The notes: generated by a model not told the origin, from the sequence alone. DNA of 64,000 nucleotides from Peribolospora baueri (GCA_029717555.1 JAMDHS010000030.1:124001-188000), one strand, 5' to 3'; counted from the stretch's first letter, positions 1-64,000 are shown. A program made the numbers and translations.

Positions 1-568
1 GCATACGCTCGTGCAGCGGAGCTGGCGTCGTAATGTGGTCGATGGGCGAGGAAGCTGTAGCGACGTAAGGTTGACGTGTGGCGGCATGTCCTCTGCTTTC
101 TTGCATGAATGATTCTTGCGTTGCGATGTGATCTTGCTTGTGCGAGGATGTGACGACAACAAACGACGAACGACAATCGGCAAATGGCAAACGGCAAACG
201 AAAACCGGCGATCGCCGATCCACCCCGAAAAGGCGATGCTCGGCAATAGGCCTTGCTGTCGCGTAGAAGCGGCCAGCGCCCAACCTCGACGGCCTCGCCT
301 TCTTTGCCTCCGTCCGACCTTGGCCGCTTTTCCGGGGTCGCCCAATCAAATTCCACCCTCGGCGTCTTCCCCTTCCCCAGTCGAACCTCGGAGAAGAGTC
401 TCGGCCTCGCCTGGCCCGGCCGAAACTGAAAGTAAAAAGAGCGTCGAACTCGAACTCGTCGCCCTCCTCCTCGCTCTTCCCCCATCCCGCCCCTCCCCGC
501 GCCACCACCCCACCTTCTCCCCTTCTCTCGTCCCTCTTCGCACCACCCCGCCACCAACACCGTTCAAC

Positions 569-1810
569 ATGGGTCGACCGTTGTGCGGCGAACGCTCCAT
601 CGCTCGTGCCGCACGCTCGCCAAGCCGGTCTCAGCATGTCGCAGCCAAGGAGCCCGCGGCGACGATGACAAGCGACACCGCTTCCAACGTCCCCGCCGCC
701 TTTCGTGCCATGCAGAGCGCGTCTTATGGCACCTTCAACGCCCTCCTCGCTGGCTCCTCCTCTCTCCCCGCATCCGTCCGAAGTGCGCCGCCCCGCGTCA
801 ACATTGTCAGTCCAGACGCGCCCTCGATGTCCATAGCCGGCTCGGTGGTGCACGTGGAAGAAGCGAAGGACGAGGAGAACGACGACGACGGCGGAGTGCC
901 ACAGCAGCCACAGACGCACTATCTCTATCACTACTGGTCCACCCGACCGTTCGCCATCGATGGTGACCCGAGCGACGGCCAGATCATCCGTGGCACCCCG
1001 TTCTCCATCCCCGCCACCACCCTGCCCCACACCACCAACGACGTCGCCGTAGCCGGCGCCGGGTCGCTTTCACGCAGGAGGCAGCAAGAGCATGCCCAGG
1101 GCTCGGTGACAAGGCTGAGAGCGTTGGCCCTCCCTCCGTCGCCTCCGACGCTCGCCGATCCCACATCCGTCGGCGCGGAACTCCTCTCCCCCTTCTCCGA
1201 CGGCGCCAGCTCGTCTTCCTCTGCCGCGTCCCTCTTCTCTGACGCCACTAGCCCCTTCGGCGAGAGGACGGGCGTCGCAGCCGACGGTGGCGACTACTTC
1301 GGCTCCCCATCTGTCCCAGTCCGCCCGCAAGTACATACCAACTCGCGCACCAGCGCTGGCCACCCCTCTTTGTTTGCTCAAGCCGAGGCTAGGTCGACAG
1401 CCGTGGACGAGCAGGTGAGGGAGCGAGCGAGGACGGTCGTCGGTTACTGGGCTAGTCAGTCGAGGGCCGCCCGAGCGCAGCGCGGCCCTGCTGTCGTTCC
1501 CGTCCACCACCACGAGGACGATGCCGACGTCGTTGGCGTGAAGATGGCACACGAAGACGACGCGGACGACGCGGACCTCGACCACTTTTCGTCTCCTCAT
1601 CCCCAGCCCGCGCAAACCGCAATGCGCGCCCGCTCGCCTTCCCCAACTCCCTCTGCGGCCTACCGCGTGCCGACAGCCGAGGACACCGTGTCCATTTTGG
1701 GCGCCGTCCCAGGCGAGTCCGACGAGGACAGGCGCAGGAGGGCTACCGAGGCCGTGAGGAGGTTGGCGGAGGAGAGCAGGGCCAGCAGGGCTAGGGTGGA
1801 GGCGCACTAG
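569..1810 (+). CDS. Hypothetical low-complexity (Ser/Pro/Ala-rich) fungal protein, apparently single exon
   Basis: Long ORF (116..1810). The first ATG in good context (TTCAAC-ATG, MGRPLCGERS) is at 569, after a CT-rich leader, and a T-rich 3' region follows the stop. No domain recognised. Confidence 0.6.
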   Translation: MGRPLCGERSIARAARSPSRSQHVAAKEPAATMTSDTASNVPAAFRAMQSASYGTFNALLAGSSSLPASVRSAPPRVNIVSPDAPSMSIAGSVVHVEEAKDEENDDDGGVPQQPQTHYLYHYWSTRPFAIDGDPSDGQIIRGTPFSIPATTLPHTTNDVAVAGAGSLSRRRQQEHAQGSVTRLRALALPPSPPTLADPTSVGAELLSPFSDGASSSSSAASLFSDATSPFGERTGVAADGGDYFGSPSVPVRPQVHTNSRTSAGHPSLFAQAEARSTAVDEQVRERARTVVGYWASQSRAARAQRGPAVVPVHHHEDDADVVGVKMAHEDDADDADLDHFSSPHPQPAQTAMRARSPSPTPSAAYRVPTAEDTVSILGAVPGESDEDRRRRATEAVRRLAEESRASRARVEAH

Positions 1811-2640
1811 ATGGTTTCCCTCTGTCCTTTTTAATTTGGTTTGTTCCGCCTCGTCAGTTTTGGGTTTTTCCTTTTGCGCTTGGACGTTTTCGCCCCTCCC
1901 GGTTCTTTCGGGCCTCTTGCATCTAGCTCTCTTTATCTTCCTTCCCGCTTTTACATGGACACACGCATCTTTTCCTCTCTGTTCTGTCTCCTGTTCTTGG
2001 CATTCTTTGCCCTTCTTCTCTTCCCAACCGCTTTTCGGGTCTTCTTTGTCGTCGCTTTTTGGGCTTCTCTCACTCTTCCATCTCCTTGTGGTGGATACGT
2101 GCATCCTCTCCGCTTAATCACTATTCTCGGTTCGCTCTTCCTGTCTCCTTCGTCCTGCTGCGATCGACACGTCCCACTCATCTTCTCCGTCCGTGCAAAT
2201 CCTTTGGACGATTTCCACCTCGACAAAACAAATATAGAAAAAGCGTTGCAAACCCCCCGAACGCGGGATGAGCACATGTTTTTTTCCCCAGCTCGGTCCT
2301 CTCCTCCTAGCCTAGTCACATGGTATTTGTATGGGTAAGAGCGCTGCTCTCCACGAATTTCCGCAACTCCCTCCGTCTCTCTTCGTCGCGGGGTCGTATC
2401 GCATACGAACGCTGTAAAGGATCGGCTCCGTCCACATCCGTCCACCACCTTGCGCTCTCATCCGTCCGTCCGGAGACTGGCACACATATTTCCTTACGAA
2501 TACGCCCTCCCGGTGTGTCTATCAAGGTAAAAGCACGTCCAGCGCTCTTTCCGCCGCCGCCAGCCAGATCGTCTTGGCGAGGTGGACGCGCTCGGCGTCT
2601 GTTTGGCGGACTCCCTGTGAGACGAGACGAGACGGGCCAG

Positions 2641-3754
2641 TCAGTCGCCGAGTGGCGGGCGGGCGAGCGAGGTGCGCGGAGAAAGACACAGGTGACCCGA
2701 ACCGGGTCGAGGCAGGCCCGTCCCGTCCCGTCGATTCGCCCGCCGGCCGAGGGGACCGTCAGAAACTCTACTACTACTCACGACTTCGACGCACGCCCTC
2801 ACGAAACGAAAGGACACGTCTCTGAGCGCCACTCCCTCTTTCCCTAGCACCTCCTCGTCCGATAGGTCCTCGCTCGCCTTGGCATATCGCCTTCCCAGCT
2901 CCCAGTCCACGTCGGAGAGACGGCGGACGAACTCGGCCGGCCAGGTTCGCTCCACCGACGAGCCCGCTTGGTCGGTCGACGACGAAGCTGCAGGCGCAGC
3001 CCTCCTCGCACTGACCAAGCAGCCCTCCAAAACGTCCGCGAACCGATCCACGGGCGCCTCCACCGTCGCGCCCGCAAACTCCCAGTCGAGCACCGCGACA
3101 ATCTGCCCCGGCTCGCCGTCGCCGTCGCCGTTCTCGGACGCGTTCGGCCGGACGAGGAGGTTGCCGAAGTGCGTGTCGCGGTGGGAGAGGTGCGTCGGAT
3201 TTAAGTAGGTTGACGTGCGCAGGTCCGTGAGCCATCTCGGCACGGCTTTGGGGGAGGGCGTCGTGTCGAGCAGCCCCAAGAGCTCGTCTAGCCTCGGTAA
3301 CAGGTGCGTCATAAACTCCAATCGAGGATGCAAGTCGATCTGCCGTCTGTAGGCGGACAGGTATGCCCTGGCCTGATCGACCCATCCGTCGAACGGGCCG
3401 AGTGGATTGAGCGACTCAAACGTCTCGTCCGCCAGGCGGGCCCACCTCTCCCGTTCGGCATCGCCCGCGGCCGGGTGGTCGGCATTTGCTAGAGCGTGCC
3501 AGTACCGGGCGATGTCGGCCTCTTGCCAGTGTAATTCGTCTACGGACGGCCCAATCCGGAAGGAGGTGTACGAAGGCTCGGTTGAAGTCGTCGGTGTAGA
3601 GTCTGCGAAATAGAGTCCACCGATGCGGGTCGGTGAAGGCAAGGGGATGCGGTGGAGTTGGACATAGAAGGCGACCAGCTGGTCCAGGACGTGTGAGAGA
3701 GCGGAAGGCGTGAGCGTCATCCAGCACGAGTCCAGAGACGGGGCTTCGATGTCT

Positions 3755-3791
<37 letters not shown>

Positions 3792-4333
3792 TGTGACGAT
3801 AGGAAAGGACGATCAACGGCCGTTTGACCAGCACAGGCCCCCGATGGTCAACTCACACTCCATACAAATGTACTCGAGCCCCAGCACGTTGTCCTCGGTA
3901 GAGTCGAAGAAGTAGACCTCCGGAACGGGAATCGTCGTATGGCGCTTGACGAGAGTCAGGCAAGCTACCTGAAAAGGGCCCAAAGCGGCTGTCGAAGAGG
4001 TAAGCTATGCTTTCCTTGTGCGACGGCTCTCGAACGGGCTTGTCAGCGGTGACTTCCCTCGTTCTGTGTCTTGATCCTCGGAATGGCCTTCCTAGACACC
4101 CTCAGCACGCATTTCGTCCATCTTCGCCCCTCCTTCTCGCCCTCGTCGCCGCTCCCTCCGGCGGCCGCGGGCAACTCGACGATGGCGATCCAATGATAAC
4201 TCGCGTCCACCTTGTCGGGCAAACGAATGGACAACGGCTCGACGCCCGTCCTTTGCGAGAAGAGAGCGCACACAGAGCTGTGAGGGATGGGCGTGCGCCA
4301 GAAGTTGAGGTCGTCGGCGTGCAGGTCGGCCAT
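2641..4333 (-). CDS. Aminoglycoside phosphotransferase (APH)/choline kinase-like protein kinase-fold enzyme, spliced
   Basis: Exons 4333-4058 (MADLHADD...KAIPRIKTQNE), 3968-3857 (VACLTLVKRHTTIPVPEVYFFDS...LEYICME) and 3752 onward (YIEAPSL...). Catalytic motifs HRDTHFGNLLV and VAVLDWEFAG. The 3' end is uncertain: a possible further intron runs from the GTGAGT near 2781 to a CAG near 2615. Confidence 0.85.
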
Positions 4334-5047
4334 GACGGGACAGAGCAATCGGGGATGGTCAAAAGGCGATGAGAGTAAGGATGAGAAGAGCGATAAGGAT
4401 CGACTGGAAACAGCTCCTGAACACACTCTTGCGGGCCGCCCCTTCGAAGAGGCCGTCGTGGACGGAGGAAGAGTTGGCGTGGCGCTCAGGAACCTTGGCG
4501 GATGGCCATAGAATTGTCTAGCACCTACGGTGGAGCTGGCGATGATGGTACGAACCCACCCAGGACTCGGCTTCCGAACGAAGCCGCCCAGAATGGACAT
4601 CCAGTACCGCCGTCGAGATCCTCCACCTCACCCGTCCCCCACTCCTGACAGCTCTGTAGCTCGACGTTGGAGCGAATTGCTAAAGCGAACGAGCGCGTCA
4701 TCCCTGTCTATTCTTATAAGTCGTGACCACTCCGGCTGCTACTCCAGTTTGTACAGTCCGGAGTCCCGCAATGACACTTCACGTCAGTGTTGCACGGGGA
4801 CGAGGGCAGCAGAACGAGGTGCCTATGTGCACATTGGTACACGAGATGGCTTGAGCTAGGGAGCTAGCATTGCAAAATTCGTGCAACGGACTCGGCTGGA
4901 CTGCGCCCGAGGATATTCCGCCGGAACAGACGTGTTGGACAGAGGACGAGGTCTATCCGAGTACTAAGACGAGAGGATGAACGACAGGAGCGGCTACAAC
5001 GGCAGTAGACAGGCAAACGAATGAGGCAGAAGGTGGACGAGAGCGAC

Positions 5048-5593
5048 TCATGCCGCCTGCTTCTCCTTCTCCAGCTTGATGTAGTACTCGTCGCGGCGGC
5101 GGACTGAGGAGGTGGGATATGGTTGGCGAGAGAACAGTTTGACACAGGATGATGAAGACGGCGCCGAGGCCCAAAAAGACAGGGAACGACAAAAGGCGGG
5201 ACGAGAACGAAAGGGGAGGGGGTCTCGTGAGCAGAGGGGATCGAAAGACGCGCCCACGACCCGCGGAAAGGCTCTCGATGGCAACTCACCCGAGGGGACG
5301 TGCAGGCCGTACCTGTCGCCGTAAGATGTCGAAGCCGAGGGAAGAGAGCGAGATGATCAGCGACGTTCTTCTCCCTGTCCATCTCCCACTCGCTCTTCAC
5401 CCCACGCCGACCTTCACCGCGGCACAAGCAGCACGACCGACAGAGACACGAGAAGGAAAGGAAGCAGCTTTCAATAGCAGCCCATCCGAACTCACCAGTA
5501 ACCGTAGCCGCAGGCGGTACCGAGGCCGAGGGCGACGGAGAGGTCGAGGATAAGACGCTTGCGCATCTTGCCGGTGATGGGGGCGATCGCCAT
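5048..5593 (-). CDS. COX9: Cytochrome c oxidase subunit 9 (fungal Cox VIIa), 58 aa, 3 exons
   Basis: Exons 5593-5496, 5312-5290 (23 nt) and 5103-5048, joined by GT-AG introns, give MAIAPITGKMRKRLILDLSVALGLGTACGYGYWYGLHVPSVRRRDEYYIKLEKEKQAA*. Not visible in the ORF track. Confidence 0.9.
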
Positions 5594-6163
5594 TGTCTAA
5601 CAGTGCGGTAGAAGCCGGCCAAAGAGGGTCAGGAGGACGATAGGTCAGTGAGATGAGGGCGTCTCGAATGCAGCAGAGGAGAGGCGGGGCATGGATTCGA
5701 TGAAATCACTCACGATGGAAAGTCGTAGGTAAGTGGACGAGGGATCTGAGGTGGATGGATCGGGAGAGCGGGAAGTCCGAAGGTCGTCTCCGTCGCCCGG
5801 ACGGACGCGAAACCGGATGAAGGTTAGGGTTATACTACTCTTCCCACGGCCACGTGCAGAGGGCCGATAGGGACCCAGCGAGTCAAGAGTACGTACACTA
5901 TTGAACATGTATAATGTTGGGCCGTATATATACACATCGATCACCTCCCACCTGCTGCCCGGCCGACGCCAGCCAGCCGTTGACGTCGACCGTCAGTCAC
6001 ACCGACACCGCCTTGTCGTCGTCGTCTTCCTCCCCTTCCTCCTTCCTCGGCTCGATCCCATCGCCGCTTCTCCTTCTTCTCCCATCCCGTACCGCTTCCC
6101 CGATACCCCGCATTAGCCGTACTTCTCCCTCTCCGCTCGCCACGCCCCCTCTCGTGCCCCGCA

Positions 6164-9100
6164 ATGGCGTACGTAGCAGTGTGCAAGGTGCTCTACGACT
6201 ATGCCGCCCAGACGGAGGACGAGCTGACGATCTCCGAGGACGACTTGCTGTTCGTGCTCGAGAATGAAGACCCGGAGTGGTGGAAGGCTAAACTCAAGAC
6301 GCCCGGCGACCGGGACGCAGAAGGCGCCGAAGGTCCCACGGGCTTGGTGCCGAGGAACTATGTGGAGGAGGCCGAGCCGCTCAGGGTCAGCAAGGCTTTG
6401 TACGACTACGAGGCGCAGAACGACGAGGAGCTCTCGATTGCAGAGGACGATTTGCTCAACGTGTATGATGTCGATGGGCTCTGGTTGCTTGTGAGGAAGC
6501 ACGGCGCGGACGGGACGGCCGAGGGAAACGCAGGATACGTACCCGCCAACTATGTCGACGAGGTGAGATTGCCCTTCATCGTTTCCGCATGGAAAGCAGA
6601 GCATATTTGACATTCCTTTTTTCCACTTTCACATAGGCCTCGGCGGACGACTCGGAAGCGGCAACGGCCCCTTCCGAGCACGAGGAGGCACCCGCGTCGC
6701 CCATCGCTGTCGCCCCTACCATCCCAGTCATCACCTCTCCACCTCCGAACAATGAGGCGCTCAAGGCGGATGACATTCAGATGTGGCCCGTGTCCGTCAG
6801 TGTCCACGTCCTATAAAATTCCTTTGCCATTGCTCTCTTTCCCGAGTTGACTCCTTTGCTCGTTTCTTTCACGTCACAAAATGTCACAGTTGGTGGATGC
6901 CAAAAAGAAGAAGAAGAAGGGCACGCTCGGCATTGGCAACGGTAGCATTTTCTTTGCAAGCGAGTCCGACAAGGCATGCGTCATCTCTGCCTCGATGTCC
7001 AGCTTGCCGCATTCCTCAGCTGATCTCCTTTCTTAATCTTGCATCGTCCGCGGCCTTCACTAGACGCCCGTCCAGAAGTACCCCGTCGCCTCCGTGACCT
7101 CGCACAACCTTGAAAAGGGCAAGCACCTGCACATCGAGCTCTCCTCCATCTCCGAACCCCTTCACTTCCATACCGGCTCCAAGGACGTGGGCGAGGAGAT
7201 CATTGCAAAGCTAGAGTCGAGCAAGGCTGTCGTCGCCTCCTCTGGCACCGAGACTCTTCCTGCTGAGACTCCCAGGGCGATCCCCCCTCCCCCAGCCGCT
7301 GCATCCTCACCTCCTGCTGCCGTTACTGCGAAGAAGAGCGTCACTTTCTTGCCTCCGCCGTCGCGCCGTTCCGCCAGCTCTTCCAGCGCACCGTCAATGG
7401 ATGAAGAGGAACAGGAGGAGGAAGAGCCAGCTCCCGCCCCCGCTTCTGCGCCCGCCGACGGCGAGACTGGTGAACCTGCTACGGCACTGTATGATTTCGA
7501 GGCGCAGGGAGACGACGAATTGGGCTGCACAGAGGGCGAAGCCATCTGGGTCATCGACCGCGTCAGCAGTGATGACTGGTGGAAGTGCAGGAACGCTTCA
7601 GGGCAGGAGGGCGTTGTACCGGCCAGCTATGTGGAGGTGAGTGTTCGGACTTGTCCCGTTTTGTTGTTCAACCATCGGTATTCATGATTGTAAGTTGCTA
7701 ACTCGGGTCGGGCGTCTCTCCTTCTCAGCTCGCCGATGTGGACGCACCTCCGCCATCAACGGCCGCCGCTGATGAGGCTGCTGAAAGAGAAGCTGCTGGG
7801 GCGGAAGCTGCTGCCGCTGCTGCTGCCGCTGCTGCCGCCGCCGCGGCTGCCGAGGAGAAGAAAGCGCGAGCTGCAGCCGATGCGGAACGGAGACGCAAGG
7901 AGGAGCGAGCAGCCGAGGCGGCCAAGCAAGCGGGGAAGCGTCAGAGGGAGGAAGAGGCACGGCGAAGGAGGGAGAGGGAGGAGGAGGAGGCAAGGCACAA
8001 GGTCGCTGACGAGGTGCGCAAGAACGCCAATGCCTTGCCCTCGCCGCCTGATTTGGATAACAGGCCGAGTTCTCAGGACAGCAAGCGCGCTGGAGAAACA
8101 CAGGCTAGGAGGGGTCATGACAGGTCGAGCTCCGGATCCAAGTCGAGTGAGTTTCTGCGCCGAACGGCATCGAGCTGGCTTATATCGATGTTAATGGTTA
8201 CCGGCTGGCATGATCAATGTCCCATTTTACAGGGCCCAACCCGGCGAAGACGCGCATCTGGCATGACCGCTCGGCTCAGTTCAAAGTTGAGGCAGAATTC
8301 CTCGGCTTCCACCACGGCAAGATCCGACTGCACAAGCTCAACGGCGTTGTCATCGAAGTGCCTGTGGAGAAAATGTCCAACGACGATATCCGGTATATCG
8401 AGAAAGCCACGAGCAGGAAGTTGATGGCCGACGAGCCGCCCTTGTCCCCTTCGCAGGCCAACGCGCTTCGCGCTCAACAGGTTCAGAGCTCGCGTTCTGC
8501 TTCGTCGTCTCAGCGAGACCGTGCTCATCGCGAGCACCATCCTCAGAGGAAGAATGTCGACTGGTTCGAATTCTTCCTCAATGCCGGCTGCGAGATGGAC
8601 GATTGCACGCGGTACGCGGCCGCTTTCGAGCGCGACAAGATGGATGAGACCATCTTGCCGGATGTGGAGCCGTCGGTGCTTCGTTCGCTGGGGCTGCGCG
8701 AAGGTGACATCATCCGCGTGACCAAGCACATCGAGAAGAAGTACGGCGCTTCGAGCAAGCAGAGCGCGAGGGAGCAGAGGGAACAGATGAAACGCGACGA
8801 GGAGCTAGCGCGAAAGTTGCAGGACGAGGAGGCTCGTAGTCCGCCGCCCAATCTTTTCACCAACGCGGACGGCAGTCTCAAGAACCAGAGGAGAGGGCGG
8901 CCCACCACTAACCGGCAGGCCACAACTCCGGTGGATCCTGCGGCGCTCGTGTCCGTCGGAGATCAGCTCAAGAGCACCTCCAGTCCGCCTCCTTCGACCC
9001 CGGCGGCGTCTCCTGCGGTCGCGACTCAGCCTCCGAGGCGCTCCAGCTCGACGGTGCCCGTTGCGAGCGGCTTCGACGATGACGCTTGGACCGTTCGACC

Positions 9101-10436
9101 CAGCTCGCGGACTTCCAAGCCTTCCACTCCAGCCCCGCCTCAGCCTTCTTCTTCCACAGCCGCGGCTCCGACGCCGTCGCCTGCCCCCGCCGCTGCGGCT
9201 GCCATTTCCTCTCCTGCTCCCCCGACGCCGCCGCCGAAAGCGGTGGCGAAGTCACCCGACGAAGCCCTGTTCGAGAAGCTTGCGGCTATGCGCCCGCCGT
9301 CGGCCCCTGCCGTACAGGTGCAGCAGACGGGTATCAATTCGCCTGTTGCCAATGGCGCTTTGTCGCCATCCCCTGTAACGTTCATGAACAACGGCATGGG
9401 AGCCGTTAAGTCGACCGCCTCGCTGTCGGCCCTCCAGGCGCAGCAAACCGGCATGCCAGGCCTCAATCCGAACGCACCCAGAGGACCTTTGGCTCCTGTG
9501 CCCCAGAACCAACCACTCCTGAACCCCCTCGTCCCCACCAACACCGGCATCGGACCTTTCGTTCCTACTCGCACAGGCATCGGCGCGGCACAGCAACAGC
9601 CGCAGCCGACCGGCATGGGCGGAATGAACGTCATGCAGTCGCCTTTCATTTCTGTCTCTTCGCCCATGGGCATGGGCATGACCGGTGCCATGACGGGCAT
9701 CCAGTCGCCCTCTATGCCCGTCTCTTCGCCCATGGGTATGACTGGCGGTGGAATGACCGGGTTCCAGTCTCCGTCCATCTCCGTCTCTTCGCCAATGGTC
9801 ATGGGTATGACCGGCGGCGGCATGGGCGGATCCAGCTTCAATGCTTTTTCCGCCGCTGCTCAGCCCCCTCAACCACCTCAAATGTCCATTGCTGCCCCTC
9901 AGCCGGCCAATTCTCAGTCTGGAGACCAATTCCAGCCTTCTAACGTTTTCGCTCAAGTGAGTGTCATGGGCGTCTTTCTTTCTCAAGAAGTCCTACCTCG
10001 CCCGTTCGGATTCTGAGCCCTTACCTCTCTCGCGAACAGATGAAAACGGGCAACTTTGGAAAAGACCCCAATTCGACCCCACAGAACTCGGACAAGTACG
10101 ACGCCCTGCGACCTCAACCGACCGGTTTCGCGCCCGGCTTCGTGCAGCCACCGGGGCAACAAGGAGGATTCCAACAGCCTCAACCCACCGGATTCGGAGG
10201 GTTCGGGAACGGTATGGGAATGGGCACCGGCATGGGCGTGGCTGGGTTTCCTCAGCAACAGCAAGGCTACGGAGGTCCGATGATGCCTCAACAGACTGGT
10301 TTCCCCATGGCGAACAATTTCCAGCGTCAGGTGAGTTGTTTTGAAGGCTTGAAGTCGTGTTCACCCCCTGTTTGGCCGTTTACTTACCAGCCAATTTCTT
10401 CTTCCCTCCTATGCGGTCGCGCTTCTCCAGTTTTGA
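6164..10436 (+). CDS. SLA1: Actin cytoskeleton/endocytic adaptor Sla1 (3 SH3, SHD1, SAM-like SHD2, C-terminal QxTG repeats)
   Basis: SH3 motifs ALYDY..QxxDEL / EWW / GLVPxNY (three copies), SHD1 RIWHDRSAQFKVEAEFLG...KLNGVVIEVP, SHD2 DWFEFFLNAG, and QQTG/QPTG repeats. Multiple introns, including a GC-AG intron at 6974-7063. Predicted last exon TTT TGA at 10431-10436. Confidence 0.93.
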
Positions 10437-11387
10437 ACTCTTCCCATTCTTTCCGCTCCCATCCTCGTTCCTTCTCGGCTTCACTCTTTCCTGCATGTAC
10501 GTACATCTTGTCCGTGGATCGTTGTCCACTGTGGTAAGGCGAGTATTCCACGTAGACATAATCGTTGAAAGCCGCGTGGACCTTTCATTCGCTTTGGTTC
10601 GTCGCTTATCGAGAAGCGGACATGGGACAATCTCAATTGGTATCGCCACACCTTTATCGGACGGGGGTGGGTGTAGGAAAGGGAGGGGGAAGGGGAGGGG
10701 GGAGAATGACGACAAAAACCAAGCAGCAAGGAGCCATACATGTATACCCTGCGATAAACAGTCTTCTTACCCCAGTAAAGCGTCGGGACACGACGCGCCG
10801 GCGGATAGGAGTTTTCCCGAGAGCAGACTGGAAGACAAGAAGAAAAGAAAAAAAGGTTCGGCTGGGGAGACTGCCTTGCTCGCAGGTGCGCGCTGCCAAG
10901 TTCAAATGTGGCATGCAGGGAAGGCCGATTAATGAGCCAGATTGCAGCTGAGGACTAGACTAGCCAGGGAGGGGTTACAAGTTGACCTGGTTGAAAGCCT
11001 CTTCTGCGAACCGGCGGCACACCCGACGCCGTTGCCAGATCCCCGCCGCCTCTGTCGTCCAAACCCTAAGTCGAATGGGAGGGGACCGCTTGTTTGTCGG
11101 TCGTAAACCACATATAAAATCCTTTGGCGTCGCGACGTCGGTACAAGAGAGCTATCCAGGCTTCATTTGAGCTCTTCAAGGAAGACGGCCACCGAGGGTC
11201 CAATCTACTCTTGCCTTCCCTCCCCCCTGCACGAATCTCACACATCTTTCGCCTAATGCGGTCGGGATCGACACCACTACCGTCTCCAGTATCTCCAGTT
11301 TGCGCTCCGGCTAAAAATGCGTTCAAGTGTCGCGGGGTGACGAGCACGCGCACGCTCACTCTCGTCTCGTGCGGCCCTTGGGCTCAC

Positions 11388-12708
11388 TTAGAACACAAGA
11401 GCTAGCGCGCCGGCCAATACGCCCGTCGAACCTGCAATAGTGGCAAAGTTGAGCTGTGACGCCATTGCGGCGCCATTGTGGCCACTGCTGGAAGATGAGG
11501 CGCTCGAGGAACTCGAGGAGCTCGAGGCGCTGGAAGACGAGACCGAAGAGCCCGCGGGTTGTCCCGCTCCAAGCTTAATCGTCGAGGGGATCTGCTTGTC
11601 TACATGGGGCGAGGAGGAAGAAGAGGAGCGGAGGGACGGAGTGAAGAATAAGACGATAGTCGGAACAGGGTCAAAGTGAGCTTGGAGGATATTGCAAAGA
11701 CAGGTCCTCCATGGGAAACAATAACGGCACATGTGCTGTTTGCTCATGACACCTACCCGTGAAGCTGCTGCCGCATTGCTGAACGCCCGGTGCCGCTGCA
11801 TCGGTCGCATTCGCGAGTAAGCTGTCGGTCATAATCACGGTCGCGATCGCGTGCATGCTGGATTGACAGGTTGAAACGGGCGAGAGGAAGGCGGGAGGCC
11901 AAGGACGGATGAATGTGAGGGTCGGAGTGCGACGGGTCGAAAGAGGCGGAAAGAGGCTCACCAGTCTGTGCAAAGGACGCTCGTGGGCCACTTCGATGTA
12001 TCCAGGCCGAAGATATCGGTGGCATTATCGGACTGTCCTGTCGCCTTCTCGGCGGCCACGATGGCCGACGGCATACAGTACTCGTTGTTGTTCTTCGTGT
12101 CCTGCAGGCAGAACATCTTCCGGTACATCGGATAGAGCATGACGAGCCCTGCGACCGCCACAGGACCGTCCAGCCCCTGATACAGTTCGTTGGGGCAACT
12201 GACGAAGAGAGTCTGGTTGGCAGAAGAGACGGCAGAAGAAGAGCAGTCCTTGGAAGGGCAGAAGGTGTGCAGCCAATCATCCATTGGTTGGACGCTTGCG
12301 AACGTCGAGTTCGTCATGGCGAGGTAGCCGTTCATGCCGGTGCAAGAGCCGAATTCGCCGCTGATGATGCTTTGGAGAGCCGTTTGACAGCCGCTGCGTA
12401 TCGGGGATCGAGTTGAGACAAGAGGGACGGTAGGTGGTCAGGGCCTGCAAGCATTCGATAGGTTTCGTCCAAAGCAGAGTAAGAGGCCAGGAGAGGGATC
12501 GACGCGTAACTTACGTTGAAATGGTACCACCACTGACAAGGAAATAGCCATGTCGAGGGAAGAAAAGGTGAAGCGCCAATGGTCAGCATCGCCCTATCAA
12601 AACGACCAGAGTCCCAGCGCTGCTTCCTGCTCACGAAATTTGAGCAGAGGTACCAGCCGCCAGAACGACGAGCAAGGCTGCCGCAAACCGGAGAACGCTG
12701 AAAGCCAT
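11388..12708 (-). CDS. Secreted Cys-rich, probably GPI-anchored cell-surface protein
   Basis: Signal peptide MAFSVLRFAAALLVVLAAGTSAQ (ATG 12708), an 18-nt microexon (SGGTIST), a spaced-Cys domain (GCQTAL...CTG...FCPSKDC...C...FCLQD...YC...CTDC...C), a Ser-rich stalk, then NGA plus a hydrophobic tail (VLAGALALVF*). Confidence 0.8.
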
Positions 12709-13828
12709 GCCGAAGAATACGAATTTAGGGAGACAAAGCTGCTGGACTGGGGAGCGTGAGATGGCCTAGGTTGTGGGGTGGGCTAGTAACGAACGTAAGC
12801 AGAAAAGAGAAGGGAGGGGAAGCGCGTGCGTCGCGGGACAACGAGGATACGTCCTTTTTATCGTTGTCAGGTTCCGTTCGCTGCCATCCTCGTCAGCATG
12901 TCCGGTGTGCAGCCCCAGATGCCGCGGCAAAAGTCCAGGTGAGGTCGCTATAGCCACTGTCTGCCAGTGGCGGTAATGTGCGGAACCTGAACCTGTCAGC
13001 CATAATGTGACAGCTGGAGGGGAGGAGTCCACGACGGAGAGAATGGCCCAACTGGATGAAGATCAACGAAGGGAGAGCGATTGACAGAACACGGACAGCT
13101 TGACGGCCTCCAGCGGTCGGGCCGCTGAGTTGAAAACGGCCGTCGACTCCGGGAGATGCAGATGCGTATCTACGCGAGTCGAACAGGGCCCAGAATCTGT
13201 GGGTAGAGCCGAAAAAAAAACAATGCAAGTCGGTGGAACATTGCAGCAAGCCTCCGCTCCACCTCCAACGCCGACTCTTGAAACCGTCAAGTCGCCATGC
13301 CAAGTGAATGAACGCAAGCCGGAGACTCCGGTCGGACTCGGCTTGCGACCAACGTCCACGGGGGAAGACACCGCAACTCGCTACATCGACGGAGCAAGAT
13401 CGATCTGAAATGGGTTGTGCGGATGGGACGCTCATCCTTTCGGTGCCAGTAGAAGGTCAGGATCAAGTGTCTGTGCATGGAAGAAGAAAGAGGTGGGTGG
13501 TACAGGGCCAAGTCTGCTCGGGCATGCACAATGTCGATCGGCTAAGCGATGCTCCCACTGCGTATCGTGAATGGCCCGCCCTTAGACGGCCTAAGGAACC
13601 AGTTACTCGATTCCCACGATTTACTCAGTTAATAGTCTCTTTAGGTCTCAGTACGCCTGTACGTACACTCTAAACGAATAAATCAACCACTCAAGCAAGC
13701 CACGCCGGGTCACAAGCGAAGCGCAGCCGAAGACATGCTTTATCCGTCCCTTTTAAGGAAATGGTACAATACATCTGATGAGAGAGAACGAACAGTGCGG
13801 ACAAGAACAGGGCCAGAGGCGCGGGGTA

Positions 13829-14776
13829 CTAGCCTCGTTTGAACCTGTGAGAGTGTGGATAGGGAAGATATAAGGTTAACCGACGACCACGAGCACATGA
13901 GAAGTAGACGGTCCACCGCCGACTCACCCTAGCTTCTTTCGTTCATAGAACAGGTCCGTCCGTGATGCCCCAAGGTTGACGACCTGCAAGCATGACGTAA
14001 ACCACACATATCAATGAATTGCGATCTCCCAAGGGGACTGCAAAACAGCGTCGGAGACCAAGGGCATTCGCCACTCAGTGCAGACGAGCGCTTTGAGCGC
14101 CACACCATATCCGGAGAGAGACTTACCTTCGGACACCCGTCTCTATCCTTCTCCAGCCGAACGCACTCAGCGCAGTAGTACGCGTCACTCACTCCTGGAG
14201 AAGCACATAGACAGGGAAGGACGCAAGGACAAGGCAAGCAGCGGACAAGGCAAGCAGCGTGTCCCATCGATTGTCAGCGCCTCGATCAGCTACCGCCTGT
14301 CCTTGAGCACAAACCTGTAGAGTCCACACTCACCTGGGGACCCGCAAATAATGCATCGTCCTCCGTAGGTTCCAAAGTTGCACTCTTCACAGATGCGCAC
14401 GACCGTGTGAGGACGCACTAGCGAGTCACAGATGGGGCTGAAAAACGCGATTGTCAAACGTCGTCCGTTGTGGAGTGGCGCAACGAGAAAAAGGTAAAGG
14501 GCGTTGGGAAAGAGCACAATAAAGACCAACGAAATATCAAAACCTGAACGTGTCTGTCCTCTAACGCCAGAGACACCAGGACTCACCACTTGCCGTCGCA
14601 CTTCTCGCAAAGTCTGCCCACGGCTGGGAAGGGAGGTGAGGAAATTCGGGGTCAGGTTCAGGTCCGTTCGAAAATCCGGTCAGCCAGAGAAAAGCTCGCT
14701 ATGCCACCTGATTCATGCACTTACCAATGCCGGGAAGCTTTCGGCACAGGATCAGGTCCGGATGGTGTTTGGACAT
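13829..14776 (-). CDS. RDS3: SF3b spliceosome subunit Rds3/PHF5A, 110 aa, 6 exons
   Basis: Exons 14776-14725, 14623-14587, 14437-14334, 14194-14127, 13983-13928 and 13844-13829 sum to 333 nt: [52 protein letters not shown]...[43 protein letters not shown]. Confidence 0.97.
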
Positions 14777-14883
14777 GGTGGTGGCGAGCTGGACGACTCC
14801 ACTCCTCGAAGACGGTCGACTTGTTCTTGAGTGATCGACGAAGGTGTCGGCCGAAAGCTGCGGCCGCAGCTGCTCTTGTATGG

Positions 14884-15025
14884 CACGTGACGCGACGCGA
14901 GACGCGCCGACGACCCTTTCCCGTATCTCAACTTCAACTCCAGTCGATCATCATCTGAAAGAACAAGTGGGATCCGAAGACTCCGCGTCGGACAAGGCCC
15001 TGTAGAGGTGGAACGAGTTACGCGA
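14884..15025. promoter_or_regulatory. Divergent RDS3/PACT-gene promoter with a CACGTG E-box and clustered ACGCG (MCB-like) motifs
   Basis: TGGCACGTGACGCGACGCGAGACGCG at 14881-14906, plus CGCGT near 14985 and ACGCG near 15020, all in a ~375-bp intergenic gap. Confidence 0.4.
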
Positions 15026-15152
15026 TGTGAGCGTCTATAGGCTATATTGGTTTTTGCTGTCCGTTCTTCTGAACCTCTTCAACGCTCCCCCGGTCGACCC
15101 GGGTACAGAACACCTCTCTCCGGCCGATCGAGGCTTACGACTGATCGTCGCC

Positions 15153-18100
15153 ATGGTGGTGCACCTATTCGAGTCTCCAGGCACGCTCCGGCGTCGGATG
15201 GATCAGTACGATGTTGAGGCCTCTCAGGACCAAAGCCTTCCTCCGATGCCGATTGACGACGACGAAGACGACAGCAACATGTCTTTTGGCTTCGCGCTCT
15301 CCGCTCGATCAGGCCCTTCGCGCCCTTCGAGCTCCCGACTAGAAGCAACGCCAAAACAGCGTCTCTCGAAGACTGAGGACACGAGCGTTGGTTCGTTTCA
15401 GTCCTCACAGAACAAACCTAGGCGAACCAGGCACTCGTCTGCACCCCCGCCCGAGACTCCGCAGCCGTTCGGCAGACGCTCGCCGTCCTTGCCTCCTGCT
15501 TCTTCATCATCTGCCCCTGAAGTAACACCTATTCCAGCTGCACACATGCCATCGGGAGTGGGCTATGACGAGTCGACAGGTCCAGTTATGTCTACCCCCC
15601 GCAGTCAGATGGACTCCCGACAAACCGTCAGTGCGGACAGGGCAGGTGACGCCTTCGCTACTCCTCAGCCAAGCTCAGGTAGCACAGAGATGGAGCGCCG
15701 AAGAGCACGGCTTATGGAGACGATCAGTAAGCCCACCCCTTTCTCTATTGCCCGAAGACCTCGTTTTACACCTCACCCGCACCCGCGAGACCGGCTGGCA
15801 TCGATTGCAATCGAAGACTTTGGCTCGTTGCGCTCCGAATCCGCCTCGCCCCTTGGTGGTACATCTGGAACGATCGTAAGCGACGGCGAAGGTGACGAGG
15901 CCTCGCTCCTGTCAACGTCCTCCTCCAACGACCTCAGGATGGCCCCTCGTGCTGCGAACACGTCCTTCCCCGTTCTCGGCGCCGACGGCGGCCCACCGGA
16001 GCGATACAACACTGGCAGGCTCAACGTCTTTCTCAATCGTCAAGTCGCCGCCCTGTCTGCTGAGAACAAATCACTCGCTGAGCAGCTCCATGAGGCGCAA
16101 GGTGCTCTTAACGAGGAGAGAGAGCGCAGCGAAAACTTAGGTCGCCAAGTTGGAGCAGGCGCAGCTGAGAACAAGGCTCTCGTCCAGCAGCTCACCGCCA
16201 GCGAAGCCGAGCGGAAGGCGATCGCCGAGCGGCTCAATGAAACGAGGAGCGCTCTCGACGACGAAGCCTCGAAGACTCTTACGCGTCAGCTCGAGGCGAG
16301 CGAAGCGGAAAGCAAGGCACTCGCAGCCGAGAATCGGGATCTCGCCGGACAACTCGAGGCGAGCGAAGCGGAAATCAAGGCACTCGCAGCCGATAATAGG
16401 AATCTTACCGGACGGCTCGAGGCGAGCAAAGCCGAGAACAAGACTCTTGCAGCCGAGAATAGGGCCCTCGCCGAAGAGCTCAAAGCGAGCGAAGCGGAGA
16501 ACAAGGCTCTCGAAACCGAGACTAGGGATCTCGCCGACCAGCTCGACGAGGCGAGGCGCGCGCTCGACAAGGAGGGAGAGCGCTCCGATTCGTTTGCTCG
16601 AGAGGTCGAAGTGAGCGCGGCTGAGAACAAGGCCCTGGCGGACCGGCTTGAATCTCTTGCCGAACAGCTGGAGGCTAGCGAGGAGGAGTCAAAGAAGCTC
16701 AGCGATCAACTCGACCATGCCAGACATGCCCTAGATGAGGAAGGCGCACACGCGGATGGTCTCGCTGGACGACTTGAGGAAGCACAGGACCAAGCGCGGG
16801 AACTTGAGAGCAAAGTGAGAGCACTCGAGAACGAGCTTGAAAGCAGATCCAAAAAGCTCGCGTTCGAGGGCGGCGCAGCCGAGAAGAACAACCTCAAGGC
16901 GGAGAACGCGGCCCTGGAGGACCAACTTGACGAGGCGAGGCGCGCACTTTCGAGAGAGGGCGAGCGCTCCGATTCGCTCGCTCGAGAGGTCGAAGTGAGC
17001 GCGGCTGAGAACAAGGCCCTGGCGAACCGGCTTGAATCTCTTGCCGAACAGCTGGAGGCTAGCGAGGAGGAGTCCAAGAAGCTCAGCGATCAACTCGACC
17101 ATGCCAGACACGCCCTAGATGAGGAAGGCGCACACGCTGATGGTCTCGCTGGACGGCTTGAGGAAGCACAGGACTACGCGCGGGAACTTGAGAGCAAAGT
17201 GAGAGCGCTCGAGAACGAGCTTGAGAGCAGATCCAAAAAGCTCGCATTCGAGGGCGGCTCAGCCGAGAAGAACAAGCTTAAGGCGGAGAACGCGACCCTG
17301 GCGAACCAGCTCGACGAGGCGAGACGCGCTCTCCGGGACGAGGAAAAGCGTTCAGACGCCTTCGCTGCACGGCTGGAGGCGCAGCAGCGGCTCGTAAAGG
17401 TGGGGCCTCTGTCTTCGCATTTGACGGCAAAAAGTATTATCTTGAAATCGGCCTGACGATCGTATTCATGCTCATTAAATAACGCAGGAACTCGAAGCGT
17501 CGCAAGAACAATACAAGGCAGTACGCTCGCGCTTGCTCCACGACCAACAAAAGGAGTTTGACGAACACCTCTGTCAGCTCCATCAGCTTCGCAGCGCCTT
17601 GGCTGCCAAGGACAGAGAGGCCCAAGGTGTCGCTGGTGATCGAGACCGTCTGAAGGCCGAGCGGGCCGGCGTACTGGAGGAGGTAAACAGACTCGAAAGA
17701 GACCTGGACATCGTACGACGCGAGTCGGCACAGTTTGCAGCGACTTTGCAAGTTCTCAAGCATAGGGAGTGGCAAGGCCGGGAGGATGCTCGGTGTCGGG
17801 AGCTAGAGGAGCAAAACAATCTAATCGTCGAGGAGAAAGCTAGCGCTGAAGTGCAGTTGGCGAGGATGGCTAAGCAGCTACAGCAGGTCCAGGAGGACTT
17901 TCACTTTGCCAAAGAGGTTATGGAGAATCATCGCTGTCCGGAGTGAGTCGTCCTCCGGTTCCTTCCCATTCCGGTCCGTCGACATCTTCCTAGTCGCTCA
18001 CATTGCAAGTCTTTTTGCATCGGATTCGCAGCGCCACGGACGGCCTCCTTCAATCTCCAGAAGAGCATCGACAAGAGAGCAAAGCTCTCCTGGTTCGCAT

Positions 18101-18600
18101 CCGCTATCTCAAGGCCAGGGTTCTTCGCGAGAGCGACTTCCGCGCCGACCTCGCTCATCAAAAGTCTTACCTCGTTCAACTAATCGCTGGATCTGAACAC
18201 GGGTGAGTCGGCCAGCCACCCAGTGGCGGGGCCTCGGCGAGAAAAAAGACGGGGATGGTCGAGAGATAACCACTAACCCCTGTCATGGTCCGTTGTCAGC
18301 AGAGACAAGGCATTATACGAGACGATCGCTGGGCGGATGAGGATGGAGTCTGGCTGCAATGGCTTCAAACGAGCGGCAGTTGCAGTGAGGGCCATCGTGA
18401 GGATGCAGTGAGTGGTTTTTTACTCCTTCGTGATGCTCGCCAGTGATGCTCTAACTTTTTTCTTCCTTCCATTCTCGTTTAAAAGGCTCTTGAGCAGGAG
18501 GTGGTTAGAGTCAAAATCTTGTAAAGAGGCCCTTGCCGACGCTCATTTTGCTCTCAAGAAGCGACGAGAAGCGGAAACGAAATCTAACCAAGCCCACTAG
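15153..18600 (+). CDS. Spindle-pole-body coiled-coil protein with C-terminal PACT domain (Pcp1/Spc110/pericentrin-like)
   Basis: Disordered N-terminus, long heptad coiled coil, then spliced C-terminal HRQESKALLVRIRYLKARVLRESDFRADLAHQKSYL...FKRAAVAVRAIVRMQLLSRRW, which is the PACT/calmodulin-binding pattern. Four introns in the 3' part. Confidence 0.8.
16290..16545 (+). repeat. Coding 63-nt (21 aa, 3 heptads) tandem repeat, ~4 copies
   Basis: LEASEAESKALAAENRDLAGQ / LEASEAEIKALAADNRNLTGR / LEASKAENKTLAAENRALAEE / LKASEAENKALETETRDLADQ. Confidence 0.85.
16545..17330 (+). repeat. Coding 384-nt (128 aa) tandem duplication, 2 near-identical copies
   Basis: GACGAGGCGAG anchors at 16545, 16929 and 17313, exactly 384 nt apart. 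The peptide block DEARRAL...EVEVSAAENKALA.RLESLAEQLEASEEESKKLSDQLDHARHALDEEGAHADGLAGRLEEAQD.ARELESKVRALENELESRSKKLAFEGG is repeated. Confidence 0.95.
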
Positions 18601-18794
18601 GCCGGCCTTCTTGTCTTTTTGCCTACCAAGCCTTCCCGTCGCCTTACATCTGGTTCCTCCTGTTCGTTCATACCGTTTGTTCATGTGTACCACTAGCACG
18701 CTCTCATCTGTACTTGGGTCCATTCTCGTCCATGCCACCGGCATCCCGAGAGGCTTACATACACCCGCAGAGTCCCCCACTCATCATCCATCCA

Positions 18795-21458
18795 TTACGT
18801 CACCCTCTTTCGGGCGGCCGATGAGGTTTTGTGCCGTTCTCGCACTTGCTGCTTCTTCTCCAAGTATTGCAACGCATGCTTCAAGCGCTCGTCCCCTTCC
18901 ACCTCGCTCGCACCAAGCGCGTGCACCTTCATCATTCGCCTTAGCACATCCCTCGCTTCATCCGTCTTACCCGCGATGGTCAGGCCTTGAATGGCAGAGG
19001 TGTACGTGATGACGTTCGGCTTAGGGAGCCTCACCGAAACCATGCGCATCTCGCTTTCCTTCCCTTCCACATTGGAGCTCGCCAACTGGGTCCCGCAGAG
19101 CGCGTCAAAGGCACGCTCGTCCACGGTCTCCTCGGCCTCCATCGCCTTGAGCAGCGCCGTCGTTTCGAGCGTCTTGCCCTCTTTTGCGAACGCCGCCACC
19201 ACGCACGCCCATGTCACGACGGTGGGCTCGACACCAAGGGAGAGCATATCGTGCACCACGCTCAGAACGCGCGCCGGCCCTGAGACGGTGCTGCTAGGTG
19301 TCGAACGTGAGGAGAAGACCCGAGGAAAGGCGCGCAGAAAGTGCGTGAACATGTACGCGTCCCCTCGTAGCCGGGGAGGCACGACGAGAGCGTCGGGAGT
19401 CGCAGCAGAGAATGTTCCCTGTCGCTTCCCGCGGGGGCCATTGACATCTCCGAACGCGTCGTCGAGGAAATCGGCATATGTCCTCTCCAGCAGCTCGAGG
19501 TCGTAGTGGCATAGCAGGACGAGGGCGCGCAAAAGCAGGTCTTGCGCGTATTTAGTGGCCTGGAACTTTGCGTGGACACGGTTCTCCATGGCTGCCTCGG
19601 CCATTCGTGGCGATCCCATCCCGCCGTGCTGTCCACCTACGAGTGCGCTCACGGCCACGGGCGTCTCGCTCAGCCGCGTCCACCTGAAATTGTGATGGAA
19701 AAATCGCACTAGCTCCGCCCATTGGCCGAGCCTGGCAAGAAAAACGAGCTCTGCCTGCTCGTACAGGCCGGTAGTGATTCTTCGAGCTTTAAGGCGTTTC
19801 CGCAGGCTGCGCCGAAGGCGAGTGCGAATGTGCATGAGGAAGACACGAGGGCTCGACCAGTTGTGTTTGCCGCCGGACCTAGGCGAGCTGAACAACGAAT
19901 GGAGGAGAGTCGCGATCGTGTGGACCGAAGGAACAAAGTTTTGAAGTTCCTCCCGGTTGCCGATCCCCACGTTGGCCTCCACGAGATCAAGACGATCGGA
20001 CATGTAGCTCTCCCTTATAGCGGTGCAGAGCGCCACATTCAGGAGCATCTTGCCTTCTTCGAGCTTGCCTTCTTCGAGCAAAGAACGTATGCGCGCATCC
20101 AAATTGGCTTGAGCTGCGGAGCGCTGACGAGGCGCGGACAAGGCCATCATCTCCAGTCGGTTGAGGTCCAGGTCGACATCGTCATCGGCGGAGCTGGAAA
20201 AGGCGAATTTTGGCTGGGATGCCACAATCTGCAGGACACGCTCTGCGAGTGAACGCCGCTTTGTCCTGAGAAGCCCTTCAACCACGATATGGACCGTCCC
20301 TCGCTCCACTCCCATCCGTAGCCCTCTGGACTTCATTTCATCCCGTCGTTCTGTCCAGGCCATTTGCAGCCGCTCGTCAGCGAGCACGGGTTGACTGGCT
20401 AACCGTTCGATCCAGCGGACTGCCTCTTCAGGGCGGCCGCAAAAGCATTCACTTCGTGCAGCGATGTTGTACCAGTCGGAGATCTGCAGCTCGACGTTGA
20501 GATCGGGAGCGGACAGATTTGCCGAGTAGTCGGCCCGTGTCATCGAAGGACCTTCCTTCTCTTTGCCCTTGATGCTTGCCATGACCATCGCCGGCGCCTC
20601 GCTCGCGGCCTTGTTGCTGAAACCAAACTGCCTATGTGCCTCTGCGAAGTTCGTCACGAACCACACGCTGGCCTCCGAAGAGGAGAAGCGAACGACGTGT
20701 GCAATGATCTTGTCGGCAACCATGGCGCCGTACCCTTTGGCAGCCACAGTCAACCCCCACTTGATCAGCGCCTCTCTAGCGTCCTTGCCCTTTTTTCCGG
20801 ACGCGCGAGCCATGTGGCACAACCGCTCAACGGTCCTCCTCATGTGTATGTGGAGCCTCCTCGTAGCCTTCCACTCCGCGGCCCCGCGCGCGTCGTAAAT
20901 CGGCAAGAGCATCGAATAAGCGAGAAAGTCGACCAAATGACCGTCTCGGAGGGACAAGTGCGCGGCCGCACCGTAAATGGCATTTGGCGTGAGTGGAACG
21001 CGGAGGGAATAGAGCTCGTCTCGAATCCTGGCAGCCCCGCGGAAGTCACGACGCCGGATGAGAGTGACTAAGAGATCGTCGGCGCTCGCAATGCGCTCTC
21101 GCTGGGCATTCGGAAGCTGGACGGACTGAGAAGGGGAGGTGATAAGGTACTCGACGGACTCTTCTTCGAAAAGAGAAAAATCGACGGCGGGAGAGGCGGC
21201 CGCTGCCGATGTCGTCGCGGCTTGATCGACGTTTGACGCGGCGTCGGAGAAGGCGTGAGCGGTCGAGTGCGGCACGACGACGGAAGAGTACCGGCGAGCT
21301 GCCGTCGCCGCCGCCGCCGTCGCTCGGGAGCCAACAAGGAGAGGGTGTCTCGGCCTCAGCACGAAGTGCGCTGAGCGAGGTCGGGTGCGAGCGAGGGAAG
21401 AGAAGAGGATCGACCAGAGCTCGGCGGTCGGCGAGCAGTGAGCGGTCGCGCAGGCCAT
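18795..21458 (-). CDS. Pentatricopeptide-repeat (PPR) protein, probably mitochondrial, single exon
   Basis: Long ORF with PPR motifs GVEPTVVTWACVVAAFAKEG and KPNVITYTSAIQGLTIAGKTDEARDVLRRM, and an Arg/Ala/Ser-rich presequence-like N-terminus (..ARRYSS). The start at 21458 is inferred. Confidence 0.8.
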   Translation of the reverse strand: MACATAHCSPTAELWSILFSSLARTRPRSAHFVLRPRHPLLVGSRATAAAATAARRYSSVVVPHSTAHAFSDAASNVDQAATTSAAAASPAVDFSLFEEESVEYLITSPSQSVQLPNAQRERIASADDLLVTLIRRRDFRGAARIRDELYSLRVPLTPNAIYGAAAHLSLRDGHLVDFLAYSMLLPIYDARGAAEWKATRRLHIHMRRTVERLCHMARASGKKGKDAREALIKWGLTVAAKGYGAMVADKIIAHVVRFSSSEASVWFVTNFAEAHRQFGFSNKAASEAPAMVMASIKGKEKEGPSMTRADYSANLSAPDLNVELQISDWYNIAARSECFCGRPEEAVRWIERLASQPVLADERLQMAWTERRDEMKSRGLRMGVERGTVHIVVEGLLRTKRRSLAERVLQIVASQPKFAFSSSADDDVDLDLNRLEMMALSAPRQRSAAQANLDARIRSLLEEGKLEEGKMLLNVALCTAIRESYMSDRLDLVEANVGIGNREELQNFVPSVHTIATLLHSLFSSPRSGGKHNWSSPRVFLMHIRTRLRRSLRKRLKARRITTGLYEQAELVFLARLGQWAELVRFFHHNFRWTRLSETPVAVSALVGGQHGGMGSPRMAEAAMENRVHAKFQATKYAQDLLLRALVLLCHYDLELLERTYADFLDDAFGDVNGPRGKRQGTFSAATPDALVVPPRLRGDAYMFTHFLRAFPRVFSSRSTPSSTVSGPARVLSVVHDMLSLGVEPTVVTWACVVAAFAKEGKTLETTALLKAMEAEETVDERAFDALCGTQLASSNVEGKESEMRMVSVRLPKPNVITYTSAIQGLTIAGKTDEARDVLRRMMKVHALGASEVEGDERLKHALQYLEKKQQVRERHKTSSAARKRVT

Positions 21459-21898
21459 GGCCGACGCGGCGGTAGCGGTAGAGACTTGGAGGACAAGAGC
21501 CAGGCAGGGGACGAGGTGAGAAGGTGGGAGGTGTGTGCGCTCTTCGTCGTCGTCGTCGTCGTCGTCGTCGCTGTTCTTCTTAACGGTAGCAGCGGCGCTT
21601 GTGAAGTCTTCGGGAGTGCTGCGGCCGATCCGAGTTGGGTGCTGCGCTGGAAGCGGAAGTGCGACTGGCGAGAAGGACGAGGATGATCGTCCCTCTCCAC
21701 CACCACCTTCCTTTCCTCCTCCATCTTGGCAGGCTCTATTTCTTTCCTTTTGCTCAGCCTCTCCTTGCACATCCGCAGACGCACACCAGTCCCAAGGAGC
21801 GCCGCATGAACGCCCGGCCAATCCTGGCCTAACGCGCATCTAGAGACCGTCACCCAGCCGCGGACGAACCGTAATCGCCAGTCGCCCTTTGGACCATC

Positions 21899-24800
21899 AT
21901 GGCCAAGCTTGCCTACCGTCTGCCCCACTTGGGGCCGGAGGGGACCGCCAACTTGGCGTCTCTTCTCCGCCTCATCATCATCATCCTCATTGCCGGCGCT
22001 TCCATCTCTTCTCGACTGTTCGCCGTTATCAGGCACGAGAGTATCATTCACGAGTTGTAAGTATAAACGAATGCTCTGGGTGCCTCAGTGTTCCTGAAGC
22101 CTTATGGTCAGGTAGTGATGACAGCAGTGATGAACGAATGGTTGCGAATGCTATCCTCCACTCCCTTTTCACTCCAGCGACCCGTGGTTCAACTTCCGAG
22201 CCTCGAAGGTGCTCGCCAATGAAGGCTTCTACACCTTTTGGAACTGGTTCGACCCCACGGCATGGTACCCGCTCGGCCGTGCTGCCGGAGGTACCGTCTA
22301 CCCAGGACTGATGGTCACGTCGGGCATCATCTACAATTTCCTCCGCTTCATCAACGTACCCGTCGACATTCGCGACATTTGCGTCCTCCTCGCCCCTGCC
22401 TTCTCCGGCCTCACCGCCTTTGCCACGTTCTTGTTTACCAGGCAGATGAAAGACGCTAGCGCTGGCTTGCTTGCCGCCGCGTTTATCGGTATTGCTCCTG
22501 GTGCGTCCTTGACCGGCCCTAGCAAAACCTAACGATCTCGGTCTGACCTCCTTCTCGTGCTTACCTCCCTGTCATCTCTGTTAGGTTACATTTCCCGTTC
22601 GGTGGCCGGCTCCTACGACAACGAGGCGATTGCCATCTTCCTGCTCATGATCACTTTCTACCTCTGGATCAAGGCCCTCAAGACCGGCTCAGCCGTGTGG
22701 GGTGTCTGGACGGCGCTTTTCTACTTCTACATGGTCGCTGCTTGGGGTGAGGAGGAATGCACGCGCACGGTTGCCACTACCGATCGGTCCCAATGAGGAT
22801 TCAGCTCCTGGCTTACATTTCCTTATTTCTACTTGTCCGCCCACCAGGTGGCTACGTCTTCATCACCAACATGATTCCCTTGCACGCCTTTGTCCTCATC
22901 CTCATGGGCCGCTTCACCTCTCGCCTCTACGTCGCCTATTCTTCCTTCTACGTGGTCGGGACGCTCGCGTCGATGCAGGTCCCCTTCGTCGGTTTCCAGC
23001 CTGTCCGCACCTCGGAACACATGGCCGCACTTGGCGTGTTCGGCCTTATCCAGCTTACCGCTTTCGTCGAGCTTGTTAGGAGCCATGTTAGCAGCAAGCA
23101 GTTCAAGTTGCTCCTCAGGCTGGGCGTCGTGCTCGTCTTCGGTCTCGCCTTTGCCGCCCTTGTCGCGCTCACGTACGGCGGCTACATTGCCCCTTGGACG
23201 GGCCGTTTCTACTCTCTTTGGGACACGGGCTACGCGAAGAAGTGAGTGTTATTTAGCTGATTTCTTCCCCCCCTTTTCTCCATCTCACGGTTTTCTTGTT
23301 TCTTGGCTCTGTGTAGGTACATCCCGATCATCGCCTCCGTCTCGGAGCACCAACCACCAGCATGGCCGGCCTTCTTCTTCGATCTCCAGATGCTCATCTG
23401 GCTTTTCCCAGCGGGCGTCTACATGCTCTTCCGCGAGCTACGCGACGAGCACGTCTTCGTCATAGTCTACGCCGTCTTGGCCAGCTACTTCGCGTCAGTC
23501 ATGGTCCGTCTTATGCTTACTCTTACCCCCGTCGTCTGTGTCGCCGCTGCGGTTGCGATGAGCACGTTGCTCGACACCTACCTCGACCCCCGCGAGCCTG
23601 ATTTGCCCGCTGGCACTTCCGACTCCGTGACCGGCGACAACGCTCACCTTACTGTGCCTAAGGGCGGGGCGAGCAAAGGCAAGAAAGGCTCTTCTACCGG
23701 CAATGGAATGGTCGCCTCGGCCAAGGCCAAGGCGAAGGTGAGCCTCAAGAAGGCGGCCGGCGCGTTCGGAATCTATGGCCTCGACACGCGTCTCTTCGTC
23801 GTCGGCTACTCGACCTTGCTCCTCCTCCTCTTCGTGCTCCACTGCACTTTCGTCACCTCCACTGCGTACTCCTCGCCTTCTGTCGTTCTGGCTAGCCGGC
23901 TCCCCGATGGGAGCCAGAACATCATCGATGACTTCAGAGAGGCCTATTACTGGTTGAGGATGAACACCAAGGAGGACGACAAGGTCATGAGCTGGTGGGA
24001 CTACGGGTATCAGATTGCGGGGATGGCGGATAGGCCCACTTTGGTGGACAACAACACTTGTGAGTCAAGGCGCTGGACGGGGGAGCAGTAGTTCACGCTT
24101 AGGCACTTAAGATTTCTGTCAACATCTCGGTCCTTTTTCGGGCCCTTCTCGTTATCAATCATTCAGGGAACAATACCCACATTGTAAGTTGCATGGGCGG
24201 ACCTTACCATCGCCAGCGTCTTTTGATGGCTCTCACTGGTTGATAGCACTTCTGACTTTATGTAACTATCATTGGTTTTTGTCAGGCGACCGTAGGCAAG
24301 GCTATGTCCTCGCGCGAAGAAGTGGCGTACCCGATTCTGCGCAAGCACGGTGAGTGGGCTTGTTCAACTCTTACCGAGGGCGATGCTCCGGCAGGGGCTC
24401 CGGGCTGCGCTGATAGACCGACACCACCTGGGGTTTTGGCCGCTGTCTAATTTCTTGCAGATGTCAAGTACATCCTTGTCATCTTCGGAGGCCTGATCGG
24501 TTTTAGCGGCGATGATATAAACAAATTCTTGGTGAGTGTTGATGAGTTATTGGAGTGATTCTCTTCCCTTGACTCGGCATCTCATTACGCGTCGGCAGCT
24601 TGCTGATCCATCACCCTCCTGTCTTTCACGACGATATCTGAATTGCAGTGGATGATCAGGATTGCTCAAGGCGTAAGCGCATGATTTCGTCTCCTCGGCC
24701 CGTCCACGTATGCGTACGTGGCTCATAAAGTCTGATTCTAACGACCGCATGCAACTTGGTTTCGCTTCTCTTTTGTGCTCTCCAGATCTGGCCCGATGAG

Positions 24801-25467
24801 GTTGTGGAGAAAGACTTCTTCACCCCTCGTGGCGAGTACCGCGTCGATGATGGTGCGACCGCTACGATGCGCAACTCTTTGCTGTACAAGATGAGCTACT
24901 ATCGGTGAGCCTTCGCGTGCTGATAACCCCCGGAGGCTATCCAGTCCTCGGCCAAGCGCTTGATTTTGGACCCGACCGTTCTTGCTCACACGCCTCCGCG
25001 CTTGGATACCTTCGACTCTCACCCACGTGGCATCGCAGCTTCAATGAGCTCTATGGCGGCCGACCTGCTTTCGACCGAGTACGGCAATCGCAGCTCCCTG
25101 CGGTCGGGCCGACGCTGGACGTGCTGGACGAGGCGTTCACCTCGGAGAACTGGATCGTGCGCATCTATGAGGTCAAGGACGAGGACATTCTCGGCCGGGA
25201 CTTGGCCGGTGCCAACGCTTTTGAGTCTGGTGAGCGCCTGGAAACGTGGACTTTGTTACTGACTTGACTTGACTGGGACGCGGATCTGTGTGAGGGCTGT
25301 GATGGAGAGGACGGAGGAGTTGACCATCGTCGTCATCCACCCGTGCCCTTTTTCCCCTCTCCTTCCTCGCATCCGCTCTTGTCGTCCCATCGTCCACCTC
25401 CACAGGGAAGAGGCGGAAGAAGCGAGTGCCGAAAGCACGTGCCGGGGCGAAGAGGAAGGGCAACTGA
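21899..25467 (+). CDS. STT3: Oligosaccharyltransferase catalytic subunit Stt3, many exons
   Basis: [103 protein letters not shown] introns with microexons; ends ...KRKGN* at 25467. Confidence 0.98.
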
Positions 25468-25469
25468 AC

Positions 25470-26075
25470 TCGGCTGGGCTGGGCTGAACCGAGCCGTGCC
25501 GTGCCGAGATGAGACGAGACGAGTCGCTCGGAGTCGAGCAGCTGTACATCCATGCTCGAACACGCGTGAACCCAAAATGATGTGCCGTGCGGTGCGGTGC
25601 GGAAAAGAGAGCTCTGCGCTCGGCCAAAAAGAAAGAAAGAGAAAAAGAAAGAGAGAGACGAAAAGAAAGAGATGACGCCGGCTTAGGTTGCGTTTCTGTC
25701 GTGTTCCGATGCGAGAGCGAGGGGAGCATACCATCCGAGATCCCTCTCTCGTTCGTTCCTTCGTTCCTTCGTTCGTTCCTTTCATTTCGCGGCCTGGTTT
25801 AACTACTTACTGACTTGTGTACGAACGCACGGACGGGCGGACTGACGTACGGACGACGGGTGGTGGAGGGGAGAGAGAGAGAGATGGGGTGGAATGGGAT
25901 GGGATGAGATGGGATGGGATGGGATTGGATGGGGTGAGAGCGGTTGGGGTGGGTAGAGAGAGGTACACGATTGAGAGCGGACGGACGGACGGACGGACGG
26001 ACGGACGGACAGGCGGACGGGCGGATGGACGGACGGACGGACGCTGGGCGGTTGAGCGAGGTACACGATTGGAAT
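25470..26075. repeat. Compound microsatellite tract between the convergent STT3 and CDC55 genes
   Basis: (GGGCT), (GCCGT), (GAGAC), (GCGGT), (GAAA), (TTCG/TTCC), (GA), (GGGAT)n and (GGAC)n arrays, plus a direct repeat GAGGTACACGATTG near 25960 and 26058. Confidence 0.85.
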
Positions 26076-26634
26076 ATGGGGAAGAAGAAGGAAGGCGAGC
26101 GGGATGGCGAACGACGGACAGCGGACGGCGGACGAAAGGGGATGGAGGAACAAGAAGAAAAAGGGAAAAAAACCGAGCGACGGACGAAATGGAGGCGAGA
26201 GGGGCTCGGCTGGCTGAAGCGGCTAGGACGAAGGAAAGGCGGTCGAAGGAAAAAAAGGAAAAGCGACGGGCGAGGCGAGGCAAAAGAAAAAAGCCTGCAG
26301 GTGGACCCTCGCGTGTGAAGGGCGAACTGCCGGGGAAGGTCGGAAGGTCGAAAAAACGAGGTGGAGGATGGGTAGACGGTGGGAAAGAATAACGCAAGTG
26401 GCCGTGCTGTTCCGAACGTGTGCGTTGTCGCGGACGGCGCGTTGGACGTGAACGAGCGAGTAGGGTAGGTCAAGTCGTTGATTCATGGATGGAGGCCTGG
26501 CCTGTGGCGCGAGGGCATGGTTCGTGGAGGCGCGGGACGAGACGGGAGGGCGCGGGGAGGGTCCGAGCGGAGACGATCGCTGGCACTCACTTCCCCCCGC
26601 CCCGGCACGCTTGAAGCGGAGAAGGATACTAGAA

Positions 26635-28735
26635 TTATGGATGTACGGAGGAGAACTGTAGGAAAAGAGGGTGACACGGGACGGACTAGTCAGTCGTGGC
26701 CGGAAATTATGACTTGTGACGGGAGAGCCGACTGGAAGGCTCACGATGAAGAGGTTGTTCGTCGCGGCGATAGCGGTCGTGTTCTCCTTCGGATGCCATG
26801 ATGCGTGCAAAATCTTTTTGTTAAAACTGCGCGAGGGAGGAAGGGCGAAGGACAGAGGGGAAAGCTGAAATCAGTGGCTGCACGAACCCCTCCACGTGGC
26901 TTAGCTCCGTCGGCTGGGCTCGAGCAACAGACGGAGGACTCACTCTAAGTTGTCCACGTTTACCTCCTTCACGCCCGGGCCAAGTATGCCACCTGGCTTG
27001 CCGTTCTTGCCTTTGGCACCGGCCATCTTCTTCGCCTTGAAGGCCGACTTGTCGGCCTGCAGGACGATCTCGGAGGACGCCTCAGGGGAGGTGGGGTAGA
27101 TGGAGAAGTAATTGCCGTAGGAACCGGTGAGAACGCCGCTGGGGGAGAGGAGAGAGGACTGGTCAGAAAAAAAGGGTCGCGCAAGCATTCCAAGACCGCG
27201 AAGCCGACTCACGACCCGTCGCCGCTCCAGCAAGCCTCGAATTTGTCAAAGATGTTATCGCTCTCGTACAGATCGCAAAGCTTGGGGCGCAAATGATCGT
27301 GAATGTAGATCGTCTTCAAAGGTCGATTCTCCATGTTCACGTCCCAGATCTTGAGGGTAAGATAGTCGCGGGAGAGGATGTACCGGCCGTCGCGGGAGAA
27401 CTTGACGTCGGAAATGGAGGAGATGATCTCGGAGAAGAAGGACTTGTTCGACGGGTCTTCTTCTTCTTCGAACACTGGGGGGAGCAGCGAAGAGGGTGAA
27501 GGTGACGGTGGAGGCATCCGAAAGAGCGCAAGTCAGCGTGCAAGTGCAAGCGCGGCCAAGACGTGCGGGGTGGAGAAGGGATGGGAAAGCACTCACTCTT
27601 GGCGTGCTGGTCGCACAAGGCAGAGTCGCGCATGTCGGCAAGCTTGATGGTGCCCTTGCTGGAGGAATAGACGAACTGGTTGCAGTGGATGGGATGAAAC
27701 TCGGCGGCGGTGATGACCTCTGTCAGCTCCTCCATGTTGACGGGCTTGATGTCGACGATGTCTGTTAGCGGGACAGGCGAAAAGATGGCTCAACACGGAA
27801 ATGGAAGATGAAAAGGAAAACGGAAGGAAGGATGGCATGCGTGTCGCGATTCGAAACGCACTGAAGCTCTGGTCGTGAATGTTCAAGTTCCAGAGGTTGA
27901 TCCTCAAGTCGTCGGCGGAGATGTACGTCTCCTGGTCCGAGTTTACGCTGATCGAGTTGATGTGGTAGGCGTGAGCGTTGGCGTACACCTTGCGGGGCAC
28001 GGCGGCGACGATGGTGTCGTGATGGGTCATTCGCGGTAAACGCAGACCGTTGACGCCTGCGAGCGTCGGATGGAGGGCGGAAGGCTGCTGGCGGAAGCCG
28101 TCGGAAAGGTTGTTCTCCGACACCACCTTGAGCGACTTTTCGAACACCTTCCATAGCTTGATCGTTTTGTCTGCCGGAGAGAGGGTTGCGAAAGAGCGGG
28201 CGGTCAGTCGGACAGCGCGGAGGGGTGCCGGTGCGCTAGGGACACAAGCGGGCGCGGGCGGGTCGACGTGATCGTGGAAAGAGCTGGCTGCTAAGCTCAC
28301 CATTGGTGCTGAGCAAGAAATGAGCTGCGTTCTGACGCTTGAGCCACCGGATCTTGTTGATCTTCTCCTCGATCTCGAGCGATTTGAGGTAGTCAAATTC
28401 CGGCTCGTGGGACTGGAACTCGGTGTGGAACTTGTACTCGCAACCCTTTTTCTGTCGTGGACGAAGGGGGGAGAGGGGGGTTAAGAGAGAACGCGAGGAG
28501 GAGGACAAGCTGAGAAGGGGCGGGGGGAAGGCGAAGGAAGGGGTCGACTCACGGACTCGTTTCGCTCGAAGAGGACGACTCGACCGCCCTTGTCTCCTGT
28601 CGCGAGGTAGTCGCCGGTGTGGTCGAACTCGACGGTGGAGATGATGTCGGCTTCGGTGATGTCGTCCACCTCGCCCTTGTCGCCGAAGCATTGCGCGAAC
28701 CTCCAGCCGCCCGAGGCGTCTCCGTCTCGTTCCAT
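26635..28735 (-). CDS. CDC55: Protein phosphatase 2A regulatory subunit B55 (WD40)
   Basis: [120 protein letters not shown]. Eight exons. Confidence 0.98.
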
Positions 28736-29090
28736 CGTCGTTGTGATGGAGGAGAGGAGGAGAGGAGGAGGAGAGGAGAGCGTCGGCGCGGACGGAAGGA
28801 TGGAGGCGGTGAAGAGGCGAGGATGAAGGGGGTTCGCCGGCGGCAGACGAGGGGGATGATGAGGGGGACGAGGGCGATGAGGACGAGGAGGACGGTGACG
28901 AGGATGGTGTTGGTGACGATGACCGCCTGATGATGGACGCTGAGCTGAGCTGAGCTGACGATTGATCGCTTGCTTGCTTGCGACTCCGTTCGATGGTCGA
29001 CGACTCCGCTCGCGACTCGCTCGCCCTCTGATTGCCGCCCAGCGTCAGTCGGCAGACCCGCTCGCCTGCGAGGCTGGCATGCGTCGCCCC

Positions 29091-29204
29091 GCCCATCCCC
29101 GCCCATCCCCGCCCATCCCCGCAATCACGTGCGTCCAGACTCCCGATTGCAGCTGCGGCGGTAGCTGCGGCAACATCAATGAGGGCCATATGCAACCACG
29201 TGCG
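29091..29204. promoter_or_regulatory. CDC55/ERG13 divergent promoter: (GCCCATCCCC)x3 followed by two GCAA(T/C)CACGTGCG E-box elements
   Basis: 10-mer tandem at 29091-29120; GCAATCACGTGCG at 29121-29133 and GCAACCACGTGCG at 29192-29204. Confidence 0.5.
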
Positions 29205-29505
29205 CGCTGCGGCGGACGCAGGCTCACTCACGCTCGCGTGCTCATCCCCTTTGCCTTCTCCGCCGGCGGATGTGCGCTTCCGCGGAGCAGGCCGGCTGCT
29301 GCGGCGCGAGGAGGACGACTTCCTGGCCGACCTGGACCTGAGCAGAGGACGGCGAGCAAGGTGAGCTGGGTCGGTGGAATAAAATAAAAAGCGAGCTTCT
29401 CCATCTGCTTCCTCCCTCTTCGCCCCCTCCTCTTCCCCCTTCATCCTCCTCTCCAGCCGTCATCCCACCCCCCCGCTCCTTCCATCTCCCCTCTCAGCCG
29501 CCGCC

Positions 29506-31679
29506 ATGTCTTTCCCTCGCCCCCAGAACGTCGGCATCAAGGCCATTGAGGTCTACTTCCCCAAGAGGGTGCGCATTGCCTCCCCGCTTCCTTCCTTGCT
29601 CCACCGAGCGCTCGATCGTCGTGCGAGAGAGACGAGACGGCAGAAGATATAGATAGACGCCTCGCCAGGTCCCGCTCCTGCTGCTCTGGCCTTCGCTCCA
29701 GCTTTGCCCCCGCTCATTTATGCGTTTTTTTCGACGCCGCCCCCACAGTGTATCTCCGAGGAGGACCTCGAAGAGTTTGACGGCGCAGCCAAGGGCAAGT
29801 ACACCATCGGCTTCGGCCAGAAGTACATGGCTTTCACCGATGACCGCGAGGACATCCACTCCTTCTTGCTCACCGGTGAGTCCATGCGAGCGAGTGAGCG
29901 AGGCGCGCCTCGTCTCCAGCCTGCTCCCAAGGATCGGAGAAAGAAGGGACAAACAGGAGCCGAGGCTAGAGTGTCTTTTCGTTTCGCTTCTCCTCGGCCT
30001 CTTCGATTTTGGTTTACACCACGGTCGCTGCTGACTTGCCCCCTCGCTTCTCTCGCAGCGGTCTCCTCCCTGATGGAGAAGTACAACATCGACCCCAAGT
30101 CGATCGGCCGCCTGGACGTCGGCACGGAGACGATCATCGACAAGTCCAAGTCCGCCAAGACGGTGCTGATGAACCTCTTCGCCCCTCATGGCAACACGGA
30201 CATCGAGGGCATCGACTCGAAGAACGCGTGCTACGGAGGCACTGCCGCCCTCTTCAACGCCGTCAACTGGGTTGAGAGCTCCAGCTGGGACGGTCGCGAT
30301 GCTATTGTCGTCGGCGGTGACATCGCCATCTACGCCGAGGGCTCCGCCAGGCCCGTTGGTGGCGCCGGCGCCGTCGCCATGCTCATCGGCCCCAACGCTC
30401 CCCTTGTGCTCGAGCGTGAGTGCGCGTTCAACGCCTTCATGTTACCGATTCGTTTTCCATCTAACCCCCAAACTTTGTCGCCTTGAATCCTTCTTTTTCC
30501 CTCAGCCGTTCACGGCACGCACATGGCCAACTCTTGGGACTTTGTGAGCTTTAGTCTGCCAACCTTTCCCTTTTTTCGTTTTTATTCATTTTTTGTCTCC
30601 GATCGCCACTGACTGGAATGCATTGTTATTACTCCTTACAGTACAAGCCCGATCTGTCCTCCGAGTACCCCCAGGTGGACGGTCCAGAGACGATCCTCAC
30701 CTACCTCGGCTCCGTGGACGCAACGTGGGACGCCTACCGGACAAAGACCGTCAGGCGCAACGCTGCTGGCCTCGCCAACGGCTCGACTACCAATGGTCAC
30801 CAGACCAATGGCTCTTCTGAGGCGAAGGACGAGAAGGCGAAGGTCAAGGCCTCCGACTTCGATCACGTCCTCTTCCACAGTCCCTACGGCAAGCTCGTCC
30901 AGAAGGGCTACGCTCGTCTCGTGAGTCCGCAGCGGGAGATCTCACCTAGATAGAACAGAAAAGAGGTCTACTCGAAAATCCTAACTCGTCCTCTTCTTGT
31001 CGCCGCAATTCTTTTTTTTGACTTGCGCAGCTCTACAACGACTTCCTCTCTGACCCAACGAACCCGGCCTACGCCAACATCGATCCCTCTTTCGCCTCTC
31101 TCCCGCGATTGAAGACGATCACCAACAAGGACGTCGAGAAGGCTTTCATGGCTTTGTCCAAGTCCAGCTACCCTACCGTCGTCGAGCCGAGCGCCGACTG
31201 CGTTCGGAGGTGCGGCAACATGTACACCGCATCCGTTTGGGGCGCTCTCGCTAGCCTCCTCTCCAACATGGGCCAAGACCTCGTCAACAAGCGCGTGGGC
31301 GTCTTCTCCTTCGGCTCCGGTCTCGCCGCCTCCTTCTTCTCCATCAAGGTCGTCTCCTCGCCCGTGGAGATGGTCGAGAAGATGCAGCTCAAGCAGCGCC
31401 TCGACGCCATGCAGGTCGTGCCGTGCCAGACTTACGTCGAGTCGCTCAAGGTGAGTTTAGCCTCAAGGTCTCGTCCATCGCCGGCGAGTCTAGTCCGTGC
31501 CCTTTTTACTGACGTCCTTGTCTCGTGCTTCGCGCTCGCAGCTCCGCGAGGATAACCACAACGCGATCAACTACGTGCCCTCTGGTTCTCTCGACCACCT
31601 TTGGCCTGGCACCTACTACCTCGAGAAGATCGACCACATGTTCCGCCGCACTTACGGCCGTACCCCCGCGTCTGCTTAG
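29506..31679 (+). CDS. ERG13: Hydroxymethylglutaryl-CoA synthase, 7 exons
   Basis: [41 protein letters not shown], catalytic [44 protein letters not shown]. Confidence 0.98.
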
Positions 31680-31900
31680 GTTCTCGATCGGTCGGATTCC
31701 CCGTATGCGCGGCGTCGCAAATCGTCCAACTCGTCTCTGCCTTCTAGCTCTTCGCCCTTATCTTGCCGCCCCCAGTCAACTTTCTCTCCTCTCTCGTCGC
31801 GCCGTGGCGATCCACGCTGTCGCCAAACATCGTATGTAGATGACCCAACCTGCGCTGTCGAGTCCGTCTCCTAGCTGCTCGTCGTCTCCCACCGCCTCTG

Positions 31901-31941
<41 letters not shown>
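31901..31941 (+). repeat. C8-T33 homopolymer run
   Basis: Direct count: C at 31901-31908, T at 31909-31941. Confidence 0.95.
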
Positions 31942-31996
31942 CCTCGTTTGGCTCGGTCCTAAAAGCGATGGAACGGCGGCAGCTCACACGACGACA

Positions 31997-33669
31997 ATGG
32001 CGCCATTTTTTTTTCTTTTGTTTCAGTTCTACGTTCCCTCGTGCGGCTACCTCATTTCCGTCCTCTACGGTCAGTTGCACAAACACGACGACACCGAGAT
32101 CTGGGTGTATCCTCAGCCGGGTGAACGTTCCACGACGGACGACGTCACCCCAGTGTCGCCCTTGCGCGAGGAGGAATCGAACGAACGCCGAGCGACGTCC
32201 TTCTTTCCGAAAACCCGCAAAGTACATCGAATGAGCGTGAGCACCGGTGCTGCTGCGCCTGCGCCATCAAGGCACCCGGCGCCTAACAGCGGCCGACAGC
32301 GACACCTTCGCAAAGTGCTCGTCACCCTGAGCGTCCAGTCGAGCGCCATCGCCCTCGCCGCCGCCGGCTTCTTGTCCGTCGCCGCCCAGGTGGCCACAGA
32401 GGCCTATCAGCTGTCCATGGAGAACAAAGTGGGACTCGTGTACGAGAGTTGTAACCTCGAGGCGGCATGGTTAACGCTGATGTGAGTCACTCGGTCACCA
32501 AGCGTTGGCCCAGCCTGGCCGGCGGTATGGTATTGGGCGGGCCGTCTGACTGACTCTGCTTTATTATTATTATTTGTTCATTCACCAGCTTTGGCAGTCT
32601 TGCTTTTGGCGCTGTGGTCACCCGAACCTTCGAGTCTGCGCCTCCGGCTCCAAACTCAACCAAGTCCACGAGCCGCTCCGGTGGCACCGCGGGCGTAGGC
32701 GTCATGTCGGCCGACCGACAGCGACAGTCGAGGACTTCTCTCTCCAACTTTTTCGTCCGTCCGCGAAACGTCTCAGACCCGCATGCTTGGCAAGCGCTGG
32801 AGGACGTTCGGAGACCGGACGCAGATGAGGTTGAAGGGGCTGAGTCAGGGTTAGGAGAATGCAAGCGATTCGCCCAGCCAGACGACGATGACGCTGTCGT
32901 GCTTCCGAAAGATGCGGGCGGGATCGGTTCGTACCAGCTGGAGGATCGGCAGGTGGTCATGGGGTCCCCCGTTCTGTACCCTTCCCCTTTCGGGCCGGTA
33001 GAGTCCCATCGGTCCATCTCGCCGCGCTCGCCTCCGCTTCAGCAGGTCCGTGTGCAGCGGAGGTCCACTCCGTCGGCCCATTCTCTCGCCGCGCTCTCCG
33101 GTTCTTCCGCTCACAACTCTTTTGCTGGGCCGAGCATGAGCGCGGGAGGAGGAGGGATGGTGATGGCTCGGGCGGGCTCGCCGCCGATGGAACCCATCGA
33201 CGAGTCCGAAGGCACGAGAGGCGCCTCTCCCACCGTCGTCGTGGACGTACAACAAGAGTCGGTCGGGGTCGGGTACGACGACAACGCGCTCGCCGTTCCG
33301 AGAGCGCTCGGCGGGGACGACGTGGACGAGCAGCTGGACGGCCTCAACGAGGAAGAGCTGTCGGTGCGAGCGGTGCGCGCTCTGGCAGGCCTTCCGCCGT
33401 CTCCGACGACGCCGGCGTCGGTCAAGTCGGCCGTCACCCAGGCGTCGAGCTCGGGACTGTCTCATGTCTGGCGACCTCCGGTCGAGTGGGATCGACACAA
33501 TCCGCTCGACGCTGGACCGGTCGTCACCACGCCGTTGCAGCCTCCTCCGCGCCGCCATACGCGCTCGACGAGGGGCGACAAGAGGACCGGTTCTGCAGGG
33601 TCAGGGTCTGGTTCTGGTTCTGGATCAGGATCTGGTTCTGGCCACGGCTCTGGCTCCGGCCCGAGGTGA
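31997..33669 (+). pseudogene. 5'-truncated paralog (last two exons only) of the adjacent multi-TM gene; pseudogene, fragment or short isoform
   Basis: Exon 32027-32481 (FYVPSCGYLISVL...RKVLVTLSVQSSAIALAAAGFLSVAAQV...NLEAAWLTLI) and exon 32589-33669 (FGSLAFGAVVTRTFE...) match exons 37388-37899 and 37971-38823, with the same intron position and phase. There is no room for upstream exons before the ERG13 stop at 31679. Confidence 0.65.
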
Positions 33670-35655
33670 TGACGATGGGCTGCCGAAAAATGCGATCCAT
33701 CCCACTTTTTTTTTATTTCTTTTCTTTCGTTTCCCGTGCTCGTCCGTTCTTTCTTCCCTCCCATTCCCTCTCCCCTCGTCTTTCTCGCCTCGCCCGCTTT
33801 GAGATGATGTGAACGATACCGAAGAAGAGGCTCGTGTAAACCAAATCGACTACCCCACCGAGTGGATTACCTCACCACACGCCGTCTGTCTGTCGGCTCG
33901 GCTCGCATCGCATCGCATCGCAGCAGCAAGCGGCGTTCGACCGGCGGGGTGGGATGGGAAGAAACGAGAAGGAAAGAAAGGAAGGAGAGCGTGACTTTAC
34001 TTAGTCAAGTATCAAGTATGCACACTAACGAGTCGGGGAGACGCCACGGCCGCCAGGTCAGCCGAGTAGGATCGGTACGTGCAGGGCAGCGCAGCGCAGC
34101 GCAGCGCAGCGCAGAACAGAATCGAAGAAGGGTGGGTGCGGTGCGGTGTCATGTGAAACGAGGGAAGGCCGCCGGCGACGTGATCCATCCATCTATCCAT
34201 CAGCCTACCGAAGGGACACACACGCGCGCACACACACATGCAGAGAGAACCACGCGAAAAGAGATGTCGCGCGCTTGATTCCTCCGAAGATGCGGGGCGG
34301 ACGCAGGGTGGCCTGTTGGCCCGAACGATGCTATACGACGGGGGAAGGAAGTTGGTCTAGTTCGGTGGGACGGTCCGGCGTCCGAGGCGATCGGCCGAGG
34401 GACGTACATACATCGTACATATACACGTTCGATGTACTACTGCTCGGCTGTCTGTCTGTCTGTCTGTCATATCTGCTCTGCCCTGCTCTGGCCTAGGGTC
34501 GGCCGGTATGGCGTGTGCTTGCCAGCTAAACCGGGGCTAGCCACAGGCTGATGTAGTTATGCAAGCTACGCAAGCTTGCAAGCTTGGCATGCGAGCGCCA
34601 GCGCCAGCCGATCCGATCGCGATGCGCACGACCCTCAATCTCGGTTGGGTCCATCTTAGGTCTTAGGGCAGGCAAGGCAGCCAACCCCCAGAAGAAGAGC
34701 GATGCTCGCCCGGACCGGACGGCCGTCTGTCTGGTCTGGTCTGTGTGCGAGGCAGGCTGGAGATGGGAGGGGGGACGAACGAGGTCGAGGGCGATCTATC
34801 CATCCATCCATCCATCATTGCGCCCGTCGAGAATGGGGCGGCTGCAAACGTCCGCCCAAGGGATCTCTATTTTTTTTGTCTGTAACGGTATCGCTAAGTG
34901 TAATCTGTGTGTCTTTACCAGTGTCTGTGTCTGTGTCTGTCTTTGGATCTGGTATTATGCCGCAAGTATTTTGAAATGGCACCGGTATACATGATCACTA
35001 CACGCGCTACGGTGCTGCACTTGCACGGCCATGGTCAATCGAGCTGCACGACGGACAAAACGGAGCCGAGGTCGTCCCATTGGCTCGGCTCATCCCATCC
35101 TCCGTTTGATGCGCTGCTCGCCAAGAAGACCACATCTGACCTGCCCTGGCTTGATCTGGCTTGACCTGGCCTGGTTTGGTCTGGTCTGGTCTGGCCTGGC
35201 CGAACAAGCAAGCGCGATGGACGGAGCGGCGGTGAACAGAATAGATCAGATCAGAACGACATGAACCGCCGTCCTTGCTCGCCAATCCGGGTTGAGGCGG
35301 AGGCCCCGCTGCGTCTGGCTTGACTATCTATCTATCTCGCTTGCATGTCCTCGTCCTCGTCCTCTGCGGCTGCATCATGCCCATCGTCGTCTTCGGACAA
35401 CGCTTCGCTTCGTCTCGCAATATATATCCACCCCTTCTTCCACCGTCACCCCACCTCGTCGTCCCAGACCCACTCGGCTCACCCTCTCTCCTTTACTCCT
35501 CGCCGTCTTCCCCTCTTCGCTCGCCTGCTCTCTTCTACACCACCCCTCCCTTGCTCTTTCGACCTCCCTCCCCTCCATGCACCCTTAGGTCCACCCTTCC
35601 TCCCGGCAGCTCACCACAGCTGCCAAGACAAGACGCCGCCGCGCGCGAGCTCAAA

Positions 35656-38600
35656 ATGGCGCCCTCACCGCCAACCGCCTCGTCTTCTTTGGACCTGCTC
35701 TCCTCCCTCGCCCACGCTGCCATCTCCTTTCGCTGGTCCTCCCCATGGCCATTCCACGCAGTCCTCGCCGACCTAGTCCTGATCCTGACTTGCGCCTCGA
35801 CCGCTCCGCCCCCGTCCGACCTCCACCATGCCCACCTCCGACGGAGCTACCACTTCGAGCCCTACCCCTACCACCGCGCCGACCTCCGCCTGCCCGACAC
35901 CATCTTCACCGCCCCTAACCCCGCCCAGGCGCTCACCGCCTTCTGCCGCCGCCTCTTCAACTACGACCAGCCTGAAGGGGATAGCTACTTCATCGAGATG
36001 CGCGTCGTTCAGGGCGCTATCGCTCTCATGATCCTCGCCGGAGGTGCGTGACTTTTGTCGTAGGACGAGGAAGGAGCGCCTGCTCACACCCGTTCTTCTT
36101 CGCAAGGTGCCGCGCTGTTACGAAGGATGATCAGAGGCACCTTGTGAGTGCCGACGACGACCGCGACCCACGGCGAATCGAATCGCTCGTTGATCCGTCA
36201 TTCGTCTCCGTTGAAATCCCCGTCTCTTCAACGCAGTTGGGTGATCAAATTGACGCACCGTCCCGAGGGGACCTACGTCATGCCCAACGCCGTCATCCTC
36301 TTCGTCCTCGTCATAGGCACGTTTGGCATAAGTGAGCGCCCACCTCCTTGCCGTCCTTTCGCAAGCCTCCTCGAGAGCTTCATTCACCCGTCCTTGCTTT
36401 CCTCAGTCTGGATAGCCTACTCTTCCGTCAACCTCCAAGTACACGGACACGACGCTCCGGCTTGGGTACGTCCCAACCGCCTTCCCCTCCATCGTTTTTT
36501 TTTCTCCTTTGCCTTGGCTCATCTCTTCCTTGCTTCAGGGACAAGCGTTATGGATCACGCTTATATGGTGCGCCGCCCACGCTCGAGCCGCATCCCCATT
36601 ACACGCTCCACTGACGACATGACCGCCGCCGTCTGTCCTTGGACGCGACAGGTTACCGCTCTACTTTGCGGCCTTTTGGGGAGGCTGGTGAGATGCTTTT
36701 TGCCAGCGGTCAGACGTCGTGGATGGGCCGTTGATACCGTCCGTCGTCCTCTTTCACCGCATCGCACGCCCGCCTCTACCCTCCCCCTCCCCCCGCTTGT
36801 CACAACCGCAGGGGAACGTTATACACCGTTCCATCCCTCATCATGCGTTCTGAACGACACCAGCCGTCAGAAGGCGAGGGCATGAGCGTGTCCCCCCGAT
36901 TCCTCAAGCGCCTCCCGCGACCGATCGTCATCAACGTCTTTGCCTTTGCCACTCCCTTCATCATCTCAGCGTGAGTGGCTGCAGTTTCAAGATTCGGCGA
37001 CCGTCCCTTTTTTCCACTGATACGTCCCAAATCGTTCCCCGAATAGATCCCTCCTCGTCCCCGCCACCATCGCCAACACGGCGCACGACGGCGCGTACGC
37101 CGATTTTCTGAGCCTCCAGGCGGACTTGGCCAACGCCACGACGATCACCACCGGTCAGCAGGATCGCGCCGTTGATATTTGGGCCCAGGTCGCTCACGCC
37201 TACTGGTATATCTCCCTTACGTTCCTCCTCTGGTCTGTGTGGGCATGCCTGCTGCTCGCGGTGAGTTTATTATTATCACCCTTTCCCGACAAATGCCATG
37301 GCTGGCGAAACGGGACTTTGGACAACGTTTCGAACGCTAGTGTGGCGACTCTCTGAGCGTCTTTCTCTCGCCTTCCCACCCAACCAGTTCTACACCCCGG
37401 CTTCGCTCTACCTAATGACCATCCTCCGACGTAAGCTCCGCCAGTTCAGCGGGCCTGAAAGCAAAGACGGATGGGTGTTTCCTCGGCCAGGCGAGCAGAC
37501 GGCCGATTACAACACGGCTCTCGCACAAGAACCGTCGCCTGCGGTGACGGACAGGAACATGACCTCCTTCTTCACCGTCGAGGCCCGCAAGAAATCTTTC
37601 TTTTCCCTCACTAGACGAGAGCCCGGGGGAAAGCGCAGGCTGAGCGCGCCTACCCAACCTGTTGTCGGCGGTGGTAGTGGTGGCGCCGCGGCCGGGACGA
37701 GGGAGGGGGCGCGGTACAAGTACATCCGAAAGGTACTCATCAGCTTCGCCATCCAGTCCACCTCCATCACCCTCGGCATCATCGGCTTCTCCGTCATCGC
37801 CGCTCAAGTCTCCGTCGAGGTCTATCAGCGCGCCGAGCAGAACGACATTGGCAAGATTTGCGGCGAGGCTAATCTGTCCGCCGCCTGGCTTATCATTCTG
37901 TGAGCAATTTGGTGCATAAAGTTACAGCTGGATTTAAGTTGTGCGCTGACTCGTCCGTCACGTCGCACAGCGCCGGTGGAGTCTCTGTCGGTGCCATCGT
38001 GTCGCGTACGTTCGAAGTCTTGGAGACCGATCCCTTCTCCGATAACCCACCACAGCAGCGGAACAGGAGATCACACGCCTCAGCACCGGATCACCGCTCC
38101 TCCAGCATCTCCATCTTCTTCCAAGGCCTCACCGGCGGCGTCCGTGATCGCCGTCCGTCGACGGGCTCGTGGCAGATGCTGAATGACCCCCGCCATACGG
38201 CCGGCGTCACTGGCCTCCGCTTCGACGGCGGCCGCCCAAAAGGTCCCGGGGACGGTGCCACACCGGATGGGACAGAGGATGCAGCGTCAACGGCGTGGGG
38301 GGATCTCGTATCCAATCCAGAATCGGCCACCATCAACACCCTCATCGGAGGAAAATCGTCGAGGCCGACGTCGACAAAGACGACGGGCTTGCATTACACC
38401 TACGATCTCGTCGACAACCCACCGCGTCACTCCGAGTCGCACTCCCACTCTTCTTCTCCCGTTCACCCCTCTTCCCCTTCCACCATCCCCTTGCCCACCA
38501 CGCCGGCCACGGCATATACCTCGCCTCCGCACAGCCCGTTGGCCAGCTCGATGCCCACCACACCCATACCCGCGACGACGACGCCCTCGCCGGCCGCACC

Positions 38601-38823
38601 TTGGGCCTTCTCCCCCGTCGAGCAGCAGCAGCAGCAGCAGCCTCTGGACGAGTGCCAAGCCTTCGCCTACTCACCCACGTGGTACGCTCATGCCCACGCC
38701 CCGCCAGAATCGGCTCACAAACGCACGTCCAGCCGCGAGGCCGTCATCACCGTCTCGCCTCCTCCGCCGGCGCGCGGGCGCGCTTGGACGCGCTCTGCTG
38801 CATCTTCGACGGACACCGCGTGA
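35656..38823 (+). CDS. Uncharacterised multi-pass (7TM-like) membrane protein, many small exons
   Basis: Hydrophobic segments joined across GT-AG introns: VVQGAIALMILAG, WVIKLTHRPEGTYVMPNAVILFVLVIGTFG, LPLYFAAFWGGWGTLY, VINVFAFATPFII, YWYISLTFLLWSVWACLLLA|FYTPASLYL, VLISFAIQSTSITLGIIGF, NLSAAWLIIL|AGGVSVGAIVSRTFE; disordered C-terminal tail. Start uncertain. Confidence 0.75.
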
Positions 38824-39553
38824 ATCGCTCCCCCCCTTGCGTCTGTCTGGTCTATCTCTCCTCTCCCCCCGGTCGCTATTCGTTCTAGTGCTCCCCCCCG
38901 CCCGCTTCATTCCCTTTTGCATATCTTCTGTATACCTCCTTGTTCGCAACTACCCCCAAAGGCTTCTCGGTGAACGCCAGCAATTTCCTCTCCATCACAT
39001 GTCCTTCTTGATTGCTGCACAGACGAGGGACGTACAGGCGCAGTGGGAGGAGGAAGAGAGACAGCTGGAGATGAGAAGAGGAGCGGAGACGACCTCGCGT
39101 CGGATGCGGACGAGAAACAGACGGCCACGGTACGGTAGCAATACAATTCGATCGTTCGAGGTGGCGGTGGGAGGCGGGGAAAGCCAAAAACAGACAGAAG
39201 AGAGTGAAGGGGAGCTCGCTTTGTGAAAGACACAGCCCGGTCAGATGTACGAGTGGTAAGCCGTCGTCGGGGAGCGGCGCGGGCAAGCGGGCGGAAAGAG
39301 ATATGGGCGGAGAGAAGGTGATCAACAGCGGAAAATATTTCGAGAACAAGAACAGGAGGGAAAGGACTGGAGATTGTGAGGAACGATGGACGACGGCAAG
39401 TTGGAGAAGTGAAATCTTGGTCGCTCGTTCTGGAGCTTGACAAGAAAATGACGGACGCAGGATGACAACTGCGGCACTGGACCTGGAGAAGAGCAGATGA
39501 AAAAAAAAAAAAAAGACAAATCAAAAAGCACGGTGGACGGGCCAACCGCATGG

Positions 39554-42405
<2,852 letters not shown>

Positions 42406-43540
42406 GTCGGTTGGTCAAGATGGAAATCGGTTGAAAGAGGGGGGCAAACAAGTATAAGACGCGTAGGAGAGTGCTTGCTTTGCAAAGCAATGGGAACAGT
42501 GTCTGTGAGGGGCGCGAGAAGGGGGAAAGAACGGCTGAGGCGGCAATGGGAGGCGGGCAAAGGCTGGTAGGCAACCGGGCAATCAAGTTCAGAGCAAAGT
42601 GAAACAGAAGGGACGGGGCAGCCCGCAGATTGTCAAAACGACGAGCCACCTTTTCTAGTCGTCGAATGTAGGGAGAGTGTTGTGGTGGTTGATGTCGCTT
42701 TGTTGTTCCGTCCTCGAGGTGGGAGACGAGGAAGACCGGTACGAGACTCGCAGCTCGACAGGCGGGGAGTGGTTGAGTGCTGCGGCAGTCAGCGGGTTCC
42801 GGCTGCGGCTGCGCTTACTCGCTCTACTCTTCGCCTTGCCGTCCGACGCATCCACCATTCTTCTGACGGACATGGCAGCACACCTACGTCTTCGATGAGA
42901 CATCCTTGTCCTGATTCGATATCAACCCTCTTCCAACCTGCTGACAGATCTGTCTGTCATTCCACAAGCAGATATGTTCATCCTTTTCATCCCTTGGAGC
43001 TGTATTGACTTGACTCGGTGTGATCGCATGCCCCGTAACTCCCACGCCTCCGGAGCCTCCTCGTGCGCGCGGACACGTTGGCCAAGACCCACCTTCCCCG
43101 ACGCGTATATCATCAAGCCAGCCATTTATTTCTCTAATGATATGGGTGGAGTTTCTCTAACAAAACAGAAAGCACATATGGTGTCCGGTGTGAACACGGG
43201 GATGCTTCCCAAATAAGATGGTACAAGTACGGTCCACACGATGAGTAGCAGGAATAGGATCGCGAGCGAGCGATAAGACGGTGGATCGGATAGAATAGAT
43301 GGAAAGGAGAGGAAGGGGGTAACCATAAGGAAAGAAGGGAAAGAACGATGATGTAGGTAGAGGCGGTGACAATATGGCAAGACGAAGAGGGATGGCGAGG
43401 CGAATTTGGACGGACGGAAAACAAAACAGGAGCAAATGACGTCCGCAGAATGCAGGTCTGCTCCTAACCAAGAGGTAAAGCCAAAGCAGGTGCAAAAGAA
43501 AGCTCGGACCGAATCGGAACATGCATCCATCCTCTATCTA

Positions 43541-46500
43541 TCACACCGGCTCGTGTTGTCTCGTCGTCCTACCCCCGAGAACGGTAGTGGAGCGGAACAG
43601 TTTGGGCATCTTGACGCGCGCCTTGGTCACCTTGGGGAATTCGTCCGGGTACTGACCTTGACTGCGCTGCTGGGGCTGATGGCGGTACGCTGGTACACCT
43701 TGATTCCTAGCAGCCGGTACGCCATCATAAGGCCCAGCGTAGCCGCCGTCGTTCAATTCTTCCACGTAACGAGACTTGCCTCGCGCCTTGCCCGCCGCTG
43801 TCGCGGCTCCGGAAGAGGAAGAAGGGCCACCGAAGCGGTCGGCCCTCTCCCGGTCCAAGGTGGCTGAGGACCGGTAGTGCGACGTCCCTGTTGGTGGAGG
43901 CGCCGTCACCTCCGTCACCGGCACCTCTGGTGCGTCGGACACGATGAACCTGCGCACAGAGTAGTCGACGCGGGAGAATGCGGCGACGGTGCGCACGTAG
44001 ATGCGCTCCACCTGTGCCTTGGCCAGCAGCGGATGCGCACCGTAGGCCTCCATATGGCCCTTTGCCACCTGTTGAGCGGCCATTAATGCGGCCGCCGCGG
44101 CGCGCTGGTCCAGGTCGCCCTGGTCGCCGGAGGGCAGGTTGGCTGGTGCGAACGTCGCGACGTGACTGCCGAAAGAACACGGTAGGGCAAGAGCTCTGGT
44201 GAGCATTTCAAGAACGGAAGCGGGCGCTTCTGAGAGGAACCTCAGAAGACGAGAGAAGGACTCACAGCCGGACGGCGACGACGAAAACAGCGTCCAACGC
44301 TCCCCTCCCTTTGCAAACACACAAGTTGTCCGCTTCCTTAGAGTGTGAGCACCCCGGGCAAGGAAGGAGAGTGACCATGTCGCTGAATTCGACGTTCATC
44401 CGAGTCTTCCCGCGCTCCCAGATCGCCCGGCCGGAGATGGGCAGCGCCCACACGTCGGGAGCCCGGCTGATTTTCTTCGCCTTAGGCCCTGGAGACGATC
44501 AATCCGTCGATTACGAACAAGCAAGGACAAGTGAGCGTGAGTCTGCAGATATCGATGTACGAAGGAGAGCCCGTATCTTTGACTCACGGTCAGCGGGCCC
44601 GAGCGACTTCCAGCTTCCTTCTCTCGACTCGGTAACGACGGTCACGATGAGCCTCTCATTTTCCTCCCTGCTCAGCAGTCGCACATCCAACTGCCGCTCC
44701 TTATCCCGCATCGACTGCGACTCCGAGCTACCTTCCCACTCGATGTCGTCTTCCAGCGATGTCGGACGCGAGTCGTACGAGCCCCCGTTCTGCCGGCCAG
44801 AGTCGACGATCAGGTCCGGGAAGGAGACGCACAGTCGGCGGCGGATGTTGGAAAGCACGACCGGATCCTCGTCATGTTGACGGCTGAAGAGCAGGTAGAA
44901 AAGGAAGGGAGGAGAGGAGGGGGGGGGAAGGTAAGCCTTTGCTCGCATCCTCACCTGTCCAAGGCGCCCCCTCGCCATACAGTTCACTCACAGGTCACGC
45001 TCCTCGATGAGAATGTCCTCGAGGAAGATGGACTGCTCGACGGGATGCCGAATGATCGTCTGACGAGCCGCGTCCAAGCCTGCCGAGTCTGGCGTGGTTC
45101 CCGACGCGACGGCGCCGGTGACGGAGCGGAACGAGGAGGATTTCTTCCGCGGAAGGACGTAACCGCTCCTCTTGCGCTGTGCCTCTGCCATTTCCTCCGA
45201 CGGCCTCTTCTCCTCTGCAGCGCGTTGAGGGCCAGACGTCGGTGCCGCGTGCGGGTTTGGGCTGCTGATGACGTCGATCATCTCGATCATCTCTTCCGCC
45301 CACGCGCCCGCGTTGGCAACCGCTCCACTCGTTGCCTCCGCAGCAGGAGCTTGTTGGACGGACCGCGAAGGGAAATCCGAGTTGGAGCAGTAAATCGTCG
45401 ATGTCAGGCTCTCCTGGCTGCTCCTATGTCGAAGATCCCCGCTCTCCTTGCGCCTGGATTTTTCAGACAGGTAAGCATCGAAGAGGCCGGAACCGTTGCT
45501 GGGCACGCGTCGGAGCTGAGCACTGGGCTGAGGCCGGTCGGCGGATTCCTCAATGTTGCGTAGGTAGTTCTTCGCCTCCGTTCCCCTGTTCACGGGCGGA
45601 TCGGCGCGCTGGAACTCTGGCCGGGCGCTCAGCATCTCGGCCAAATTCTCAAGCTCGGTCGGTGACGCGGGGCGGACAGCCGACTTCTCTTCGTTGCGAG
45701 ATAAGAGCGGTCTAGTGGCGGAAGTGGATATGCTGGCTGATCTGGCAACGCCGTGTCGCTTGGCGAACCGTTTGGGAGACGTCCGTTGGCCAGCCCGGTT
45801 TTGGTGGATGACCTCTGACGAACGGCGAGCTAGAGACGTGAAGAACCCGGCGCCGGACTGAGCGGAGGACGGGTGACCGGCCGACTCACAAGGTCGACAC
45901 GACTCTGCGTTCGCGCCACCATTCGGGGAGACCGAGCTGGCGATGCTCTCCACCAACGAGGTACGTCGTTCCAAGGGCTGTGTCGCAGGGGGCTCGCCGC
46001 CGCTCCTGGAGCCGACATTGGCCGCGTATAGATCGCCCGAAGGCCGCGGCGGCCTTGCTGGGGCCTTGGACGCGTCCGGGAGCGACTCGTTGGCCCTGCG
46101 GGAAGACTCGCCCGTCTTAAACTGCAGCAGCGACGCGCCCAAATTCGTGAGACTATCCTTCCTCGAGCGCTGTCGCTTGAGCGCGCCCCCGATCTTGGCG
46201 AGACCGGTACTGAACTGGTTGCGAGTCGCACTGGCCGCCGGCCGCCAGTCCTGACTCGTCTTTTCTCCCTTCGGCTTCTTCTGCACGACCACAGGCTTGT
46301 GCGTTAGGAAGTTGTCGTAAGATTGTTCCCTGCCGATGATGATAGGCGCGGGCTCGCGCTTGATGCGAGCCGACGGGGGGACGAGGCTGCCTAGGCTGTT
46401 TTGTCGCATGAGACGCCGCTGGGCGATGGTCATCCTGGGTAGAGGCATCGACCGAGCAGAGTCGAGACTGGACATGGACGAGCGGGGCGACATCGTCTCT

Positions 46501-48885
46501 CCGTGGTCGGTGGGAGTGATGGGAGCGCTATGCGACCGCAGAAACTCGACGTCCTGCTGCCCCGAATCACTCTCTTCTTCCGCGCCCGAGTAGTCACCCG
46601 TGAAGTTGTCGTAATAGTTTTGCACTCTCCGTCCGGCAGAGCGCGGCGTCCCAGACGGCGTCGAAACGCTCTGCGTGTGAGTCAGTGCAGAAGACTCAGG
46701 AGTGCCCAGCTCCTCCATCTCCTCGTGCTCCGCTTTCTCCGCCGGCGCCGCCCGCGCCACACCCCAACCATGTGACTGCTCCCAAACCCGATCTTGCTCG
46801 TCGAGGATGGTTTGCAGTTCCTCGACTGGCGCCTTCTGCGGCAGCGCCTCTTCGATAATCTTGTTCACCTTCTCCTCTGCCTCTTCCGCCTTGTTCCCGC
46901 CCGTCTTGGGGGATCGATCGCGTTCCGGCAAAGGCTCCTGGTCCACAGACGTAGGCGGGGACATGACGGGGGGAGTTTGACAAGAAAACTCGCCTGTGGA
47001 GGACGTGAGGGGCGAGAGAGCCTTCCGATACGGAAGGGAGCTGGCAGAGTTTAGACCGGCGGAGGCCAGGGCTTTCAGCACCGAGGACAGCACGGGCGAT
47101 TGGTCCTTGGTATACGGGAGGGAGCTGGCCGAAGGCAAGCCGGCCGAAGCGCTCAAAACTGCGATGCGAAGGAAGAATACGCAAAGTGTGAGTTTCACCG
47201 AAAGCAACCTCGTCAAAGGGGAACGTTCTCAGGACTGGCAGACCGGCCGGGGGGGGGGGAGGGGGAGGGGTCTCACATTCGCTGAGAGCAGCGCTCCTCA
47301 AGCTGTCGAACGCGGGGGTCCCCTTGTCGACTTGAAGCTCCCGACCGAGAGCGTTCAAGACGCCGGCCATGGCCTCACCGAGCGATGCTCCACGAGCCTC
47401 GATGGCAGTCGGTTGGTCAGATGCGCCGCTCTGGGGTGTGGTGGCGCTATCAACACCGATAGACAAGGCCCTGGCACCGAGCGCTGCCATCGCCGGCGAG
47501 TCGCTAGGGGAGGAAACGGGGCGTGACATGGACGAGTGCGCAGATCGACTGCTCTTGCGCTTGGACGACGAGGCAGTGGTAGAGGTGGAGGACCTCGGGG
47601 AAAACGTAAAGTCGCTCCCCGGTGAACTCTCCTGCATCATCAGCACCGGCGTCTCTTGACGCTTATCCGTCGCATTACGCAAGGTTCCGCCGTCGCTCTC
47701 GCTCGTCGGCCCGCTCGTCGTGCTGCTAACGCTAGAGTTCCTCGCGCGTACAGCCCGCAGTAGCCTGGAGCTAGCGAGCTTCTGGGCGCGGTTGTCGGTT
47801 GAGGTGAGGATGAGGGCGGGACTGGTCGTCGGGCATTGCTCAGTCTGCGACACCCGGGGTGGACTGGCCGGCTGCTCCTCGTCACTCTTTTGGTCGGCGG
47901 AAGCGCGCACATCGGGGGACTCTTCCCCTTCGAGATCCACCGTAATGGGAGTCCTGAAGGTTCGGGTCGGTACGACCAGACTCTCCAGGTACGTCCCTCT
48001 CCTCGTCATGGCCGGTCGTTTGATCTTCTTGCCTCGTTCCGCCATGGGTACTTCCGGTGTAGAAATGGATCGGGCATGACTTCGGCTACTTGGCCGCGAA
48101 CGGGGTCGCAGTGAGGAATGTTCCTCGGGGGACTCTGAGGATGTCGCGCCGACGTCAGCATCTTCCAAACCCGCCTCCAGGGGCACGTCGGACGCGGCCA
48201 CATCGGGCGCGGCCACATCGGGTGCGGGCACGTCGGGCGCGGGCACGTCGGGCACGGGCACGTCGGGCGCGGCCACATCGGACGCGGCTACGGCATTGCG
48301 GGAGGGCTCAGAAGCGCCCTGGACGTTGGTCCTTGCAGATCGACCTTTCCGAAAGTCGGAGGGCGACAAAGTCTCCAGCCTGACCGACGAGCCGGTGAAC
48401 TTCTTCGTCTCCGTGTTCCGTGAGCTCTCGGTCGTAGCTACTGACCGGCTGCTTTGCGGTGGCGACAAAGGAGAGGGGAAGACTGGCGTAGCTAGAGTGT
48501 GCGATGGTATCGGAGAACGCGCGGGAGTCTGAGAGGGCGATGGAACCGGAGAGCGTGCAGGGGTGGAAGAGTACGACCTGGACGGAGAGCGCGCCGAGTT
48601 GGGCGCCGACGGGACAGGGGACAATGACTGTTGCTGCGCTGACAGGCGGTGCCCGAACGAGTCCTCTTCCTCTCCGCCTCGCAACTCATGCCGCTTCAAC
48701 GAGGTATCGAAAGAAAAGTCTCGAAGGGAAGCCGTAATTTCGGCATCTAAGCTTTGGAAGATATTCGGCGAGATGGTGGGGACACTGGAAGAGCGTTTCG
48801 CGTTGGCGTCGATTACCGTCGACATGTCGACACTGCACTCGACTTCCGGAGCCAATGTCCACTTGAGAAGCGCGGAAGCTGACAA
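43541..48885 (-). CDS. Large Ser/Pro/Arg-rich disordered protein with a folded C-terminal domain containing CxxC...CxCxGxG
   Basis: Long ORFs 46696-48885 and 44988-47216 join in frame via intron 47276-47159, then intron 44991-44884. Downstream exons read PDVWALPISG...LLPCPGC...LCVCKGRGAL. First in-frame ATG at 48825; the 5' end is uncertain. Confidence 0.65.
48183..48290 (-). repeat. Coding 15-nt tandem repeat (DVAAP/DVPAP), ~7 copies
   Basis: SDVAAPDVPVPDVPAPDVPAPDVAAPDVAASDVP in the ORF; plus-strand units resemble GGCACGTCGGGCGCG / GCCACATCGGGCGCG. Confidence 0.85.
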
Positions 48886-50329
48886 GATATGGTGTGGTTG
48901 CGACGATGGGGCTAACCGTGACGACCAGAGATGGACGAGATTTCGAGGCGTTGCTGGGAGCGTCGCAGAGAGGGCACCTGAGGAGGAGTGGAAAGAAGGT
49001 ATGGGGATGTAAGGATGGGCGGGGAGGCAAGGGGGAGAGAAAGAGGTGGGGTGGGAAAAGGCGGTGGTGGTAAGAGAGAGACAGAGAGAGGTGCGCCCAT
49101 CGAGAAACTAGTATTTGACCTTCTCTTCTCACCTTGGCCACCTGCCGCACGAAGCCCTGGCTGCAGAAAGTTGGGTCGCGAAAGCGCTGAAGAAGGGTTC
49201 TACGTCGGCCGGCGCGATGGAATGGACAGGTGGAGCGCGGAGGGACGGCAGTCGTGGACGTTCGGGGTGAGGAATATCGAGAGCGGAGAATAAGAAGCGG
49301 GTCGACAGCGGTCGGTCGCAGCAAAGGCCTTGACGGGTCCCACGCACGCCACAAATGACCGGTGGAGAGCGCGAGCAAGTCACGCGCTGATAGTGATGAT
49401 GGTATCGTACCGTGAGAAGGATGCACGGTATGGAGGCGTGGAAAGGAGAGAAGGGGGTTGCAGCAACGTGCGCAATCGGTCGGCCCGCCGTTAGCGAATG
49501 GGGAATGTGTAGAGACGGTCGAGGGGAGAGGAGAAGAGGGGATGATGGAGGTGGTGGGAGAGGCGCATAGATGAGATGAGGACCGACAAGGCAACTCGCC
49601 GGATTCGAACGGCCGGTGTCGGCACCACAGCGCCCGCCAGCCAAGGCCGACCAAGACCAAGGCCAACGTCGACGCACTGGCGCCCGCTTCGCCGCGACTT
49701 GTCTTTCTCGCCTTCGCCCCTCCACCCACCGTCTCGGGCAGCGACGCGCTGAGGGACCGGTGCAGACGGCCTCCGCCGCCTCGACGAAACACAGCGAGGC
49801 GCCACAGCCAGACCTCGCTCACGCTCGTCCAAAGGTGACCGAACCTCCGGCGGGCCGGCGTGGCCAAGGATGAGACCAGAGCAATGCAATGTCCTCGAAA
49901 AGCGCCGACGTTGCGCGGACCGCCGGACGGGAAAGGCTGCGGCAAGTCAGTGTGGGCGCTCGCCGAACGTGGCGCTTCCTTAGCGCGCCTGCCACGTGAG
50001 CGGCGGCTCCGCATCCGGGGAGGGGAGAGAGGGCCTCCGCTTTTGACTTGCTCTCAGATGGCCGTCGAGCCGACGTCTCCGGCGCGCTTGCCACGGAGTT
50101 GCTGTGAGGACGAGGGGAAACGAAAGGCAAGCAGACGACTTGCACCGACGTTCACCAGGCCAGGAAGACTCAGATGCCTTAGTCCGGCCGCCGATCCCTT
50201 GCATGCACTTGTGCGAGTTCGCCGGGAGTTTGTCAAGGTTTCGTCGCATGCAGTCTCCCGTTCAGCGAGCGAGGTCGAGCGCCACGCTGCTCGTATATAC
50301 AGTATAGGGGCGGCTATCGGCGCGCCTTA

Positions 50330-53300
50330 TCAAGGATCGAACGCATCGCTCCTCCAGCCCTCCTTCTCCCCTTCCGCTCCCTTCGCCCTTCTCACCTCGG
50401 CCAGACTCGAACTTGCGGCTTCCCATGTTCCCGCCGCCGCGGCCATGCTGGCCGCACCAGCAGCCCTCTCGCCGAGCTTGGTCTTGTCCCCGTGGACGAC
50501 CTCTTCGCGCAGCGCCGTGCGGTCGGTGCGAGGCCCGCCCTTGTCGTGGGGCACCACCTGTGCGTCTACGCCGATACCCAACGCGTACTCCCCTTCCGCG
50601 CCGTGCTTGAGCCACCCTTTCGGCGTGAACTCGCTCGTTTTCGGCCCTGCCGGAGTGGGAGACTCGCCGCGCTTCGTCTCCGGTGTCGGAGCAAGGATGA
50701 CACGCAGGTAATCGCCCAAAGCCGGTTCTCGATTTTCCGTCTTTGCAAGCTCATGAGCTTGTCTGTGCAGCTTGAAAGCCTGCTTGTCGAGCGATTCGAA
50801 CGCTCGCGCCAGATGACCTTCGATGATGGGCTCAAGTGCGCGCGCCGCTATGGGCCGTCCGAGCATCCGAAAGAGGAAAGCGAGGATGCGGTGGCGATTT
50901 TTGCGAATCCGAAAGTCGACAGACGAAAGGTCGACCTTGACGTCGCGGACGACAAAGAACCGGTCCCGCTCTTCCTCACCCACCTCATCTGCAGCAGCGC
51001 CGGCGTGTGCGCCGTCAGCGTTCTGGAATACAATGTCAAACGCCAAACCTCCGCCTCTGATGAAACCAATGTCCACGAGGCCACTTTCGACGAAGCGCAG
51101 ACAAGGCCACCGGGATTTCTTCTCGACGTAGAAAGAGACATCTCGGGCCCACAGGCGCAGTCCATGCACATGGAAGCTGAACATGGCGTCCAGAGCGGTC
51201 TCGACATGCCCTTGTCCCTCTCTATCCCCTTGACGCTCTGTGGAACAGAAGCACGCATCGTGCCTCAGTCCTTCGTCTCCGACAAATTGACACAGCGGAG
51301 CTGCTCACCACGCCAGTATTCGTACTCGGTTCTGTTGACAAAGCGAGCATGCTCAGGCAAGAATGAGAGCGACTCAATGACGAGATCATCGACCACGACG
51401 TCAACGTCCTTCGAAGTGAACTCGGCCCTGTGAAAGGAAGAGGAGGACAATGAGATCATTAATGAGTCAAAATAACGTCACGACATCTAGAGGCGAAGGG
51501 CGGTGTCATTGGAGCCCACCTAGGCATAGGAATCGTTTGGATGAGACTCAAAGCGCGAGGCAGCACTACCTCGACCAAGTCCTTTGCCAGCCCCTGCGCT
51601 TTTCCAGCGGACGCACGCGACACCTCATGAGCCCATCCTCGACCCGCCTCTCCACACTTGAACTGTTTGAAATCTCGCACGAGATTGTTCCACGACGCGG
51701 CCAGACGGCGGTTGGTCTTGTCCGTTTTGATAGATTCCAAGAAGCGGTCCGCCTCGTCGACCATCGCCGACACCTCCGAGCATCGTTCGTCCCGTTGAGA
51801 CCGGAGAGTTTTTTTCAGGCGCTCGAGGAGCGTGTGCAGCTCGTGCGTTGAGCGGTGCATCTGCAGACACTTTGGTTCTAGAAACGAGCGCCATAGGAAA
51901 GACTCGACTTCGCGACAACAGCTTCTCAGCTCTTTGTCCTGGGAGATGTGACAGGCAAGCGCTCGACACCGGTCAATGAGCGGTTGGAGCGAGCGCCCGC
52001 CAGCCAAACCCTCTGCGATAGCTCCCAGAGCAACGAGAGCGTCCTTTACGTTCCCGTCAGGAGCGATGTCTGGTGAGGAGGTCTTGTTCAGTGCCTCTGA
52101 TGCCACAGAAGTGGTTGATTTCAGTGCCTCCGATGCCACAGAAGTGGTTGATTTCAGTGCCTCCGATGCCACAGAAGTGGGTGATTTCAGTGCCTCCGAT
52201 GCCACAGAAGTGGGTGATTTCAGTGCCTCCGCTGCCACAGAAGTGGATGATTTCAGTGCCTCCGCTGCCACAGAAGTGGATGATTTCAGTGCCTCCGATG
52301 CCACAGAAGTGGGTGATTTCAGTGCCTCCGATGCCACAGAAGTGGGTGATTTCAGTGCCTCCGCTGCCACAGAAGTGGGTGATGTATACTTCTGTAGTAA
52401 CTTGATAATGAGAAGAATGGAGGCCCCATAGGCCGGACGAGCCTGGATGCCTTGCAGAATCTGGCATGACCAAAAGGGATGTAATTCAGTCAGCCTGCTC
52501 CCAACCCGCGCTTGCGTAAAGAGATGGGCAGGAAAGAGGTGCTCACCTGCTTGACACGCTCGATCAGCTCCTCTTCGTCTTGCAATCCTTTATTCCACCA
52601 CCTGTCCAGGTCGTCCTTCTTTCCTCGAACGTCTTCGGCGAACTTGCCCTCTTGGATATCTCGCAACACCTCTTTCCCCTTCTCCTTGAGTGGGACGAAC
52701 TGACCCGGAATCTCGGACGCTGACTTTGCCATCTCCAGCGATGCGTCCGAAAGGACGGTTCGACAGAACGGGTAGATGTTCAAAAGGAGGGCGCGGAACC
52801 TGCGAAGATCATCGGAAAACAACCGACTGTCGGCATCAACGATCGAAGCCAGACTTCCTTCAAGTGAATGCTGCTCAGCATCTACAACAAAGGGAGCCAT
52901 CAACTCACTCTTCACTGGTGATAACCAACAGGACCAGATTCTTGAGCGCCGATAGAGCCTCGGATGCATCACGAGCCGCCGTTTCAACAGCCTCGGAAGG
53001 GTCAGGAGGCCCTGGCCCCAGAAAGTTAAGTCATTTCGGGATGTGATGGCTGGTTAATAGCAGCTTCACAATCAGCGCCCTAAACACAACAACTGACTCA
53101 CTGATCTCAAGCAAGTCCGTGCGTTGTAGTGCACATATCGCGTCCTGCAATTGATCCTGCCCGTTCTTCTCCAAGCTCGTCCTCGCCAACAGCTCCAGGA
53201 AAAGCTGCAAATCCCGTAGAACGTCCAATCCCTGTTCGCTGACCTTCTGCTCCGTCTCGGGCCGTGAAGACGAGCAAGTGTCCTCGGAGCAGGGCGCAGG

Positions 53301-53888
53301 GCGCGGTTTCGGTAGGCACCACCAGCTAGTCCAGCTCGATCGTACAGCGGTATCCTCGGTTTCGCCGTCGGTCCTTTGCTCCTCCAGAAAAGTAGCGTCT
53401 GTTTCCGCTGCCTGCTTTTTCCGCCTCGATCTGTGATAAGAATTTTCCGGCCCATCACCTTGGGACCTGCGCTTCCTCGGCCTATTCGAAGAATCCTCGT
53501 CGTGGACCGAGTCCTTGGAGCCGGTACTGCGCAGCTCTTCCTCTCGGACCACTTCTTCCGGATCAACCTTGTCCCCAAAGAATTCGCGAGCATCACGTAT
53601 CGCACCCGCTGCGCGAGCCAAGTGCACGGACAGCTGGGCCGAGGAAGGCAGCTTACCAGCCCTCAGGGCGCCGAGAGCTCTGGCGAGTCGGGTCCCAACG
53701 TCAGTTTGTGGATCGGATGTCCAGAGAGGTCGTTCCTCGTCAATATGCTCTTGCGCGCTCTTCCTCCTTTGCTTTGAGGCAAAGAGCTTGTGAAGCACGC
53801 TGGGGGGCTTTCTTCGGTTCTTGTTCCCGTGATGATCATGTTGCTGGAGGAGAGGAGCCTCCGGATCCGACAAGCGCGGACTGGGCAT
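50330..53888 (-). CDS. Fungal HAM1-like (DUF5923/DUF4449) protein, spliced
   Basis: ARALGALRAGKLPSSAQL, EKNGQDQLQD, LVITSEEFRALL, IPMPRAEFTSKDVDVVVDDL, DVSFYVEKK, FFVVRDVKVDL, GIGVDAQVVP..GGP and a terminal EGWRSDAFD, which I recall as the pattern of this family. Confidence 0.7.
52088..52384 (-). repeat. Coding 33-nt minisatellite, ~9 copies (ALKSPTSVASE)
   Basis: GTGCCTC anchors every 33 nt from 52091 to 52355, in frame within the exon ...KLLQKYTSPTSVAAEALKSPTSV... Confidence 0.95.
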
Positions 53889-54255
53889 CGTTGGCCCGCG
53901 TTCAGCCAGAGCGTGCGATTGAGTTCAAGGATGTCGTGATGTAGCTGACATCGGGCAAACTGGGACGTTGCCCTTCGTGACCCGGTCATTATTCGCCTCG
54001 CCTCATCGCCCAAGACGGAATCGATGGCCTTTCTGCGCGCTGCGATCGCATGTCAGCAAGTGAGTTGCACCACGGAATCCGATCGGAGAAGTGGGCACGT
54101 GCGCATAACCCTACTCACTGCGGCCGTCGGCGGGCGGGCTCGGCCAACGCCAGCCAGCGAAGGTTGCAATTGATTCGCAACCATCAACACACTGAATTCG
54201 ACCACCGAGAGTACGCCCTATCTTCTTTTTCGACGCTGGTTCTCGTCTGTACAAA

Positions 54256-56220
54256 ATGGTGAGCATAGTAAAGCGACGCGAAGCGGAAGTGTGCTGAAGG
54301 ACGCCCGGCGAGGGTATGTTGGGATCGCCAAGCTCCGAGGGGCCGTATGACGGAAGGTGTGCGGACAAGATGCTCAATGACCCCGGTTTGGTGCTCGATC
54401 CTTTCCACAGGACCGCCTAGAAGAAATTGGCACTCAGCTGTCCAATCTCACCATGTGGGATATCAAGTCAGCGTACACGATGGCCAAAAACTACGCACTG
54501 AACATCCCGGAGATGGAGGCTAAAGTCAGGGAAGCGACAAATGACGAGGCTTGGTGAGTTAAGCCCCAGAACCACAATGCGCGCTCGACGTACACATATG
54601 GTACGGCTTCTCGAGGTTACCTGTGGCGATCATATGCATTCCGGGTGCTATGGATCTTCAGTCTGGCTGTACCAGCCAACCGTCAGGAGACTCACTTGCT
54701 CACTGCATCCTTGGCGTCTTCTTCGACGACAGGGGCGCGAGCTCTACGCTCATGCAGGAGATTGCTCAAGGGTAAGGGATCAGGATTGGCGCCATCTAAG
54801 CCACATGCTCACGGACTCCTCGCACCCTCTCCCGCCCAGGACGCACAACTACCAAGAGTTCAACGAGATCATGCCAACGATCTACCGCCGCTTTATGGAG
54901 AAGGAGGCTAAGCAATGGAGGCAGATCTACAAGGCGCTCGTGCTGTTGGAGTATATCATCAAGCATGGATCGGAGCGCGTCGTCGATGATGCCCGTAGTC
55001 ATCTCAGTACGGTCAAGGTCCTTCGCAACTTTCACCACATAGATGAAAAAGGGAAGGATCAAGGCATCAATGGTGAGCAGCCATAACTGTCCAGCGGAGA
55101 CATTTCGATCCAGATCGAGCGCAGGTAACTCATCCAACGCTCCTCTACCTTTTCGTCCTCAGTACGAAACCGGGCGAAAGAAGTTGCAGAGCTGCTTTCG
55201 GACCTCGATCGCGTTCGAGTAGAGCGCCGTAAGGCTCGCGCGAATCGGGGGAAATACACGGGCGAGGGGAACATGGGTGGATTTGGCGGCGGCGGAGGGA
55301 GCAAGTATGGAGGCTTCAGTTCGGACCAGTACTATTCGGGGGCTCGTCCTAGCTTTTCCGGAGATGGCTACACGGGCGACGGCGGCTACAGAGGGAGCTC
55401 GAGCCGAGGTCAGCCCGAGTACGACGAGTACGATGCTGGGGAGTGGGAGGACCGAGAGGCCGGGAGCAGTCGCAACGGAGGGAATCGGAACCGAGATGCC
55501 ACCAGCGCTGGGAGGAATGGAAAGCAGGCGGAGATGACCAAGAAGCCTGCGGAGAAGCCTAAGGAGGTCAATTTGTTCGACCTCGATGATGAGCCAGCTC
55601 CTGCTGCTACTCCAGCTGCTGCACCAGCGGTACCAGCTGCGAAGCCGGCTACCACTGGAAACCTGTTTGACAATGATGATTTCGACGACTTCCAGGCAGC
55701 CCCGTCTGTCGCTGTGACGACGGCGACCCCTGCCGCCGCACAGCCTGCGCCGACGGCGGGTGGCAACAACGTGTTTGATCTTTTGGGTGGACCGTCCTTC
55801 TCTGCGGCGCCCGCCGTCAAGCCGGCCGTTCCTTCAAGCACGTTCACCAGTCCTGTTATGAAGCCCCAGACTGCTGGGACGGGCAGCTTCTCTACTCCCA
55901 TTGCCCCGTCCACGGCCAAGACCGCTTCCACGACGAGCACGGGAGGCGGGGCATCCGGCGGCTCCGGCGGCCTCTCCTTCGATGACCTTTGGACTTCGTC
56001 CATTGGAGGTTCTTCTTCTCCCTCCTCCGGGGCCGCAGGCGGAAAGGAGAAGATGAGCATGGCGGAGATGGCTCAGCAAAAGAGCGCGCAGAGCGTTTGG
56101 GGTACGACGGGTGCGGCGACTGGCGCGGGCGGTGTCGGTGCGATGGGGGCGGGCGCTCGCGCTCCGTCCGCACCTCAGGGCGGACAGCAGAAGAGCCAGG
56201 ATGTCTTCGATCTTCTCTAA
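54256..56220 (+). CDS. ENT3: ENTH-domain epsin, Ent3/epsinR-like Golgi-endosome clathrin adaptor
   Basis: ATG-only first coding exon (54256-54258|GTGAGC), then DRLEEIGTQLSNLTMWDIK...EAKVREATNDEAWGASS..MQEIA, WRQIYKALVLLEY, GKDQGINVRNRAKE. Tail motifs NLFDLDD, DDDFDDFQ, FDDLW, VFDLL. Confidence 0.9.
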
Positions 56221-56579
56221 CTAATCGCACAGAAGCTCGGAGTGAAGCCGCGTCACCCACGGCTAGGGATATCTTCCGTTGACAGGTTTAGTGACGGCTC
56301 GCCATGCCCTCTAGTGTACGGGTATACCTTTTGCACCTGTCTAATGCTCAACGATCACGGACGGTGGACTCGGCTCGGACTGCTCATTCCATTTCGATGA
56401 CGGCGGTCGGTAGGAAAGATCGCACTCGTCCCTTATGTCCAAACCGTCCCTAACGTGATTAAACTTTCGGTCGCGTCCGAGTGGCTGTTGGGCGCGCCGA
56501 CCGTCCATTGCGAGGGAAAAGCTACGCTCATTATGCTTGGGTAGCCAACTGGCCAGCCGCCGAGCCAACCAGAAAGTTA

Positions 56580-58149
56580 TTAAGCATGAATGAAAAAGGG
56601 ACATCCTCCCAGAGCGCCTTCTTTGGCGATGCGCTCGCTCATCGACTCGGCGCTCTTCTTCGTCTCCTCGACGCCTACCCTCCGCAGCTTCTCGGGGCCA
56701 AGCTCTTCGATACGAAAGCCATCGGAACGGTAACGGTTCGAGGGACGACGGTACAGCGGAAGAAGACTCCAGATTGTGTTCATAGACCACAGGCTCTCGG
56801 AAACGCTAATGCGGCAAGGATTCATGTAGGGAAACGTGGGGGTCAGCGAAGGCGTCGGCGCCTCGGAGGTTGACTAGGGCGTGAACGGAGGGCCGAAGGA
56901 CACACTTACTACCAAGGCTCGTAGATGTACGCCCGCCTTTGGTACACCCCTTCGTCTCCCTTCTTCGGCGCCGTGCCGTACGTCTTGCTTCTCAGCCTTG
57001 GGAGGGAAAAATGACGGACGAAGGAAGCGGTAGCGGTGAGAAGCATTGGCACAAGCTGATAGTACAATCCCGGCGGCTTTTCGAAGCCCATCGCGAGACG
57101 GAGGCGCTGGCCCAATAAGACGGACACGGCCTTGCTCGCATAGGGTTTGAAGAAACCGGGGGCGGGTCTGAGAAAGAGGTTGCGCGTGGCGTTGGCTGCG
57201 AGAGCGTTGGCGGGGTCAAAGATCATATTCTTCCTTTCGTACGCCTCCGCCCACTCCTCGAGATCCTTCAAACTTTGCCCACTCCTTCCGTCCGTGGTAC
57301 CGTCCCCCGGACGCGGTGCGACCAAGGGTTCGTTGAAATCGATGCCCATCCGCGCGCCAACCTCCCTCCACCACACGTAGCGCGCACCCCGCTCAAGCGG
57401 ACTCAGAGACCGCCACCCGTACAGCTCGGTCCAGCGGATGGGCTCGAGGACGAAGAGAGATAGAGTGTAGAGCAGGTCGGCGTTGCTGATCCTGTTCCGC
57501 GAAGCATCAGCATGATTTCGGTAACGGTTGTGAAGGCAATTCATGCGCGCCAAGGCCAGCAAGCCTCGAGGGCTATCAACGCCGTTGTGGAAGAACTCAT
57601 CGAGAAGGACGACAGTGTCCTCGCCGCGTCGGCCGACGGTGTGCAAGCAGGTCCTGAGAGATGGGAAAAGGAGGGAAAAGAAAAGGCGTTCGAAGGTGAG
57701 TGGGAGACGCGTCCGAAGAACAGTGTGACCTCATCAGCACAGCAGTCTCAGCTCACAATTGGCCTGTCTTGGCTAGCAAGGACGAGATAGTGGGTATGCC
57801 GTACGTCTTGAAGAGAGCAAACTCGAGCGAGCTGTAACGACAAGGCCGGGCACACGAAGAGAGATTGGGTACGGGCACAGTCACAGTCAGGGTCATGATG
57901 GGCTTGCCACTCGGAAAACCAAATCGGCGCGATCCCTACCCACCGCGTCATGATGAAGGGCATATCCAGCTCTTGCGCCATCTTGATGACTTGCCACGCC
58001 TCGCCGTAGCTCAGCCTTTCAGCATCAGACACCGAGCGCGCATATTTGGCCCAGCGACGCTCGAGCGCCCGAAGGCGTTGGAAGCGCAGGAGGCGGACCA
58101 ACCAAAGGAAGAGGGCAATCAGGCAGACAAAGGGTGGGAGGACAGACAT
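56580..58149 (-). CDS. ER-bound oxygenase MpaB/DUF2236 (rubber-oxygenase-like) family protein, 4 exons
   Basis: N-terminal TM plus LRFQRLR, FALFKTYGIPTISSLL, ARMNCLHNRY, ISNADLLYTLSLF, YGWRSL, W.EVG.RMGI, LRLAMGF, YEPWYV, GFRIEELGP and a terminal GCPF. Confidence 0.88.
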
Positions 58150-60887
58150 GGAGAAAAGGAAAAGGGACCGTCCGCGCGGAGAAGAGAGAACGGGCAGTCA
58201 GCGAGCGCGTAAACTCGCTGTATCGCCTTCATCGATGGTGGGTGACAGAAGTGTATCTTCGTCGACGAAGTGATGGTCGCCGGCGTTGCCCGAGGCAGCC
58301 GGTTGCGGTTGCGGTTGCGGAGGGTGATACACCGATGCTAACTTTGTGCGAGCTAGCCTCGCTCCACTGAGACGTCGATCGTTGCAACCGGTGGTCCACA
58401 GCTGCGGCCAGCCAGCAGCCCCTTACGATCGGCCGTGCCTCCTTAGACCCCTGCCCCGCACTCTGCCTTGTCCACGTTTCCCTTCCCCCGCCGACTCTCT
58501 TCTTGCTTTGCACGCAGTGCTCTCAACAAGACGATGACGAGATGGGCCGTTATATCAATTAATGTGGACCTGCTACAAGGGACGGCGAGAGAAGATGGAC
58601 AGAGACGGAAGCTGATCGAATAGCGACAAGGACCGCGCAGGAGCTCAGGACGACGAGATGCGGTTGGGCGAGAGCAGGGGAGACATAAGGACGGTGTGGA
58701 GGGGCAAAAGCAGAAGCGCGACGCCACCAGCGCCCATGTTGGGCGGGATCGCGGGCTGGACGACCAGCTCAGGTCCCTCGAATTCTTGGCGTACTCTGGC
58801 ACCTGCCGAATGGCGTTGGTGAGCCTAGAAGGAGAGGCAAAAAACAAACATGAGCGCCATGCCCAACAGGAGCTATGTCCGTCGGCGAAATCGAGCTCGG
58901 CTCACAGGCAGACGATGGAACGAATGCGTTGTCCCCCCATCTGGCGATCGGGCTCGCGGGGGCGCGCATAGGCTGGATTCCCTGCAGACGTGGAAGGGTA
59001 CGAAGAAGGACGTCAGTGAGGAGGATCATTAAAATGAATGTGATCCGAATGAGCTGCACGAGAACTCACGCGCGCCGCCTCCAGCAGACATCAGACTGTC
59101 TGGATGCGAAGATGGTGTCAAGTGGTGCGTTCCGGGGCAGGAGGGAGGGGAGCTGATACAGACAGGAGAAAGAAGGGGATAAGATTGTGATTTCTCGATC
59201 TTACGCTTGATGGTCTGGTCCGATAGACGTCGTCCGCGCTAGCGGTGTGGCGACCTCGGTGCCATTTCGTTACCAGTGGAGGGGTTAAAGAACATGAAAG
59301 CGTTTTATCTCCCGCCGTCGAATCGTTCTCGTTCACGTCATCACGCATTCAGCTGGTGTCTCGTCCCGGGTAGAGCAGCTGCTTCTCCCTCCTTCAGTCA
59401 CCACCACGTCGAGTTGGTCCAGTGCACATCCTCCACATCGGTCCTCTTCCCGAACGATCTTAACTGCCCCACGATTTACTTATACCGACTGGTGCTCAGC
59501 GATCCATAGGATCGGTGGCTCGGCTCCAACGACGGTCGTGCGCCGAACACGTCGTACCGTCCGTCCGTCCTAGCGAACACTCACAGAAGCGAAGGACTGA
59601 CGAAAGGAGGACTGGAAAGGGAAATACTTTATTTCGACGATCCCTTTTTTATTTAAAAAATAAGTAATAAATAAAAGGGAGGAAAAGAAGGACGAAGTGA
59701 GGCCGGCCAATGCGCTCACGTCGTTCGTTTGCTTGGCCTGGCGGCGAGCAGAGATGGGCCTTGGAGAGGGGAAGAAGCAGCCAGACAAGACAGTAGACGA
59801 CCGGTCGGTCGGTACGCAAAACAGAGCGATCGGCGGCCTGATTGATGAGTTTGTGAAGCAGGCCAGGCAGGCCTGCTGGCGGCGCGGATTCAGTCGGGAT
59901 CGAGGGTACACATACATGTTCCTTCCACCGGGAGCCGCCGTGGACCGTTCCGACGACGGTCTACGACACCAGCCGAAGAGAAGAGAGACCAGCGCGACAG
60001 ACAGTCGGCCGTAGAGAGGCTGTATATGTACGAACGGAGGACGGCCGGTTGACGGGATATCCGGACTGGCGGGCTCGCACGCGCGACTCGCTGTCGATTC
60101 GCGAAAACAATTTGAAGCCGGCTTCCACGTTGTGCCCTAACTCTGCTCGGCCTCATCCGGCGACGCCTCGTCTCTGGGAAGGGACCTAGAACGGGATGTC
60201 CATACGTGTACAACCCTCCGTAGTCGGCCCAGAGAGACGCCAGCGACGCAGCTCCGGCGGTTACCGAGACTGCGGAGCGGATGTGTCAATGTGCGAGGGA
60301 AAGAAAGGCGCTGTCGTGTCCGGCCGTGCCTGGACTAAGCCCGCCTTAGGCATGCGGCCAGTGTTCCGCTGATGCCGACGCTTCCATCCGATTTCGCAAT
60401 CGCCTTTCGACGAGAGCGCTCTCATCCTCTTCCCCCCGCCGGCGGCTCCGGCCGACGCCGCTCACCAAGCCAAGCGAGCCCGGCCAGCAAGACCAAGCCA
60501 GACCAGACCAGACCAGACCAGACATGGCAAGGCAAGGCATGACATGGCAAGGCATGGCAAGGCAGGGCGGGCATGGCAGGGCAAATGCAAAATGAGATGG
60601 GATGCGCAGCCCCGGCGCAGTCCGCCCTCGATCTTCCTCCGCTCACAATTGCCAAGTCTCGTTGTCCCCTCAGCGAGCTCATCTCGCTCTCTCCTCCCTC
60701 CTTCCTCTTCTTATTCACCTCGCCACATCCCTCCTCCCATCCTTCCACAGCGCGCACCACCAGATCGAGCCCCCGCGCCGCTCCTCCACCGCCGTCTGCC
60801 CTTCTCTCAGCCTCACCTCCCCCTCCGCCCCCACTCCCTCCCCGCCAAAACGCCGACTCGGCTGTCTCTCCTTCACCGCCAGAGGCC

Positions 60888-63875
60888 ATGTCCGTTCCGA
60901 GGCAGGTCTACCCCTCCATGACGCCCTCTTCTTTCGGAGACGAGACGAGGAGAGGGCCGACGGGCGAGTATGCAAGTAGGCCATTCGATCGCGAGCGAGA
61001 GCACGCCGGTCCGGAGTACCAGATGGACACGAGGAGAGGGCCCTTGGGCGTGTATAGAACAGGCCCTCTCGATGCAGGGGGCCAACAGATGACCCCAGAG
61101 CCCTTCGACGTAAGGAGTGGACCGATGGACGAGTATGGAAGAAGAGCTCGACTCGATGGAGGCGAACAAGAGACGGCGCTCGAGTACCTTCATCCCTATG
61201 GAGACGACGACGTGCCCGGCCCGAGTCGGTGAGTCCACCCCCCATCCTCCCTTCGTTCACCATCCGACGACGGCCTTGCCTGGCGTTGCGGCCGATGGAG
61301 GTATTTGGGGCGCCGGATCGGGCGAGACGGACTCGTACGGCGGTCAACGTCGAGCGGAGAGACACTCGAATCGACTCGACGCTCGTCGTGCAGCTCGTCG
61401 TGTCGGTGGTGTTGGCGGCCGCCGTGTACGCCTCGCTCGCCACACCCATCGTTTGTTCAAGCTCTCCGCCGGCCGATGACCCTGACTCTTCTTCCCTTCT
61501 GTCCTCCCTCCTCCACCTCCTCCATCCGCATTCCTGCCCCCGCTCGATCAACCCTGTTCCTTTCCCGCCCCTCCATCCTTCGTGCCTGCCATCTAACCCT
61601 GTTGCGCTGCGCGTCGTGCTCGTCACCCCATCGCCGTCTCCAGTCGTCCATATGTCGCTTTCTCACATTCCGGCGACGACGTCGACGTCGACGGGTCTCG
61701 AAGCACGTCGCGCCTCCACCTCGCCGAGTATCCGGACAACGAGAGGTCTCTCTACGCCGATGACCGAGGCAAGAGCACCGCTTCCTTGGCCCCAGATTGG
61801 ACTCGTCACCGGTCGCAACAACACCTGGATCCGTTGGTGAACGAACGAGCGTCGAGCGCACAAGGATACTACGACATCATCACCTATTACGCACGGCCCA
61901 GCCTGAGCACGTCGAGCCTTCACGACATCGACGGCTCGTCCGTCATGGATGATTTCGGCGGGACGACGGACCTCGCGGACAGGAGGAACTCGGCCTTCTC
62001 CTTCTCCGCTGAGACCGCTCACGAAGGCGACGCGCCTTCGCGGTTATTTTCCCACAGCAGACAATCGAGTGCCAACGAACTCCTCCTACCCCGCAGGCCC
62101 CATCCCCTCTCCCGCACACCGTCCCCCCCTCGAGGACGACCGCTCCCCGCCCTGCAGGCCGAGGCCGGACCCAGCACTTCCACTGTCGCCATGGACGCCA
62201 GGTCGCGAGACCCCAGTGCCGCCCCGACTGCGACTTCCTCTGATCTCACCGGCGCAACTGCCTTTTCCATGCCCTCCTTCGGCCCTCCGGCGACGGACCA
62301 GTCACAAGATCCGTCCTCCTTCGCCTCCAGCATCGCCGCGCTCCGCCCCGACAAACTGCCAACCTCCTCCTTGTCCACGTTTTACCTCCCCGGCAAGTTC
62401 ACCGGCCCTCACGCCGTGGGAGAGCGCCGTCATCGGGGATTGTTCGGAGATGAGTCGCTCAAGAACGCTGACGCGGCCGAGAGGTCGGCCGCGGTGCTCG
62501 GTGTGGGCGCCGGGCTCACCAAGCGAGCTGCGGGACGCCGGGCGTGGATGCGAGGGGGAGAGGACGGCCGTGTGGCCGGCAACGATCCGCGACTCGGTGC
62601 CGGAAACTACGAGGACGACGACGGCGTCGATCCATTCCGCGATGGCGACGGCACGTTGAAGGGCTTCGGCGACGCCGATCCTTCCGGGAAGAGCAGGCTC
62701 GGCGGCGGTGGCGGCGGCGGAGCAACGTGGGGAACGACGCTGTCGCTTCTGTTCGGCAGGCGAGGAGCCAACGGGGAGCGACTACGCTGGAACAGGTTCA
62801 AGTGGGCCATCGTCACCGCCAACGCTATCCTCACCGCCTACTCTGCCACGGGACTCGTGGCCTGTGCGTGCGTCTACCTGGACGTCTGGACGCACAGCGA
62901 GGTCGCCCGCGCTGGAAACAGCCTGGAGCTCGCGCTGGGCACGGTGGCCATGGCGGTCGCGCTGGCGACGTCGCTCGTCGGTTGGGCCGGCGCTTTGCTC
63001 AACAACCGCGCCTTCCTCTCCGTCTTCGCCCTTGCCCTCTGGCCCTCCCTCGCCCTCCTCGTCGCGCCCGGCTACATCGCCTACAAGAAACGCACGTTCG
63101 ACCTCGAGGGAAAGACGGACCAGCAGTGGTCCAAGTCGTTCACCTCGGCCGATCGGCTCACCATTCAGAACGCCCTGTCTTGTTGCGGCTACTTCTCGCC
63201 CTTTGTCGAGGCCGTCGCCTCGAATCAGTGCGTCCACCTCGTCCTTGCGCCTTTTCTCTCGTTGATCCCCGCTGACAACCTCCTTCTCACCTCCTCTCGT
63301 CCGTCCTTTGTCTGCTCATTGCTCCTTCGGTTGCCAGATGCTACGCCCGCTCCCTCCTGCCCGGGTGCAAGGGCAAATTCTTCCGCTTCCAAAAGGCGGC
63401 CCTCAGGCGCATCTACCTCGCCTCCTTCTGTTGCGTGCCCGCCAACCTGTTCGCCATCGTCATCAGTGTGCTGTGCAGCAACCACATCACGTACCGCTTT
63501 GGCAAGGGCGTCATGCCACCCCAGTACTGGCTCGACGCGAGGACTGCGGCAACGTTGAACAGTCCGTACGCCGACCACCTGCTCTCCCACTCTCCGCTAC
63601 CGTCCTCTTCACCCTACGCGCACGCCCCTTCCTCGCCAATGACCGCCGTCGGTCTCACCCCCGTCAAAGATCACAATCGCAATCACAATCACAATCACAA
63701 TCACAATCACAATCACAATCGCAATCACATTCCAGCACCCGCCTCTGCGTCATGGCGCTGGGCGGACAGACCGAGCGCCGAGACGGTCACGGCGCTCGAC
63801 GCTCACTCCGCCGCCGCCGCCGAGGTTCGAAATAGGGCCGCGGCGGCGCCTACGGAGAGGGGTAGGGGTGTATGA
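60888..63875 (+). CDS. Basidiomycete Tsp2-type tetraspanin-like protein with a long cytosolic N-terminus
   Basis: LRWNRFKWAIVTAN, GWAGALLNNRAFL, PGYIAYKKRTFDLEGK, IQNALSCCGYFSPFVEA..SNQCYARSLLPGCKG, LCSNHITYRFGKG. Predicted introns 61229-61643 and 63228-63338. Start uncertain. Confidence 0.8.
63672..63730 (+). repeat. (CACAAT)n hexanucleotide repeat encoding a His-Asn tract
   Basis: CACAATCGCAATCACAATCACAAT... translates as HNRNHNHNHNHNHNHNRNH in the tetraspanin tail. Confidence 0.9.
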
Positions 63876-64000
63876 CCGCTCCAGGTTCTCGCTCTGTCAC
63901 CCTAACCTTTTCTTGATTATGGCCGGGTGGACAGGAGGGTGGGCTGGGGCTACCCACTATGGTCATCACAACCATGTACATGTACGACACGTCCTTAATA

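Follow-up and report, generated by a model that had tools for sequence, protein, structure and literature searches.

The closest described relatives of the gene considered here are human PHF5A and Rds3 of Saccharomyces cerevisiae (solved structures 5syb, 5o9z, 5ife, 6en4, 5gm6, 2k0a). Y36 of PHF5A was reported to contact the branch adenosine, to form a hydrogen bond with SF3B1 K1071 and to pack on R1075 (Teng 2017, PMC5458519), and the diene tail common to the natural-product splicing inhibitors contacts the same residue (Finci 2018, PMC5859971). According to Teng 2017, replacement of Y36 by F or W gave minor resistance and replacement by C, S or A strong resistance, while the effect of E was near-complete and that of R was milder; in the passages of that paper on position 36, leucine is absent from the residues assayed. 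The authors concluded that an aromatic ring at this position is needed for inhibitor binding, and basal splicing was barely affected by Y36C (PMC5458519). For E7107, resistance was given as 100- to 5000-fold for C, S, A, E and R and as 5- to 10-fold for F and W, and Tyr36 was named among the two positions with the strongest known resistance to SF3b splicing modulators (PMC5859971). An earlier note on the DNA analyzed here had stated that Tyr36 lines the pocket of the branch-point adenosine together with SF3B1 and that Y36C confers resistance to pladienolide and herboxidiene; both statements are borne out by the relevant parts of these two papers (PMC5458519, PMC5859971). Leucine was considered in a computational study of spliceostatin C in an Arabidopsis model, the only paper naming both PHF5A and Y36L that was found in the literature searched. 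Its MM-GBSA values were −63.12 kcal/mol for the wild type, −60.14 for Y36L, −59.18 for R, −55.46 for Y36C, −53.01 for A and −44.78 for E (PMC9878571, Supplementary Table 5).

Efflux pumps and the part of the pocket formed by SF3B1 were also reported to have a strong influence on sensitivity to these inhibitors (PMC12306170, PMC6049509). S. cerevisiae is insensitive despite Tyr36 owing to residues of Hsh155 (PMC6049509, PMC12306170). The PHF5A/Rds3 face is described as the same in yeast and human, and natural insensitivity is attributed to the SF3B1 side (Carrocci 2018, PMC6049509; Hunter 2023, PMC10592967). The insensitivity of S. cerevisiae, Candida albicans and Caenorhabditis elegans provides examples of natural variation in the same composite pocket that decides sensitivity to bacterial inhibitors (PMC6049509, PMC12306170, PMC10592967, PMC6830814). 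Cryptococcus, a basidiomycete whose SF3B1 pocket resembles that of humans, shows natural sensitivity to pladienolide B, with efflux modulating the potency, and the SF3b pocket is under consideration as an antifungal target (PMC12306170). The known resistance mutations of SF3B1 and PHF5A were described in a preprint as occurring only in the heterozygous state, "suggesting recessive lethality" (10.1101/2022.11.13.516350). In C. elegans, His occupies the position of Y36, and it was proposed that H36Y might increase drug sensitivity (Serrat 2019, PMC6830814, Discussion). Whether bacterial inhibitors drive the evolution of the spliceosome was raised as a question by Hunter 2023 (PMC10592967, section 17).

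The window (the whole stretch of DNA analyzed, 64,000 nucleotides in length) contains an intact Rds3/PHF5A gene on the minus strand (13829–14776). It consists of six exons with a total of 333 nt, that is, 110 codons followed by a TAG stop codon, and of five introns of 83 to 149 nt, all of the form GT[AG]AGT...CAG. The exon–intron model is based on homology, and its coordinates are given in Table 1.

Table 1. Exons, introns and codon 36 of the Rds3/PHF5A gene (positions are those of the window).
Feature	Position	Strand	Details
Exon 1	14725..14776	-	ATG at 14776-14774; codons 1-17 and first base of codon 18; donor GTAAGT
Exon 2	14587..14623	-	37 nt; encodes the zinc ligands Cys23, Cys26 and, in part, Cys30; acceptor CAG, donor GTGAGT
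Exon 3	14334..14437	-	104 nt; residues 30-65, codon 36 included
Exon 4	14127..14194	-	68 nt
Exon 5	13928..13983	-	56 nt; followed by GTGAGT, the intron 5 donor with an in-frame TGA
Exon 6	13829..13844	-	16 nt; last base of Gly106, Phe-Lys-Arg-Gly, TAG at 13831-13829; based on homology of the tail
Codon 36	14419..14421	-	CTA, Leu; Tyr36 at the human and yeast position
Introns, span	13845..14724	-	
Intron 1	14724-14624	-	101 nt
Intron 2	14586-14438	-	149 nt
Intron 3	14333-14195	-	139 nt
Intron 4	14126-13984	-	143 nt
Intron 5	13927-13845	-	83 nt

A five-exon model encoding 106 aa was also considered. The TGA stop codon of this model sits within the GTGAGT donor of intron 5, and the model was replaced by the six-exon one. 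With intron 5 spliced out, the protein ends in ...ERKKLGFKRG, and its GFKRG terminus resembles GFKKG, GFRKG and FQRG of the relatives. The length of 110 aa proposed in the earlier note is therefore correct, as is its reading of codon 36 of the spliced minus-strand gene as CTA (Leu), which is confirmed by the alignments and contigs described below. Retention of intron 5, whose donor with the in-frame TGA is at window positions 13922–13927 (minus strand), would result in a 106-aa protein that lacks only the C-terminal FKRG tail.

A search against Pfam assigned the stop-to-stop ORF that contains exon 3 (14290–14679), rather than the joined protein, to the PHF5-like family PF03660 (44.8 bits at a cutoff of 26.7, E = 1.5e-11, profile positions 31–67 of 104). 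Using HMMER, exon 3 was aligned gap-free with residues 32–65 of human PHF5A (E = 3e-13), with Leu opposite Tyr36; it also aligned gap-free with residues 31–62 of yeast Rds3. The window protein thus shares with both described proteins the PF03660 family, the length class and the 12 cysteine residues. The twelve cysteines of the PHF5A family bind zinc at three sites within a knotted fold. All of them are retained in the window protein (positions 11, 23, 26, 30, 33, 46, 49, 58, 61, 72, 75 and 85), and their positions are identical in the proteins of Acaromyces and Sanghuangporus and in another fungal protein. The Acaromyces orthologue aligns with human PHF5A and yeast Rds3 over residues 1–104 of each. 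The window protein is identical to that of Microstroma glucosiphilum, which has Tyr36, in 98 of 110 residues and to that of Acaromyces ingoldii, which has Leu36, in 95 of 104. Judging from these comparisons, the gene is a real and intact member of the Rds3/PHF5A (Ini1) family, encoding an SF3b subunit in a GC-rich basidiomycete.

The tyrosine of the branch-adenosine pocket is replaced by Leu in this protein; Tyr36 is highly conserved but not strictly defining for the family, as His36 of C. elegans demonstrates. In the exon 3 alignment, 9 of the 34 residues differ from human PHF5A, including position 40 (His versus Cys), which varies among fungi. The inhibitor-face residues K25, C26, D27, K29, V37, R38, T41 and S67 are all unchanged. 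Among the inhibitor-face positions named in the papers, differences are thus confined to position 36 and to position 40, which is variable in general. No match to the SF3B1 family was found among the 21 large ORFs of the window scanned with Pfam.

In order to evaluate the reality of Leu36, Logan contigs of four public runs of a single study (X1–X4) were used; these are assembled contigs, in which rare variants drop out, and not raw reads. Runs X1 and X2 (organism A) matched positions 13800–14900 exactly with a word depth of 112 and 91, respectively. Runs X3 and X4 belong to organism B, which is diverged by about 1%: 13 substitutions and 3 indels were found over 1101 bases, none of them at 14419–14421. 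The contigs of all four runs were produced by another assembler and carry CTA (depths of 72–112). In the coding sequence, A and B differ solely by the synonymous change GGC>GGT in codon 16 (position 14729, exon 1). Nine of the 13 substitutions are intronic, two lie upstream of the ATG, one is in exon 1 and the placement of one was not tallied; all three indels are intronic. There is thus one synonymous and no non-synonymous difference in 333 coding nt, whereas the 768 non-coding nt contain 12 substitutions and 3 indels; this contrast fits purifying selection but is not significant alone (Fisher p = 0.12).

The earlier note had cautioned that CTA is a cyclic permutation of TAC and that compensating indels in the assembly might have turned one into the other. 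Apart from this permutation, such an artefact could be suspected because X1 and X2 may represent the source sample itself and are then not fully independent. Nevertheless, CTA is found in the contigs of four runs, two of which are from an organism with 13 other substitutions, and Leu36 is also found in an independent record of Acaromyces and in another record whose PHF5 part is identical. A compensating double indel common to two organisms is very unlikely, the caution is contradicted by these contigs, and we regard the probability of an assembly or sequencing artefact as negligible. None of the three bases of CTA agrees with that of TAC or TAT at the same codon position, and CTA is therefore not a one-step polymorphism; at least three substitutions are needed, via Phe or His intermediates, and both Phe36 and His36 occur in nature. 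Leu36 is real and is fixed in at least two closely related organisms, A and B.

Other features of the locus were observed in the same comparison. Between positions 13800 and 13987, which cover exon 5, intron 5, exon 6 and the 3′ flank, there are no differences between A and B over 188 bases, while 7 substitutions and 2 indels were found in the adjoining intron 4. Intron 3 contains a perfect 16-bp tandem duplication (14227–14259, 2.1 copies); organism B is shorter by exactly 16 bases at this site, and the duplication is therefore a recent indel polymorphism. The divergently transcribed neighbour on the plus strand (15006–17456) is an 816-aa stop-to-stop ORF that is rich in coiled-coil regions. 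It contains a 384-bp unit repeated 2.1 times (16536–17333, 92% matches) and a 63-bp unit repeated 4.1 times (16287–16546), and its sole Pfam matches are weak ones to Cep57/PPC89 and coiled-coil families.

The residue at position 36 was then recorded for 342 homologues from two unbiased lists, one of the homologue queries being a 45-aa in-frame stretch of the window. The first list, from word-indexed searches (110 matches and the best 120 of 1633), contained 207 proteins with the motif, namely 201 with Tyr, 3 with Leu and one each with Phe, His and Met, and none with Trp. The second list, of representatives at 50% identity from the best 150 of 1290 matches, contained 135 additional proteins with the motif, namely 127 with Tyr (including one truncated protein judged by eye), 5 with Leu, 2 with Phe, one with Trp and none with His or Met. 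Together, this gives 328 Tyr, 8 Leu, 3 Phe, 1 His, 1 Met and 1 Trp, so that Tyr36 is present in about 96% of the sampled homologues. The eight Leu36 proteins are those of A. ingoldii and seven of angiosperm type (named records of Theobroma, Gossypium, Cinchona, Oxalis and Salix and two unnamed ones). A. ingoldii is the only named fungus among the retrieved homologues that shares Leu36, and Tyr36 was found in Microstroma, Jaminaea, Sympodiomycopsis, Ustilago, Pseudozyma, Exobasidium, Tilletia and Malassezia. Among the named fungi retrieved, Leu36 is consequently far from common; a wide occurrence in fungi, which the earlier note had named as speaking against its reading, was not seen.

Ten clusters selected for their variants were opened in addition; being a biased set, they were excluded from the frequencies. 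His36 was found there in C. elegans, C. briggsae, C. brenneri and C. tropicalis. The C. elegans PHF-5 protein (NP_001022909.1) resembles the window protein in carrying a natural non-Tyr residue in an otherwise highly conserved orthologue, but His36 is still an aromatic ring, whereas Leu36 is aliphatic. In a cluster of Thalassiosirales diatoms, Phe36 is combined with Asn38; in the centric diatoms Stephanocyclus and Cyclotella (P0410, P0477–P0490), Phe36 and Asn38 in place of Arg38 were seen in all 12 members long enough to show the motif. A record labelled Adiantum nelumboides (P0476, on a 27.8-kb contig) is identical to the Acaromyces PHF5A from residue 4 (His-His-Pro) onwards, Leu36 included, and this protein is probably encoded by DNA of an associated fungus within the fern assembly. 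Metagenome contigs were scanned with a degenerate DNA pattern for P-[IV]-C-D-S-[L/F]-V-R-P-x-x-x-V-R-[IV]-C, and no fungal-type Leu36 was found in them; the single match (L001) has Phe36 (TTT). The latter (L001:700–1250, minus strand) is a divergent GC-rich PHF5-like gene with an extra stretch rich in Ser, Gly and Lys after CDECDYG. No description of a natural Leu36 in fungal PHF5A/Rds3 was found in the literature searched. In the sampled proteins, Leu36 thus appears as a rare state, yet one of several natural non-Tyr exceptions at this position.

The Leu36 gene could be a diverged extra copy, with a canonical Tyr36 gene elsewhere in the genome doing the work, as is perhaps the case for the angiosperm records. 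Of the seven Leu36 proteins of angiosperm type, four have also lost Cys26 (replaced by Asp or His) and carry His38, a divergence that looks like that of paralogues. The window gene, in contrast, is intact, with 12 of 12 cysteines and canonical splice sites, it is 89% identical (98/110) to a Tyr36 orthologue, and the coding difference between A and B is synonymous only. Moreover, in the best 120 matches there was one gene per named species of Ustilaginomycotina, except for Pseudozyma hubeiensis with two records that are possibly one locus, and Acaromyces yielded only its Leu36 protein among the best 120 of 1633 matches. An extra copy is thus considered very improbable. As to the four angiosperm-type proteins (P0382, P0409, P0411 from Salix viminalis and P0112 from Gossypium barbadense), their three changes, at residues 26, 36 and 38, are all on the inhibitor-facing surface, and they could be drug-insensitive paralogues or decaying copies. 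Cys26 of PHF5A is the residue attacked by spliceostatin.

To evaluate the taxonomic position of the window, whose GC content is 59%, two markers were used. The N-terminal signature CRKLPGI is common to the window PHF5A and 16 retrieved proteins, and all of those with a species name belong to Ustilaginomycotina. The SLA1-like ORF at 8214–10016 showed only 38–54% identity to its matches (120 listed). A quick single-gene tree was built from this ORF and 24 of the 120 listed matches, chosen by hand to span the subphyla. In this tree, the window fell outside a well-supported clade of the 7 sampled Ustilaginomycotina, without a clear placement relative to Pucciniomycotina, with the window row being 45% filled and of deviant composition. 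The protein of A. ingoldii annotated as "pre-mRNA splicing factor ini1" (XP_025377273.1) has the same Leu36 motif as the window protein, but its C-terminal tail is different, and judging by the SLA1-like ORF the two organisms are apparently not closely related. Acaromyces is classified within Exobasidiales, and Exobasidium itself has Tyr36. The position in the SLA1 tree and this classification make two origins likely; Leu36 of the window lineage and that of Acaromyces probably arose independently.

All these characteristics (the intact gene, the retained zinc ligands and inhibitor face, and the presence of CTA in two organisms) allow us to propose that the gene encodes a functional SF3b subunit in which the tyrosine of the pocket wall has been replaced by leucine, and for which partial target-site tolerance of SF3b inhibitors is expected; we give this reading a probability of roughly 0.55. 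Leucine would keep the wall hydrophobic, so that the bulged adenosine could still dock and splicing could go on. A pocket that still works is consistent with the mild phenotype of Y36C and the viability of worms with His36. On the other hand, Leu36 would lack both the aromatic ring that packs on the diene tail of pladienolide, herboxidiene and spliceostatin and the hydroxyl group that forms a hydrogen bond with SF3B1 Lys1071; as ring and hydroxyl are lost, the inhibitors should bind more weakly. The expected tolerance would be partial, higher than that of Y36F or Y36W and probably lower than that of Y36C, Y36A or Y36E.

The human allele Y36C affects the same residue and is likewise a change from an aromatic to a non-aromatic side chain (Teng 2017; Finci 2018), so that Leu36 shares the loss of the aromatic side chain with the Y36C-like resistant alleles. 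Y36C arose under drug selection, and such alleles are described in the preprint 10.1101/2022.11.13.516350 as known only in the heterozygous or over-expressed state. Unlike Y36C, Leu36 of the window is the germline state of an apparently ordinary gene, and leucine is larger and more hydrophobic than cysteine. The natural insensitivity of S. cerevisiae, C. albicans and C. elegans resides in HEAT repeats 15–16 of SF3B1 (PMC10592967), whereas the difference in the window protein is on the PHF5A face. Natural drug tolerance due to Leu36 is plausible by analogy with the mutagenesis of other residues. The computed spliceostatin C value for the Arabidopsis model predicts a modest loss of binding. The size of the loss of affinity is uncertain, as the rule that an aromatic residue is required would make it large and the single computed value would make it small.

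Leu36 may instead be effectively neutral, although we consider this rather doubtful: the residue would be tolerated or compensated, and neither the response to inhibitors nor the use of branch sites would change measurably, as could happen where sensitivity is already set by SF3B1 or by efflux. Residues other than Tyr occur naturally at position 36 (His in Caenorhabditis, Phe in diatoms, and in other proteins Leu, Met or Trp), basal splicing is hardly altered by Y36C (PMC5458519), the computed binding of Y36L is only about 3 kcal/mol weaker than that of the wild type (PMC9878571), and the case of S. cerevisiae, with Tyr36 and an insensitivity caused by Hsh155 residues, indicates how the other side of the pocket may prevail (PMC6049509, PMC12306170). 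However, all of the non-aromatic residues reported as assayed (C, S, A, E and R) conferred at least 100-fold resistance (PMC5859971), the aromatic ring is required for binding according to the authors (PMC5458519), and the presence of Tyr in about 96% of the sampled homologues implies that the site is not free to vary.

A change in branch-site selection, towards another branch-point nucleotide or consensus, was considered as well; of the two effects suggested in the earlier note, altered branch-site selectivity and natural resistance to bacterial SF3b inhibitors, it is the one named first. Tyr36 directly contacts the branch adenosine (PMC5458519), and over-expression of Y36C in rice was reported to alter many splicing events (PMC8100303). 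Nevertheless, the five introns of the gene contain ordinary yTnAy motifs, namely, with their distances from the 3′ splice site, CTGAC (28 nt), TTGAC (16 nt), CTGAC (79 nt, followed by an AG-free stretch of 84 nt), TTGAT (27 nt) and TTAAC (31 nt), and the contacts of SF3B1 are described as mostly with the backbone and not base-specific (PMC6049509). Counting of k-mers downstream of the 68 GTRAGT sites of the window gave 22 CTGAC versus 14 and 8 in the controls and 24 CTCAC versus 14 and 6, an underpowered comparison as about 68 such sites are expected by chance, and one that yielded no usable logo. Altered branch-site choice due to Leu36 is unsupported, and we consider it improbable.

Leucine may have become fixed by selection or by drift. 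In an adaptive scenario, yeast-like basidiomycetes living beside Streptomyces, Burkholderia or Pseudomonas that make compounds of the pladienolide or spliceostatin type would have remodelled the PHF5A wall of the branch-adenosine pocket at least twice independently, in the window lineage and in Acaromyces, and some angiosperms maybe likewise, their copies also losing Cys26 and Arg38. We offer this only as a speculative scenario and regard it as unlikely. If it were true, this would be the first natural resistance on the PHF5A side and direct evidence for the idea of Hunter et al. that bacterial splicing inhibitors have shaped eukaryotic spliceosomes.

With Leu36, a new natural variant is added at an established resistance hot-spot of a known protein; natural non-Tyr residues at position 36 are already public (Acaromyces, plants, diatoms), and His36 of C. 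elegans is in print (PMC6830814). Interest in the variant would grow if the Leu36 gene were the sole copy and if a swap of residue 36 shifted inhibitor sensitivity; if leucine had no effect, the rule that an aromatic residue is required would be refined. The variant is a natural test case for the design of species-selective inhibitors, and it bears on whether bacterial splicing inhibitors drive the evolution of the spliceosome (PMC10592967). An ordinary Rds3 gene with an aliphatic residue at position 36 would demonstrate that a fungus can live without the aromatic ring.
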